From an uncultured candidate division Zixibacteria bacterium (lineage in GTDB: Bacteria > Zixibacteria > MSB-5A5 > UBA10806 > 4484-95): a stretch of DNA of 64,000 bases. The notes beneath the pieces were generated by a model, which saw only the letters and a list, made by a program, of their open reading frames with translations, was not told the DNA's origin and did no database searches. The stretch lies in the NCBI GenBank assembly GCA_963668625.2, contig CAXXKA010000001.1, positions 576,001 to 640,000 of the forward strand. Reading direction: 5' to 3'. The translations under genes were made by a program, and so were the position numbers. This document shows positions 1 to 64,000 of the stretch, one piece after another (the first letter of the stretch is position 1; each line of letters opens with the position of its first letter).

Positions 1-16
1 TACTGTTTGATCCATA

Positions 17-44
17 AAAAAAGGCGCTCAACGAACGCCTTTTT
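17..44. terminator. Intrinsic terminator-like hairpin (bidirectional) after GH57 gene
   Basis: aaaaaaaggcg-ctcaacgaa-cgcctttt stem with A/T tracts on both sides. Confidence 0.7.
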
Positions 45-69
45 GATCATATTCTATTTATCATTCCAA

Positions 70-1782
70 TTACGGAAATTCGACCCTCTCGAACCATTTC
101 AGATCGATATCCGGGAACAGGTCATCCTGTTTTTTCAGCTCATTGACGAATTCCAGTTCGCCCTCGGATAAGCCGCCGTTATATTTTTCCACCATCTCGT
201 TCAGACGCTCGAAATAGTCGAAGTGACGATGCAGGCGAAGTTCGGCGTAATCACGAGCCGCCCAGGTGGAGATCAAGAATTGCCAGTCGGAGGCCGCCAG
301 GAGCATGAACTCGCGCGCCGCCTGCTTGCCGATTTCGGTAAGCTGGTCATCATTGCGCTCGAGGCATTTTTTCGCGATATTCTGAATCTGGATTTCATAC
401 TTGTAAATATGTTTCCAGGTCCATTCGGTGTTTTTATTCAGCCATATATAATGATAGCCGCCCTCACCCCATGAACCCTCGGGCAAACTGACTACCTTGG
501 TAGGTCTGACCATATCTTTGTAGTTCGAGCAGGTAATCGCATCGAACTCCGGTTCCTTGCTGAGATTGCTGATAACCTCTTTAATGAATCTGACACCCTC
601 GAACCACCAGTGACCGAACAGCTCGGCATCGAAAGGAGCGCAGACTAAACCGGGTTGCTTTTTATCCTTATAATATGAGTTGAGCGTGGTCTTGACCAAC
701 TCGACGAAATGTGCGGCGTTTTCGGGTACGCGACTTTTCGCCAGCTCGGGATTGTACATCTCTTTATCAGCCAGGTCGGCTTTAGCCGAGGTTACGCGCC
801 AATAGCGATGGCCTCCGGGGAAACGTTTCTTGTGGAAATCGAGATATTGGCCATCCCCGGGGTAACCCCATTCGCCAGACCATACCTGCAAACCCGTATC
901 GGGGTCGCGGGTGAACACCGATACCGGCGCGCGGTCGGGACGAGAACCTACCAGGTAAACTTCTTGCGGAGTTTTCTCGGGTTCCTCATCACGAGGATGG
1001 AACTGTTTCTCGAACTGTCCCCATAATGTTTTTAAGGCGTCGAACCTGTCGATATAAACGCCTATTGCCTTGCCGCCTTTTAGTGTGGCCGAATCGACCA
1101 CGAAATACTCGATGCCGTTTTCGGATAGAAACTCTTCGACACCTTTGCGATCGTAAGGACCGGTGAGGCCCTCGACCTCTACCGGCGGAGTCCAGGGGTA
1201 GGCCGGACGGTAGGCGCATTCGGGCAGCCATATACCGCGCGGTTTGCGTCCGAAATGATTCTCGTACGATTGAACCGCCTGTTTGACCATCACCTGGCAC
1301 GAGGTATCCTGCGATAGCAGCGGCATGTAACCATGTGTTGCCCCACAGGTCATGATCTCGAGATGCCCCATGTCCTGAAGACGCTTGAATTCCGCTATCA
1401 GGTTGTGATTGTAATGCTCGTAGGAATCGCGAATCATCTTGAAATGGTCACGCCACATCTCGGCGATAGGGATATACTCTTTCTGGTCGAATTTATAAAA
1501 CTCCTCGATATCGTTTTCGGCGGCCTCGATTTTCTGCTTGAGGTAGCCGGTAAACTCATCAACCAGGGTGGGATGAGCCAATTGCTCGCACAGAACGGGG
1601 GAGATACCAATAGTAATACTCATCGGGATGCCCTCGGCGGCCAGTTCGTTGGCGGCGTTGAGAATCGGGATATACGTCTCGGCCGCGGCCTCATTGAGCC
1701 AATCCGTACCGTGAGGCCATCTACCATGCCCCAGCACGTAAGGTAGATGAGAATGTAAAACTAAGCTAAAATAACCTTTCAT
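70..1782 (-). CDS. GH57 family 1,4-alpha-glucan branching enzyme (DUF1957 C-term)
   Basis: LHSHLPYV, ATHGYMPL, WLPECAY (nucleophile E), PFDAELFGHWWFEG, ASDWQF motifs. Confidence 0.92.
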   Translation of the reverse strand: MKGYFSLVLHSHLPYVLGHGRWPHGTDWLNEAAAETYIPILNAANELAAEGIPMSITIGISPVLCEQLAHPTLVDEFTGYLKQKIEAAENDIEEFYKFDQKEYIPIAEMWRDHFKMIRDSYEHYNHNLIAEFKRLQDMGHLEIMTCGATHGYMPLLSQDTSCQVMVKQAVQSYENHFGRKPRGIWLPECAYRPAYPWTPPVEVEGLTGPYDRKGVEEFLSENGIEYFVVDSATLKGGKAIGVYIDRFDALKTLWGQFEKQFHPRDEEPEKTPQEVYLVGSRPDRAPVSVFTRDPDTGLQVWSGEWGYPGDGQYLDFHKKRFPGGHRYWRVTSAKADLADKEMYNPELAKSRVPENAAHFVELVKTTLNSYYKDKKQPGLVCAPFDAELFGHWWFEGVRFIKEVISNLSKEPEFDAITCSNYKDMVRPTKVVSLPEGSWGEGGYHYIWLNKNTEWTWKHIYKYEIQIQNIAKKCLERNDDQLTEIGKQAAREFMLLAASDWQFLISTWAARDYAELRLHRHFDYFERLNEMVEKYNGGLSEGELEFVNELKKQDDLFPDIDLKWFERVEFP

Positions 1783-2081
1783 TGGTCCTGCCTAAATCCG
1801 ATGTTTTTGTTTTCCTGACCCATAACTTTAATCTCGCCCCATTGGTTCTCGTATTTCTTGATATTTTCCTCTAATGTTTTCAAGAGGATTTTTGCATGAC
1901 CGGGAGTCATGATAATCCGGCTGTATATCTTGGCTTTCTCCCGTCCCGGCATAATCCTGGCGAAATCAACAACGAACTCCTGAGGCGAGTTAGCGATCAG
2001 AGCGAGGTTGGAATATACCCCTTCCGATTCTTCCGGCCCGAGTTCGACATTGAGTTTGCGGGGTTGAGGTTTCTGTTCCAT
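1779..2081 (-). CDS. DUF3467 family protein
   Basis: EGVYSN...EFVVDF...SRIIMTPGHAK...YE..WGEI pattern. Confidence 0.85.
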   Translation of the reverse strand: MEQKPQPRKLNVELGPEESEGVYSNLALIANSPQEFVVDFARIMPGREKAKIYSRIIMTPGHAKILLKTLEENIKKYENQWGEIKVMGQENKNIGFRQDQ

Positions 2082-2168
2082 CTATATTCTCCTATTGATA
2101 CAAATCGACTTGTATGTTATCGAAATTATCTTGCTAATAGTTGTGTCATTGTAATATAATGTACGCCT

Positions 2169-3245
2169 ATGTCAAGGAAAAAGGGTAAAAATAGCCGTAA
2201 TGTGCAGGCTGAAAATGGTTATCACTCCATAATCCAAGGGTTGTCATCAAACAAAATAGGCAAGTTATTTGCTAATTTTGATAAATGTCGTATCGCCATT
2301 GTTGGCGATATTATGCTCGATCGGTACCTCTGGGGTGATTGCTCTCGAATTTCTCCGGAGGCGCCCGTTCCGGTAGTTGAGATCGAGAAAGAGGAACATC
2401 TTCTGGGCGGCGCAGCTAATGTTGCCAATAATATATCCATGCTTGGCGGACAGGCCGAGCTTATCGGCGTGGTTGGCAAGGATATATTCGCCCGCGATTT
2501 GAAAGCTCAGCTCAAATCGAGATCGTTCAGCTATGAGGGCGTGTTTACCGACAGCAGCCGTCCCACCTCGGTGAAAACTAGAATCATCGCCCAGAACCAA
2601 CAGGTAGTCCGGGCCGATAGGGAGAAAACCCACGAGGTCTCGACTCGTCTGAATAACAAGATACTAGAATATCTCGACAGTATTCTCGATCGTACCTCGG
2701 CGGTGATTATCTCCGACTACGGCAAAGGCGTGATAAACCGCAGGTTACTGGATAAGCTTATTTCATATTGCGTAGAGCGGGATGTATTCGTATCGGTCGA
2801 TCCCAAGCTGACTCATTTTTTCGATTACAAACAGGTCTCGACTATAACGCCCAACCATTACGAGGCAGGCTCGGCGGTCGGGCGCAAAATTACTGATGAT
2901 GAGAGCCTGGAGGAGGTTGGCTGGGAGATACTCGAGCGGCTGCATTCGAGATCGCTTCTGATCACGTTGGGCGCAAAAGGCATGGCGCTTTTCGAAAATG
3001 GTCAGGCCGATAAAGACAAACGTTCGCTAACCAAGATACCGACACTGGCGCGCAGAGTCTACGATGTCACCGGCGCAGGAGATACCGTCATCTCCGTGAT
3101 GACAATGGCTGTTGCCGCCGGGGCCTCGCTGAAAGAAGCGGCATTCATCGCTAACGTAGCGGCTGGCGAGGTAGTAGCGCAGATAGGCACGGCACAGGTC
3201 GAGAAAGACCGGTTGAAAGAGTTGGTATCGGGTTATTTAGAGTAA
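2169..3245 (+). CDS. hldA: D-glycero-beta-D-manno-heptose-7-phosphate kinase (RfaE domain I)
   Basis: GDIMLDRY, RISPEAPVPV, GGAANVA, SDYGKG, DVTGAGDT (PfkB) motifs. Confidence 0.93.
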   Translation: MSRKKGKNSRNVQAENGYHSIIQGLSSNKIGKLFANFDKCRIAIVGDIMLDRYLWGDCSRISPEAPVPVVEIEKEEHLLGGAANVANNISMLGGQAELIGVVGKDIFARDLKAQLKSRSFSYEGVFTDSSRPTSVKTRIIAQNQQVVRADREKTHEVSTRLNNKILEYLDSILDRTSAVIISDYGKGVINRRLLDKLISYCVERDVFVSVDPKLTHFFDYKQVSTITPNHYEAGSAVGRKITDDESLEEVGWEILERLHSRSLLITLGAKGMALFENGQADKDKRSLTKIPTLARRVYDVTGAGDTVISVMTMAVAAGASLKEAAFIANVAAGEVVAQIGTAQVEKDRLKELVSGYLE

Positions 3246-3262
3246 TACTATAACCTATCAAA

Positions 3263-3287
3263 GTCATTCCCGTGAAAACGGGAATCT
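3263..3287. repeat. GTCATTCCC-N8-GGGAATC palindromic REP (dRS3-like)
   Basis: gtc-attccc-gtgaaaac-gggaat-ct between hldA and hldC. Confidence 0.6.
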
Positions 3288-3300
3288 GTCAATATGAGTC

Positions 3301-3771
3301 ATGGGCAAAATAGTCTCACAATCACAACTTCTTAAAATACGCAAAGCCTGCAAACGCAAGGGACAGGTAGTGGTATTCACTAATGGATGTTTTGACCTGA
3401 TCCATCGCGGGCATGTGGAATACCTGAGCGAGGCGAAAAAGCTGGGTGATATCCTGGTTGTTGCCCTGAATACCGATTCCTCAGTCCAACGGCTCAAAGG
3501 GCCAAGCCGTCCCCTGACCAAGTTGGCCGACCGGGCGTATATCATGTCACATCTCGATATGGTAGACTATGTCACCTTCTTCGGCGCGGATACTCCCAAA
3601 TCAATCATCTCGAAACTGTTGCCTGATATACTGGTCAAAGGCGGCGACTATGTCGAGGCCACGATAGTAGGCGCTGAGGAAGTGCGAGCTGCCGGTGGAA
3701 CGGTGGAGGTGATACCGTTCGTAAAAGGGCGGTCGAGTTCGGGGATTATCAGGAGGATGAAGAAGGGGTAG
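3301..3771 (+). CDS. hldC: D-glycero-beta-D-manno-heptose 1-phosphate adenylyltransferase (RfaE domain II)
   Basis: FTNGCFDLIHRGH, NTDSSVQRLKG, LVKGGDY; adjacent to hldA. Confidence 0.93.
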   Translation: MGKIVSQSQLLKIRKACKRKGQVVVFTNGCFDLIHRGHVEYLSEAKKLGDILVVALNTDSSVQRLKGPSRPLTKLADRAYIMSHLDMVDYVTFFGADTPKSIISKLLPDILVKGGDYVEATIVGAEEVRAAGGTVEVIPFVKGRSSSGIIRRMKKG

Positions 3772-3775
3772 AAAT

Positions 3776-4474
3776 ATGGAAGATCAAACTTTATTACCTA
3801 GCCGAAAGAACCAATTATTTAAATCGATTCAAGAGAATGGATTGAATCCTGCAGACTTCAAATGGGGGGATAAGGATTTTTCTATATATTCGGTTACTGG
3901 GCGGCAAATAGGTAATTATAAATGTTCTGTATTAAAGTTCAAAGATTTAGGATTTTTTGAATTCAATAATAATGGAACTCATTTTAAGCCTAAATTCTCC
4001 CCAGGTGCTTATCAAAGAACAACTTATATTATTGATGATTATAAAGATTGGGATTTCGCTTATAATGTTTTTAAGAAATGGCTTAAAATAATTCAAATAG
4101 AATATGGTCAACCTGATTTATGGGCCGAGTTCGAAAAATATAAATCGACTATAGGTAAGGTTGTAGTTGAAGAAATAAATAATAATTTTTCTGATGACGA
4201 TGTAGAGTTAATTAAGGTTCAATTGAGTAGTATTAGTGAAAGTATCAAAGCAAATTTTGATTTATCTTCTGATAAGATTGGTTTTATAGATAATCAAATT
4301 CAGTACCTTGTTGATTCTTCCAGAAAGCAAAATATTAGAAATTGGCGGAATTTAGCTATTGGTACATTCATGGGAATTGCTGCAAATCTAGCAATAACTT
4401 CGGATAAAATACCTTTATACTGGCAAATAATTAGAGATGGATTTAATTCAGTGAGACATTTATTGGGAATTTAA
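3776..4474 (+). CDS. Hypothetical protein, AT-rich
   Basis: 232-aa ORF with an abrupt drop in GC relative to hldC; no recognised motif. Confidence 0.7.
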   Translation: MEDQTLLPSRKNQLFKSIQENGLNPADFKWGDKDFSIYSVTGRQIGNYKCSVLKFKDLGFFEFNNNGTHFKPKFSPGAYQRTTYIIDDYKDWDFAYNVFKKWLKIIQIEYGQPDLWAEFEKYKSTIGKVVVEEINNNFSDDDVELIKVQLSSISESIKANFDLSSDKIGFIDNQIQYLVDSSRKQNIRNWRNLAIGTFMGIAANLAITSDKIPLYWQIIRDGFNSVRHLLGI

Positions 4475-4525
4475 TATTTAAGTCAATATTTAACAATGCA
4501 AGCGACCGAAGGGAGCGCAGCAACC

Positions 4526-4580
4526 CTTGTTCCCAAACTCCAGTTTGGGAACACAATTGCCCGAGAAACTCTGTTTCGAC
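4526..4580 (-). repeat. RAYT-flanking REP (family A), left copy
   Basis: gttcccaaact-cc-agtttgggaac plus gaaactctgtttc palindromes; inverted relative to the copies at 5141 and 5295. Confidence 0.9.
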
Positions 4581-4601
4581 TAAAAAAGAAAAAGCAGAAT
4601 C

Positions 4602-5138
4602 ATGCGTGACCGCTATAAAATATCTGATCAAAACTCAGTCTATTTTATTACCTCAACGATTATTGAATGGCTGCCGGTTTTCACGAATAATAAGTATTGT
4701 GATATCTTAATCGATTCGCTGAAACATTGCATCGAGAACAAATCGTTAAATCTGTATGCTTATGTAATACTCGATAATCACTTTCATCTAATCGGCTCGG
4801 CGCCCGAGCTTTCAAAAACAATATCATCAGTGAAAAAATACAGCGCCAGGATGATATTAAAGCAGTTAGAGGATGATAACAGAAACTGGCTTATTAACCA
4901 GATGGAGTTCTTCAAGAAAAAATTCAAAAAAGAAAGCGACCATCAAGTTTGGCAGGAGGGTTATCATCCTGTATTGATATCCGATCAGGATGTATTTGTT
5001 CAGAAAGTAGAATATATCCATAATAATCCTGTTAAACGCGGGCTGGTTGATTTGCCTGAATGCTGGCGTTATAGTTCGGCTCGGAATTATCTGATGGATG
5101 ACCATTCTATTATTTCAGTTAATTGTGAAATGAGCTAA
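4602..5138 (+). CDS. REP-associated tyrosine transposase (RAYT/TnpA-REP, HUH Y1)
   Basis: YFITST, YVILDNHFHLI (HUH), WQEGYH, EYIHNNPVKRGLV (catalytic Y), WRYSS; flanked by inverted REPs. Confidence 0.92.
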   Translation: MRDRYKISDQNSVYFITSTIIEWLPVFTNNKYCDILIDSLKHCIENKSLNLYAYVILDNHFHLIGSAPELSKTISSVKKYSARMILKQLEDDNRNWLINQMEFFKKKFKKESDHQVWQEGYHPVLISDQDVFVQKVEYIHNNPVKRGLVDLPECWRYSSARNYLMDDHSIISVNCEMS

Positions 5139-5373
5139 AGACGAAACAGAGTTTCTTGAACAAGCGTGTTCCCAAACTGGAGTTTAGGAACAAGAGGGGT
5201 TACATCGCTTCGCTCGTAATAATTACTTTCGGCGTTTCCAATAACTTTGGAGCTTTAAAACATGAGAACAGGTAGTTTGCACGTTATACTAAAGACGAAA
5301 CAGAGTTTCTTGAACAAGTGTGTTCCCAAACTGGAGTTTAGGAACAAGAGGGATTACATCGCTTCGCTCGTAA
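5136..5373 (+). repeat. Two ~84-bp direct repeats of REP family A (5136-5219, 5290-5373)
   Basis: taaagacgaaacagagtttcttgaacaagYgtgttcccaaactggagtttaggaacaagaggRgttacatcgcttcgctcgtaa-like unit twice, about 2 mismatches. Confidence 0.92.
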
Positions 5374-5438
5374 CAAGAATTTTATAACAAGAGGTAAAAC
5401 GCGGTTACCGTGTCTCAAATATAGAAAGGAAAACATCC

Positions 5439-6509
5439 ATGCGTACCTTACTAACAATACTGGTAATCTTATCAATATCAATCGCCGCCTACGCAGGCGG
5501 CTCTTTCGATACTATGGTATTCCATCGAATAGCCGAGCCGAAAGAGAACGCCTTTACCATGCTGATACCGCAGGGCTGGCTGGTAGAGGGCGGTATCATG
5601 CGTGTCGATCCGATCTCGGGAGGCGGCGCGGGTAATGCCATTGCAGCCAAGCTCGATTTCGCGGTCAAAAGCGATAGCAAAGGTACGGTTATGGCTCACT
5701 GGATGCCGGATATGATCTATTTCGATATGACCTACTCGCCAGCAGGGCAGATGGGATTGTACCCGCCCGGCTCTAACTACAACGGCATGACAGTCTGGCC
5801 GCTCATGGCCGCCACCGATTTCCTGTCGCAGGTCGGATTCCCAAACCTTCACCCGCAGGCCACCAATGTTACCGTAGTCGAAAATAAACGTCTCGATGAT
5901 GTCGCCACGAACTATCAGCAGCGAGTGCACGCCTATGTGCCACAGATGACGTTTAGCTATGATGCCGCTTTGTTGACTGTCACCTATACCGAGAACGGTG
6001 TTAATTATAAAGAGATTCTGTTCACGGTAATCGAGAACTGGGGCCAGATGGGAGCCGGTATGTGGGGCAATAAAGAAAGCTTCTACCTTCGCACGCCCGT
6101 TGATGAGTTCGACAAATGGCAGCCGGTTTTTAGCTTGATGCAGGAATCGGTGCAGTTGAATGTTCAGTGGGTAGCAGGCGAGGTGCAGGGACAGATTAAG
6201 CGGGGAGAGATAGCCGCCAAAACGCAGGCCGAGATCAACCGTATTGCTAAGGAGATATCCGACCACAGAACGCAGACTAATGCCGAGATTCACAACGATA
6301 TGTATTTGAACCTGACAGATCAGGAGGATTATGTCAATCCCTACACTAACGAGATCGAGACCGGTTCGAATCAATGGGCACACAGATGGCAGAACGAAAG
6401 CGGCGATATTATCTATACCAATAGCGAGGATTACGATCCCAACACTGATATCAACCTCAATCACTCAGATTTCAAGCGCAGCCAAATCCGTGAGCGGAGA
6501 CCGAAATAA
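5439..6509 (+). CDS. Secreted hypothetical protein, paralog 1
   Basis: Signal peptide MRTLLTILVILSISIAAYA; gaaagga RBS; paralogous to 6621-7685. Confidence 0.85.
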   Translation: MRTLLTILVILSISIAAYAGGSFDTMVFHRIAEPKENAFTMLIPQGWLVEGGIMRVDPISGGGAGNAIAAKLDFAVKSDSKGTVMAHWMPDMIYFDMTYSPAGQMGLYPPGSNYNGMTVWPLMAATDFLSQVGFPNLHPQATNVTVVENKRLDDVATNYQQRVHAYVPQMTFSYDAALLTVTYTENGVNYKEILFTVIENWGQMGAGMWGNKESFYLRTPVDEFDKWQPVFSLMQESVQLNVQWVAGEVQGQIKRGEIAAKTQAEINRIAKEISDHRTQTNAEIHNDMYLNLTDQEDYVNPYTNEIETGSNQWAHRWQNESGDIIYTNSEDYDPNTDINLNHSDFKRSQIRERRPK

Positions 6510-6620
6510 GGCCTGAAAAAAGCTTCCCGGTTCGGTAGGAAATTCAACACCTCATAGGGTTTAGGTATAAAATGGGGAGATACTGATTTTCTGGTCTCTA
6601 TTATTGAAAGGAAAGATACC

Positions 6621-7685
6621 ATGCAGAAAACAATAGCAGTACTGATTATCCTATCAATAACAGTCCCTATCTATGCCGGAGGTTCTTTCGATACCATTGT
6701 ATTCAATCGAATAGCCGAGCCTGAGGAAAACGCTTTCACGATACTCGTACCGATGGGCTGGGTTATCGAAAGCGATATTATAAGGGGCGATTCGATACCT
6801 GGCGATAATGCTATCGAGGGCAAGTTCGATTTCGCTGTTAAAAGCGATAGCAACGGTACGGTAATGATTCGTTGGCTGCCGGATATGATCAATTACACTA
6901 TAGCTCATCCGGTGCTTGATACTCTTATGGGCTTGTATCCATCCCCGGAACACAATAATAAAATAATCGACCGGCCGTATATGGCTGCTGTGGATTTTCT
7001 GGGATTAGATTTACTGCTATACCTTCATGAACAGAGTACCAATTTGAGCGCTGACTATATGAAACGCCTCGAGAATGTGGCTGATAACTACCAAAAAAGA
7101 GTAAATACGTATCTGCCCGGGATGAGATATTCCTATGATGCCGGGTATGTTTTAGCCTCATACAATGAAGAAGGCGTAAAATACAAAGAGGCTCTTTTTA
7201 CGGTAGTCGAAAATCATCAGCAGAAAGGAAACGGTATATGGGGCAACAGGGAGTGCTTTTTTTTCCGAGCGCCTTTTAATGAATTCGAGAGATGGAAACT
7301 GGTTTTCAGCGTTATACAAAATTCGATGCAGATAAATATTCAATGGCTTGCGGATGAAATCCAGGGACAGATCAAGCGGGGAGAGATAGCTGCTAAAACG
7401 CAGGTGGAAATTGACACTATCGCATGCGGTATCACATCCAACACAAACCAGACCATGGCCGAGATCCAACATGAAATATATCTTAACATCATCGATCAGG
7501 AGGAGTATGTCAACCCCTACACTAACGAGATCGAGACCGGTTCGAATCACTGGGCACACAGATGGCAGAACGAAAGCGGCGATATAATTTATACTAACCA
7601 GGAGGGTTACGATCCCAACACGGATATCAAGATCAACCGCTCCGATTTCAAGCGTAGCTGGATTCGCGAGAGAGGCCCCAAATAA
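6621..7685 (+). CDS. Secreted hypothetical protein, paralog 2
   Basis: Signal peptide; shares GGSFDT, FAVKSDS and YVNPYTNEIETGSN blocks with 5439-6509. Confidence 0.85.
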   Translation: MQKTIAVLIILSITVPIYAGGSFDTIVFNRIAEPEENAFTILVPMGWVIESDIIRGDSIPGDNAIEGKFDFAVKSDSNGTVMIRWLPDMINYTIAHPVLDTLMGLYPSPEHNNKIIDRPYMAAVDFLGLDLLLYLHEQSTNLSADYMKRLENVADNYQKRVNTYLPGMRYSYDAGYVLASYNEEGVKYKEALFTVVENHQQKGNGIWGNRECFFFRAPFNEFERWKLVFSVIQNSMQINIQWLADEIQGQIKRGEIAAKTQVEIDTIACGITSNTNQTMAEIQHEIYLNIIDQEEYVNPYTNEIETGSNHWAHRWQNESGDIIYTNQEGYDPNTDIKINRSDFKRSWIRERGPK

Positions 7686-7899
7686 AAGTGATCGGTGGTT
7701 TTTCTTGAAGGTAGCGGATGAAATTCTTTGCTCAGAATTTTTTATCCTCATGAATACCTGCAAAATTTAGATAGAAAAGGATTCGTGGCGACACCCATAA
7801 AAGACTTTTCAACCAGCCCAATTACTTGCTTTCAGTGATTAATCGGGCATTTTAACTATATGTATCGTTATGTATGACTGTAGGTTACGCCATTATACC

Positions 7900-7928
7900 T
7901 TGACATGATTATAACTTCATGTTATAAT
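7900..7928 (+). promoter_or_regulatory. Consensus sigma70 promoter with overlapping palindrome
   Basis: TTGACA-N17-TATAAT, TG extended -10; ATTATAAC-N5-GTTATAAT inverted repeat. Confidence 0.8.
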
Positions 7929-7951
7929 TCTGCCTTAGCTTTGGAGAGCGT

Positions 7952-8692
7952 ATGAATGTTACCGATAAGACGGAATTAAATTCACCTGATATCGAAGCAT
8001 ATCAGGCTATGAAACTACTCGAGACCGGCGATAGAACCTCGGCTATTCGGAGATGTATCGAGGCGATTGAACGTTTCGGCGACAATCGCAATTGTTATCT
8101 CGTGAAAGCCCGGGCGCATATCGAACAGGAGGAATATGGTTTCGCCGAGGACTCTCTCCAAAACGTACTGAGGCTCGACCCGGAGCATCCGGCAGCCTGG
8201 GCAATGATGGGCGAGGTGTATTACCGTCTGGGAAAAGAAACCAAGGTGGAATACTGCCGCAGCCGTCTGGAAAGTATTTTCCCGACTCTGGCCGAAACTT
8301 TCGTTGCCGAGGATAACGATCTGGAAGAGGACGAGGTTTATGGTGATGAATTCGATGAAGGAATTGATTCATCTGATGCTGAATCCGAGGTTGAAGCCGG
8401 AGGCAAAAATCCCGAATCCGAGGATACAACGGAACCGGAATTGCCTGAGGAATCTATTGTCCCATTGGAAAATCTGGAACAAACGGAGGAGAAACAAAAC
8501 ACGGCCGGGGATGGTTTAAAGTCCGAACTCTTCGAGACGGCGACGTTTGCGGATATATGTATAAGTCAGGGTAAATTCGAAAAAGCGTTAAAAATATATG
8601 AGGCGCTTTTGCAAAACGAACCTGACAATAAAACGTATAACGATAAGGTGAAATTTATTAAACAGAAGTGGGAAAACGATGACTCAAAATAG
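7952..8692 (+). CDS. Tetratricopeptide repeat protein with acidic linker
   Basis: TPR motifs (LDPEHPAAWAMMGEVY; TFADICISQGKFEKALKIY) and a D/E-rich middle. Confidence 0.8.
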   Translation: MNVTDKTELNSPDIEAYQAMKLLETGDRTSAIRRCIEAIERFGDNRNCYLVKARAHIEQEEYGFAEDSLQNVLRLDPEHPAAWAMMGEVYYRLGKETKVEYCRSRLESIFPTLAETFVAEDNDLEEDEVYGDEFDEGIDSSDAESEVEAGGKNPESEDTTEPELPEESIVPLENLEQTEEKQNTAGDGLKSELFETATFADICISQGKFEKALKIYEALLQNEPDNKTYNDKVKFIKQKWENDDSK

Positions 8693-9752
8693 ACTGAAAA
8701 AGGCGTTTGATCTGTTGAAGAAGCAGAAAATCGGGGCGATGCTTATTAGCAAACTTTCTAATGTACATTATCTGAGTGGTTATTCGGGATCTAATGGGCT
8801 GTTGATTTTAGCTCCGCCCAAGGCTTATTTCTTAACGGATTTTCGTTATGCGGTACAGTCGCGCAAAGAGGTTAAGCATTGTCAGGTGATGATTGCCGAG
8901 CGCGATTTACTGGGCGAGCTGATCAAAATCGATCCACTCAAAAAGAAGATCAAGCTGGGATTCGAGTCTACCCACTTAACTTATAAACTTCATGAGAAAA
9001 TTAAAGAGATACTTCCGAAAGCGAATCTCGTGCCGATCGATAATGTTGTCGAGACGATAGCGATGGTGAAGGAAACCAGTGAGATAAACAAGCTGAAGAA
9101 AGCCGCTAAAATCGCTGATACCGCTTTCGATGAAGTCATAAAACTAATCAAGCCGGGAGTCAAAGAGCGCGATATCGCTCTGGAGCTTCAATATAGCATG
9201 ATAAAGCAAGGCGCTGAGGGGCCGTCATTCGACTTCATAGTCGCCTCGGGCCAGCGCTCTAGTATGCCACATGGCATAGCCTCGGATAGAAAATTTAAAA
9301 AAGGTGATTATATAACAATAGATTTCGGTTGTTTTTACCAGGGATATCCCTCGGATATTACCCGCACCGTCGTGTTGGGTAAGGCCTCAGCCAAGCAGAA
9401 AAAAATCTACGATATCGTGTATCGTGCCCAGACTGCCGCTGTTGATGCCGCCGGGCCGGGTATGCCTGCCCGCGAGTTGGACAAGGTCGCTCGCGATATC
9501 ATCATGAGAGAAGGATATGGCGATAATTTCGGCCACGGACTGGGTCACGGATTGGGTTTGGATGAAATACACTCCAACCCGGTGGCCAGCCCTCGTAGCC
9601 AGGATGTTTTACAGGTTGGTCATGCTCTGACTGTAGAGCCGGGGATATATATCCCGAATTGGGGCGGTGTACGCATAGAGGATGATATAGTTATTACTGC
9701 CAACGGGTGCAAGGTACTGACCAAATCGCCAAAAGAGTTAATCGAGCTTTAG
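8679..9752 (+). CDS. Xaa-Pro aminopeptidase (M24B)
   Basis: TDFRY, DFG..SDITRT, GHGLGHGLG, TVEPGIY, GVRIEDD. Confidence 0.92.
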   Translation: MTQNRLKKAFDLLKKQKIGAMLISKLSNVHYLSGYSGSNGLLILAPPKAYFLTDFRYAVQSRKEVKHCQVMIAERDLLGELIKIDPLKKKIKLGFESTHLTYKLHEKIKEILPKANLVPIDNVVETIAMVKETSEINKLKKAAKIADTAFDEVIKLIKPGVKERDIALELQYSMIKQGAEGPSFDFIVASGQRSSMPHGIASDRKFKKGDYITIDFGCFYQGYPSDITRTVVLGKASAKQKKIYDIVYRAQTAAVDAAGPGMPARELDKVARDIIMREGYGDNFGHGLGHGLGLDEIHSNPVASPRSQDVLQVGHALTVEPGIYIPNWGGVRIEDDIVITANGCKVLTKSPKELIEL

Positions 9753-9766
9753 TTTCGGAGAGAATT

Positions 9767-10243
9767 ATGAGGACTTCTAAAATACAAGATCTAATCCGTT
9801 TAGTCGAGAGATCGGATATCGATGAACTCGAGGTTTCCTCCTGGGGAAAGAAAGTCAGGATACGGAAAAAGATCTCCAGCAACGGCAATAGTAACGGCAA
9901 CAGGCCTCAAGTTGCCCGATCTGTACCCGATAATGTAATTGAGGTCGCGCCTGAACGCAGAAACATACAAAATGTTGAGGCTGCGCCCGAGGTAAAAGAA
10001 GAATACCTCGAAATTAAATCGCCCATGGTTGGCACGTTTTACGGGGCGCCGGCTCCTGATGCCAAACCGTATGTCGAAGTGGGTCAGAAAGTGTCCAGGG
10101 GACAGGTCGTATGTATCATCGAGGCTATGAAAATTATGAACGAAATCGAGTCCGAGTACGATGGGGTGATCGTGGAGATTCCCGCGCAAAATGCTCAACC
10201 GGTTCAGTTTGGACAGCCTCTGATATTGATCAAGCCTGCCTGA
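9767..10243 (+). CDS. accB: Acetyl-CoA carboxylase biotin carboxyl carrier protein
   Basis: SPMVGTFY, EAMKIMNEIE biotin-lysine motif; start moved to the ATG after a GGAG RBS. Confidence 0.93.
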   Translation: MRTSKIQDLIRLVERSDIDELEVSSWGKKVRIRKKISSNGNSNGNRPQVARSVPDNVIEVAPERRNIQNVEAAPEVKEEYLEIKSPMVGTFYGAPAPDAKPYVEVGQKVSRGQVVCIIEAMKIMNEIESEYDGVIVEIPAQNAQPVQFGQPLILIKPA

Positions 10244-10297
10244 TATCGCAGCCACTGAAAAAAACATATATACATAGAATCATTGAAGGAGGGGTCT

Positions 10298-11428
10298 ATG
10301 ACTTTTAAGGAGATGATTCAGCAGATGTTAACGCGTAACGCGTCGGATTTGCATCTCCGTGTAGGCCTGCGGCCAACTATGAGAGTTGACGGCAAATTGT
10401 ATTCGGCCGATGATCAGGTTTTAATGCCTGCTGATATAGAGAAAATACTCTCTCAAACACTCACCGAGACTCAGTTGCAGCGTTTTCATCAGAGGCGCGA
10501 AATGGATCTTGCATTATCTATCTCCAAAATGGGACGTTTCCGTATTAACCTGTATAAACAACGTGGTACGATTGGTATCGCCTTGAGGCATGTTAATACC
10601 ACGATCCCCTCTTTCCAGGAGTTGAATCTGCCCGAGGCTATTAAGGATATAGCCGAGTCGCGCAAGGGGCTTATCATCGTGACTGGCACGACCGGTTCAG
10701 GCAAGTCAACCACTTTGGCCTCGATGATCGAGCACATCAATTCGAGCCGGGGCGAGAATATCCTGACTATCGAGGACCCGATAGAGTATATATATCGCGA
10801 TAAGAAATCGATTATCTCTCAGCGAGAGGTTGGCGGTGATACCGAAAGTTTCGCTTCCGCGCTACGACATGCCTTTCGTCAGGATCCTGATATCATCTTA
10901 ATCGGTGAGATTCGTGATGCTGATACGATGGGCATCGCGTTAACCGCCGCCGATACCGGCCACCTGGTGCTGACAACGCTTCACACCATGAACGCGATCG
11001 AGACAGTCTCGCGTATCATCTCGTTTTTCCCGCCGCATCAACATCAGCAGATAAGATTGCTTTTAGCGGGCACACTTAAATCGATCATCTGCCAGAGGCT
11101 GCTGCCGCGCACCGATGGCCCCGGGCGTGTGCCCGCGGTTGAGGTTCTCATCAACACCGCCTCGGTGCGTGAGTCGATTACCGACCAGATGAAGACCGCT
11201 AATATTCTCGAGCTGATAGAGCAGGGCACGGTTCAATACGGTATGCAGAGTTTCGATCAGGCGATAATGAAATTGTTCCGCTCGGGTTTGATCAGTTACG
11301 AGGAGGCTCTGGCTCAGTCAACCAACCCGGATGATTTCGATCTCAGGTGCAAGGGAATTACCTCGGCCTCCGACAGGGGCTGGAACGATCTCTCCGAGGA
11401 AAAAGAGGACAGCGATTTTAGTTTTTAG
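10298..11428 (+). CDS. pilT: Type IV pilus retraction ATPase PilT/PilU family
   Basis: ASDLHL, GTTGSGKST, IEDPIE, QDPDIILIGEIRD, TGHLVLTTLH. Confidence 0.88.
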   Translation: MTFKEMIQQMLTRNASDLHLRVGLRPTMRVDGKLYSADDQVLMPADIEKILSQTLTETQLQRFHQRREMDLALSISKMGRFRINLYKQRGTIGIALRHVNTTIPSFQELNLPEAIKDIAESRKGLIIVTGTTGSGKSTTLASMIEHINSSRGENILTIEDPIEYIYRDKKSIISQREVGGDTESFASALRHAFRQDPDIILIGEIRDADTMGIALTAADTGHLVLTTLHTMNAIETVSRIISFFPPHQHQQIRLLLAGTLKSIICQRLLPRTDGPGRVPAVEVLINTASVRESITDQMKTANILELIEQGTVQYGMQSFDQAIMKLFRSGLISYEEALAQSTNPDDFDLRCKGITSASDRGWNDLSEEKEDSDFSF

Positions 11429-11645
11429 ATAAGATTAATACCACAACACGATTGACCATACTAATAAGGTATGGGGGAATATTCTAAAAACCGGCTTAAA
11501 GGGGGCCGGTTTTTTGTTGGGGGAAGGGTATAGACGGCGCACGTTTTCGCTTGCCCCCTAATAATAAATGCATTAAGAGGTTGGGCATTCCTGTCCAACC
11601 TCTTAAGTCCTCGTGCCGCAACTGATATGACTGTCAGCAACACCC

Positions 11646-11743
11646 CTCGTTACGAGCGCTGCTTCGTAACGCCGCTTGATTTAAGCAGTATGGATTATAT
11701 TGCCAACTCAAACCTGGTACCGAAGCGGCGCTTAGGTACCAGG
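11646..11743. repeat. REPIN (inverted REP doublet), family B
   Basis: ctcgttacga-gcgctgc-ttcgtaacg ... cctggtaccgaagcggcgcttaggtaccagg. Confidence 0.75.
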
Positions 11744-11803
11744 GTATAAATATTATAAACTCCTTGTAAGATTTTGATAATATAGTAAATTATAATAATG
11801 AGT

Positions 11804-12058
11804 CACTAGTGTCCGGTGTTTTTCGTTAAATTTTAAATTTCTCCTTGGAATTGTTAATGAAAAATATTTTCAGATATAATTATTTTATTCAGCGTATCAT
11901 TCATCCTGACATATCCTGCCGATGTTAGGCTTGGTTTTCTGGTTTCCAAGCGCTGCTTGGAAACCTTCTTGAATCATGTAGAATGCGCATTCTGCCGGCA
12001 AACAAGCCTCGTTGCGAAGCAGCGCTTCGCAACGAGATGAAAAGACCGGACACTAGTG
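11804..12058 (+). mobile_element. 255-bp MITE, copy 1
   Basis: TIR CACTAGTGTCCGGT at both ends; 9-bp TSD ATAATGAGT (11795-11803, 12059-12067); near-identical copies at 37161 and 51376. Confidence 0.95.
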
Positions 12059-12582
12059 ATAATGAGTCTGTGTTAATTTTAAGGCTATATTGAAAACATT
12101 AATAATCTAAAACTCCGGAGGAGTTATGTCTTATCTTAGATCAGTTTTATCGTTAGCATTAGTTATAATGGTTACATCTTTTGTGTCCGCTACAATTATC
12201 AATATCCCTGATGATTATACTAGTATCCAGGCGGGTATTAACAGCAGCTCTGATGGCGATACTGTACTGGTACAGCCAGGTACTTATGTTGAAAATATTA
12301 ATTTCAACGGGCATAATATTGTGCTGAGCTCGTTGTTTTTGACCACCGGAGATACGAGCTATATTGAGCAGACTGTTATTGATGGAGATTCGGCAGGTTC
12401 GGTGGTCACGATTGAGAGTGGGGAGGATAGTACTACAGTTATCAATGGTTTTACCATAACTAAAGGAAAAGCTCAACTTGGAGGCGGGATATATTGTAAT
12501 AATTCTAGCGCTATTATAACTAATAATTATATCAAATTTAACATTGTCTTAGCTTCCCCCCATTGTTTGGACAGTAATTTAG

Positions 12583-13461
12583 CTAAAATAAGGTGGAATT
12601 TCTAAGTATTAGTCCATTATTTTTCTGTTTAATCGATTCCTTTTTTGAATTTAAATTATAAACCTCATAAGGCGTCTTGCCGTTTAAGGCCTGATGGAAA
12701 CGTTCGGTGTTGTAGAATTCGAAATACCTCTTCAAACCGAGGTAAGCCTCCGCCGGCGTCTGGTAATCGTGAAGATAAACCTCCTCGTACTTGACCGATC
12801 TCCACAGACGCTCGACAAAAATATTGTCAAGATACCGACCGCGACCGTCCATGCTGATAGCGATCCGCTTGTCTTGCAGTACACCGGTGAAATCCTTGTC
12901 GGTAAACTGTGTTCCCTGATCGCTGTTGAATATCTCCGGCTGTTTGCCATCCAACGATTCCTCCAATGCCTCCACGCAGAAAGAGCTCTCAAGAGTATTG
13001 GACAAACGCCAGGCAAGAACGTAACGCGAGAACCAATCAATCACTGCCGCCAGATAGAGAAAGCCCCGGCTAAGACGAATATACGTGATATCGGCGCTCC
13101 AGACCTGGTCAACATGATCAATCAGGACATCGCGTAAAAGATACGGATATATCTTGTTAGACGGACAAGGCTTGCTCGTATTTGGTTTAGGGTAAACAGC
13201 TTGAAGACCCATAATCCTCATCAGACGTTCAACCCGCTTGTGATTTATATCATATCCCTGAGACTTTAGACAGAGTGTCATCTTAGGACTGCCGTAAAAC
13301 GGGGTCCTGGTATATTGATCGTCAAGCAGACGCATAAGTGTCAGGTTCAAATCGCTTTCCCCAGTAGGCCGGTAGTAGTAGCTTGAACGGGGAAGCCCCA
13401 AAAGCTGGCACTGACGGCTAATTGAAATGTCCGGGTTTGATCGTTCCACCAGATTCCTCAA
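12583..13461 (-). CDS. IS3 transposase OrfB (DDE integrase)
   Basis: WSADITY, FNSDQG, DNIFVERLWRSVKYE. Confidence 0.95.
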   Translation of the reverse strand: MRNLVERSNPDISISRQCQLLGLPRSSYYYRPTGESDLNLTLMRLLDDQYTRTPFYGSPKMTLCLKSQGYDINHKRVERLMRIMGLQAVYPKPNTSKPCPSNKIYPYLLRDVLIDHVDQVWSADITYIRLSRGFLYLAAVIDWFSRYVLAWRLSNTLESSFCVEALEESLDGKQPEIFNSDQGTQFTDKDFTGVLQDKRIAISMDGRGRYLDNIFVERLWRSVKYEEVYLHDYQTPAEAYLGLKRYFEFYNTERFHQALNGKTPYEVYNLNSKKESIKQKNNGLILRNSTLF

Positions 13462-13465
13462 ATCC

Positions 13466-13753
13466 TCAGGCGAGACGCCCGCTCCTTTTTTTTAGAAATG
13501 CCAACTCCACCTGAAGCTTACCAATCTCCTGATAGAGAGCATCCATCCTGGCTTGCTCATCCTCCCGCAACTTGGCCTTGCCGTTAGAAAAGGCTTCCGG
13601 GAGAGACTGTAAAGCCTGCTTCTTCCACATACCAACCTGATTAGGGTGTACTTCGTATTCCGAGGCTATCTGATTAACGGTCTTCTGACCGCGAATGGCC
13701 TCTATGGCTACTTTTGCTTTAAGCTCCCCGCTGTATCGACTTCGCTTCATCAA
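13466..13753 (-). CDS. IS3 transposase OrfA (HTH)
   Basis: KAKVAIEA..IASEYEVHPNQV..WKK; A8G slippery run at 13486-13493 (minus strand) for -1 frameshift. Confidence 0.92.
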   Translation of the reverse strand: MMKRSRYSGELKAKVAIEAIRGQKTVNQIASEYEVHPNQVGMWKKQALQSLPEAFSNGKAKLREDEQARMDALYQEIGKLQVELAFLKKRSGRLA

Positions 13754-15878
13754 TTACCCTTTCTGGACATTTCTACTAATTTAATACCACCTTAAACAAT
13801 TGTCCAGTTTTTGGGGGAAACCTCAGTCAATGGACGATGGCAAGGCGAGTTTTATTTTTTTGGTAAAGGGGGAGGTATTTATAGTTTAAATTCAAATACA
13901 AAAATAAGAAGTAATATTATTGCAGAAAACTATATTCCAGGATATCCAAATAATGATCCTGAATCGGGGATTGGAATTTATTTGAGAGAATCCAATTCAG
14001 AGATTACAAATAATCTTATTGCAGACAATAAAGCATATAGCTTTGGAGCATTATTTATAGATAATTCAAATGTAAATATGCGTAACTGTACTATAGTTAA
14101 CCATAAATCTTGCGAGGGGATTTATATATGTCGCAGTTCAAGTGCTTACATAAATAACTCAATTATTTTTAATAATAATAGCAGTATATATTTAGAAAAT
14201 AATAGCTCAATTGAAATTACATTTTCCGATATCCAGGGAGGTTGGGAAGGCTTAGGAAATATTGATTTAGATCCAATGATATTGAATCCAGATAATGCTT
14301 CTTACAACTTATGCTTACTTTCACCTTGTATTGATACAGGAGACCCTCAACTAATCGATCCAGATGTGAGTAGATCCGATATAGGGTACTTTTCTTATGA
14401 GCATACTGATTGTAATCTCGTAAATAATTGGTATGTATCTGTAGATGGTATTGATTCTCCTGGAAATGGAACTGAACAAAATCCTTTCAGATCAATTCAA
14501 TATGCCATTAACAAATCAGCATATTATGATACTATAATTGTTGACAATGGAACATATATAGAAAACTTAAGTGTGAATTCTAAGAATGTGTTTATAGCAT
14601 CAAGATACCGCGAATCAGGAGACGAGTTAGATATATTAAATACAATTATCGATGGCGATTCATCTGAATCAGTTGTCACATTCAAATATTGCAATAATGG
14701 CGCTAGTTTGAATGGATTTACAATTACAAATGGTGTTTCTTGTTATGGTGGTGGTATCGAATGTTATGAATCAAGTCCAACAATCGAGCACAATATTGTT
14801 TTTGGAAACTATGCACGGGAAGGAGGCGGAATAAAAGCACTTAGAAATGCAATATTAGAAGACAATATAATTAGAAATAATACTGCAAGTTATCGCGGGG
14901 GGGGCATATTTAGTCTAGGGACAATTTCTATTACTGGTAATTATATAAGTTCTAATGTATCCTTGACCTACAAGGGAGGGGGAATTTACGCAGAAGGACT
15001 AACGGATATTTCATTTAATATTGTGGAAGGAAATGAGGCCGATCAGGGGGGAGGGATCTTCTATTGCAGTTCAAATTCATCCATTAATAACAATCTTATT
15101 AATAATAATATAGCGAATAGTGGCGGAGGAGTATATATTCGATCGGGCAGGCCTCTCCTTACTAATAATACAGTAGTAAATAACTTAAGTAACGGCGGCA
15201 GCGGTATATACTTGGACAATACTAACCCAACGATTATTAATACAATAATCTATTATAATTCCCTATACGTTTATTACTCAGATCCAAACTGCAATTATTG
15301 CGCTATTCAGGGGGGCTGGACCGGCGAGGGCAACATTGATGATGATCCCCTCTTCTGCGATCCAGAAAACGGCGATTTCCACCTCATGGCAACTTACTGC
15401 GGTGATCCTTACGACTCACCCTGTATCGATATGGGTAAGCCATCAATCTTGGATTCATTGTTAGATTGTAGCTGGGGGTTAGGAGGAGAACGCTCTGATA
15501 TGGGGGCTTATAGCGGCGAAGGTGGAACGGTTGATATCGATGATGATACTGGTTTACCACTCCCGCAGCAAACATCCCTCTCCCAGAACTACCCCAACCC
15601 ATTCAACGCTTCAACTATCATCAAATACGAGTTGCCGAAGCAATCACAGGTGACGGTCGATGTTTACGATATTCTCGGCAGGCGGGTGGCCTCGCTTGTT
15701 GATGATGACCAGGTAGCGGGATATCATCAGGTGATATGGAGTGCTGAGGATGTCGCCTCGGGCGTGTATTTCTACAAGATACAGGCCGGGGAGTATATCG
15801 AGACTAAGAAGATGATGCTGGTGAAATAGGTGGTGTTTGGCAGCAGACAAGGGGAGCTGTTCAAAAAGTAAGGTTCAT

Positions 15879-15957
15879 GTGGCTGGCGGATGTCCTCGTC
15901 CGCCAGCTTTCTTTTGCAGGCATACCAAGTTGGGGCACGAGGACGTACCCCAACCAC
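15879..15957 (+). repeat. REPIN family C
   Basis: gctggcggatg-tcct-cgtccgccagc ... gttggggcacg-agga-cgtaccccaac; related copies at 26179 and, inverted, 42760-42835. Confidence 0.7.
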
Positions 15958-16179
15958 AGGGCTTTTAGGACATCTTCGGGTCTCCGCCGCCACCAAAATT
16001 AAGCATGGGATGAGCTTACAAAGAACATGCTAATTACCTGCAATATCCAAAAAGATCATGATATCTATTATCGCTTAAATACTATTCATTGACATAGCTG
16101 CATCTAATCACTTATTATTGATTGTTGTGATCGCGGGAACCTGTAGTTCCCGTATTAATTTAAACACTTGGAGATGTCC

Positions 16180-17562
16180 GTGTTTAAGAAGATTCTAATA
16201 GCAAACAGGGGCGAGATCGCTTTGCGAATCATTCGCGCCTGCAAGGAACTGGGTATAACCAGTGTAGCGGTTTATAGCGAGGCCGATGCCAACTCGCTGC
16301 ACGTGCGTTTTGCCGATGAGGATGTCTGTATCGGGCCGCCCCCGCCGGGGGAAAGCTATCTCGATGCCAAGCGGGTAATTGCCGCGGCCGAGGTTACCAA
16401 CGCCGATGCCATCCATCCGGGGTATGGCTTTCTAGCCGAAAACGCCGATTTCGCCGAGGTAGTACAATCTTGCGATATGACCTTCATCGGGCCATCCCCG
16501 AAAGTGATACATTCGCTGGGAGATAAATCATTTGCCAAACAAACTATGCGTAATGCCGATGTACCGGTAATTCCCGGTTCGGATGGCATCGTATCCTCCT
16601 ACGAGGAAGCGATCGAGGTCGCTAAAACGATCGGCTACCCGCTGATAATTAAAGCGGCTGCCGGTGGAGGCGGGCGAGGCATGCGTGAGGTTAATGATCC
16701 GGTGAACCTGAAAAAGGCTTTCGATGCCGCCCGCACGGAGGCCAGTGTAGCTTTCGGCAATCCCGATGTTTATATCGAAAAATTCATCGTTAACCCCCGT
16801 CATGTCGAGGTGCAACTGGTTGCCGATAACTTTGGCAACGTAGTCCATCTGGGCGAACGTGATTGTACCATCCAGAGAAGACATCAAAAATTGATAGAGG
16901 AAACCCCCTCGAGCGTAGTGGATGGTGATCTTCGCAAGAGAATGGGCGAAGCGGCCGTACGAGGGGCGAAAGCCGCCGGTTATACCAGCGCCGGGACGGT
17001 GGAATTTTTAGTCGATGTCGACAGAAATTTCTATTTCATGGAGGTTAATACTCGTATACAGGTCGAGCATACGGTGACCGAGGAGGTCACTAATATCGAC
17101 CTGATAAAAGAACAAATCATGGTCGCGGCCGGTGAACCCCTCTCGTTCAAACAAGAGGATGTCAGGTTTTTCGGACATGCCATCGAATGCCGTATCAATT
17201 CTGAAAACACGGCCAAGAATTTCATGCCGACCGCCGGCAAGATAACTACGTTCCACACGCCGGGAGGGCTTGGTGTGCGAGTGGACACCCACGCATACGC
17301 GGGTTACGACATGCCTCCCAATTACGATTCACTGATAGCAAAACTGATTGTCTGGGGCAAGGATCGTTCCGAGGCGCTTCTAAGGATGAGGCGCGCTCTG
17401 GATGAATTTATCGTGGAGGGCGTACCTACTCCGATCGAATTCTATAAGAGCATATTCGAGGATCCACTATTTATTTTCGGCAATTATGACACGTCTTATA
17501 TTGATAGATTCATGGATGGGCTGCTCGCAGAAAGAGCGCCCAAACACGAGGAGGTAAAGTGA
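16180..17562 (+). CDS. accC: Acetyl-CoA carboxylase biotin carboxylase subunit
   Basis: [38 protein letters not shown]. Confidence 0.95.
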
Positions 17563-17939
17563 TTCCCGACGATTTAAAATATTCGAAAGAGCATGAATGG
17601 GTAAAACTGGATGGTGATATTGTCACGATCGGAATTACCGACTACGCGCAGGGTGAGTTAGGTGATATCGTATTCATCGAGATGCCGGGTGCGGGAGATA
17701 AAATAGAATTCATGCAGCCGTTCGGAACTATCGAGGCGGTAAAAGCCGTATCCGATATGTTCGCTCCGGTTAGCGGCGAGGTTACCGAGATAAACTCGGC
17801 GCTCGAGGCGGATGCCGGTATCGTTAACTCCGATCCTTACGGCGATGGCTGGATTATCAAAGCTAAAATAGATGATAAATCACAGCTTGACCAGCTTCTT
17901 GATGCGAATGCGTATAAGGAGTTGACCGGGCAAAACTGA
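17559..17939 (+). CDS. gcvH: Glycine cleavage system H protein
   Basis: [25 protein letters not shown] (lipoyl K), NSDPYGDGW. Confidence 0.95.
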
Positions 17940-19273
17940 TGAGTTACATACCAAATACTGAAGCTGATCTTCAGCAGATGCTGGAAAGTATTGGCGTTGG
18001 CGATTTCGAGGATTTACTTAAAGATATACCAGCATCATTAAGATATCGCCACGACCTGAATATCCCGAAGGCGCTTCCTGAATTCGAGTTGATAAAAACT
18101 ATCACCGCTTTATCCGAGCGGAACGCGAAGTTCGAGGCCTGTTTCGCGGGCGCTGGAGCTTACGACCACTATATACCAATGGTGATAGGCAACATTATCT
18201 CGCGTTCGGAGTTCTTAACCGCTTACACTCCTTACCAGGCCGAGGTGTCCCAGGGCACTCTTCAGGCTATATACGAATTCCAATCGATGATAAGCAGCCT
18301 CACGGGACTTCCGGTTACCAACGCCTCTATGTATGATGGCGCCAGTGCGCTGGCGGAAGCGGCTCTCCTGGCCGTTCGCCATACCCGCAGAAACGAAGTC
18401 CTGGTTGCAGGGACGGTTAATCAGAACTATATCGATACGATCAAAACATATCTCTCGGGTATGGATGTCGTCATTAATATCGTGCCGTTTGTAGATGGCC
18501 TGGTTGATTACAACCATTTACGCGAGAAACTAAACGATAACACTGCCTGCTTTATTATCCAGAGTCCGAATTTTCTGGGTTCGATAGAGAAGGTGGAGGA
18601 TGTCGTTGTCGAGGTGAAAAACAACGGCTCTTTAATGATAATGTCTTACGACCCTATCTCACTGGGCATATTGAAAACACCTGCCGAATACGGCGTTGAT
18701 ATCGCCTGTAGCGACGGCCAGCCGCTTGGTTTGCCATTGGCTTATGGCGGTCCTTATGTCGGGATGTTTTCTGCAACCCAGGAACTTATCCGTAAGATGC
18801 CGGGACGAATCGTGGCTAAAACCACCGATGCGAAAGGCGATACGGGTTATACTTTAACCCTGCAGACTCGCGAGCAGCATATTCGCCGCGAGAAAGCCAC
18901 CTCGAATATCTGTACCAATCAGCAATTGTGCGCGTTGGTGGTATCGATATATCTTTCGGTGATGGGAAAAGCCGGAATAAAACGCGCCGCCGAGCTTTGC
19001 CTCGCTAAAGCGCATTATGCTGCCAGGAAGATTTGCAATCTCCCCGGTTACAAGCTGAGATTCAATACGCCGTTTTTTAAGGAGTTCGTGATTCAAGCGC
19101 CGGTTACTCCGAAAAAAATCATTACCGCGCTGGCTCGTCATGATATATTAGCGGGTGTTGATTTAAGTGAATTCAAGATCGGCCTTAAAGGTTGTTTGAT
19201 GGTTGCCGTAACCGAGAAAATCAGTTACGAGCAAATTGATGAACTGACATTTAGATTATCAAAGGTGAAATAA
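17939..19273 (+). CDS. gcvPA: Glycine dehydrogenase subunit 1
   Basis: EFLTAYTPYQAEVSQG, NASMYDG, REQHIRREKATSNICTN. Confidence 0.95.
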   Translation: MSYIPNTEADLQQMLESIGVGDFEDLLKDIPASLRYRHDLNIPKALPEFELIKTITALSERNAKFEACFAGAGAYDHYIPMVIGNIISRSEFLTAYTPYQAEVSQGTLQAIYEFQSMISSLTGLPVTNASMYDGASALAEAALLAVRHTRRNEVLVAGTVNQNYIDTIKTYLSGMDVVINIVPFVDGLVDYNHLREKLNDNTACFIIQSPNFLGSIEKVEDVVVEVKNNGSLMIMSYDPISLGILKTPAEYGVDIACSDGQPLGLPLAYGGPYVGMFSATQELIRKMPGRIVAKTTDAKGDTGYTLTLQTREQHIRREKATSNICTNQQLCALVVSIYLSVMGKAGIKRAAELCLAKAHYAARKICNLPGYKLRFNTPFFKEFVIQAPVTPKKIITALARHDILAGVDLSEFKIGLKGCLMVAVTEKISYEQIDELTFRLSKVK

Positions 19274-19651
19274 ATGCCATATTGTCCTGAGTGTAAGGGG
19301 GAATACGAGGTTGGTCTGGCAAGCTGCCCTGTTTGTGGATGTGAGCTGGAGGACGATGACGAGAACGAAGAAACCGAAATGTTAAAAGATGAAGTAGAGT
19401 TCCAGGAGGGCGGGAAGCCCGTGTTAATTTACCAGACAAATGAGCCGATGAATATCGAGCTGCTGGAGGAGGCCCTGAAAGACCAGGGTATACCCTGTCT
19501 GGTCAAACAGAACACCGGATCGTTTTCCGGACTCAGTTCGCTGAATGCCGTCTATAAGGACGCTAAAATATTCGTGCCCGAATGGGCTCTGGATAACGCC
19601 CTCGAGGTGGCAGAAACAGTAATCGCAGATTATGAGAGGCCTGATGATTAA
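19274..19651 (+). CDS. Zinc-ribbon plus DUF2007 (putative signal-transducing) protein
   Basis: MPYCPEC..CPVCG; LKDQGIPC..KIFVPE pattern. Confidence 0.7.
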   Translation: MPYCPECKGEYEVGLASCPVCGCELEDDDENEETEMLKDEVEFQEGGKPVLIYQTNEPMNIELLEEALKDQGIPCLVKQNTGSFSGLSSLNAVYKDAKIFVPEWALDNALEVAETVIADYERPDD

Positions 19652-20516
19652 ACACGGATTAATTTTAACCCTGGTTATCGCTGTCTCTTTAAGCGCTCTT
19701 TTTTATGCCTGTGATAAAGAGGAGCCGCCTCCGCAAGAAATATCGTTCGTATACGATATCCACGAGGCGTTAAAGCTGGCGGTTGAAAAAGAGCAGCCGG
19801 TCGTGGTGGAATTTTTCAAACCGGATTGCCCTTACAGTCGAATGATGGATGATTCGACTTTCAGCAGCAGTATCGTCATTTCGATGTCGTCCACGATGAT
19901 ATTCGCTAAAATTAACGCCCTGGTCGATACTATCGCGGCTGAGAATTATGGTGTTTCGTTCTACCCGACATTCATCGTATTCAAATCAAGCGGCGAGGAG
20001 ATCGACAGGCTGGTTGGCTACTACGGTCCCGGCGAGTTTTTCAACGAGGTTCAGCTTTTCATTCAGGGTAACGAAACTCTGAATGATTATCATATTCGCC
20101 TGGAGGATGAACCTGAACGCGCCGATTACAGTTTGATTATCGCCGAGAAATATAAGCATCGCTCCAACTGGGATAAAGCGCTGGAATATTACAACAATGT
20201 TCTGACTCTGGCTAACGAGGATAATACTTACGAAGTCGAAAGAGCTTTGCACGGTATCGCCGATGTTTATTGCGAGCAGGGTTTGTTCAAGCAGGCGGCA
20301 ATCAAGTATGAGGAGTTTTTACTTCAATATCCGCAATCGGAGTTAGCCGAGGATGCCGCTCGTAAACTGCCGTTCTGTCTGGCTCAGGATGGCCAGTTGG
20401 ATAGAGCAGCGGAGTTTTTCAAAAGTTATTTGGATAGCTACCCTAACGGTATTTATGCCGGCTGGGTGAAAGATAGAATCGATGAAATGGATAATTTCAT
20501 GAAAGCAGGTAAATAA
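19644..20516 (+). CDS. Lipoprotein with thioredoxin-like (CxxS) and TPR domains
   Basis: Lipobox FYAC; KPDCPYS, YPTF, EIDRLVGY; C-terminal TPR/BamD-like helices. Confidence 0.75.
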   Translation: MIKHGLILTLVIAVSLSALFYACDKEEPPPQEISFVYDIHEALKLAVEKEQPVVVEFFKPDCPYSRMMDDSTFSSSIVISMSSTMIFAKINALVDTIAAENYGVSFYPTFIVFKSSGEEIDRLVGYYGPGEFFNEVQLFIQGNETLNDYHIRLEDEPERADYSLIIAEKYKHRSNWDKALEYYNNVLTLANEDNTYEVERALHGIADVYCEQGLFKQAAIKYEEFLLQYPQSELAEDAARKLPFCLAQDGQLDRAAEFFKSYLDSYPNGIYAGWVKDRIDEMDNFMKAGK

Positions 20517-20518
20517 AG

Positions 20519-21973
20519 TTGTACGATAAATCGTTAATCGAACTTTCCAGTCCCGGGCATATCGGATTTTCGTTGCCGGAACTGCCCGAGGATTATACCG
20601 GACCGGAGGATTATATTCCTCTTTCGATGCTTCGCAAGGAGGAGCCGAAACTCCCCGAGTTGGCGGAGCCGGAGGCGGTTCGGCATTTTATCGCCTTATC
20701 GGTGAAAAACCATCACATAGATAAAGGTTTTTACCCGCTCGGCTCTTGTACGATGAAATACAATCCCAAGCTAAACGAGTATACCGCCAATCTTCCCGGT
20801 TTTAACGCCGCTCATCCGCACGCGCCCGCCGATTCCGTGCAGGGGACTCTTCAGCTTTTATACGAGCTACAAGATATTCTGGCGGCTGTTTCAGGCATGG
20901 ATAATATTACGCTTCAACCGGCGGCCGGTGCTCATGGAGAATTTACCGCGCTTCTGTTGATGCGGGCATATCATCAAAGCAAAGGTGAAAACAGGAAGAA
21001 CATAATCATACCGGATTCCGCTCACGGCACTAATCCCGCCTCGGTGGCGCAGGCCGGTTTCAACACGATAAAGATCCCTTCCAATGATAAAGGTCTGGTT
21101 GATATCGAAAAGCTGGCGGAGCTGTGCGATTCCGATACCGCCGGATTTATGCTTACCAATCCCAATACCCTGGGGCTGTTCGAGCAGGATATCGAGAAAA
21201 TCGCGGCGGTGGTTCACGACTGCGGCGGCCTTCTGTACATGGATGGCGCAAACTTGAACGCGCTATTGGGCCTGGTTCGTCCCGGCGATATGGGATTCGA
21301 TATCGTACATTTCAATTTCCATAAGACTTTTTCAACACCTCATGGCGGTGGTGGTCCCGGCGGCGGAGCATTGGGTATCAAGGCGATTCTCGAGCCGTTT
21401 TTGCCGGCTCCGGTGATCACTCGGAAAACCTCTAAAGCCAGCAAGGTGTCGTACTTCCTGGAGTATAATCGCCCCGATTCAATCGGCAGGATTCATGGTT
21501 TCAACGGCAATATCGCCGTGGCAATCAGGGCATACACATATATCAGGAAACACGGCCCGGAGGGCTTGAAACAGATATCCAAAACCGCCATCGTGAACGC
21601 TAATTATCTTAAAGAGAATCTGCGGAAATACTACGATCTGCCGCATGAACGGGCCTGCATGCATGAGTTCGTCCTATCCGGCGACCGTCAGGCTAAAAAA
21701 GGCGTGAAGGTGCTGAATATAGCCAAGCGTATTCTGGACTTCGGAGTTCATGCACCGACCGTTTATTTCCCGCTTATCGTGCACGAGGCATTGATGATCG
21801 AGCCGACCGAGTCGGAAAGCAGGCAATCACTCGATTACTTTATCGAGGTGATGAAGCAAATCGCCGATGAGGTCGATAACGATCCGGATAAAGTGTTGAA
21901 TGCGCCGCACACCACCGTGGTTGGTCGTCTGGATGAGGCCAAAGCGGCTAAGGATATGAATGTTTGCTGGTAA
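20519..21973 (+). CDS. gcvPB: Glycine dehydrogenase subunit 2
   Basis: YPLGSCTMKYNP, DSAHGTNPAS, HFNFHKTFSTPHGGGGPG (PLP lysine). Confidence 0.95.
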   Translation: MYDKSLIELSSPGHIGFSLPELPEDYTGPEDYIPLSMLRKEEPKLPELAEPEAVRHFIALSVKNHHIDKGFYPLGSCTMKYNPKLNEYTANLPGFNAAHPHAPADSVQGTLQLLYELQDILAAVSGMDNITLQPAAGAHGEFTALLLMRAYHQSKGENRKNIIIPDSAHGTNPASVAQAGFNTIKIPSNDKGLVDIEKLAELCDSDTAGFMLTNPNTLGLFEQDIEKIAAVVHDCGGLLYMDGANLNALLGLVRPGDMGFDIVHFNFHKTFSTPHGGGGPGGGALGIKAILEPFLPAPVITRKTSKASKVSYFLEYNRPDSIGRIHGFNGNIAVAIRAYTYIRKHGPEGLKQISKTAIVNANYLKENLRKYYDLPHERACMHEFVLSGDRQAKKGVKVLNIAKRILDFGVHAPTVYFPLIVHEALMIEPTESESRQSLDYFIEVMKQIADEVDNDPDKVLNAPHTTVVGRLDEAKAAKDMNVCW

Positions 21974-21994
21974 GGATTACCGATAGAATTATTC

Positions 21995-22024
21995 AAACCG
22001 CGATGTTTTATTCGCGGTTTTTTT
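21995..22024 (+). terminator. Intrinsic terminator after gcvPB
   Basis: aaaccgcga-tgtttta-ttcgcggttttttt. Confidence 0.8.
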
Positions 22025-22092
22025 ATTATATTAAAGTTGTTGGGAGAAAGCGCAACCTTGAGCCGTATTACCGGAATAGTCTGAGTTAGATA

Positions 22093-23517
22093 ATGAACAA
22101 ACTTTACTGTCTAAAACATATCAGCCTGAGCTATTCGATTTTCGATAGCGAAACCACCGAGAATATATCGATTAAGGCTCTGGATGATATTTCTCTGGAT
22201 ATCTATGAGAATGAGTTCATCGCGATCGCGGGCAGGAACGGCTCGGGAAAAACCTCCCTGGGGAAGCTGATGGCAGGTCTCGCGGGTTCGTTTGAAGGGG
22301 AGCTTCACTACAGAGGCAAGCCGGTAAAGGAATATAACCGTGAAATATTCCGGGATGTCGGTATGGTGATTCAGGAACCTCAAAACCAGTTGTTGATGCC
22401 GACAGTGGCAAAGGAGCTGGCGTATCCTCTGGAAAATCGCGGAGTGGGTAAAAACGATATTACTACGAAAGTATTTAAGCAGTCGGAGACATTCGGATTG
22501 AGCGCCTATCTCGAACGAAGTCCCGATCAACTCTCCGGCGGGCAAACTACCGCGCTGGCTCTGGCCTCGATATTGATAACCGAACCCGAGACTGTTATTC
22601 TCGATGAACCGGACTCGCATTTCGATGATTCATCCAAAACAGTGCTCAGGGATTTCATTGCAAGATACCGGGGTAAAAAAACGATTATCCTGATCACGCA
22701 ATATCCGGAGGCGGCACAGAGCGCCGATAGAGTTATCAATATTTCTGATGGTAAATCCAATCAAACCGGGATGCTAAAACGCGAATCAATTCGGAATCGT
22801 AAAGTATACGATTATGGCAACGCGGTTGAATCTACACCTTGTCTTGAATTCCAGAATGTAAGTTACGAATATGAAAAGAACAGTGTGGCTCTCGGAAATA
22901 TCAACTTGATTATCAATCGCACCGAGAGAGTGGGTATAGTCGGAGGCATGGGCGCAGGGAAGACTACGCTGGGATTGATCGCCTCAGGCTTGCTCGAGCC
23001 TACCCAGGGGCAAGTGATGGTCGCGGGGATGGCTCTCGACAAGTATGATGAGATCGATTTGCGCCGAAAGGTATCGTATTCGATGCAGTTTCCTGAAAGG
23101 GCGTTATTCGGTGAAACTGTCAGGAAGGATATTGCGATCGGACCCGAGAATCTTACAATCGAGAATATCGATGATTCGGTTGATAAATACATTAATACTT
23201 TCAATATAGATAAACTTTCCAACCGTCACCCATTCGCACTTTCTGGAGGGGAGAAACGACGTGCGGCTCTAGCCGGGATTTTGGCTATGAATACGGAGAT
23301 AGTCATACTGGATGAGCCAACAGCCGCGCTGGATATCGAGACAGTGAATCGGCTAACCGAAATTCTATATTCACTGGAGGATAAAACTATTATAATAATC
23401 AGTCACGATATCGATTTCATCACAGCTAATTGCAATAGAGTTATTGAATTAAAACAGGGAAGAGTTGAAGCTGACATGCCTGTTGCCGACTTTTTATCCA
23501 CCAAGAAAAAAACCTGA
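22093..23517 (+). CDS. Fused double-ATPase of an ECF-type transporter (EcfA-A')
   Basis: Two NBDs: GRNGSGKT/LSGGQ/LDEP and GGMGAGKT/QFPE/LSGGE/LDEPT. Confidence 0.85.
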   Translation: MNKLYCLKHISLSYSIFDSETTENISIKALDDISLDIYENEFIAIAGRNGSGKTSLGKLMAGLAGSFEGELHYRGKPVKEYNREIFRDVGMVIQEPQNQLLMPTVAKELAYPLENRGVGKNDITTKVFKQSETFGLSAYLERSPDQLSGGQTTALALASILITEPETVILDEPDSHFDDSSKTVLRDFIARYRGKKTIILITQYPEAAQSADRVINISDGKSNQTGMLKRESIRNRKVYDYGNAVESTPCLEFQNVSYEYEKNSVALGNINLIINRTERVGIVGGMGAGKTTLGLIASGLLEPTQGQVMVAGMALDKYDEIDLRRKVSYSMQFPERALFGETVRKDIAIGPENLTIENIDDSVDKYINTFNIDKLSNRHPFALSGGEKRRAALAGILAMNTEIVILDEPTAALDIETVNRLTEILYSLEDKTIIIISHDIDFITANCNRVIELKQGRVEADMPVADFLSTKKKT

Positions 23518-23609
23518 TTTGTCTTTATTAAACCTCCCATAATACTATCAAATCCGATGGGAACATTCGGCTGTCCAGGTATTGTTTATAATGAAAATGA
23601 GGATCATTT

Positions 23610-24017
23610 ATGATTAAAATACTATCAAAAATCCTGGTGGCGGCGTTTGGCGTATTTATTTTCGCTGGATGCTCCGGCAGCAACCCCGCTGGTAATGATA
23701 TCCCCGATGCCCCGACCAATCTCTCAGGCGAGGCAACCGGGGCTTACTCGATTCAACTATACTGGGCGGATAACTCGGAAAACGAGGATGTTTTCCTGCT
23801 TTACAGATCGGTTGGCGGCCCATACGAATTGACGGCCGAGTTGGATGCCAATACTGATGCTTATAACGATCAAATCAATTTCAGTTGTGTCGAGGTGGGG
23901 TATTACATTGTTGCCAGTAATGGGGCAGGAAACTCATCCAACTCCAATTTCATAAATGTGCCGTTACTCTGCGGCCCGGAAAACAGTGATACCTTGAGCT
24001 TGCCATTCGCCAGATAG
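23610..24017 (+). CDS. Fibronectin type III domain lipoprotein
   Basis: Lipobox FAGC; PDAPTNL..IQLYWADNSENE..Y..N..GNS. Confidence 0.8.
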   Translation: MIKILSKILVAAFGVFIFAGCSGSNPAGNDIPDAPTNLSGEATGAYSIQLYWADNSENEDVFLLYRSVGGPYELTAELDANTDAYNDQINFSCVEVGYYIVASNGAGNSSNSNFINVPLLCGPENSDTLSLPFAR

Positions 24018-24259
24018 CGAGATTATCCGAAACCAGCGGATGTGGTTGAGCAACTAGGCAAGCTGTAGCTTCTCACAACCTGAGATCGACCAGGCTGAAT
24101 CTATCGATACTTTCGGCTTTTTAGATCATATCTGTTATCATCTTTGCTTGACTTAGCTCCTAAAAATTAGCATTATACCTATCGAAATGAGCTGTCACGC
24201 TCATACCTCTAATTGAAAACGTAACCTGATTTATAAATGAAAATTAGTAGGAGGAATAG

Positions 24260-25444
24260 ATGTCTGAACAGGCTGTAATCGTATCCGCGTGCAGAACAGC
24301 TATAGGTACATTTTTAGGTGGGCTAGCTCCTGTGACCGCCCCGAAACTTGGCGCTATTGCCATAAAAGAGGCTGTCAAACGCTCCGGTGTAGATCCCGAG
24401 AAAATCGATGAGGTGATAATGGGGCAGGTGGTTCAAGGTGGTTCCGGCCAGGCTCCAGCCCGTCAGGCCTCCGTGCATTCCGGTTTGCCTACGAAAATTC
24501 CGGCCATGACAATCAATAAAGTATGCGGCTCCGGTTTGAAAGCCGTGATGATTGCCGCCTCCGAGATAAAAGCCGGGGATGGCCACTGCTTCGTTGCCGG
24601 TGGACAGGAGTCGATGTCCAACTGTCCGTTCATTCTTCAGGGCGCGAGGCAAGGATTGAAATTCGGCGATCAAAAGCTGAAAGACCTGATGATTCTTGAT
24701 GGCCTGTGGGATAGTTTCAACAATTTCCACATGGGGCTGGCGGCAGAATATACCGCCGAGAAAGCCGGCTTGACCAGAAAAGACCTGGATGAATACGCTG
24801 CTAATTCGCAGAATAAAGCCGCTAAAGCCAGTGAGGATGGTAAATTCAAAGCCGAAATTACCCCGGTGGAGATTCCCCAGCGTAAAGGTGATCCGATTAT
24901 TTTCGATACCGACCAGGGCCCTCGTCCCGGTACGACTGTCGAGAAGCTGGGCAAGCTTCGACCGGCGTTTACCAAAGATGGTATAGTCACCGCCGGTAAT
25001 TCTCCCGGTTTGAATGATGGCGCCTCGGCTCTGGTGGTGACCTCCGAATCGTTCGCCAAAGAGAATAATCTCAAACCGCTGGCCCGGGTTATCGATTACA
25101 CCTCGGCTCATAAAGACCCCAAAGAGCTGTTTTTCGCTCCTATCGATGCCGTGAATATGCTGACCAAAAAGATGGGAGTCGATATTAATCACTGGGACCT
25201 GATCGAGGCCAACGAGGCTTTCGCCGCGCAGTGTTTAGCTGATGGCAACGCGCTCGGTTGGGACTACGATAAGGTTAATGTCAACGGCGGCGCAATAGCG
25301 TTGGGTCATCCGATAGGCGCCTCAGGCGCGCGCGTGCTTACCACTTTGATTTATGCTCTGAAAGATCGCGGCCTTAAAAAAGGTATGGCAACGTTATGTC
25401 TCGGCGGCGGCGGAGCGGTAGCAATGGCTATTGAGTTGATGTAG
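24260..25444 (+). CDS. Acetyl-CoA C-acetyltransferase (thiolase)
   Basis: NKVCGSG, NEAFA, GHPIGASG, LCLGGG. Confidence 0.95.
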   Translation: MSEQAVIVSACRTAIGTFLGGLAPVTAPKLGAIAIKEAVKRSGVDPEKIDEVIMGQVVQGGSGQAPARQASVHSGLPTKIPAMTINKVCGSGLKAVMIAASEIKAGDGHCFVAGGQESMSNCPFILQGARQGLKFGDQKLKDLMILDGLWDSFNNFHMGLAAEYTAEKAGLTRKDLDEYAANSQNKAAKASEDGKFKAEITPVEIPQRKGDPIIFDTDQGPRPGTTVEKLGKLRPAFTKDGIVTAGNSPGLNDGASALVVTSESFAKENNLKPLARVIDYTSAHKDPKELFFAPIDAVNMLTKKMGVDINHWDLIEANEAFAAQCLADGNALGWDYDKVNVNGGAIALGHPIGASGARVLTTLIYALKDRGLKKGMATLCLGGGGAVAMAIELM

Positions 25445-25470
25445 TCAGCAGTTTTATAACAACGATTATT

Positions 25471-25640
25471 GTAAGGGCGTTCGACTGGACGCCCTTTACT
25501 TTTGCCCACTCATTACGAAGCGCTGCTTCGTAATGTTGCTGGAGATGGCAGAATAATACACTTTTGCTGGTGATGACAAGGCTTTAAAGCAGCGCCTGGG
25601 AATCAAGAGATAAGGGCATTCGATTGGACGCCCTTTTACT
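25471..25640. repeat. Nested REP cluster: family E - family B REPIN - family E
   Basis: taagggcRttcgaYtggacgcccttt at 25472 and 25611 bracket ctcattacgaagcgctgcttcgtaatg...aaagcagcgcctgggaatcaagag. Confidence 0.75.
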
Positions 25641-25744
25641 ATATATCAGCTTAAAATACCTTTTGACCGGCCATCATAATCATCCTATTATAGGAAACTA
25701 TAGGATAGCTAATTGGAGTATTAATTTCAAAAGGAGATATTGTA

Positions 25745-26149
25745 ATGAGCATGCCAAGGATAACCTTAGCCTACGCGGTGATATTAATAATAATCGGATT
25801 GATCGGATACATGGCCTCGGGGATGGCCAGTATAACGGCCTTGATACCGTCCTTTTTCGGCGTGGTATTTGTCGTATTGGGCATAATGGCGATGTTCGAG
25901 AATATGCGCAAGAACGCCATGCACGTGGCCGCGGTGATATCTTTTATCGCGCTCCTGTTCACGATCGGTGGTATTTTTGATGTCTTTTCCATGCTTTCGG
26001 GAACTGAGCTCGAGCGACCCGGCGCGGCCGTGGCCAAAGCGTTTATGGCGATTTTCTCACTGGTATATTTTGCCATATGTCTATGGTCATTCGTCTCTGC
26101 CCGTTTACTGAAGAAAAACGATAAACCGGAAAAGCCGATTGAGGTTTGA
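25745..26149 (+). CDS. Small 4-TM membrane protein
   Basis: Four hydrophobic segments, SITALIP motif, AAGGAG RBS. Confidence 0.8.
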   Translation: MSMPRITLAYAVILIIIGLIGYMASGMASITALIPSFFGVVFVVLGIMAMFENMRKNAMHVAAVISFIALLFTIGGIFDVFSMLSGTELERPGAAVAKAFMAIFSLVYFAICLWSFVSARLLKKNDKPEKPIEV

Positions 26150-26309
26150 TATCAGGAGAAGATTTCCATTAAAATAAAGGTTGGAGCACGAGAACGTACT
26201 CCAACCTGGAATGATTTTCACGAAAAGCAGATTGAGATTCAGCCGCCTCTATCAATAAACTGCAGGACATAGTTGAGGCATGGAATCTTGACCCAATCTC
26301 CTGCCATGT

Positions 26310-27984
26310 TTACCAGATATAATATCCTAGCCGTGCGCTGATACCGTAGTTACTTCCATCGATATCATTATAAAGACTTCCAGGCCTCGATGGCATACTG
26401 GCGCCGTTGTTGTAGCTAACGGAGGTCGTCAATGTCAATGGTATGGATATCCTATATGTGAGACTTCCGCTGATTCCGAATCCGAATTCGTTCAATGTCT
26501 CCGTACTGTGGTTCGTAATATCAGTCGATCCATTGTTTTCATCCGTAATTTTAGTATCCTGATCGAGGCTGAAATACCAGCTTTGGAAATTAACCCTGGC
26601 AGTTGTTCTCGAGCTGAAAATATATCTTACTTCGGAATTCAAAACGCATTCGTAAGCGTCATTATAATCATAGCGAGTTACGTATTTGCTATAGATATTT
26701 TCGCGAGTCAAATCCGCGTCATAGTTATTTATCTCTCTATAGTAATCAAGAAAATAAGTGCCGGTAGCGGATATATTTAATTGCCATTTGTGATTGAATG
26801 GTTTGTAATAATATCCTCCCAGTGTCAAATACGTAGAGGAACTGGTGTGTTTATTGTTTTCCTCCGAGGACGAGAATAAATTGGTTTCGCTTAAGGTATC
26901 GATCTCTTCGGGAGCGCCATCCGGATATTTAGTCTCCAGTTCATAAATATGGCTATCTGTTCGCGTAACTTCTTTTATCTTTTCGTAGTCAATACCTATA
27001 CCTGCCTTGAACTGCCAACCGAATTTCCTGTTGTCAGTAGGGAAGTATCGCCAGATATCATCAACAAGCAGGGTCGCGGTCGTGTGGTTGCCATCAAGGA
27101 TACCTTCTCTATCCAAGGTAGTCGATCAAGCCATCCAGTGCCTCTATATAGTGAAGCCGAGAGTCAATAGCGTACTCCAGCCTGTATTGATAAACCAGCG
27201 AAGAAAGCTCTATCATTTGTGATTTGGTCGGTTGGATTGCGATTAAGCCGGCTTTATCCAGCTCATCAATGATATACATTGCCGTTGATCCGAACTTGCC
27301 CTCGTATACATGTCCCCATCCCGGTAATAGCGCCGCTCTCATTCTATACGTATGCTGATCGCCATCTCTGTAAGTCCAGGTTTTATCTATTTCATTCTCG
27401 ATCGTATCCGGAAAAACCGGGTTGGTGTCAGACGTGTAGATGTATGAATCATCCTTTGGGGCTTCAGATAGACTTACAGCAGCAGCCAGGTTTGCCGAGA
27501 TAAAAAAGTCGTTTATGAGATAGTGTCCGGTTTCAATATATGGCTCGATTTGAAAATCATATCCTGTTCTCAATGAGGTTGAATTTCTCTGGTAATAATC
27601 ATTCGTGCCATACCAGTTGTTGCTGGAAAGTTCGGATCTCCTGTTTTGAATAGAGCCTTCGGTATCTAATTCGAATAGTAAAAAAGATGGTACTGTTTGG
27701 TATTCATATTTGTACCGAGCTGATGCTGATCCATTCTGATTATCCGTGTTAGTATCGTCTACTGTCCTGATATCCGGCATTGATATTGATGCACGATCAT
27801 ATTTGGTCTCCTGTCCGTTTATGCCAATATTACCATCAACTCTAAGCTGGCTGTCTGTAAATTTCTCCGGGATGAAATCCTCGATCATGAAATTATTTGT
27901 CTGGGATATTGCCATCCCCGGAATAAATAACAACATGAAATAGATGGTGATGATCATGCGTTTAAATCGATAGCTGTCTTTCAT
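26310..27984 (-). pseudogene. Putative outer-membrane beta-barrel protein split by a 1-nt frameshift at ~27116 (ORFs 27109-27984 and 26310-27116)
   Basis: Signal peptide only on the upstream ORF; 8-bp overlap with no clear RBS; amphipathic strands; C-terminal ..RLGYYIW. Confidence 0.65.
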
Positions 27985-28151
27985 ACATCCTCCTACTAAT
28001 TATTGTAATAAAAATCCTCTCAACTAATGTGTACTGGTACAAAGACAATAAGTTCCAGTATGAAGTTCGACATACGGCAAGCATTATCATCCGGTATAAT
28101 GAGTGATATAAAGGCGTGGTAGCGAAATCCCGATGATGTTATGTTATATCA

Positions 28152-29432
28152 TCAATTAATCAGGGAAATATTCGGGATTATTCCAGTTAAAGTAATCCCG
28201 ACATTAATGAAGTCTTCTTTTCGAGTATAACGCTCATATGTTGAGCCGTTATAAAAAGTTTCGGTTGTCTCCCAAAACGAATATTCGGCGTAGATATCGG
28301 CAATTATTTTTTTGAAGCTTACTGCGGTGCCGGCCGTAAATCCAATAAGATATGCCGGGGAGTTATCCGTTAATTCATCACTAATTATTGGAATGGCCTC
28401 GCTGAAAAATCCCATGCGGATAGGGTATTTACTTTTGTACTCCAGTCCCATCCTGATGGAGTGACCATTTTCGGTATCATCGAAAAGATTAGCGCGATTC
28501 AAATAAGTATCCAATTTGCAATCGTGAAACGGTCTATTGTCGTACTCGAAAGCCAGAATCGCTTGATCCGTCTCATATGACAGGCCCGCTCCGTATGTTG
28601 TAGGAATGTTGGCTTTTATGGTACGATAGTCATGGTATATGTATTCCATTCCGTAATAAAATTCGTGTTTATAATAGTAATGATTGGATTTATAGCAATA
28701 CTCGGGTTTTATCATAAAGGCGAACATGACAGTTTCGGTAAGTTGAATCGAGGTACTTATAGTCGAAAAAAAGGTATCGAAATAATAACCAAACTCTCTA
28801 TCTGATGAAGACTGCTGTCCTCTTATGTCAAGATTGTGGTTATCATCCTTGGAATTATATCTGCTTTTTAATGATTTATGCAAACCTGCGCCTATAGCTA
28901 TTCTATCGTTCAGTTTAGCCGCCAGAGCTATCGAAAGAGTTCTGATGCCTCCGTTGTTAGTAGTTTTTGAATCAGAGGTGTAATCATCATCCCGGTAATA
29001 CCGTTCGGATTTGGATTTCATAGCCCAATCCAAGTAAGTACTGACACCCAAGCCCAGTGAGATATTTCTGCCGGAGTCGGAATTATGATGAGTTAAAACG
29101 CAAGCGAATTGAGAGGCTTTGAAATATATCGGATATGATTCTGATAATTCATAGTTATGATTGCTTAAATTATTACTATCATCATTTATCCAACCACCGA
29201 TCAAGCGTCCCCCTATCTGTACCGAGTTGTCATCCCTTAAACAAAGGTTCGCCGGATTGGTAAATATCGCGTTTGCGCCAAAAGTCGTTACAAGCTCTGT
29301 CCGTCCCAGAGATCGGGCGCGGGCGTCATTGACAGAAGGGGTAAAGGCGACGATAGGGTTAATGCTATAATCAAATTGCGCGTATATAGTTGAGCAAAAT
29401 AACAGTATTATCAGTAATATTATTTTTCTCAT
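28152..29432 (-). CDS. Outer-membrane beta-barrel protein, FadL/PorV-like
   Basis: Signal peptide; ARARSLG..ANAIFTNPANL (NPA hatch motif); IRMGLEY, PIRMGF. Confidence 0.65.
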   Translation of the reverse strand: MRKIILLIILLFCSTIYAQFDYSINPIVAFTPSVNDARARSLGRTELVTTFGANAIFTNPANLCLRDDNSVQIGGRLIGGWINDDSNNLSNHNYELSESYPIYFKASQFACVLTHHNSDSGRNISLGLGVSTYLDWAMKSKSERYYRDDDYTSDSKTTNNGGIRTLSIALAAKLNDRIAIGAGLHKSLKSRYNSKDDNHNLDIRGQQSSSDREFGYYFDTFFSTISTSIQLTETVMFAFMIKPEYCYKSNHYYYKHEFYYGMEYIYHDYRTIKANIPTTYGAGLSYETDQAILAFEYDNRPFHDCKLDTYLNRANLFDDTENGHSIRMGLEYKSKYPIRMGFFSEAIPIISDELTDNSPAYLIGFTAGTAVSFKKIIADIYAEYSFWETTETFYNGSTYERYTRKEDFINVGITLTGIIPNISLIN

Positions 29433-29539
29433 TGTTAGCTTCCTACAATAATACTTTCTTAACCATAATGTTACTTATATAAAGCACGATTAAAAAACTC
29501 GTGTATAGTAAAAGTTAATAAAAACCTAAATATTAATTC

Positions 29540-30730
29540 CTACTCAGCCTGCCAACCTACGGGAAAACCGAACATGGAATTGCTTTCTGTCGCTTCCTTC
29601 AAAATTAAACGAGAGATTACTATTCGCTGAACCTCCGAGGTGCCCTCGCCGATTTCATCGAGTTTGACATCACGCCACATGCGCTCAACCGGGAACTTAT
29701 CGGTCAGGCCGACCTCGCCTAAAATACCGATAGCAGTCCAGCAGACAAAGGTGCCGACCTCGGCTGCGTAAAGTTTCGCCATCGCCGACTCTTTGCTGAA
29801 CCGCTTGCCGGAGTCTTTGAGTACCGCCGAGTGATATACCAGGTGACGGGCTGCCTGTATCTGAGTGGCCATGTCTGCCAGCTTGAAAGCGATAGACTGC
29901 TGATTCGATAAATCCGGTTTCAGAGCGGCATATTTCACCGCCACATCAAAAGCGCCCTGGGCCAGCCCAAGCGCCATAGAGGCTATCGATACCCGGCCGC
30001 CGTCGAGGGTGATCATGAACTGCTTGAATCCGTGCCCTTCCTCGCCTAGCCTGTCGGATTCGGGAACGATCAAATCATCAAAGTGAAGAAACCGGGTGTC
30101 GGAGCCGCGAAGCCCCAGCTTGTTCTCTTTTTTGCCAGAGGAGAAACCCTCAGTACCGGCCTTTACGATAAACGAGGAGATACCCTTGGTGCCGCCCTCA
30201 CGAGAGGTGCGGGCGGTAAATATAGCGGTATCACATATCCCGGCGCAGGTGATCCAGCACTTGGTGCCGTTCACCTTGTAGCCGTTATCGATTTTCTCGG
30301 CGAATGTCTTGGTACCACCGGCATCGGAACCAGCGCCCGGCTCTGTCAGGCCGAATGCCGCCAGCTTGCCGCCGGTGGTTATCTCCGGCAGGTATTTCTT
30401 GCGTTGCTCCTCGGTACCGAACTTGTAAATCGGGAAATTACCCAGCGAGTTGTGCGCCGCCACCGTGATTCCGGTAGAACCGCAAACACGCGATAACTCC
30501 TCGACCGCGATAGCGTAAGTTAACGTATCGGTGTAGGTACCGCCGTACTTTTTATCCACCTGCATTCCCAGCAGGCCGAGTTCGTTCAAGCGGGGGACAA
30601 TCTGGTCGGGGAAGACCTGGTCGTGATCGATTCGAGTGGCGTACGGCTGAACCTCCGATTCGGCAAACTCCCGGATTTTCATCCGGAAGTTTTCATGCTC
30701 ATCTGATGTCCAGGTTAGATTTTCATGCAT
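29540..30730 (-). CDS. Acyl-CoA dehydrogenase
   Basis: FGLTEPGAGSD, NGTKCWIT, LDGGR, EIGEGTSEVQR. Confidence 0.93.
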   Translation of the reverse strand: MHENLTWTSDEHENFRMKIREFAESEVQPYATRIDHDQVFPDQIVPRLNELGLLGMQVDKKYGGTYTDTLTYAIAVEELSRVCGSTGITVAAHNSLGNFPIYKFGTEEQRKKYLPEITTGGKLAAFGLTEPGAGSDAGGTKTFAEKIDNGYKVNGTKCWITCAGICDTAIFTARTSREGGTKGISSFIVKAGTEGFSSGKKENKLGLRGSDTRFLHFDDLIVPESDRLGEEGHGFKQFMITLDGGRVSIASMALGLAQGAFDVAVKYAALKPDLSNQQSIAFKLADMATQIQAARHLVYHSAVLKDSGKRFSKESAMAKLYAAEVGTFVCWTAIGILGEVGLTDKFPVERMWRDVKLDEIGEGTSEVQRIVISRLILKEATESNSMFGFPVGWQAE

Positions 30731-30738
30731 AATGATAA

Positions 30739-31884
30739 CTATACTTTCTTGCCAAGGTTTCTGTAAATTACCATTCGTTGTGCCTCGGATGTACCCTCGT
30801 AAATCTCGGTCACCCTGGCATCACGGAAATACCTCTCGACCGCGTATTCTTTCACATAGCCGTAACCGCCATGAATCTGCACCGCCTGGTTGGCTACGAA
30901 ATTAGCGGTCTCGGAGGCGCAAAGCTTGGCCATGCTACAATACTTGGATGCGCGCCGCTCCTGATCTTTTAATACCGCCGCTTTATGTGTCAGGAGTCGA
31001 GCAGCCTCGATTTTCAACGCCATATCCGAGAGCTTGAACTGTATCGCCTGGAAATTAGCGATTGGTTGCCCGAATTGCTCGCGCTCGTGAGCGTACTTGT
31101 AGGCTTCCTCGAACGCGGCCTGGGCGATTCCGACAGCCTGGGCGGCGATACCGATACGGCCGTTATCCAGAAGGCTCAAGGCTATTTTGAATCCCTGGTT
31201 TTTTTCACCCAACAAACTCTCTTTCGGGATTTTACAATCCATGAAAGATACCTCGCGGGTATCTGATGCTTTCAAGCCCATTTTCTTTTCTTTTTGACCG
31301 ATCTTCAAGCCCGGGGCATCCTTTTCGACTATGAAACAGGAGATACCTTTCGAGCCGAGTGATTTATCGGTCTGGGCAAATACGATGAAAATACCGGCGA
31401 ATCCGGCAGAGGTAATAAACGCCTTGGTGCCGTTTAACACGTAACCATCCGCTGTTTCCTCGGCGAATGTCTTGAGCGAACCGGCATCGGTACCCGAGCC
31501 TGGTTCTGTCAGGCAATAGGCGCCGATGATTTCACCGGAGGCGAGCTTCTCTAGATATTTGTCTTTCTGGGAATCATTGCCGTGGCTTAAAATAGCGCAG
31601 CAAACCAACGAGTTGTGAACCGAAAGCCCAACCTCTACAGCCGCCGAGCCACGGGAAAGTTCCTCCATCGCGCAGGCATATGAGAGAGTGTCCAATTCCA
31701 GGCCGCCATATTTTTCCGGCAGAAGCATACCGAAATAACCCAATTCGGCCAATTCCCGGTAAATCTCCTCGGGCACTTTTTCTTCCTCGTCCATCTTCTC
31801 GGCGATCGGCATCAGCTTCTTCTCGGCGAACTCTCGCGCCGCCTCAGCCATCAATTGTTGATCTTCACCAAGATTAAAATCCAT
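30739..31884 (-). CDS. Acyl-CoA (butyryl-CoA-like) dehydrogenase
   Basis: LTEPGSGTD, QIHGGYGY, EIYEGTSEAQR. Confidence 0.93.
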   Translation of the reverse strand: MDFNLGEDQQLMAEAAREFAEKKLMPIAEKMDEEEKVPEEIYRELAELGYFGMLLPEKYGGLELDTLSYACAMEELSRGSAAVEVGLSVHNSLVCCAILSHGNDSQKDKYLEKLASGEIIGAYCLTEPGSGTDAGSLKTFAEETADGYVLNGTKAFITSAGFAGIFIVFAQTDKSLGSKGISCFIVEKDAPGLKIGQKEKKMGLKASDTREVSFMDCKIPKESLLGEKNQGFKIALSLLDNGRIGIAAQAVGIAQAAFEEAYKYAHEREQFGQPIANFQAIQFKLSDMALKIEAARLLTHKAAVLKDQERRASKYCSMAKLCASETANFVANQAVQIHGGYGYVKEYAVERYFRDARVTEIYEGTSEAQRMVIYRNLGKKV

Positions 31885-32010
31885 TTATTCCATCCTTCAT
31901 TAAAATTGCTATTATGTTGAAAATCTTACTTGAATCTATAGCCGGGTATTCACTCATCATAGTGAAACAGAAACCCGACTTGCACTATTAATATCTAATT
32001 AGAGCTCGAA

Positions 32011-32865
32011 TTACTTCGAGTAATCGAAAAAGCCTCTACCGGTTTTACGCCCCAGGTAACCGGCCTGCACCATTTTTTTCAAAAGCGGGCAGGGACGGTA
32101 CTTCGGATCGTTGTAACCCTCGTATAGCACGTTTATGATATCCAGACATATATCCAGGCCGATGAAATCCGCCAGTGTCAGCGGCCCCATGGGATGGTTC
32201 ATACCCAGTTTCATTACCGTGTCGATGGCCTCGGGAGTGGCGACGCCCTCCATCAGGCAGAACACGGCCTCGTTGATCATCGGCATGAGCACACGATTGG
32301 CGATAAAGCCCGGATAGTCGCTAACCTCGACCGGGGTTTTGCCCAGCTTGGCACAGGTTTCCTCTACAATCTTGTAGGTTTCGTCACTGGTAGCGATACC
32401 TCGGATGATCTCGACAAGCTTCATCATCGGGACGGGATTCATGAAATGCATACCGATGACTTTATCGGCTCGCTTAGTAATTGCGCCGACCGCTGTGATT
32501 GGCAGAGAGGAGGTGTTACTGGCCAGAATAGTATTCGGGCCGCAAACCTTGTCGAGAGTCTCGAATATCTGCTGTTTGATCTCCATTTTCTCGAACACGG
32601 CTTCGACTACCAACTCGGCGCCTTTAGCATCCTCTAAATTCGTCGAGGATTTGATTCTGCTGAGGGTTTCGGATATGGCTGATTCCTCTATTTTGCCTTT
32701 TTTTGCCTGACGTTCCAGATTCTTTTTGATTGTAGCCAGGGCACGATCGACATACTCCTGTTTGACATCTATTAATATAGTTTCAAAGCCGTTCTGGGCG
32801 AATACGTGCGCTATCCCGTTGCCCATTGTTCCGCCGCCGATAACTGCTACATGTTTTATATCCAC
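32011..32865 (-). CDS. hbd: 3-hydroxybutyryl-CoA dehydrogenase
   Basis: [34 protein letters not shown]. Confidence 0.93.
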
Positions 32866-33157
32866 TTTACCTCCGAATCAGGATGTTTATATTATTGCGG
32901 GCGTTGTGAATTGGAAAATATGCCCGCATCAGTAAGCGAACTTTTTCACAAGCTAATAGATAATAATAAAATCGCGGCGGGTTGTAAAGAAGATTCCAAA
33001 TAGTGCTGGTAGTCAGAGAGGGATTCCTTACGGATTGTGATTAATAGATTTATGACCGGTTAAAGTATTGATTTCCTGATAGGCTAATGAGCGCAATTAA
33101 ATATAAAGCCGCCGAAAGATTACTTCCCGGCGGCTAAGGATTTCAATATGGGCAGGA

Positions 33158-35911
33158 CTAGTGAATTTGCGGTGGTGTTTGCGGACAATACAGGATTTCC
33201 TCCTGTAATCCTCTGAAATAATTAACTAAATATGTGATATCCGAGCCGATTACGGTGCAATCGCCATTGGCATCCGCTGCGGAATATACATATTCTGAGG
33301 TATGGTAATTGAAACATGAATCAACTGGCGGTTCACCCGCTCCTCTGAAATAATTTACCAGGTAGGAAACATCCGCACCAACAACTCTCATATCGCCGTT
33401 AATATCGCCGGGTTTGTAATCACAACCTTCAAGGTAAATAATCGGGCTGTAATGTTCAGTGAAATTGTAATTGTAAGATACTTGAGTAGAATTGTAATGG
33501 GATGCTCTGCAACAGCGCAATTCAACACCATAAGGAGCGTTAGTATTGGCTTGTAAAAAGATCGTTGCTATTTTAACCGGTTCCGGCGCTAAAAATCCAT
33601 TTGGCACAAAATCATAAGAACTAGAATAGGTGATATCCATACATCCAATTGGGGTATATGGAGTATAATAAGGCAACAAAGTGTGCTGATGCCAGATATC
33701 TTGAACATGATTAATGGTCATTGAAGTAATTACTGAATCGAAACATTCTTCAGAGACACTAAATAAAGCATAGATAGCTTCTATCTCATGAGTTGTATAT
33801 GTTTGCGCGTAGATATCCATAGCAACGGGTTGATTCTTATAACCATAGATCGGAGAGCCGTCAGGATTGCCATACCATATAGCGACTGCCGGCGAACTTG
33901 TTACTTGTCTTGATGCTATGTTATTCTCCGGATTTACATCCCCGGGTGTTGATAAGGAAAAAGTTACACTGTAAGTAGTATCGAAAGGTGGAATAAACGG
34001 ATTCGAGAATTCGGCCATAGCTTTTCTACCTGATTCAATGTAAAACCCGCTAATAGTATCTGAATATACAATCTCTGATGAACTGTTAATCATTGCTTGG
34101 AAATAAATCTCTACCGGGCCATTAGTTAGTCCGTAATTTTCCAAATAAACCAGAGGGTAATAAGGCAGATCCTTTTGAATTTTCCATTGTGGTGCACCAA
34201 TCCTTAATATTCCCACATCGGCTTGAGATTTCTCTTCAAGAAGTATATTAAGGGTTGTGTGCCAATCAGAATAATGATTATGCAAATAATAAGATTGGTA
34301 TTGAGGATGAAATACGCTAAGGTTCTTGAATCCTGAAGTAAGTTCTATAAAAGAAAAATACCCCATACTATCTGTGGTAGTCTCCATGAAAGGATTGGCT
34401 AAAACTACAGTTGCGCCCTCAATAGGCAGGCTATCCTGAGTCATGATGATTCCCTGTACTGAGGCTCCGGTTGATAATCTTATATCATTAACGGTATTGG
34501 TCTCGCCGGCAGAAACTAGAAAGGAGTCTACTTGCCAGGAATCATAATAATCGTGACTGAATAAAATTTGGTAAAAACCTTCGTCAAGATCACTTATAAA
34601 GAAATATCCGAGACTATCGGTAACTGTGCTAAAGTCAGTTCCGGCTATCTCAACCGATACATCCTTGATTGGCTCACCCGTATTGATTGCATAAACATGA
34701 CCATCAATAGCGCCTATTTCATTCAAGGTTATGTCATACTCTGTTGGAAGATGCTCATAAACAGTCAGATCATTCACGACTGAATCAATGTAGTATTCAT
34801 GCGAGAACTCAATAGTGTATATTCCAGGGAGAAGGTCGGGAATAGTGTATTCGCCGTTGGAGTTAGTCGTAACACTTATATCATTGTGATATACACTTAC
34901 TTGTATTCCCTCGACCGGATTGGTACTTTGATTGCTTACTACACCTGATATAGAGCCTGGCACTATCGGAGCACGACAGAAATAAAACGGGCTGAAATAC
35001 TCATTATGGTAAAGGATGTTGTCGTCTGAATGGCCATTACCGTATGGATTTGGTCCCTGTATTCCCGTTTGTAGCCCAATGAGGTCAGTTTGACCGGGGC
35101 CAATACAATTGGCTTTAGCTCGATATACAGAGCTGTCTGTCGTAGTAACTACAGCATAGGTCGCTATTTTTGTGGGAACATTAAGATTAAATATAGGGCA
35201 TGGTGTTAGATTGAATAAAAACAAACAATTTTGGCTTGACCAACCAGCTATATTCGGAGGTGAGAATTCTTGAAAGGAAAAACCGCCATTAGCACACTCG
35301 GTGGGGATATAAACCTCGCCGATATCCTCGGATAATATTTGATCTATATACCTGTTATCGAAACCCAGAATTGTAGCTATCACATCAATTGAATTTACTG
35401 TATCGATTAACTCAACATAAACATCTACAAAAACCGTATCACCCAGACCTACATTTATAGGTGTAGCATCAATATTACCAAAATATATGTTTGCAAAGGC
35501 TGGATTGCCTCCATGCATGGAATACTCATTATTACTGGTATCTTCATCGAAAGGAGAAATTGCCTCTGAAAAAAAACAATAACAGATGTTTTCCTCGGTT
35601 ACAAATGGAATAGAGGAGCTAAAAGTGTCAGCTTGACCAGGATTAAGAAATAAACCATGTAGAGTATCTTCATACACTATTACGTTGAATATCTGACTTC
35701 CCTCATAGACTTTTATTAATAAATCAAAAGTTTGAGGATTGGAACCATAGTTCATCGCTATTACAGTTGGGTAATAATCTTTTCCTAATCTCATAGCCGT
35801 TGGCGGACTAGTCATTGATATAACCGCTATATCGTTTTCATAAGTCTGCGCATTTAATGAGGCAGTGAACATTAAAATACAACATTGCACGTACAATAAT
35901 ACTTTTCTCAT
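33158..35911 (-). CDS. Secreted multidomain protein: Ig/CARDB-like domains, three carboxypeptidase-regulatory-like repeats, C-terminal dockerin
   Basis: GSISGVV/GAIDGHV/ASVQGII repeats; duplicated GDINGD..DVSYLVNYF / ADANGD..DITYLVNYF. Confidence 0.8.
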   Translation of the reverse strand: MRKVLLYVQCCILMFTASLNAQTYENDIAVISMTSPPTAMRLGKDYYPTVIAMNYGSNPQTFDLLIKVYEGSQIFNVIVYEDTLHGLFLNPGQADTFSSSIPFVTEENICYCFFSEAISPFDEDTSNNEYSMHGGNPAFANIYFGNIDATPINVGLGDTVFVDVYVELIDTVNSIDVIATILGFDNRYIDQILSEDIGEVYIPTECANGGFSFQEFSPPNIAGWSSQNCLFLFNLTPCPIFNLNVPTKIATYAVVTTTDSSVYRAKANCIGPGQTDLIGLQTGIQGPNPYGNGHSDDNILYHNEYFSPFYFCRAPIVPGSISGVVSNQSTNPVEGIQVSVYHNDISVTTNSNGEYTIPDLLPGIYTIEFSHEYYIDSVVNDLTVYEHLPTEYDITLNEIGAIDGHVYAINTGEPIKDVSVEIAGTDFSTVTDSLGYFFISDLDEGFYQILFSHDYYDSWQVDSFLVSAGETNTVNDIRLSTGASVQGIIMTQDSLPIEGATVVLANPFMETTTDSMGYFSFIELTSGFKNLSVFHPQYQSYYLHNHYSDWHTTLNILLEEKSQADVGILRIGAPQWKIQKDLPYYPLVYLENYGLTNGPVEIYFQAMINSSSEIVYSDTISGFYIESGRKAMAEFSNPFIPPFDTTYSVTFSLSTPGDVNPENNIASRQVTSSPAVAIWYGNPDGSPIYGYKNQPVAMDIYAQTYTTHEIEAIYALFSVSEECFDSVITSMTINHVQDIWHQHTLLPYYTPYTPIGCMDITYSSSYDFVPNGFLAPEPVKIATIFLQANTNAPYGVELRCCRASHYNSTQVSYNYNFTEHYSPIIYLEGCDYKPGDINGDMRVVGADVSYLVNYFRGAGEPPVDSCFNYHTSEYVYSAADANGDCTVIGSDITYLVNYFRGLQEEILYCPQTPPQIH

Positions 35912-36195
35912 TTGATTCCTCCTGCGATTTAAGATAGGTTTAAAATATATACCTGAAAATATGATCTAACCGTCCAATATGTCAAGTAAAATTATTGTTA
36001 GGTTTATCTGATCTCGATTAGAACATTGATTAATAATTGAACTGGCAAAATCCAAATATTAAGCCTTTCGTAACACCGGAGATGATGCTGTCTATGTTGC
36101 TAACCAATTACATATTATAAGATTGCGATTGCGTTTCAGAATTTAACGTCCTTGGCATCAAATTTACTTATTAGTATTGCCAAAAGGAGGCAACA

Positions 36196-36771
36196 ATGCA
36201 AGTAACAACAGTTCTTTCAGACTTAGTAAAATACAACACCGGGTATCTAGCGAAACATCTTAATAATATAGATAAATCTCGTTTGTTTATCCGTCCCGAT
36301 GGTTATCATAATCCGATAATATGGATACTCGGACATATAGTGGTTTCCCGTGGCAGCCTGTTAGAGGTTTTGGGTGTCGAGCCCGGTATGGAGAAATTCG
36401 ATCGTTATTTCGCATCGGGCACATATCCTTTAAACGATCCCTCGGAATATCCGCATTTCGATCAATTAATGAGTCAATTGAGCAAACTCGGAAACAGTCT
36501 GGTTCAGCAAATAGGCCAGGGGGGAGACAGCCTTTTACAGCGCCAGGTTTGGGGTGATTACGAGAATATCGGCAAGTACATCACTAACGCTTATATACAC
36601 GAGACCTATCATGTCGGACAGATAAATTATCTGCTGTCATTAACGGCAGGCATGCAGTCGATGAAAGCCAAGTTGAGTATCGGCTCGGGGACTCGCAAGA
36701 AAAAAGCCAGTACAGGCAAAACAGGGGTGTTTTCTCTTTCCGGATTACGTTCCATACTCACCGTAAAATAA
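36196..36771 (+). CDS. DinB family protein
   Basis: NPIIWILGHI ... HETYHVGQI His triad. Confidence 0.85.
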   Translation: MQVTTVLSDLVKYNTGYLAKHLNNIDKSRLFIRPDGYHNPIIWILGHIVVSRGSLLEVLGVEPGMEKFDRYFASGTYPLNDPSEYPHFDQLMSQLSKLGNSLVQQIGQGGDSLLQRQVWGDYENIGKYITNAYIHETYHVGQINYLLSLTAGMQSMKAKLSIGSGTRKKKASTGKTGVFSLSGLRSILTVK

Positions 36772-36805
36772 ACAGGTGGTTTCACAGCGGGGGCATTAGG
36801 CGTTG

Positions 36806-36848
36806 CCCGGCCGGCCGGAACCCTCTACCGGCCGACCGGCGTTTTTTT
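36806..36848 (+). terminator. Intrinsic terminator after dinB-like gene
   Basis: GC-rich hairpin (ccggccggccgg..ccggccgaccgg) followed by T7. Confidence 0.75.
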
Positions 36849-37160
36849 CATCTCAACACTTTCATATAAAATAAGCAGGGATTCAAAACGTCGAATCCCT
36901 GCTTGATTGATATTAAAAATACCGGTTTACCAGGTGTGTGTGTATAAAGCGAATCGTAATTTATTAATTGCGTCGCCGGGTGGAGGGAGGTCTTTATTTA
37001 TCCTCTCCCGGAGACATGCCGCATGAAATCAGGTGTCAGGAATGGATTCCTTACACCACCGTCATCCAACAAGGAATTTTTCAACAATCCCTATGGTGTC
37101 GATGAAAACATAATCGAAAAATAGTCTTGCAAAAAAGAAATTTTGTAAGCGAAAGAAAAT

Positions 37161-37415
37161 CACTAGTGTCCGGTCTTTTCATCTCGTTGCGAAGCGCTGC
37201 TTCGCAACGTGGCTTGTTTGCCGGCAGAATGCGCATTCTACATGATTCAAGAAGGTTTCCAAGCAGCGCTTGGAAACCAGAAAACCAAGCCTAACATCGG
37301 CAGGATATGTCAGGATGAATGATACGCTGAATAAAATAATTATATCGGAAAATATTTTTCATTAACAATTCCAAGGAGAAATTTAAAATTTAACGAAAAA
37401 CACCGGACACTAGTG
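37161..37415 (-). mobile_element. 255-bp MITE, copy 2 (inverted)
   Basis: Same TIRs; 9-bp TSD AAAGAAAAT (37152-37160, 37416-37424). Confidence 0.95.
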
Positions 37416-37548
37416 AAAGAAAATATATGTTTAACATATGCTTCGCTTTAAACCTACACGCAAGGCAAACCGGTGGTTTCTAATATCAAAAAAATAGGGA
37501 CATTCGATTGAACGTCCCTACAACAATTTATTACTGTTTACAGTTTTT

Positions 37549-38742
37549 CTAGCGAAGCATCATACCGGCGATAACCAGTCTTTGAACCTCCGAGGTACCC
37601 TCGTAGATTTCGATTACGCGCTGATCGCGGTAGAGTTTCTCGATAGGCGAGAACTCGCCGATATAGCCGTAACCACCATGTATCTGCATGGCGTGATTAA
37701 CGCAGAAATTCGAAACCTCGGTGGCAAACAGCTTAGCCTGGGCGGCCTCGAGTGAGTATTTGACACCGGCATCTTTCATCTGAGCGGATTTGTATGTCAT
37801 CAAGCGAGCAGCCTCGACCTGGCAGGACATATCGGCAATCTTCCATTGGGTGGCCTGGAATTTCGAGATAGGCGTACCGAAACAGATACGTTTCTTCGAG
37901 TACTCGATAGATTCCTCCATCGCGCGCTGGGCGATACCCAGACCCTGAGCGGCTACGCCGATACGGGCGGAGTCGAGGGTGTTCATAGCGATACGGAAAC
38001 CCTTACCTTTATCACCTAAGAGATTCTCTTTGGGAACGCGCAGATTATCGAACCAGATACGGCCGGTTGTGGCAGCACGCATACCCATTTTCTTTTTCAG
38101 GGTAGCTGTTTTGATTCCATCCACGAGTTTGCCATCCTTGCGGGCCTCGACGATAATCGCCGACACCTTGCGCGAGGCTTTACCCTCGCCTTCCGATTCG
38201 GGATCGACTATGCGGCAGAACAACACGAACAGGTCGGCAACATCGCCATGCATGATAAATATTTTCTCGCCGTTAATTACGTACTCATCACCCTCCAGCA
38301 CCGCGGTTGTGCTCTGGTTAGCGGCATCCGAGCCTGCATCGGGCTCGGTAAGACAGAATGACGGAATAATCTCGCCATTGACACATCGGGAGACATATTT
38401 TTTCTTCTGCTCATCGCTACCGAAATGCACGATAGGGTAGGTTGCCAGTTCGCCCACGGCATTAAGCAGGCAAGCAGCCGGATCCCAGTAGCAGAGCTCC
38501 TCGATTAAGGTGATATATTCGATATTGGAACGACCGCCGCCGCCCAATTCTTTCGGCGTGTTGAATCCTATGAATCCCTCTTTAGCGAGCTGTTTGTAAA
38601 GCTCCAAACCGAAACGATCGGGGTCATCGCGATGGTCTAATTCTTTGCTTACGGGGACTATGTATTTCTGTGCGAATTCGGCAACCTGGTCACGTACAGC
38701 CTGCTGCCGATCATCAATATTGTACCTTGGCTTCATTTCCAC
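37549..38742 (-). CDS. Acyl-CoA dehydrogenase
   Basis: FCLTEPDAGSD, QIHGGYGY, EIYEGTSEVQR. Confidence 0.93.
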   Translation of the reverse strand: MEMKPRYNIDDRQQAVRDQVAEFAQKYIVPVSKELDHRDDPDRFGLELYKQLAKEGFIGFNTPKELGGGGRSNIEYITLIEELCYWDPAACLLNAVGELATYPIVHFGSDEQKKKYVSRCVNGEIIPSFCLTEPDAGSDAANQSTTAVLEGDEYVINGEKIFIMHGDVADLFVLFCRIVDPESEGEGKASRKVSAIIVEARKDGKLVDGIKTATLKKKMGMRAATTGRIWFDNLRVPKENLLGDKGKGFRIAMNTLDSARIGVAAQGLGIAQRAMEESIEYSKKRICFGTPISKFQATQWKIADMSCQVEAARLMTYKSAQMKDAGVKYSLEAAQAKLFATEVSNFCVNHAMQIHGGYGYIGEFSPIEKLYRDQRVIEIYEGTSEVQRLVIAGMMLR

Positions 38743-38753
38743 TCCTTGTATGT

Positions 38754-39167
38754 TTAAAGAAGCTTTTCCTTTCGTTCTTTCAAATTATCTTTAAGATATT
38801 CAACAATTTCTTTGCTGGTTGCGCCCGGAGTAAACACTTTCCCGATGCCCATGGCGGCAAGTTTCTCGGCATCAGATTCGGCGATGATACCGCCGCCAAA
38901 TAAAAGTTTATCATCCGCGCCCTGCTCTTTGAGCCCATTTAGAATAGCCGGGAACAGGGTCATATGTGCGCCGGATAGAATCGATAAGCCGATCGCGTCG
39001 ACATCCTCCTGAATAGCCGCGGCAATCACTTGTTCGGGGGTCTGGCGTAAGCCGGTGTAAATCACCTCGAAACCGGCATCACGGAGCGCGGCCGCTACAA
39101 CTTTTACCCCGCGATCATGGCCATCAAGGCCGGGTTTGGCGAGTAGTATTCTCCATTTTCTTGTCAT
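38754..39167 (-). CDS. Cobalamin-binding subunit of an acyl-CoA (methylmalonyl/isobutyryl-CoA) mutase
   Basis: [10 protein letters not shown] (DxHxxG), [17 protein letters not shown]. Confidence 0.92.
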
Positions 39168-39330
39168 AGCACCCTCTGATAAAATAGTTTCAGAGTCCTG
39201 GTCCGGTTAGCTCGTAAAGGTCATATAAAAACGAGCTTTTAATAAATTTGATCAGTTATAATAACAGAAATCCAAATGAAATGCAACTTTTATGTAATTA
39301 TCTATTTGGGGCAAAATTAGTTAAAACGAG

Positions 39331-39753
39331 CTATTCATCGCCGCGAATATCGTATTCGCCTTCCTCGCCTTTAACCCGGATATTTTGAGTTCCGTTTACA
39401 GTCAGGACAACCGTTCTCTCGAAATAAGGATTCTCTGGTTCGGCCGGGTGGCGGGCCGCTGACTCGAATGTGATCGAGACGTCATCGCCGCCGGGGAAAT
39501 CATAGCCGCCATCAAGGAAATTCTCGATCGAACGTCGGCCATGAGCAGGCACCAGGTAATTTACCATTCTCGATTCACGAGTAGCTCCACGTTGTTGAAT
39601 GATATAGGTTATATAAATCGATTGATATTGCAAGGAATTCTGGAAAGTAATGACGCCGCTCTGAAGATAGTCCGGTGCGGATGGCTTATCCTCCGAACAG
39701 CTTAGCGATAATAACGCCACAATAAAGACCAGTAAGACAATAACGCGATTCAT
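39331..39753 (-). CDS. Hypothetical lipoprotein
   Basis: Signal peptide with lipobox SLSC. Confidence 0.7.
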   Translation of the reverse strand: MNRVIVLLVFIVALLSLSCSEDKPSAPDYLQSGVITFQNSLQYQSIYITYIIQQRGATRESRMVNYLVPAHGRRSIENFLDGGYDFPGGDDVSITFESAARHPAEPENPYFERTVVLTVNGTQNIRVKGEEGEYDIRGDE

Positions 39754-39878
39754 GATACAAATATATAATTTTTTAACAAACTATGCAATAATTAATTAGT
39801 ATAATTGACAGGGCTTACTATTTGATTATATACTGGTTTGAAATAGTCGATAATACATTGTGAGGTAAAGAGGTAAAT

Positions 39879-40754
39879 ATGTTTGAAAATAAATCGATTC
39901 CCCTTTTCCAGGTGGATTCTTTCACCGGTAAGCCCTTTTCAGGAAATCCGGCGGGCGTGTGCGTATTAGAGGAGCCACTGGAGGATGATGTTATGCAAAA
40001 GATAGCTTCCGAGATGAACCTTTCGGAGACTGCTTTTGCGGTTAAAATAACTGCCGGGGCGATGATTGACGCATTGAAATTCAATTTAAGATGGTTCACG
40101 CCGAAATGTGAGGTTGATCTCTGTGGTCATGCTACGCTGGCGACCGCCAAAGTTCTTCATGAGATTTACCAACTTAAAAACGATACTATAACGTTTTCAT
40201 CGCTTTCCGGAGAATTAACCGCTCAACGAAAACGCAATATACATGTACTCGATTTCCCGGCCGGGGATATCGAGCGAGTGGATGTGCCCGACTATATTAT
40301 CAACGCCTTGAACCTGCCAGACTATGAACTGGATACGGAAATTCATGAGGCTGTAATGTGTAAACGCTCGAAAAAACTACTTATCCGGTTTAATGATACC
40401 GAAGCGATTCGTCAGATAAATCCACATTTCAGCGATCTTATACAGGCTGAGGCCTCTTTCGGCAGCCGGGGCATAATAGTCACCTCGGCAGGGGATAGGC
40501 CATACGATTTTACCTCCCGTTTCTTTGCTCCCATGATGGGTATCGATGAGGATCCGGTAACGGGGGCTGCGCACACGGTACTGGGTACATACTGGTACAA
40601 GATGCTCAATAAAAAACGTATGAATGCTTTTCAGGCCTCTAAAAGAGGCGGTGAACTCATAGTAGAGTTCCGTGAGCACCCCAAAGGCCATTACAATCGA
40701 GTGTTGATTTCCGGTCAAGCGGTTATCGTTATGGAAGGTGTTCTAAAATTTTAA
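39879..40754 (+). CDS. PhzF family epimerase/isomerase
   Basis: QVDSF..GNPAGV, NLSETAF, EVDLCGHATLA, EDPVTG. Confidence 0.92.
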   Translation: MFENKSIPLFQVDSFTGKPFSGNPAGVCVLEEPLEDDVMQKIASEMNLSETAFAVKITAGAMIDALKFNLRWFTPKCEVDLCGHATLATAKVLHEIYQLKNDTITFSSLSGELTAQRKRNIHVLDFPAGDIERVDVPDYIINALNLPDYELDTEIHEAVMCKRSKKLLIRFNDTEAIRQINPHFSDLIQAEASFGSRGIIVTSAGDRPYDFTSRFFAPMMGIDEDPVTGAAHTVLGTYWYKMLNKKRMNAFQASKRGGELIVEFREHPKGHYNRVLISGQAVIVMEGVLKF

Positions 40755-41057
40755 GATATCGAGGGTTCTCCCGTTAGATTCAGTTTTGACCGGTTGCGGA
40801 GCGATATCACCTGATGCCATAATTTCTATTTTACGAGGTGACGAACAGATCAGCGGAGTCTGTCTTAACTCGCCATAAATGTAAAAGATAAGTTTTATCT
40901 GAAAAGAATAAACCGATTATTTAATATTGGCTCGAACCTTATCATGGCTGTCTTTGCGAGTAGCCGAAGCGGACGGAATCCCATTGGGAGCCCGAACGGG
41001 ACAACCCGTTTGTTTATAAAACATCCTCCAGCAGTGATCTGTCCCTCCAGCTTGAAA

Positions 41058-41816
41058 TCAGTTAATAATCAGCTGATCACATTTGGTGAAAAATTTCTTG
41101 ATCGCCAGATACAGACCCAGTATGGATGATATCGAAACCGAGGCTAAGAGCATATAGCCGACTATTATCTGTAACAATACCGCCGAAAGCGGGTTCGCTC
41201 CCGCTAGAATCATGCCGGTCATAGCTCCGGGCAGGGCCACGATGCCGGCGGTTTTCATGAAATTGAGTATCGGTGTCATACCGGCAATAACCGCCTCCTG
41301 TTGAAATTTACGAGTGGCAATTTTCCAGCTTTTACCCAATGCCAACGAGGTCTCTATAGCCAGGCGATTCGATCTGATATCGGTATCGATACGATTGATT
41401 GTCAGGGTGGCGGCGTTCATCGAGTTGGATATGATCATACCTGCCAGAGGTATCACGAATCGCGCCTGCAAATCGATAATGCGAAGTACCAGCATCAAGC
41501 CAATCGTCGAAAACGAGGCAACACTGATAGCTATCAATGAAATAATGAATATTCCATTGAGCTTTTTCACCCGTCCCGCTACCGTATGAGCGCCCATGGT
41601 GATCATCACGCAAAGAGCCAGGAGAATGAGCCAGATCGATTCAATGGCGAAAATATATTCCAGGGCATATCCAACGGCAACGAGCTGTATGAATACCCGT
41701 ACCGAGCCGAGTGTCATCTCTTTTTGAACGGGAATACGCCATACCCGGCTGATTACGATAGCCACTCCGACAAGTACCAGCGCAACTAATACATCGATGA
41801 AATCCGGGCTGTTCAC
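41058..41816 (-). CDS. fetB: ABC transporter permease, FetB/YbbM (UPF0014)
   Basis: IQLVAVGY, IPLAGMII, GIVALPGAMTGMILAG. Confidence 0.85.
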   Translation of the reverse strand: MNSPDFIDVLVALVLVGVAIVISRVWRIPVQKEMTLGSVRVFIQLVAVGYALEYIFAIESIWLILLALCVMITMGAHTVAGRVKKLNGIFIISLIAISVASFSTIGLMLVLRIIDLQARFVIPLAGMIISNSMNAATLTINRIDTDIRSNRLAIETSLALGKSWKIATRKFQQEAVIAGMTPILNFMKTAGIVALPGAMTGMILAGANPLSAVLLQIIVGYMLLASVSISSILGLYLAIKKFFTKCDQLIIN

Positions 41817-42523
41817 TGAAGTTTCCTTTCCTTGTACAGCTTGCCCATCTCTGTCCGGGGAGAATTTACGACCTGCTCGGAATCGCCAGATTCGATCAGT
41901 TTACCTTTAACCATAAGAAGCGACCGGCCGCCCATACGAATTGCCTGCTGGGGATTGTGGGTGATAAATATTACCGTGAATTTACTCTGGTCGACAATTT
42001 CGCGCACCAGTTTTTCGATAGCTTCGGTAGCGGTCGGATCGAGAGCCGAGGTCGGTTCATCCAGCAGGAGGATATCGGGGTTTAGCGCCAACAAGCGCGC
42101 TAAAGCAACTCGTTGCTGTTCACCGATGGATAGGTTGTCGATAGGAGTATCCAGGAAATCCCCGGTGAGATGAACTGCCTCGATATGTTCCTTCATCTGC
42201 GATTCGGATAGCCTATCGTCAGCGTAAAGCAGATTATCCCTGACTGTCTCGGAGAAAAGGTATGGTGTTTGAAAAAGATAACCGACACGCCGTCTGATCT
42301 CTGATGGTTTAAATTCGCATTGGTTTTTTCCGCGAATAAGTATACTCCCGCCAGAGGGTTCATCTAGACGGTTTAACAGCCTTAGTAGTGATGATTTACC
42401 TGCCCCTGATGGCCCTAAAATATTGTATATATGATGATCCTCGAAGGCGAACGTGAAATTATCGATAATAGTTTTGTCTTTGATTTTGCGGGTCAGGTTT
42501 TCTGTTTGGATAATAACACTCAT
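41813..42523 (-). CDS. ABC transporter ATP-binding protein (FetA-like)
   Basis: GPSGAGKS, LSIGEQQR, LLDEPTSALD; overlaps fetB start. Confidence 0.85.
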   Translation of the reverse strand: MSVIIQTENLTRKIKDKTIIDNFTFAFEDHHIYNILGPSGAGKSSLLRLLNRLDEPSGGSILIRGKNQCEFKPSEIRRRVGYLFQTPYLFSETVRDNLLYADDRLSESQMKEHIEAVHLTGDFLDTPIDNLSIGEQQRVALARLLALNPDILLLDEPTSALDPTATEAIEKLVREIVDQSKFTVIFITHNPQQAIRMGGRSLLMVKGKLIESGDSEQVVNSPRTEMGKLYKERKLQ

Positions 42524-42946
42524 TACTCTTAATATAGCGAAATTTTTGATCGAAAGCTATTAATAAAAAGAGGGCCGCATTTTTCTGCGGCCCGGGCGCG
42601 TATTATAAAGGAAGGTTAAAGGCGATTAATTTTCTTATCAGTTTCGCATGTTTGACACGGTATCCAATCTGATGGTTTAAGAATTTTGTATATACATTGT
42701 ATCAGAGGGGAAATGAAATAGGCTATTTTATTTATAATAGATGAGGGGGATTGATTTATGTGGTTTGAGTATGTCCTTGTGCCCCAACTGGCAGGCTTGC
42801 AAATAAAAACAGGCAGACAAGAAGGGGCTGTCTTAAAAGCCGTTATGACTTTATGATCCAATGAACATATGCCGGCAACATATAAAAAAGCAGGGACGTT
42901 TGTTCACATCCCTGCCTGATATTTTAGTCAATCTAGATAATCGTAT

Positions 42947-44203
42947 TTATCCGTTACCGTTTCTGATTTCGGAGTAAAGCGGGAATTTTTCGCATAACTG
43001 ACCGACATCATCCCGGACTTTTTGCAATACTTTCGTATCACCGAGGTTTTTAACAACCTGGATAATGAATCCGGCGACATCGTCCATATCGCTTTCCACC
43101 ATACCGCGAGTAGTGATAGCCGGGGTTCCGATTCGGATACCGGAGGTTACGAACGGTTTCTCGGGATCGAACGGTACGGTATTTTTGTTGACCGTAATAC
43201 CGGCTGTCTCGAGATTTTCCTCGACCTCTTTACCTGTGATACCCTGCTTCACGAAACTCACCAGCATCAGATGGTTATCCGTACCACCGGAAACGATATG
43301 CAGTCCGGCATCCATCAGATGTTTAGCCAGGGCTTTAGCGTTGGCGACTACTCGTTTCTGGTATTCCTTGAACTCAGGCTGCAGAGCCTCATGGAAAGCA
43401 ACTGCTTTTGCCGCGATTATGTGCATGAGCGGGCCGCCCTGTATACCGGGCATGACCGTACGATTGATATCTTTCCAATATTTCTTTTTGCACATGATCA
43501 AACCACCGCGTGGGCCGCGAAGGGTTTTGTGCGTGGTGCTGGTTACGAAATCCGCGACCGGCACCGGCGAGGGATGTTCACCGGCAACTATTAATCCGGC
43601 GATATGAGCGATATCTACCATCAGGTACGCGCCAACCTCATCGGCGATGGCGCGGAATTTATCGAATTCCAGCGTTCTCGGGTAGGCCGAGGCGCCGGCG
43701 ATGATCATTTTGGGTTTATGCTCTTTTGCAATTTCTCGCAGTTCGTCATAGTCGATCATCTCGGTTTCTTTATTCACGTTATAGGGAACGATATTATAAA
43801 GCTTGCCCGAAAAATTAATCGGATGGCCATGGGTCAGATGGCCGCCGTGAGCCAGGTTCATACCCAGTACGGTATCTCCCGGCTGAAGCATTGCCATGTA
43901 AACCGCCATATTGGCCTGTGATCCCGAGTGCGGCTGGACATTGACATGTTCACAGCCAAAAAGTTCTTTGCATCTCTCGCGAGCGGTAATCTCGGCCTCA
44001 TCGACGAAAGTACATCCGCCGTAATATCTGGCCTTGGGGTAACCCTCGGCATACTTGTTTGTCATTACCGAACCCATCGCCTCCATAACCGCACGGGAGG
44101 TAAAATTCTCCGAGGCTATCAGTTCGAGGCCGCCGTGTTGACGTTTGGCCTCGTTGCGTATGGCCTCATAAATCACGGGGTCGGTTTTCTTCAAATTTTG
44201 CAT
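42947..44203 (-). CDS. glyA: Serine hydroxymethyltransferase
   Basis: [34 protein letters not shown]. Confidence 0.97.
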
Positions 44204-44208
44204 TTATC

Positions 44209-44649
44209 TTATCCTTTTTCGTAATCGGATATTTTATCCACTCGGCGGGCATGACGTCCGCCCTCGAATTTCGTATTTAAGAAAGCATCCACTATCGCCT
44301 GAATTTTAGCCTCAGGCGTGTACATCTCCGAAAGCACCAGGACATTGGCATTATTATGAGCTCGCGCCAATTCGGACATTTCCTCGTTAATAGCGAATCC
44401 CGCCCGGATACCTTCTACCTTGTTGGCGGCTATCATCATGCCGTTGCCCGAGCCACAGATTATTATGCCGCTCTCAACCTTGCCGCTTGCAACCGCCTCG
44501 GCGGCTTTGATACCGTGATCGGGGTAGTCGGCGCTTTGCTCCGAGCTGCAACCGAAGTCCTCGGTTTCGATCCCTCTAGCGTTCAGGTAGCCCTTTATCT
44601 GCTCTTTATACTTGTAGCCTCTATGGTCTGATCCAAGTGATATTTTCAT
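44209..44649 (-). CDS. rpiB: Ribose-5-phosphate isomerase B
   Basis: GSDHRG, DYPD, CGSGNG, HNNANVL, FEGGRH. Confidence 0.95.
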   Translation of the reverse strand: MKISLGSDHRGYKYKEQIKGYLNARGIETEDFGCSSEQSADYPDHGIKAAEAVASGKVESGIIICGSGNGMMIAANKVEGIRAGFAINEEMSELARAHNNANVLVLSEMYTPEAKIQAIVDAFLNTKFEGGRHARRVDKISDYEKG

Positions 44650-45569
44650 TTTACGTATGTCAACCAGTTATATTTATCCTCGAAACCATCCTCGAAAATA
44701 GAGAAGTAGGCTTTCTGGAGTTTCTCCGTTATGGGGCCTCGCTTGCCGCTGCCTATAGTTATTCCGTCAATTTTGGATATCGGCGAAACCTCTGCCGCCG
44801 ATCCGGTGAAAAATACCTCATCGGCGATATAGAGAGCCTCGCGCGGAATCGACTCCTCGATAACTTTGATTCCCATATCAGTAGCCAGGCGAATGATGGT
44901 ATTGCGTGTTATGCCGGGTAAAATCGATGAGCCGAATGTTGGCGTCACCAGCGCGCCGTCACGAACAAGGAATATGTTCTCGCCGGAACCCTCCGAGACA
45001 TGGCCGTAAACATCCAGAGCGATTCCCTCGACATAACCGTGATTCAAAGCCTCTAACTTGATGAGCTGGCTGTTCATGTAGTTGGCAGTGGCTTTGGCCA
45101 TATCGGGCATGGTGCCGGGCGCGTTTCTACGCCAGGAGGAGACACATACCGAGACGCCGTTTTCCAATGCCTCCGGGCCGAGATACTTACCCCAGGGCCA
45201 AACAGCGATAGCAACCTTAACCGGCACGCCGGTAGGATCAACGCCCAGGCTCTCATAACCTCGATACACCAGAGGTCTGATATAGCAGGAATCAACTTTG
45301 TTTATATTAATCAGCTCGATAGTAGCCTTGTTTATTTCTTCCTCGGTGAAAGGCACCTCCATGCGGTAGATTTTGCTCGAATTAAACAGCCTGTGGGTGT
45401 GTTCCTGAAGGCGGAAGATTGCCGGGCCTTTGGGGGTGTTATAGCATCTGGCGCCCTCGAACAGCCCCGAACCGTAGTGGATAACATGAGATAGAATATG
45501 AATCTGAGCTTCATCCCAGTTTACGAATTCACCATCCATCCAGATTTTTTCAGTTTTATTAAAAGGCAT
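44646..45569 (-). CDS. ilvE: Branched-chain amino acid aminotransferase
   Basis: HYGSGLFEG, YIRP, KATANY, EGSGEN, LPGITR, GSAAE. Confidence 0.93.
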   Translation of the reverse strand: MPFNKTEKIWMDGEFVNWDEAQIHILSHVIHYGSGLFEGARCYNTPKGPAIFRLQEHTHRLFNSSKIYRMEVPFTEEEINKATIELININKVDSCYIRPLVYRGYESLGVDPTGVPVKVAIAVWPWGKYLGPEALENGVSVCVSSWRRNAPGTMPDMAKATANYMNSQLIKLEALNHGYVEGIALDVYGHVSEGSGENIFLVRDGALVTPTFGSSILPGITRNTIIRLATDMGIKVIEESIPREALYIADEVFFTGSAAEVSPISKIDGITIGSGKRGPITEKLQKAYFSIFEDGFEDKYNWLTYVK

Positions 45570-45761
45570 AAACCCTCCATAGCATAGTTTTAGATTTTCA
45601 ATCAGGCCAATATAATAAAGTCCGACGATTATATGCAACCAAAATCCGGTATTTAATCCGATATGAAAATCATTGATATTTAAGGGGATGAGAGGTTATA
45701 ATGGATTAAGGTTACTGTCGGCTTAAACGACATGATTATACTGAAAGCAAAGAGGTTAAGT

Positions 45762-46538
45762 ATGAATACCGGAAGTATAATATCAAATTCTATTAAAATA
45801 ATGATGTTATCGGTCATGATAGCGGCTTGCTGCTGTGGCCCGAATATATCATCGGAAAACTACTCTGAAAGCAAAAGCAAAGCTATCAGGCTGGTTGATG
45901 ATGGGAGATGCGATAAAGCCGTTAAGTTATGCCGCAAGTTGTTGGAGATAAACGAGAAGGATGCCGAAATATACCGTCTGGCAGCAGCTTGTTTCGCAAA
46001 AATAAACCAGCCCGATAGCGCGGTTTTTTACTATCAGGGAGCTATAGTATTCAATCCCTCGGATCGCCAGGCTTATGAACGTATAGCCGATATTTATTAC
46101 GATAAAACCGACTATCACACCGCTATGACCTGGTATGATAAAGCATTGCAGATTAGCTATATCAGCCCCGAAAGCTATGTCAGGTTAGCGAAAATACATC
46201 AGAACTGGAGCGAATATGCTTTTGCCGGAAGATATTACGGTTATGCCCTGGCGGCCGATCCTGACAATGTTGAAGCGCTTTATGGCCTCGGCACGATACA
46301 ACTTCAAACCGGTGACACCACGGCGGCAATTAGCTCTTTGAGCAAAGCGGCGGAATCGGGTAAACATGCCGGCGCCGCCTATAAGCTGGGGGTTATTAAT
46401 CAACAGATGAAAGACTACAGTAAGGCTATCGGCTGGCTGGAGAAATGTATCGAGTTCAGCGATGACCAATCGTTGAAAGATAAAGCCTACCAGTTCAAGA
46501 TGGAGATCGTGATGCGGATGAGGGACGGGCAGCAGTAA
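45762..46538 (+). CDS. TPR repeat lipoprotein
   Basis: Lipobox IAAC; multiple TPRs. Confidence 0.8.
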   Translation: MNTGSIISNSIKIMMLSVMIAACCCGPNISSENYSESKSKAIRLVDDGRCDKAVKLCRKLLEINEKDAEIYRLAAACFAKINQPDSAVFYYQGAIVFNPSDRQAYERIADIYYDKTDYHTAMTWYDKALQISYISPESYVRLAKIHQNWSEYAFAGRYYGYALAADPDNVEALYGLGTIQLQTGDTTAAISSLSKAAESGKHAGAAYKLGVINQQMKDYSKAIGWLEKCIEFSDDQSLKDKAYQFKMEIVMRMRDGQQ

Positions 46539-46913
46539 GCGGAAATGATCGTTGCTTAACAAAATATCTATTTTAATCCTGAAGGTCTAAGTCACCTGTC
46601 ATTGGCTTGAAAATACTGATTCAGAAGCTAAACGTATTCTATAAACCTTGTTTTGATATAGTCATGGCGATAAAATCAAATCGAAACGGAGTTTCTTGAA
46701 TGCCGGCATACCGAACGGAGCGATTGTTGAAACAGCTTTTCATGAGTCGCTGGGCGGACGAAGTCTTTTGTTTATCCTTTCCCGACGATATACTGCATGT
46801 ATGCAGCAGGAAGAAAGTAACTATGTTATCAAAAGCTTGAGCCTCAGTCATTCGGATTGTATTGTTATTTTGACAAACATTCAACAATCAACACGAACAA
46901 ACAGGAGGCTCAA

Positions 46914-47972
46914 ATGCCATGTTACAACAAAATCGAGCGTGAAGCCAACACTATTTACGTTGGTATTGACGTTCATAAGCGGAGTTGGCATGTAACAATG
47001 CGAACAACTGAGCAAGAGTTATGGAAAGGCAGTATTGCAGCTGATTGGGAAGTATTGAAAAAAGTATTGGGGCGTTATTCCGATTGTGACATTTCGGTAG
47101 TTTACGAAGCCGGTTTTAGTGGTTTCTGGTTATATGACAAACTGGTAGCCTGGGGAGCGTCATGTATAGTGACTCCGCCGAGTTTGATTCCTTCTGAATA
47201 CGGCAATCGGGTCAAAACTGATCGCCTCGACAGTGCCAAGCTTGCTTTACTACTTTCCCGTAGTATGCTCAAGGCAGTATGGGTACCTGATGTCGAAGCG
47301 CGTGGTCATCGCCAGGTATTGCGTCGCCGTCGCCAGTTGGTCAGCGACCGGGTCCGTATTCAATGCCGTATCAAGAGTGAGTTAGCCTGTTTCGGTCTAT
47401 CTCTGCCGACAATTAGCGGCAAGTGGACGGAGACATTCGAACAGCATTTATGGCAGTTGCGTTTTAGTGATCGCTGGCAGACAGAGAGTTTTCAGAGGTT
47501 ACTGACACAGTATCGGCTGGTGAGTGAATTGATTACTCAACAGACACGGTTATTGAAAGAATTGTCAAAACTGGATCGTTATCGGGAAGCGGTTGAGCGT
47601 CTACGTAGTGTTCCGGGCATCGGCTTGTTAACGGCGATGGAACTATTATTGGAGTTAGGGGACTTCAGCCGATTTAGTCGAGGAAGCCAATTGGCCGCCT
47701 ACGTGGGCTTGACTCCAAGCCAATATTCCTCCGGTGACAAGGTTCGACTAGGACGAATCACCAGGATCGGCAAACCGCAGTTACGGTCGAATCTGATCGA
47801 AGCCTCCTGGATTTTGATCAGGAAGGATCCGGCCCAGGCTCAGCGTTATCAACAGCTCAAGTGGCGGTGTGGTTCCAAACGAGCCATTGTGGCCAGTGCC
47901 CGCCGTCTACTGTTAATCGTACGGCGTCTGATGCTTGACCATCAGAGCTATCGAATCCAAACCGCAGCATAA
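46914..47972 (+). CDS. IS110 family recombinase/transposase (DEDD + Tnp domain)
   Basis: YVGIDVHK, VYEAG, KTDRLD, VPGIG, GLTPSQYSSG; AGGAGG RBS. Confidence 0.95.
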   Translation: MPCYNKIEREANTIYVGIDVHKRSWHVTMRTTEQELWKGSIAADWEVLKKVLGRYSDCDISVVYEAGFSGFWLYDKLVAWGASCIVTPPSLIPSEYGNRVKTDRLDSAKLALLLSRSMLKAVWVPDVEARGHRQVLRRRRQLVSDRVRIQCRIKSELACFGLSLPTISGKWTETFEQHLWQLRFSDRWQTESFQRLLTQYRLVSELITQQTRLLKELSKLDRYREAVERLRSVPGIGLLTAMELLLELGDFSRFSRGSQLAAYVGLTPSQYSSGDKVRLGRITRIGKPQLRSNLIEASWILIRKDPAQAQRYQQLKWRCGSKRAIVASARRLLLIVRRLMLDHQSYRIQTAA

Positions 47973-48005
47973 AAAAGAGATAATTAGTTTACAATATCTG
48001 AGTTT

Positions 48006-48146
48006 GGAGAATGGCGAAGGAATCCTTGTGGCTTAACAACAGACCGCGCAGGAAAGGGTGTTATCTCCCCTGGTAATAATCTCGGATTGATTAATTGTGG
48101 CTGTGTTTGAGGGCCAGACCACGAATAGCAGGGTGACTATTATCGG
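48006..48146 (+). ncRNA. Predicted bridge/seek RNA of the IS110 element
   Basis: Two stem-enclosed internal loops, each with guide-TGTGG and guide(AG)-GGTG; guides match the target and donor junction. Confidence 0.7.
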
Positions 48147-48389
48147 CAATGTCTAACAGTGGCAGCATGTTGTAGTTTAAACATGGGTATTCTGCGTTTT
48201 ATTAAGAAAAGGAGAAATCGATATAACAATACTAACCGAACAATATCACTTGACATGATACATAGCAGGATTCCTACCACCTCAGCGAAATCGAAACGGA
48301 GTTTCTTAATACTGGCCTTACCAGGCGGAGTATTTTAACGAGATTAACATCATGCCGGGCTGTTACACCCGGCATGATTATTAGATATG

Positions 48390-49916
48390 CTACTGAATGG
48401 TATAAGAATCGCTTGTCTCGTGGTTGGAGGCGGAATTGTAATACCAGCCGTCTTTGGTGACATCGGTAACAGTAGCCGTGAATGACATCCCGCGCGATGC
48501 GCCGGAAATCCCGAAAGTAACCGTACCGCTAGCGTTTGTATATCCGCTGAAATAGTAATTGGAACCGCCGTGGTGGTATAATGTCATATCTACATAGGCG
48601 TTACTGACCGGGGTGGAATGATCCTCAGTGTGAATATTAACGTAAATATACAAAATGTAGTACCATCCCCAGCGTTGCTGGCTGAACGATATAGAGTTGA
48701 CATGCATCGTATCGGCGCCGGCGCCACCGCCGCCGTAATCATCACCGTTGGTTGTGCCGAGCGTAGCGTTTTCGGCATCCACCAGGCCGTACCCCTGCTG
48801 GGTAGCGGGCAGGCTGATATCCTCGGCGGTGTTATGCAGCAGTGTTCTGATTTGTACATTGGTATAGCCTGAATGAGCCTCCCAGGCCAGCGCGGCCGAA
48901 CCGGCTACCATCGGGCAGGCCATGGAGGTGCCGCTTAAGGTAGCGTAGGTGTTTCCGGCATAGGTAGAGTAGATACTCGATCCGGGAGCAATTAGCTCGA
49001 TTTCATTGCCGTAATCGGAGTAGTCAGCTATATCATCGGATGAGGTCGAGGCCGAAATGGCCATCACCGAGGTTAAGGCGGCAGGGTAATCGACAGCTGA
49101 ACCGTAGCCGTTTCCGGCGGCAGCCACCAGGAGTATGCCCTCATCATAGCAATCCTCCATCGCCACATCCTCAGCATATGAATAGCCGCCCCCATAGCTC
49201 ATGGAGATAACTTTGATATTGTTGTAAGGATCGGCATCGTAATGCGTATCGATACACCAGTCGGCTGCCTCGAGAATATAGTTCAGGTAAGGATCACTAT
49301 AGCCTACGCGTAAAGCCCAGAGATCAGCCTCGGGCGCGACACCGACAACACCGATAGCGTTGTCATCCGCGCCGATAATACCGGCGCAATGCGTGCCGTG
49401 ACCACTGGCATCATCCCAGGCAGTCGTGTCGGCGGTATAGAAATTATATCCACCGGCCCAGGTCAAATCGGGGTGATCCTGATCGCCGCCCGAATCGATA
49501 ATCGCGACATCGATACCATCCCCGGTATATGCAGAATTATCATGCACGTACTCGGCATCGATTCTATCGACTCCCCAATCCAGGGTTTGGACGTTAAAGC
49601 GACGGATCATGTTCTCTTCGACGAATTTAATCCCTGGTTTTGAGGTCAGGGTGGATACGGCATCCTGGGGAATAGAGGCGAACACGATTGGGAAATGTTT
49701 GTATTGATGTTTTACTTTACCGTTAACCGCCGCGATAGAACTGGTAGCCCCCTTTTCCTCAATGCCGATTAAGACATTAACTTGCCCCGGTTCGACCGCG
49801 TGCTTCATTATGTAATCATTATTGCTTTCCGTATCGGTGGGCATATCTTTCGAACAACTAAAGACCATCATGAGGACGGCCAGCCCAGCCAGTAACAATA
49901 AAAGTTTGTTTCTCAT
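48390..49916 (-). CDS. Subtilisin-like S8 serine protease lipoprotein
   Basis: Lipobox VFSC; IIDSG, HGTHCAG, GTSMACP triad; I9-like prodomain. Confidence 0.92.
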   Translation of the reverse strand: MRNKLLLLLAGLAVLMMVFSCSKDMPTDTESNNDYIMKHAVEPGQVNVLIGIEEKGATSSIAAVNGKVKHQYKHFPIVFASIPQDAVSTLTSKPGIKFVEENMIRRFNVQTLDWGVDRIDAEYVHDNSAYTGDGIDVAIIDSGGDQDHPDLTWAGGYNFYTADTTAWDDASGHGTHCAGIIGADDNAIGVVGVAPEADLWALRVGYSDPYLNYILEAADWCIDTHYDADPYNNIKVISMSYGGGYSYAEDVAMEDCYDEGILLVAAAGNGYGSAVDYPAALTSVMAISASTSSDDIADYSDYGNEIELIAPGSSIYSTYAGNTYATLSGTSMACPMVAGSAALAWEAHSGYTNVQIRTLLHNTAEDISLPATQQGYGLVDAENATLGTTNGDDYGGGGAGADTMHVNSISFSQQRWGWYYILYIYVNIHTEDHSTPVSNAYVDMTLYHHGGSNYYFSGYTNASGTVTFGISGASRGMSFTATVTDVTKDGWYYNSASNHETSDSYTIQ

Positions 49917-50274
49917 TCTCCCGCGCTCCTTTGTTTAAAATTTGGCGAAAATTACAGGGTTTTATCCTCTCATAAACCTCCTTTTGATGGTAAGTCAATA
50001 AACCTGTACAACTTATATTGCCATGACGGCATATTTATAGCCCTGCGATTTTTACAATGATGCTGTATTCGTGATGGTGAAATTTATTGAATGAAAATAT
50101 AATACTAAAATTATCCCAAAACAAGGAAAAAATTACCGTATTACTATGTTTGACATCATCTTAATAGGATACATTTAAATTAATAGTAAAAATGATCCGA
50201 AATACAGTTGAATTGTTATATTCATGTTCCGTGTTAATTTACAGGCTTAGACAGATATAGGAAGGAGAGAAGTT

Positions 50275-51372
50275 ATGAAATTTATAGCGCCTTTTTGTAT
50301 ATTGCTGTTAGTTACATTAAATTCAACCGCCAAAGCGCAATTATTGCAATACCCCGAAAGCGTCGTTTATGATCAGGCTAATAATCGCTATCTGGTATCC
50401 AACTGGGATAGTGGACATTTGGTGCAAATAGATAGCCTCGGGGAACAAAGCTATTTCGTACCCTCGGCCCAATGCTATGCCGGATTGTGGATTGTCGGGG
50501 ACGAGGTGTACGCCGCCGCGAAAAGTCAGGGAGTAAGAGGCTACAATCTTTTTACCGGCGAGCAGGTAATGAACCTGGCCATCCCCGGGACGCTACTGTT
50601 AAATGATATCGTTTCGGATGATACTGGCAACCTCTATCTTTCGGATCCACAGGCTCATAAGATTATCAGGGTTAATATCTCTACACACGAAATATCGACG
50701 TTTGTAGAAAGCGGTATCAATGTGCCTAACGGCTTGTGTTTTGATCGGGCACATAATCGGTTGATAGTGGTTTCATCTCGTGCCAACTCACCTGTTCAGG
50801 CAATCAGCCTCGAGGATTCCTCGGTTACGACGATTATCAACACCACCATAGATATCATGGATGGAATAACGCGGGATGAGACCGGCAACTATTATATATC
50901 GAACTGGGGCGACAGCAGAGTTTATCGCTACGATAGTTTGTTTACTATACCACCGGAGGTGTTTTCTACTCATGATGAGCAGCCAGCCGATATTTTCTAT
51001 AACAGAACAAACAGTATGCTGGCGGTGCCAATATTTTACAACCATCGCGTTGATTTCATTGATGTTACGCAGTCTGGGATTGCCTATGATGATTCTCATC
51101 CGTTACCTGCAGCCAGCATATTAAACCAAAATTACCCCAATCCGTTCAATACCGAAACCAGCATCAGTTTTTCACTGAGCGTACCCGGTCATGTCAATCT
51201 CGATATCTACGACATACTCGGAAGAAAGGTTACCACTCTTGTTAGTCAATATAAACCGGCAGGCGAATATACTATCAACTGGCAGGCGGAAAATTATGTT
51301 ACTGGGATATATATGGCCAGACTCAGTACCTGTAATAATACGCAAAGTATAAATCTGTCATTACTAAAATAA
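50275..51372 (+). CDS. Secreted SMP-30/gluconolactonase-like beta-propeller with C-terminal sorting domain
   Basis: PESV, LNDI, PNGL, DGI blade motifs; QNYPNPFN..YDILGR. Confidence 0.8.
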   Translation: MKFIAPFCILLLVTLNSTAKAQLLQYPESVVYDQANNRYLVSNWDSGHLVQIDSLGEQSYFVPSAQCYAGLWIVGDEVYAAAKSQGVRGYNLFTGEQVMNLAIPGTLLLNDIVSDDTGNLYLSDPQAHKIIRVNISTHEISTFVESGINVPNGLCFDRAHNRLIVVSSRANSPVQAISLEDSSVTTIINTTIDIMDGITRDETGNYYISNWGDSRVYRYDSLFTIPPEVFSTHDEQPADIFYNRTNSMLAVPIFYNHRVDFIDVTQSGIAYDDSHPLPAASILNQNYPNPFNTETSISFSLSVPGHVNLDIYDILGRKVTTLVSQYKPAGEYTINWQAENYVTGIYMARLSTCNNTQSINLSLLK

Positions 51373-51697
51373 TATCACTAGTGTCCGGTGTTTTTCGTTA
51401 AATTTTAAATTTCTCCTTGGAATTGTTAATGAAAAATATTTTCCGATATAATTATTTTATTCAGCGTATCATTCATCCTGACATATCCTGCCGATGTTAG
51501 GCTTGGTTTTCTGGTTTCCAAGCGCTGCTTGGAAACCTTCTTGAATCATGTAGAATGCGCATTCTGCCGGCAAACAAGCCACGTTGCGAAGCAGCGCTTC
51601 GCAACGAGATGAAAATTATATTACTGGGATATACATGGCCAGACTCAGGACCTGTAATAATACGCAAAGTATAAATCTGTCATTATTAAAATAATAT
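51289..51697 (+). repeat. 87-bp direct repeat (51289-51375, 51611-51697) bracketing MITE copy 3
   Basis: gaaaattatRttactgggatata...aaaataatat twice, 4 mismatches. Confidence 0.9.
51376..51615 (+). mobile_element. MITE copy 3, right TIR deleted
   Basis: Starts with CACTAGTGTCCGGT and matches copy 2 up to ...cgagatgaaaa; last 15 bp missing. Confidence 0.93.
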
Positions 51698-51802
51698 ATT
51701 TTTCAATTTAATTTTCAAAATATAAAACTATAGCCTTCGCATTTACGTATAGAATATATCAACCGCCGATTTGTGCTATTAAACATAAAAAGGAGGAATT
51801 TT

Positions 51803-53014
51803 ATGCGTAATATTATGCTTACGTTTATCGTTATTCTTATGACCGTAGTTATTTCTTCAGCAACAATCATTCATGTTCCCTCGGAATACTCGACCATTCA
51901 AGAAGCACTTGATGTCTCGTTTATCGATGATACCGTTATGGTGGCTGCAGGTACTTATTATGAAAATATTATCTGGCCGTTTTTTAATGGGATAAAATTG
52001 CTTGGTGAAAATAGGGATATTACAATCATTGATGGTGGCGGATTGGCCAGTGTAATTCGTTTCGATGAGCCATATGTTATCGACACTGCAACCGCAATTC
52101 GTGGGTTTACTATTACGAATGGCAGCGCCCAATCGGCCTGGCCGCAGTCGCTGGGCGGGGGAATATGTATATACAACGCCAGTCCGATCCTGGAACAACT
52201 TAATATTGTTGGCAACTCCGCGGATGAATCCGGCGGAGGAATCTTTATCCGGGGGCCTGGCTCCGAGCCGATAATAAGAAATACATTGATATATGATAAC
52301 ACCGCGACTTCCTGTGGTGGGTTGGATTGTAGCGGAGGATCGGCGTTATTCGATCATGTCACGGTTGTCGGTAACGATCCCGGTGGGATGTATTTCGATA
52401 CAAGAGGCTACCCTCAAGTTAATAATTCCATTATTTCCTCTAACTCTATCTTTGATATCCGCATACGCGGCACCTCGCTTGAGCCAACTACCATAGCCAT
52501 GGGCTTTAATGATATAACCGGTGATATTCAATTGATCCATTACGGCATTATAGACTACCAGGGTGTATTAATTAATGATGATCCGCTTTTCGTTGATTCT
52601 GAGGATGGTGATTTTCATCTGACTGTCGATTCACCCTGTATCGATGCCGGTGATCCTGATGATCCATACGATCCTGATGCTACGATAACTGATTTGGGAG
52701 CGTTTTATTTCAACCAGCAAACATCAATTGAGAATATTATAGCACTGCCTGAGGAAATTAGCATTCTGCAGAACTATCCTAATCCATTCAACGTAGCCAC
52801 AACTATCAGTTTAACGATACCCGAAACGCAGCAGGTGCGAATAGATATTTACGATGTACTTGGCCGTCAGGTTGGCTTGCTTGTTGATGATATCATGCAG
52901 GCGGGGGATTACAATTTAAAATGGCAAGCTGAGGATTATGTCTCCGGGGTTTATTTTGCCAGGTTGAAGACCGGCGGCCAATCGAATATAATCAGGATGG
53001 CTTTAATTAAATAG
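51803..53014 (+). CDS. Secreted parallel beta-helix protein with C-terminal sorting domain
   Basis: TIIHVPSEYSTIQ, GGGI repeats, SPCIDAG, QNYPNPFN; paralog of the 12126 gene. Confidence 0.85.
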   Translation: MRNIMLTFIVILMTVVISSATIIHVPSEYSTIQEALDVSFIDDTVMVAAGTYYENIIWPFFNGIKLLGENRDITIIDGGGLASVIRFDEPYVIDTATAIRGFTITNGSAQSAWPQSLGGGICIYNASPILEQLNIVGNSADESGGGIFIRGPGSEPIIRNTLIYDNTATSCGGLDCSGGSALFDHVTVVGNDPGGMYFDTRGYPQVNNSIISSNSIFDIRIRGTSLEPTTIAMGFNDITGDIQLIHYGIIDYQGVLINDDPLFVDSEDGDFHLTVDSPCIDAGDPDDPYDPDATITDLGAFYFNQQTSIENIIALPEEISILQNYPNPFNVATTISLTIPETQQVRIDIYDVLGRQVGLLVDDIMQAGDYNLKWQAEDYVSGVYFARLKTGGQSNIIRMALIK

Positions 53015-53193
53015 CAGGTGCATCTTACTTGACATATTGTAAGGGGAGAGCTTGTCTCTGCCCGGGTTTGGCTGACATCGGCGGATAATCTATTATATTT
53101 AAGTATATGGATGTTCTATAACCTGAGGACATTACCAACTCCGGCCTTTCAGGCATTTTCCGCTTGACAAATGCGGCAGACTTTATTAATAAC

Positions 53194-53251
53194 AAGCCCA
53201 ATATGTGTTCCGGATAGGCAAATAATACAGCCCGGCATGGGCTTTTTTTTT
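53194..53251 (+). promoter_or_regulatory. PyrR-type attenuator leader
   Basis: GTTCCGGATAGGCA resembles the PyrR loop ARUCCNGNGAGGYU; followed by agccc-ggcat-gggct-T-tract terminator just before pyrR. Confidence 0.65.
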
Positions 53252-53261
53252 AGGATTTTTT

Positions 53262-53810
53262 ATGCCTCTGACAACAATAATGGACAATAAGGGAATAGCC
53301 CGCTCGCTCGAGCGAATCGCTTATGAGATTTTGGAAAGCAACCAGGGAGCCGAGAAACTTGGGATTATCGGCATACGAACCAGGGGAGCATTTTTAGCCG
53401 AGCGACTGGTGAAACTGATAAAGCGAATCGAGAAAGTAGCCGTGCCCGTGGGGGCGGTTGATATTACCATGTATAGGGATGATGTTCAGATCCGGCTCGA
53501 ACAGCCGATTATCCAGCAAACAGATATCGAGTTTTCCATAGATGATATGAATCTGGTGCTGGTTGATGATGTTCTTTATACCGGTAGAACCGTCCGGGCC
53601 GCCTTAAACGAGATATCGGATTACGGCCGTCCCAAGCGTATACAACTGGCGGTACTGGTAGACAGGGGACATCGCGAATTGCCGATACGCGCCGATTTCG
53701 TAGGCCTTCAATTGCAAACATTCCAGGATGAGAATGTTACGGTTAATGTTACCGAAAAAGATGATGAGGATAGTGTAGTACTTCAACAGGCAGATGGAGG
53801 GCAGGGGTGA
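53262..53810 (+). CDS. pyrR: Pyrimidine operon attenuation protein / UPRTase
   Basis: DITMYRDD, LVDDVLYTGRT, DRGHRELPI. Confidence 0.95.
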   Translation: MPLTTIMDNKGIARSLERIAYEILESNQGAEKLGIIGIRTRGAFLAERLVKLIKRIEKVAVPVGAVDITMYRDDVQIRLEQPIIQQTDIEFSIDDMNLVLVDDVLYTGRTVRAALNEISDYGRPKRIQLAVLVDRGHRELPIRADFVGLQLQTFQDENVTVNVTEKDDEDSVVLQQADGGQG

Positions 53811-54739
53811 AATTAAAGTCGCCTCATTTAATCGGGCTGGAGCATGTTCCGGCAGATGAAATTAATCTCATACTCGACACGGCGGTTACTCTGAAAGAGA
53901 TACTGGATCGGCCCATAAAGAAAGTCCCGACATTAAGGCATATAACGGTATTAAACCTGTTTTTCGAACCCTCAACCAGGACGAAGATCTCATTCGAGCT
54001 GGCCGAGAAAAGGCTCTCCGCCGACTCAATCGGTTTTGCTAAGGCCTCATCCTCGGTTGTTAAGGGGGAGACATTGCTGGATACGATCTGGAATATCGAG
54101 GCGATGAAAATCGACATGATCGTAATGCGTCACGGGGTTTCCGGTTCGCCGCTTTTTGTCTCGCAAAACTGCGATTCCAAAGTGATTAATGCCGGTGATG
54201 GCACCCATGAGCACCCGACACAGGGACTCCTGGATATTTTTACCATGCGCGAGAAATATGGCAGCTTGAAAGATTTACGAGTTGTTCTTGTTGGCGATAT
54301 CAAGCATTCCCGGGTTGCTCGTTCCAATATCTGGGGCTTAAAACATCTGGGTGCGAACGTAGCGATCTGTGGGCCATCTACGCTGTTACCGTTCGAGGTG
54401 GAGATGATGGGTGTTGATGTTTACACGCGTATCGAGGAAGCGCTTGATGGCGCGGATGTCGTAAATATTCTACGTCTGCAGAAAGAACGGCAATCTTCCG
54501 GGCTTTTACCCTCACTTCGCGAATACTCCAACCTGTTTTGTGTCACTAAAGACAGGCTTAAATTGATGAACAAGAATTTCACGGTGATGCATCCCGGGCC
54601 GATGAATCGCGGCGTGGAGATTGCCTCGGAGGTAGCTGATGGCGAGGATTCGGTGATATTACCACAGGTAACCAACGGGGTCGCTGTCAGGATGGCGGTT
54701 TTATATCTGCTTAGTGGAGGAGTTGGCAAAATTGAGTGA
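53807..54739 (+). CDS. pyrB: Aspartate carbamoyltransferase catalytic subunit
   Basis: FFEPSTRT, HEHPTQ, HSRVARS, RLQKER, HPGP. Confidence 0.96.
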   Translation: MKLKSPHLIGLEHVPADEINLILDTAVTLKEILDRPIKKVPTLRHITVLNLFFEPSTRTKISFELAEKRLSADSIGFAKASSSVVKGETLLDTIWNIEAMKIDMIVMRHGVSGSPLFVSQNCDSKVINAGDGTHEHPTQGLLDIFTMREKYGSLKDLRVVLVGDIKHSRVARSNIWGLKHLGANVAICGPSTLLPFEVEMMGVDVYTRIEEALDGADVVNILRLQKERQSSGLLPSLREYSNLFCVTKDRLKLMNKNFTVMHPGPMNRGVEIASEVADGEDSVILPQVTNGVAVRMAVLYLLSGGVGKIE

Positions 54740-56009
54740 TCTGGTTATAACAGGCGGAACGATCGTTGATCCTGTCGATGATTATTACGGGCCGGGCGCT
54801 ATCGTAGTTAGGCGCGGCAAGATAGAACAAGTCATTAAAGATAAATCCCAACCCGAGGGCAATCTGGATGCCACCGGTATGCTGGTCGTTCCGGGACTGG
54901 TAGATATCCACGTGCATTTCCGTGAACCGGGATTCGAGCATAAAGAGACAATAGAGACCGGGGCGAATGCCGCCGCCGCCGGAGGATTTACCTCTGTGGC
55001 CTGCATGCCCAACACCGATCCGGTGCTGGATAATCAGGGATCGATTAAATTTATTGTTGAAAAAGCTAAAAGCGCCTCAATCAATGTCTACCCGATTGGT
55101 TGTTTAACGAAGGGCCAGAAGGGCGAGCAACTTGCCGAGATGGGCGATATGATTCAATCCGGGGCAGTGGCTTTCAGTGATGATGGCCATGGCGTGCAAA
55201 ATGGCCTTATAATGCGTCGCGCGATGGAATATTGTAAGATGCTGGGCGTAAAACCGATCTCGCATTGCGAGTATTCCGACCTGGCCGATAACGGCGTAGC
55301 GAACGAGAGTTTTATTACCGGCAAGCTGGGCTTGAAAGGTATCACCCGTGCGGCCGAGGAACTGATGATAGCTCGCGATATCATGTTAGCCGAGATTACC
55401 GGTGCTCCTGTACATATCGCGCATGTCTCGACAGCGGGGGGGGCCGAGTTGATCAAGAACGCTAAGAAACGTAAATTACCGGTCACAGCCGAGACCTGCC
55501 CGCATTATTTTACGTTAAACGATGAAATGCTGGAAAATTACGATACGAATCTTAAAGTCAACCCGCCTCTTCGCACCAAAAAGGATGTGGCGGCTATCAA
55601 GAAAGCTATCAAGGCCGGTATATTCGATTGTATGGTTACCGATCACGCGCCGCATGCCTATGATGAGAAACAGCTCGAGTTTGATTACGCGCCGTTCGGT
55701 TTGATAGGGCTCGAGACCTCTCTGGGATTGGTTGCCACGAACCTGGTTCATGCCGGCGTTATCGATTGGCTTGAGGCCGTAAAAATAATGTCTTACAATC
55801 CAGCCTGCATTTTAAATCTTCCGGCGGGAACGTTGAATACCGGCGAGGCTGCTGATATCACTTTGATTGACCCCGATATGGAATGGACCGTAACAAAGGA
55901 TGATTTCCATTCTATGTCAAAGAATTCTCCTTATATTGGAATGAATTTAACGGGACGAGTATATAGTACCGTATGTAATGGAAAAGTTGTATATCAATTA
56001 AACAAATAG
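54732..56009 (+). CDS. pyrC: Dihydroorotase
   Basis: DIHVHFREPG, MPNTDP, KVNPPLR, TDHAPH. Confidence 0.95.
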   Translation: MSDLVITGGTIVDPVDDYYGPGAIVVRRGKIEQVIKDKSQPEGNLDATGMLVVPGLVDIHVHFREPGFEHKETIETGANAAAAGGFTSVACMPNTDPVLDNQGSIKFIVEKAKSASINVYPIGCLTKGQKGEQLAEMGDMIQSGAVAFSDDGHGVQNGLIMRRAMEYCKMLGVKPISHCEYSDLADNGVANESFITGKLGLKGITRAAEELMIARDIMLAEITGAPVHIAHVSTAGGAELIKNAKKRKLPVTAETCPHYFTLNDEMLENYDTNLKVNPPLRTKKDVAAIKKAIKAGIFDCMVTDHAPHAYDEKQLEFDYAPFGLIGLETSLGLVATNLVHAGVIDWLEAVKIMSYNPACILNLPAGTLNTGEAADITLIDPDMEWTVTKDDFHSMSKNSPYIGMNLTGRVYSTVCNGKVVYQLNK

Positions 56010-56037
56010 AATATTTAAAGATATTCTCGTTTGGTTA

Positions 56038-57171
56038 TTGTGCATGTTTAACTATCAGGTATTTTATAAAATCGCGCTTATTCTGTTGTATATCTTAGCC
56101 TCGATTCTAATCGTCGCCTCGATCAAATCACCATCACTGATAAACGATAGGGCCGGGGTAATATCACTGACAGAGTTCAAAGGTCATAAACCATTTCAAT
56201 ACCGGGTTTTAATGCCGTTGGTTATACGCGGAATCGAGTATATTACTCCTCAAGCTTTTATCGACATGATACAGTCAAAGGTCTGTGTGGCGTTGGAAAA
56301 TAAAGCAGATCAAACTCAACTCGAATCCCGAAAGGAGAAACTTCTCTCAATAGCTAACAATCCATTCAGGGCGTGTTTGTTTTTTGGAATAAATATAGTT
56401 TTGATTTTCGCCTTTTTCATAATATTGCGAAAGCTGCTCTTTGCAACTTCGTATTTCAAATCATGGGTATACGATTTGTTGCCTTTAAGCTTCGTTTTAA
56501 TAATGCCAATATTTTATGGATACCCGAATTACATATATGATTTCATGCATCTCATGTTATTCACTCTTGGCCTATATGCCATGTATAAAGAGAAATGGCT
56601 GCTATATATATTAATTCTACCTCTGGCTATTTTGAATAAAGAAACTGCTATCATGCTTACCGTAATATTTGCTTTCGTTTATTACAAGAAGCTGCCGCGA
56701 GCTTTGTTTAGAAAAATGCTTATTTATCAAGTGATGATGTTTATCGTGCTTAAATTAGGGCTGTATCTGATATTTATGGAAAATCCCGGCTCAGTTGTTG
56801 AATATCATATACAATGGAATCTGAAGCATCTCTCATATTGGCATCATTATTTCAGATTCGAACCTATCGGCAAAGGGATATTTTTGCCTTTCTACATTCC
56901 AATACCGTGGCCGATCGGCTTGAACTTGCCGTTTCTCGGGATTACCGCCATATTGGTAATTTACGACTGGATTAACAAGCCGCCTTTTTTTCGCAAGGCA
57001 ACGATATATTTTCCCCTGACATTGGTGCTTGCCCTTACAATGGGCTTGATTCCCGAGCTTCGCGCATATTATGATATGGCGCCTATCGTGTTCATTTTAG
57101 CGGCGATGGGATTCAATGATGTGATTCGAGATGTGAAAAGAAAATTCGAGGGAGGCTATAATGCCGGTTAA
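56038..57171 (+). CDS. Polytopic membrane protein of unknown function (AT-rich)
   Basis: About 9 hydrophobic segments; PFQYRVL, NKET, ELR motifs. Confidence 0.7.
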   Translation: MCMFNYQVFYKIALILLYILASILIVASIKSPSLINDRAGVISLTEFKGHKPFQYRVLMPLVIRGIEYITPQAFIDMIQSKVCVALENKADQTQLESRKEKLLSIANNPFRACLFFGINIVLIFAFFIILRKLLFATSYFKSWVYDLLPLSFVLIMPIFYGYPNYIYDFMHLMLFTLGLYAMYKEKWLLYILILPLAILNKETAIMLTVIFAFVYYKKLPRALFRKMLIYQVMMFIVLKLGLYLIFMENPGSVVEYHIQWNLKHLSYWHHYFRFEPIGKGIFLPFYIPIPWPIGLNLPFLGITAILVIYDWINKPPFFRKATIYFPLTLVLALTMGLIPELRAYYDMAPIVFILAAMGFNDVIRDVKRKFEGGYNAG

Positions 57172-57580
57172 AACATATGATTTTACGGTCAACTCCAAAG
57201 GTTATTGCCATCTGGAGGATATCACCTCGCAGGTTGAAAGCTATCTTTATGATTCCGGCTTACGTGATGGTCTTTGCTGTGTAGCGGTTGGCGGTTCAAC
57301 CGCAGCTATAAGTACGATCGAGTACGAGCCGGGGCTGCTTAAGGATATCCCGGAGTTTTTCGAGAAGCTGTTCCCCTCGGATAAATCGTACCATCATGAT
57401 GAAACCTGGCATGATGGTAACGGTTTTTCGCACATGCGTTCGTTTTTACTGAAAACCTCGCACACCATACCGTTTTCGGCCGGGAGGTTGCTCCTCGGAA
57501 CCTGGCAGCAAATAGTTTTAGCCGACTTCGACAATAAATCCCGAAACCGTAAGGTGATCGTCCAGATTATTGGCGAATAG
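57161..57580 (+). CDS. YjbQ/UPF0047 family (secondary thiamine-phosphate synthase)
   Basis: STAAISTIE, NGFSHMRS, LGTWQQI. Confidence 0.88.
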   Translation: MPVKTYDFTVNSKGYCHLEDITSQVESYLYDSGLRDGLCCVAVGGSTAAISTIEYEPGLLKDIPEFFEKLFPSDKSYHHDETWHDGNGFSHMRSFLLKTSHTIPFSAGRLLLGTWQQIVLADFDNKSRNRKVIVQIIGE

Positions 57581-57652
57581 GTAGATAACATTAGCTATAT
57601 CAAGAAGATATAGGGATAGATAAAATATGTACTTGAAAGTTGAGGCATTCTA

Positions 57653-58633
57653 ATGGATATAATGAGCAAGCTGAATTTTAAAACAATCGAGTGGAAAGAC
57701 GATTTCGTACGCTTAATCGATCAGACCAAGCTGCCCGGCGAGCTAACGTTTTACGATTGCCATGAGCTTGCCGATTTCATTGATGCTTTCAAACGTTTGG
57801 TGGTACGTGGCGCGCCGGCTATCGGAGTTACTGCCGCCTATGCTATGGCCGTCGCCTCGATCAAGGGCTGGGATATGACAAAAACCGCCGGGGAACTGAT
57901 TGACGCCCGGCCAACTGCCGTTAATCTTAGCTGGGCGGTAAAACGCATGATGGCGCTGGTGGAATCAGGCAAGGGCGATACTATATCTCTTATGGCAGAG
58001 GCTAAAGTTATCCACGATGAGGATGCCCGGATGTGCGAGAGCATGGGGGAGATCGGCGATAAGCTGATTAAGCCCGGTATGAGAATACTAACCCACTGCA
58101 ATGCCGGGGCGCTGGCGACCGGCGGAATCGGAACTGCGCTGGCAGTTATATATGTATCGCATTTCAACGATAAGGGAATCTCGGTCTGGGTGGATGAAAC
58201 CCGGCCGCTTCTTCAAGGCGCCAGATTAACCGCCTGGGAATTACAAAGAGCCGGCGTGCCCTGCAAGCTGATAACCGATAACATGGCTGCCTCCCTGATG
58301 GCTTCCAGACAGGTGGATTGCGTGATAACCGGAGCCGACCGGATAGCGGCCAACTATGATGTCGCCAACAAAATCGGGACATACAGCCTGGCGGTAAATT
58401 GCAATTATCATGGTATACCGTTTTATGTGGCCGCGCCAGGCTCCACATTCGATTATGAATGCCCGGATGGCAGATCGATCGAGATTGAGATGCGAGTCGG
58501 GGAGGAGATTACCACGATTGCCGGCAACCGCATTGCTCCGGAGGGCATTGACACATACAGCCCGGCATTCGATATCACCCCGCACGAGCTTGTAACGGCG
58601 ATATTTACCGAGAAAGAGATGATAAAGCCGTAG
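57653..58633 (+). CDS. mtnA: S-methyl-5-thioribose-1-phosphate isomerase
   Basis: VRGAPAIG, RPTAVNL, THCNAGALAT, ETRPLLQGARLT, ANKIGTY. Confidence 0.93.
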   Translation: MDIMSKLNFKTIEWKDDFVRLIDQTKLPGELTFYDCHELADFIDAFKRLVVRGAPAIGVTAAYAMAVASIKGWDMTKTAGELIDARPTAVNLSWAVKRMMALVESGKGDTISLMAEAKVIHDEDARMCESMGEIGDKLIKPGMRILTHCNAGALATGGIGTALAVIYVSHFNDKGISVWVDETRPLLQGARLTAWELQRAGVPCKLITDNMAASLMASRQVDCVITGADRIAANYDVANKIGTYSLAVNCNYHGIPFYVAAPGSTFDYECPDGRSIEIEMRVGEEITTIAGNRIAPEGIDTYSPAFDITPHELVTAIFTEKEMIKP

Positions 58634-58789
58634 ATACAGGCATCAGTCTTTCCTCTCCATTAGCAGCTTTCGAATTTGGTTAGTCAAGTCCACTTGGGAC
58701 TTGACTAACCCACGCAAAGAATTATTAGGGATAATTTCATGGTTTTGCAGACTATATCCACCCTGGTTCCAGAACGCCAGCCGCACTAA

Positions 58790-58887
58790 TTGATTCCAAA
58801 GTGCCGCCTTGAAATCCTGCCTGCGCTTGCAGTGAAACTGTATTGCGCAATCAGGCGGCATTACGAAGCAGCGCTTCGTAACGAGGG
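58790..58887. repeat. REPIN family B (degenerate first unit)
   Basis: cattacgaagcagcgcttcgtaacgag at 58859-58885. Confidence 0.65.
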
Positions 58888-59060
58888 AGGAGGGATGGTT
58901 CGTAATGAGGGGATATAGATTATTAATAATATTATTATAGCAATCTATTATCACGATTATATTGCTAAATAATGATGAAAAACATATATTGCGGCGTTCG
59001 GCGAAACCGCTGTTTAAGAAAAAACGTTTTGGCCGATACACTAAAAAGTTGATAAAGCTC

Positions 59061-59089
59061 TTGACAATAATGATTTTGCTTTTAAATTA
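59061..59089 (+). promoter_or_regulatory. sigma70 promoter of the rplM operon
   Basis: TTGACA-N17-TAAATT. Confidence 0.6.
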
Positions 59090-59172
59090 AGTGGTTTGTT
59101 ACAAACTGGGAATCCCGTGTACCCCTGTTTGACGAGCATGATAAAAATGATAGTTAATAATAAGGAGATGTG

Positions 59173-59601
59173 ATGAAGACGTTTGTACCCCGTCCACTCG
59201 AACATCAGCGTAAATGGTATATCATTGATGCTGAGAATAAGGTGTTGGGACGGTTGGCGTCGGAAGTTGCTCGACGGATCAGAGGCAAAGATTCACCGCT
59301 TTTCACGCCATATTTCGATATGGGCGCCTCGGTGATCGTTGTTAATGCCGAGAAGGTTAAAGTCACCGGAAAGAAAGCTAACCAGAAGCATTATTACTGG
59401 CATTCCGGTTATCCCGGCGGTCTGAAATCAACGACATTTGAAAAAATGATCGTCAAACATCCGGATAGAGTAATTAAACACGCTGTAAAGGGAATGCTTC
59501 CGAAAAACCGATTGGGACGGAAGCTTAACAAGAGACTATTTATCTACGCCGGTCCGGAGCATCCGCATAAAGCGCAGAGCCCCGTACCGATGGAAATTTA
59601 G
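59173..59601 (+). CDS. rplM: 50S ribosomal protein L13
   Basis: WYIIDA..LGRLAS, HSGYPGG, GMLPKN. Confidence 0.97.
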   Translation: MKTFVPRPLEHQRKWYIIDAENKVLGRLASEVARRIRGKDSPLFTPYFDMGASVIVVNAEKVKVTGKKANQKHYYWHSGYPGGLKSTTFEKMIVKHPDRVIKHAVKGMLPKNRLGRKLNKRLFIYAGPEHPHKAQSPVPMEI

Positions 59602-59615
59602 TTACGGAGGATCAG

Positions 59616-60008
59616 TTGGCTGAGGAATATTTCCTGGCGAGCGGAACGCGCAAACAGGCTATTGCACAGGTAAGGATAAAAAATGGATCCGGTGCCGTTA
59701 TAGTTAACGGTATCGAGGTTCTCAAATATCTCTGCCGTAAGAACCTGGTTACCCACGCCCTCGAACCATTGGAAGAGGCGAAATTATCGGGTAAGATGGA
59801 TATAGTTGCCAAAGTTAGAGGCGGCGGTTTATCCGGCCAGGCCGGGGCGATTCGTATGGCATTGGCAAGGGCGTTAATAAAATATGATGCCCAGCTTCGC
59901 GGACCCCTCAAAAAAGAGGGTTTCTTAACACGCGATGCCCGTATGGTTGAACGCAAAAAATACGGACAGGCCAAGGCTCGGAAACGCTTCCAGTTCTCGA
60001 AACGTTAA
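59616..60008 (+). CDS. rpsI: 30S ribosomal protein S9
   Basis: GGGLSGQAGAIR, ERKKYG, QFSKR. Confidence 0.97.
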   Translation: MAEEYFLASGTRKQAIAQVRIKNGSGAVIVNGIEVLKYLCRKNLVTHALEPLEEAKLSGKMDIVAKVRGGGLSGQAGAIRMALARALIKYDAQLRGPLKKEGFLTRDARMVERKKYGQAKARKRFQFSKR

Positions 60009-60028
60009 ACAGAGTATTCTATTAATAA

Positions 60029-60095
60029 CACACATCGGTGGACTATTGGCGGGGTCCCCTTATGGGGCCGCCATTGGGGTGAAGCCGGTGGAAGA
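60029..60095 (+). promoter_or_regulatory. rpsB (S2) leader RNA, t44-like
   Basis: cacac-atcggt...tggcgg/ccgcca hairpin...ggggt..gccggtg directly upstream of rpsB. Confidence 0.6.
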
Positions 60096-60128
60096 TAAAA
60101 ACCAATTCCAACCATAGGAGTAGTTTTA

Positions 60129-60905
60129 ATGCAACAAGTTGATATCAAGGACCTGCTTGAGGCTGGTGTACATTTCGGACATCAAACCAGGCGCTGGAAT
60201 CCGAAGATGAAGAAATTCATCTTTACCGCCCGCAATGGTATTTATATTATCGATCTTAAAAAGACCCTCGGTTCGCTGAAAAAAGCTCAGGCTAAAATCC
60301 GCGAGGTCGTTTCGAAAAACGAGAGAGTTTTATTCGTCGGTACCAAAAAACAGGCTAAAGGCGTAATTAAGGATGAGTCCAAAAGGAGCAACCAATATTA
60401 CGTGATCGAGCGCTGGCTGGGCGGCACGATGACCAATTTCCAGACAATCAAAGGCAATATCAAGCGGCTGAAAACCCTTGAGAAGATGAAAGAGGAAGGC
60501 CACTATCAGAATATCACCAAGAAGGAAAGTCTTCAGCTCGAAAAAGAGCGTACCCGTCTCGAGAAATTCTTGAGTGGTATTAAAGAGATGTACAAATTAC
60601 CGGGCTTGCTTATCGTGGTTGATGCTAAGAAAGAGCGGATCGCGGTGGCCGAGGCAAACAAGCTTAAAATCCCGGTAATAGCCGTTATCGATACCAATAC
60701 TGATCCCGATCCGATAGATTTCCCTATCGCTGCCAATGACGACGCGATCAAATCCATCAGCGTCATCGTAAGGGCATTGTCCGAAACGATCTTGGAATCG
60801 AACGCCGAATTTAACGATGAGGTGGTCGAAGAGGAGCCGGTTAAGGAAACTCAGGCAAGCGAAAAAGAGGAATCTAAAGAAGATAGTGTTACGGAGGATA
60901 AGTAA
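60129..60905 (+). CDS. rpsB: 30S ribosomal protein S2
   Basis: LLEAGVHFGHQ, RWLGG, DTNTDP, NDDAIKS. Confidence 0.97.
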   Translation: MQQVDIKDLLEAGVHFGHQTRRWNPKMKKFIFTARNGIYIIDLKKTLGSLKKAQAKIREVVSKNERVLFVGTKKQAKGVIKDESKRSNQYYVIERWLGGTMTNFQTIKGNIKRLKTLEKMKEEGHYQNITKKESLQLEKERTRLEKFLSGIKEMYKLPGLLIVVDAKKERIAVAEANKLKIPVIAVIDTNTDPDPIDFPIAANDDAIKSISVIVRALSETILESNAEFNDEVVEEEPVKETQASEKEESKEDSVTEDK

Positions 60906-61498
60906 TGGAAATCACTGCAGCAATGGTTAGAGAACTTCGTGAAAAAACAGGTGTCGGTATGATGGACTGTAAAAAGGCCTTATCCGAAACCGATGGCGAT
61001 ATGGAGAAAGCTGTTACCAAGCTTCGCGAGGCAGGCCTGGCTAAAGCGGCCAAGAAAGCCGGTCGCGAGGCTAAAGAGGGTATTATTTACTCATATATTC
61101 ACCCCGGCGATAAACTGGGCGTGATGGTCGAGGTCAACTGCGAAACCGATTTCGTAGCTCGCACGGATGACTATAAAGCCCTGTGTAAAGATATCGCTAT
61201 GCAGATAGCCGCCGCCAATCCTCTGGTAGTACGCCGTGAGGAGCTGCCCGAGGAGAAAATCAACGAGGAAAAAGAAATCTACCGTCAGCAGGGCCTTAAA
61301 GAGGGTAAACCTGATAATATCGTTGAAAAGATTGTCAACGGCCGCGTGGAGAAATATTACCAGGAAGTCGTACTTCTGGAACAAGCTTTCATTAAAGACC
61401 AGGATAAAACAGTAAAAGATGTATTAACCGAGGCTATTGCCAGGCTCGGCGAGAATATGTCGATTAAGCGTTTTGCCAGATTCCGACTTGGAGAATAA
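60905..61498 (+). CDS. tsf: Elongation factor Ts
   Basis: [24 protein letters not shown]. Confidence 0.97.
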
Positions 61499-61499
61499 T

Positions 61500-62252
61500 A
61501 TGCCTTCCGGTCAAGAGGCAAAATCCGACTTGCTGCCCGAAGGCGAGCTTAAATTTAAACGAGTGCTTTTAAAGCTTTCGGGTGAGGTTTTAATGGGCGA
61601 TCGAGAGGCGGGTCTGGATGACGGAATGGTCAGCCATGTCTGCAGTCAGGTCGCTGATTTACGAAAATTAGGCGTTGAGGTTGGTTTAGTTATTGGCGGC
61701 GGAAATATCTTTCGCGGTTTGACCGCTGCCGCCGCCGGTATGGATCGTGTTGGCGCTGATTTCATGGGAATGCTGGCCACGATCATCAACTCACTGGCGC
61801 TTCAGGATTATTTGGAGCATATGGGGCATTATACTCGTGTGATGTCCGCTATCGAGATGCCGAAAGTCTGCGAGCCGTTTATCCGTAGACGAGCCGTTCG
61901 CCATCTGGAAAAAGGTCGTATAGTGATATTCGCCGGTGGAACGGGTAATCCGTATTTCACCACCGATACGGCTGCCGCCCTGCGTGCCGCCGAAATCGGC
62001 GCGGAGGTGGTCATAAAAGGCACCAAGGTTGATGGCGTATACGACAAGGATCCGATGAGCAACCCCGATGCCGTTATGTATACCGATCTTGATTACAGCA
62101 CCGTCCTCGAGAAAAACCTTCGCGTAATGGACACCTCGGCGGCCTCGTTATGCCGCGACAACAAAATACCGATTATTGTGTTTAATCTATATAAAGACGG
62201 TAATTTGAAAAAAATTGTCCTTGGGGAAAAAATAGGTACCATTGTAAGTTGA
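61500..62252 (+). CDS. pyrH: Uridylate kinase
   Basis: [23 protein letters not shown]. Confidence 0.96.
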
Positions 62253-62261
62253 GGTATTGTT

Positions 62262-62819
62262 ATGCTAAAAGAGATCAATAAAGACGTGGAAAGCAGAATG
62301 CAGAAGGCTATCGATGCCGTGAACAGGGAACTGGCACAGGTTAGAACCGGCAAAGCTACTCCGAAAATCCTCGATGGCATCAGGGTCGAATACTACGGAA
62401 CCCCAACAGCTTTGAATCAGGTTGCCTCGATTAGCAGCCCCGACCCTAAACTTCTGGTTGTGCAACCCTGGGAACAGACAATAATTCCCGATATTGTCAA
62501 AGCTATTCAGAAAGCCGATCTCGGATTGAATCCCATCGCCGAAGGGAATCTCGTGCGGCTGCCCATTCCGCCTTTAACCGAGGAACGCCGCCAGGATATG
62601 GTGAAGCTGGTGAAGAAGCTGGGCGAGGATGGCAAAGTAGCGGTCAGGAACGTTCGCCGTGACGCCAATGACAAACTCAAAAAAGCCGAGAAGAATTCGG
62701 AGATCACCGAGGATGACCTGAAATTAGGTCAGAAACAGGTTCAGGATCATACCGATAACTTCACCCAATTGATCGACGAGATCGTTAACTCTAAAGAAAA
62801 AGAGCTGATGGAAATTTAG
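62262..62819 (+). CDS. frr: Ribosome recycling factor
   Basis: VRTGKA, PPLTEERR, VRNVRRDAN. Confidence 0.97.
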   Translation: MLKEINKDVESRMQKAIDAVNRELAQVRTGKATPKILDGIRVEYYGTPTALNQVASISSPDPKLLVVQPWEQTIIPDIVKAIQKADLGLNPIAEGNLVRLPIPPLTEERRQDMVKLVKKLGEDGKVAVRNVRRDANDKLKKAEKNSEITEDDLKLGQKQVQDHTDNFTQLIDEIVNSKEKELMEI

Positions 62820-62822
62820 TTG

Positions 62823-63587
62823 ATGTCAGTCGTTGATGAGTTAAGAAATCAGGTTGAGGCAGACGGCAACATACCTGCTCATATAGCAATCATCATGGAT
62901 GGCAACGGACGCTGGGCCTGTAATCGTGGCTTGCCGAGAACGGCAGGACATGAGCAGGGAGTAAAGTCCGTTAAGAAAATAGTCCGTGCCGCCGGTAATA
63001 TCAACCTCCAGTACCTGACTCTGTATACCTTCTCCACGGAAAACTGGAAGCGCCCCAAGCACGAGGTCTCGGCTATCATGAGACTTCTGGCAAGAACCAC
63101 TCGCAACGAGCTTAACGAGCTTCTAGAGAACAATGTCAAGCTCATTACCACCGGCGATATCGAGGCGCTTTCTCCCGGAAGACGAGATATACTCAAGGAT
63201 GCTAAAAAGCGTACTGCCGGTAATACCGGCTTGACTCTAAATCTGGCTCTTAACTATTCGGGACGATTCGAGATAATGCAGGCGGTGAAAAATATCGCGC
63301 TGGATGTCGAAGCGAAAAAAATCAAACCCACCGAGTTGAACGAGCAGTCATTCGTAAAATACCTTCAAACGAACGGCCTGCCCGATCCTGATTTTCTGAT
63401 CAGGACCTCTGGCGAGCTTCGTATTTCCAATTTCCTTCTCTGGCAGATGGCTTACACCGAGATCTATGTCACGGATGTGCTCTGGCCCGATTTCGGCGAG
63501 GAGGATTTTTTCAAAGCTATACTCGACTATCAACGTCGGGACAGACGTTTTGGCAAGGTTAAAACTACCGAACCATCCGGGGAATAA
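62823..63587 (+). CDS. uppS: Undecaprenyl diphosphate synthase
   Basis: HIAIIMDGNGRW, FSTENWKR, RTSGELRISNFLLWQ. Confidence 0.96.
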   Translation: MSVVDELRNQVEADGNIPAHIAIIMDGNGRWACNRGLPRTAGHEQGVKSVKKIVRAAGNINLQYLTLYTFSTENWKRPKHEVSAIMRLLARTTRNELNELLENNVKLITTGDIEALSPGRRDILKDAKKRTAGNTGLTLNLALNYSGRFEIMQAVKNIALDVEAKKIKPTELNEQSFVKYLQTNGLPDPDFLIRTSGELRISNFLLWQMAYTEIYVTDVLWPDFGEEDFFKAILDYQRRDRRFGKVKTTEPSGE

Positions 63588-63592
63588 CTGGT

Positions 63593-64000
63593 TTGGCCGG
63601 CAACCTTATCCTCAGAGTAATCGTAGCCGTTATCGGCATTCCCGCGCTGGTTTTCATATGTTTACAGGGTGGCTATTATCTGCTCGCTTTTTGTGTGCTC
63701 CTGGTTGGAGTAGGTGGTTATGAACTGGGGGCGATGACCCGTCAGAGAGGCTACCGCACCCGCATGTTTTTCTCGGTATTAATCCCCATCATTTTCGTGC
63801 TTGCGGCATTTTATGGCTATGATTTGCTGAATGTCGTGATAGCCTCATTGTTCATACATGTAATCTTGATTATCTTCGATTACTCCATCATTAGCGAGGC
63901 TGACCTGGGGCAGTTTTTGGGGGAGATGTTTGCCCGGTTGCTGCCGGTATTCTACCTTGGATTGCTGGCCTCGTATATAATACTGCTCGATAAGATTTCC
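63593..64000 (+). CDS. cdsA: Phosphatidate cytidylyltransferase, 5' part (runs off the window)
   Basis: TTG start, (M)AGNLILRVIVAVIGIP hydrophobic ORF; conserved position after uppS. Confidence 0.75.
   Translation, partial: MAGNLILRVIVAVIGIPALVFICLQGGYYLLAFCVLLVGVGGYELGAMTRQRGYRTRMFFSVLIPIIFVLAAFYGYDLLNVVIASLFIHVILIIFDYSIISEADLGQFLGEMFARLLPVFYLGLLASYIILLDKIS

Follow-up and report, generated by a model that had tools for sequence, protein, structure and literature searches.

Introduction

Within the IS110 family, elements of the IS1111 group are known by a GL-P----S(t)G motif in the transposase and by an RNA that carries its top-strand match on the 5' side of its bottom-strand match (PMC11187229). 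ISEc11, ISPa11 and ISKpn4, with which the element discussed here is compared by description, have a long non-coding region (NCR) after the transposase gene (tnp) and subterminal repeats with short extensions (PMC11187229), a GL-P----S(t)G motif in a transposase of near 330-350 amino acids (Siddiquee et al., 2024), and a common guide order, a promoter at the junction of the abutted ends and oriented insertion without target duplication (PMC11187229). The present element is like them in each of these traits, with a transposase of 352 amino acids, and is unlike them in that its target is the loop of a GGAA-AGGA-TTCC hairpin and its hosts are uncultured environmental bacteria; at its left end the terminal extension measures 3 nt plus the core, versus the 7 bp stated for ISEc11 (PMC11187229).

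Similarly, IS621 employs a two-loop RNA, each loop reading both strands around a shared core dinucleotide (PMC11208160; PMC11208158), together with a DEDD plus serine recombinase and REP-type targets (Durrant et al., 2024; Hiraizumi et al., 2024), and its right-donor guide is discontinuous and weaker than the other three (PMC11208160; PMC11208158), all of which recurs here. However, the IS621 RNA lies upstream in the left end, with the guide order reversed and CT as the core where this element has AG; its subterminal repeats are only 2-3 bp, unlike those described below, and its right-donor guide pairs with the core, whereas here an A stands opposite the core G (PMC11208160; PMC11208158). Sequence similarity to IS621 is confined to the C-terminal domain. 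ISPpu9 and ISPpu10 also occur as multiple copies in one family of repeated extragenic palindromes, in other hosts and at other target sequences (PMC12288879; bioRxiv 10.64898/2026.03.19.712850).

An IS1111-type recombinase and its ends

The element lies in the window, by which I mean the whole stretch of 64,000 nucleotides that was analysed. The original prediction, an IS110 element with a bridge RNA in its right end, was borne out, and the protein, the copies and the covariation indicate that it had been decoded correctly; all of the strings and coordinates it had listed are present in the sequence. The element, its gene and its ends are as follows.

46818..48268, + strand: insertion sequence of 1451 bp, the core AG being assigned to the right end; present in the genome as five full copies
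46914..47972, + strand: recombinase gene, 352 amino acids plus stop, with Pfam and NCBIfam matches
46818..46820, + strand: left terminal extension TAA, the left-end bases that the short right-donor guide would read
46821..46831, + strand: left subterminal inverted repeat CTATGTTATCA, the reverse complement of 48256-65 plus one extra base
46822-27, + strand: -10-like TATGTT of the putative junction promoter, inside CTATGTTATCA
46837..46913, + strand: 5' UTR hairpin, in which TTGAGCCTC (46837-45) pairs with GAGGCTCAA (46905-13)
48218..48240, + strand: right arm of an inner inverted repeat, partner 46851-46873; 23 nt, 83% complementary
48250..48265, + strand: -35-like TTGACA (48250-55) and right subterminal inverted repeat TGATACATAG (48256-65)

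The recombinase joins an N-terminal DEDD/RuvC-like domain (PF01548, E 3.8e-16, residues 16-157) to a C-terminal Transposase_20 domain (PF02371, E 2.5e-27, residues 228-313), as IS110 proteins do, and reaches 238.1 bits against NF033542, "IS110 family RNA-guided transposase", for which the cutoff is 140. Residues D19, E65, D103 and D106 are invariant in 7 relatives, which also keep S272-S/T273-G274 (T at 273 in L013); that the D-E-D-D set and the serine of the SG motif are catalytic is a role assigned from the published papers. The pattern G265-L266-x-P268-x4-S/T273-G274 is conserved, its local sequence GLTPSQYSSG aligns with GLTPRRYESG of ISCro4, and the C-terminal domain as a whole aligns to ISCro4 (9t56) and IS621 (8wt6) with E 4e-9. 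The nearest relatives come from metagenome-assembled genomes labelled uncultured bacterium, Ignavibacteriales/Ignavibacteria and Zixiibacteriota.

The non-coding region downstream of tnp is the longer one, with 296 nt after the stop (47973-48268) and 96 nt before the ATG (46818-46913), and the ends carry subterminal inverted repeats of the IS1111 kind (7-17 bp) with terminal extensions: CTATGTTATCA and TGATACATAG match at 10 bases with one extra, and the extensions TAA and C adjoin the core. Together with the motif (G265 L266 T P268 S Q Y S S273 G274) and the order of the guides, in which 48018-26, the complement of the top strand, lies 5' of 48049-56, the complement of the bottom strand, the NCR position and the repeats support placement in the IS1111 group of the IS110 family, so that the guided recombination of IS110/IS1111 elements invoked originally stands as a class and is now refined to one group. 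It had also been claimed that joining the ends would create TTGACA-N17-TATGTT flanked by subterminal repeats, and the sequence agrees: TTGACA (48250-55) is followed after 17 nt by TATGTT (46822-27). In all 22 relatives with a mapped left end, TATGTT, TATATT or TATAAT occupies the -10 place, and of 35 relatives, 33 have TTG at exactly this distance from the end and 2 have it shifted by one base. The 5' UTR hairpin, whose arms are 9 nt long and 100% complementary (fold -25.5 kcal/mol, z -3.99), covers the Shine-Dalgarno AGGAGG, and by eye the relatives show the same arms; the inner inverted repeat is found at the same offsets in L008 and L009.

A predicted two-loop RNA directly after the gene

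A putative RNA of 141 nt, within the long right non-coding end, consists of two modules built on one architecture.

48006..48068, + strand: bridge RNA module 1, the predicted target-binding loop, with outer stem (48006-15/48060-68), 10 x 10 internal loop and inner hairpin
48070..48146, + strand: bridge RNA module 2, the predicted donor-binding loop (outer stem 48070-78/48138-46), from the covariance model and compensatory changes

An RNA covariance model, R1, was built from 7 relatives and matches in 64 of 88 sources, always on the + strand and directly after tnp; within the host genome it matches only the 5 copies of the element, and none of 69 distant IS110 loci matched. In module 1, helices 1-4 are paired in 92-100%, with a compensatory change in 13 of 15 pairs, and in module 2, helices 5-8 are paired in 83-93%, with a compensatory change in 15 of 15. 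Across the R1 alignment 91.9% of cells pair, compared to 30-45% in slid controls, and double changes occur in 28 of 30 pairs, although the alignment behind these counts was fitted to the model and the pairing is therefore inflated. Four conserved G:U pairs fix the strand of the RNA. Folding of 48006-48146, the check proposed at the outset, did no better than shuffles as a single sequence (z +0.28 and +0.64), which is expected for RNAs with large internal loops and is thus not counted against the structure; the stems are supported by comparative covariation, and not by single-sequence folding. A search of 46500-48600 with Rfam 15, which may hold no such family, gave no match better than E 5, and a + strand scan for promoters and terminators around the RNA found neither, with no sigma-70-like promoter bracketing it.

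How the donor ends would be read

48125..48131, + strand: left-donor guide AUAGCAG, identical to the right end plus core
48091..48096, + strand: right-donor guide, of which UUA (48091-93) would pair with the left-end TAA

As originally read, ATAGCAG (48125-31) is the right end of the element (48262-68). Each of eight variants of this guide (ATAGCAG, ATAGGAG, ATGGCAG, ATAGCGG, ATAGAAG, ATAAAAG, GTAGAAG and ATAAGAG) is found again at the right end of the element that encodes it, the right ends of relatives having been found by the left-donor 7-mer and then checked by promoter context and right-target match. The fourth guide, the loop-2 5' strand TTGATTAAT at 48087-95, had been reported to match the donor at 5 of 9 positions; that count is right, and the 9-mer reading gives way to a short guide, about 3 nt long, with a partly mismatched core position next to it, A94 being a mismatch opposite the core G and U95 or U96 standing opposite the core A. 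Since the loop-2 5' strand has 11 nt and its loop-1 counterpart 10, one base of the right-donor strand is probably bulged. The three nucleotides match left-end bases 1-3 at 2.77 of 3 positions (control 1.41) and, in 17 of 22 loci, complement the first three bases of the element perfectly, following nine different triplets. The base opposite the core G is C in 16 of the 22 loci, A in 5 and T in 1; in the window element it is A. An 8-nt pairing of this strand with the left end was also considered, scored 4.50 of 8, barely above the control of 3.16, and the idea that the strand reads the subterminal repeat was dropped for that reason. It is conceivable, and put forward tentatively, that donor reading in this subclade is lopsided, with a 7-nt guide for the right end, a 3-nt guide for the left and the subterminal repeat left to the protein.

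The brevity of this contact gives some room to another account, in which only module 1 guides, as a short seekRNA, module 2 is a scaffold, a processing signal or a protein-binding element, and the recombinase recognises the ends through their subterminal repeats. For ISEc11, a short 82-nt seekRNA with the target matches is reported to have sufficed for movement, and the role of the long RNA is described as unsettled (PMC11187229), and the loop-2 5' strand, with its 3 paired nucleotides and near-control 8-nt score, leaves the subterminal repeat uncovered. Yet the loop-2 3' strand changes with the right end in all eight variants, the 3-nt guide follows the nine left-end triplets with perfect agreement in most loci, and the two loops have identical architecture, and I consider guidance by module 1 alone improbable.

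Five copies in a family of genomic hairpins

48062, + strand: sole difference among the five copies, T in the window copy and C in the other four
46809..46817, + strand: left target half GGAAGAAAG, ending in a copy of the AG core (46816-17)
48267..48275, + strand: core AG plus right target half GATTCCT

The genome's five full copies differ from one another only at 48062, where the T of the window copy turns an outer-stem G:C pair into G:U and lowers the covariance model score from the 122.9 bits of the other copies to 120.9. The recombinase frame is open in all five, and in 3 runs from a single sample the contig of the element is covered 3-12 times as deeply as its flanks. Every copy sits between ...GAAAG and GATT..., in a single orientation, on five contigs or places with different flanks cut at the identical dinucleotide, and left flank and right end have the AG in common. 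Insertion is specific for site and orientation, with nothing else duplicated, as in the IS110 family. The original prediction would have fallen had other copies shown different ends or unmatched flanks; the other four have the same ends, and their flanks match both target guides.

The insertion point, ...GAAAG|GATT..., is the loop of a consensus REP-like hairpin, of which the genome has 41 empty copies. The sequence GGAAAGGATTCC occurs 39 times versus 0.49 expected, and stems of at least 9 pairs are found at 31 of the 41 empty sites versus 9 of 5000 random positions. The claim that the empty site is itself a small hairpin thus applies strongly to the genomic consensus and poorly to the window, whose own reconstituted site would fold into no more than a weak hairpin, since one G is missing from its left flank and the two flanks do not pair. 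Judged from these sites, the element naturally targets the AGGA tetraloop of a REP/BIME-like hairpin that recurs throughout the genome. Contigs from 3 runs of one sample in one study showed no circle junction and no empty site, and among the runs listed none is recorded as RNA. Inspection of the copy flanks by eye revealed no reciprocal partners of the kind left by an inversion between the window copy and L005; a deletion between direct copies as the origin of the mismatched flanks is a guess.

By its sequence, the element is an intact and apparently recently active jumping gene of the known RNA-guided IS110/IS1111 kind. Could it instead be a silent relic with a dead RNA, its copies alike through recent segment duplication or assembly effects? 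The flanks of two of the five copies do not build the hairpin, a truncated 63-bp right end exists elsewhere, and the gene of the relative L012 is frameshifted, but a relic would hardly show five different flanks at five places, each cut at the same dinucleotide, or frames that are all open and a lone substitution that preserves a stem pair; moreover, only 1 of 40 related genomes gave a match to the protein, a partial one with 35% identity, which fits recent arrival and spread better than old decay. A relic is therefore very unlikely.

Guides that follow the target

48018..48026, + strand: right-target guide AGGAAUCCU, complementary to the top strand at the core plus right flank
48049..48056, + strand: left-target guide CAGGAAAG, identical to the left flank plus core; would pair with the bottom strand

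As had been claimed, AGGAATCCT (48018-26) is the exact reverse complement of 48267-75. The right target half is GATTCCT in four of the five copies and GATTTTT in L002. On the left, GAAAG (48052-56) does equal the flank (46813-17), and the guide proved longer than the five nucleotides first proposed, at 8 nt: the left flank agrees with CAGGAAAG at 8 of 8 positions in L002, L003 and L004, 6 of 8 in the window copy and 5 of 8 in L005. In 20000 mononucleotide shuffles of the 266-nt NCR, AGGAATCCT recurred at a frequency of 0.0008, CAGGAAAG at 0.006, ATAGCAG at 0.022 and GAAAG at 0.41, and GAAAG alone, present in 41% of shuffles, is consequently worthless as evidence.

Collecting homologues to look for covariation of guide and flank, as had been suggested, showed that relatives with other targets carry correspondingly altered guides. 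Scored on flank-only 7-mers (10-mers misjudge loci with 9-nt loops, and 5 loci then scored 2-4), the right-target guide agrees with the right flank at 6.34 of 7 positions in 35 relatives versus 2.69 of 7 in mismatched pairs, with scores of at least 6 in 30 of 35 relatives and 11 of 1184 mismatched pairs, counts that overstate the number of independent events since relatives share guides and flanks by descent. The left-target guide agrees with the left flank at 6.18 of 8 positions in 22 relatives (control 3.93), and in 26 of 35 loci the bases after the right end agree with the right-target guide at no fewer than 8 of 10 positions, the ends of relatives having been located partly by the guide or repeat itself. 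That the matches are chance, or a fragment of target hairpin captured by the element, can be dismissed as extremely improbable: GAAAG is indeed common in shuffles and a stray target copy is conceivable, the motif being so abundant in this genome, but the 9-mer is not expected by chance, a conserved structure carries both strands of the site at equivalent positions, and 35 relatives with unrelated targets carry matching sequences at the same two positions.

A proposed cycle and what it means

Taken together, sequence anatomy, copy number, insertion sites, RNA structure covariation and guide-DNA covariation make it highly probable that this is an IS1111-group member of the IS110 family, with a DEDD/serine recombinase and a bridge (seek) RNA of about 141 nt encoded on the same strand directly after the gene. 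Transcription, RNA-protein binding, circle formation and the catalytic steps are presumed by analogy with the family. In such a cycle, the element would be excised as a circle with the joined ends ...CATAGC-AG-TAACTATG..., placing the right-end -35 box 17 nt from the left-end -10 box, and the resulting promoter would drive a single transcript spanning the recombinase gene and the RNA. The target would then be read by loop 1 and the donor junction by loop 2, the 3' strand of loop 2 pairing opposite ATAGC plus AG of the right end and only about 3 nt of its 5' strand pairing with the left-end TAA, beside the partly mismatched core position, before the recombinase would swap strands at the common AG. 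Exchange at a shared AG would result in a single landing orientation with no target bases duplicated. Family membership and covariation also suggest that the element is programmable.

The element adds a member to a known class; its mechanism is not new, and the current view of how IS110/IS1111 elements work is unchanged. What is gained is an IS1111-type bridge recombinase, fully decoded and apparently active, that has an AG core and comes from uncultured environmental bacteria. With it come 64 related RNAs, each with guides that can be compared with its flanks, and a definition, for this subclade, of the donor-loop positions that vary with the ends, all useful for reprogramming IS1111-type systems, which are less studied than IS621. 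If the lopsided donor recognition is real, it would represent a hybrid reading of the donor by RNA and protein, and the weak contact with the left end of the donor could determine in which order or direction strands are exchanged (excision versus insertion), differently from IS621. For the host, five insertion points are now marked within a REP-like repeat family of its genome, and the two copies with mismatched flanks may record rearrangements there.

The recombinase and its family

The element in the window is an IS1111-type insertion sequence of the IS110 family, with the following parts:

46818-48268, insertion element, 1451 bp
left end, 96 nt, upstream of the open frame
46914-47972, recombinase open frame, 352 codons, AGGAGG ahead of the start
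right end, 296 nt, downstream of the open frame
48006-48146, plus strand, predicted two-loop bridge (seek) RNA, about 141 nt
48018-48026, right-target guide (loop 1)
48049-48056, left-target guide (loop 1)
48091-48096, right-donor guide (loop 2)
48125-48131, left-donor guide (loop 2)

The original prediction read this region as an IS110 element with a bridge RNA; all its strings and coordinates are correct in the window sequence, and the reading is borne out, with refinements, by protein domains, covariation and flank tests. Both IS110-family transposase domains are present in the recombinase (PF01548, 3.8e-16; PF02371, 2.5e-27), which passes the NCBI model 'IS110 family RNA-guided transposase' at 238 bits (cutoff 140), and D19, E65, D103 and D106, like the motif G265-L-x-P-x4-S/T-G274, are invariant when it is aligned with six relatives; against solved structures the C-terminal domain alone aligns (ISCro4 9t56 and IS621 8wt6, E about 4e-9). 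The element agrees with the IS1111 group as described (PMC11187229) in the position of the long non-coding region (NCR) after the gene, subterminal repeats (here 46821-31 and 48256-65), the C-terminal domain motif, protein length and the order in which the RNA carries its two target matches.

The abutted ends give TTGACA-17 nt-TATGTT, exactly the junction boxes that had been predicted, and the boxes recur in relatives: 33 of 35 have TTG equally far from the end, and 22 of 22 have a TATGTT, TATATT or TATAAT box at bases 5-10 of the left end. Junction promoters and co-transcription of recombinase gene and RNA are described for the family in the same source (PMC11187229). The sequencing runs holding the element (contigs of one sample) contained neither RNA nor joints.

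The 5' UTR also carries a perfect 9-bp inverted repeat (46837-46845/46905-46913; fold z -3.99) that pairs with the Shine-Dalgarno ahead of the recombinase frame, has arms visible in relatives and seems to dampen translation of the recombinase. Further in, about 30 nt from either end, is a second inverted repeat (46851-46873/48218-48240; 23 nt, 83% complementary); the relatives L008 and L009 have it at the same offsets, and in distant relatives it is weak or absent. In a Zixiibacteriota MAG relative (L012, 1501-2495) the recombinase gene is frameshifted while the RNA region and ends are intact.

Copies and insertion sites

Searching the genome (4.3 Mb, 10 contigs) returned five full copies and one 63-bp right-end fragment, the sole difference among the five being position 48062: the window has T where the other four have C, and the T makes a G:U pair out of a G:C pair in the first outer stem. 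The original prediction had staked itself on the ends and flanks of other copies, and it held: all five lie in one orientation between ...GAAAG and GATT..., the left flank and the element's right end having AG in common. On the right, four copies are flanked by GATTCCT and one by GATTTTT; on the left, three are flanked by CAGGAAAG, the window copy by GAAGAAAG and another full copy (L005) by TCCGAAAG.

In these last two copies the left flank belongs to one hairpin type and the right flank to another, and the two do not pair (46795-46817 and 48269-48285 in the window, where the left flank lacks one G of the consensus); the mismatch may reflect deletion between two copies or use of a degenerate site for insertion. 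The solo 63-bp right end (L006 1501-1563; G000:C6:578611-578673) stands 6 nt past an intact target hairpin, with a right half-site coming next, the whole within a local duplication of 341-bp spacing; it is probably the relic of a deleted copy. Another small repeat family, with 10 genome copies, brackets the element from outside (46676-46725 and 48288-48335), reading CGAAACGGAGTTT and then a TTACCAAA...TTTGGTAA hairpin.

A conserved predicted RNA whose guides follow their DNA

Folding the RNA region from the single sequence was uninformative, and the structure comes from relatives of 52-77% protein identity (MAGs labelled uncultured bacterium, Ignavibacteriales/Ignavibacteria and Zixiibacteriota) that also carry the two-module region after the stop codon. 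Seven aligned regions gave a consensus of 30 pairs, 15 with compensatory change, and the covariance model built from them, searched in the window, 7 close relatives and 80 metagenome loci (34-63% protein identity), matched 64 of these 88 sources, always on the plus strand and within about 100 nt 3' of the gene. Across the genome it matched the five element copies only, and it had no matches at 69 loci from distant IS110 relatives (about 30%) whose total length is similar. The 64-row alignment shows both-side changes in 28 of 30 pairs, and 91.9% of its cells are paired against 30-45% with slid partners, a figure flattered by the fitting of this alignment to the model. Four G:U pairs that hardly vary mark the plus strand as the RNA strand.

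The four loop strands were taken from each match, right ends were located by searching downstream for the loop-2 3'-strand 7-mer (the left-donor guide), and left ends were mapped via the subterminal repeat in 22 loci. The proposed covariation of guides and flanks is found on both target sides: the right-target guide (loop-1 5' strand) matches the bases after the right end at 6.34 of 7 positions against 2.69 in 1184 mismatched locus pairs, and the left-target guide (loop-1 3' strand) matches the left flank at 6.18 of 8 against 3.93 (22 loci). Right-target scores of at least 6 occur in 30 of 35 loci and 11 of 1184 mismatched pairs, although locus counts are not independent events because related elements have guides and flanks in common through descent; scored as a 10-mer, which misjudges five short-loop loci, the guide gives 7.91 against 4.08. 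Since the left flank is CAGGAAAG in three of five copies, the left-target guide is that 8-mer; the predicted GAAAG does match the flank, and only its length of five was too short. Chance occurrence in the NCR (20000 shuffles) is 0.0008 for AGGAATCCT, 0.006 for CAGGAAAG, 0.022 for ATAGCAG and 0.41 for GAAAG.

Despite that shared descent, targets are visibly unrelated between subclades (GGGAGAG/GGGT, GGGCAAG/ACCTGACA, CTTTTGAG/..., ATAAAAG/ATAAAAGA and others). The closest relatives (L007-L009, 75-77% protein identity) are inserted after a CTCTCCC-N4-GGGAGAG hairpin beside GGGT.GGGGTGAGGGC, another repeat-like target, with guides changed to fit.

On the donor side, the left-donor 7-mer recurs behind the TTG box in 37 of 64 loci (35 with enough flank to score), in eight variants that each recur at their own element's end. 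For the right-donor guide a 9-mer matching at five of nine positions had been described; the count is right and the expected length wrong, as three nucleotides track the left end. The three loop-2 5'-strand bases before the last two complement the element's first three, perfectly in 17 of 22 loci and at two of three in the other five (mean 2.77 against 1.41, across nine different left-end triplets); here UUA (48091-93) pairs with TAA (46818-20). Beyond these bases the strand fails to track the subterminal repeat (4.50 of 8 positions against 3.16). Facing the core are CA in 8 loci, CC in 4, CT in 4, AT in 3, AA in 2 and TA in 1, so that C lies opposite the core G in 16 of 22, while this element has A. 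The strand, at 11 nt, is one base longer than its 10-nt loop-1 counterpart, which suggests a bulged base; in IS621 right-donor pairing is discontinuous, with flipped-out bases (PMC11208160; PMC11208158). Judged from sequence, the element's mechanism is the published one, and the short, core-mismatched left-end guide is the sole mildly new point in this subclade, one that may already appear in published supplements.

A ready-made set of targets

The target itself is a repeat: the genome holds 39 occurrences of GGAAAGGATTCC where 0.49 would be expected, and the 41 empty GAAAGGATTCC sites are hairpins with a conserved top (GGAA-AGGA-TTCC) and stems that vary from copy to copy yet remain complementary, at least 9 pairs forming in 31 of 41 against 9 of 5000 random positions. 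Conservation extends about 60 nt further left, over a stretch that holds an inverted half copy (the repeat in the window being 46750-46817 plus 48269-48285), so the targets look like paired REP (BIME-like) units. Same-genus and same-order relatives, including genomes that lack the element, are also enriched in the motif (e.g., 23, 12 and 8 copies; reversed control 0-1), and among 40 related genomes only one gave a recombinase match, a partial one of 35% identity; therefore, the repeat is of long standing in the lineage, and the element appears to have arrived recently and met a ready-made set of sites.
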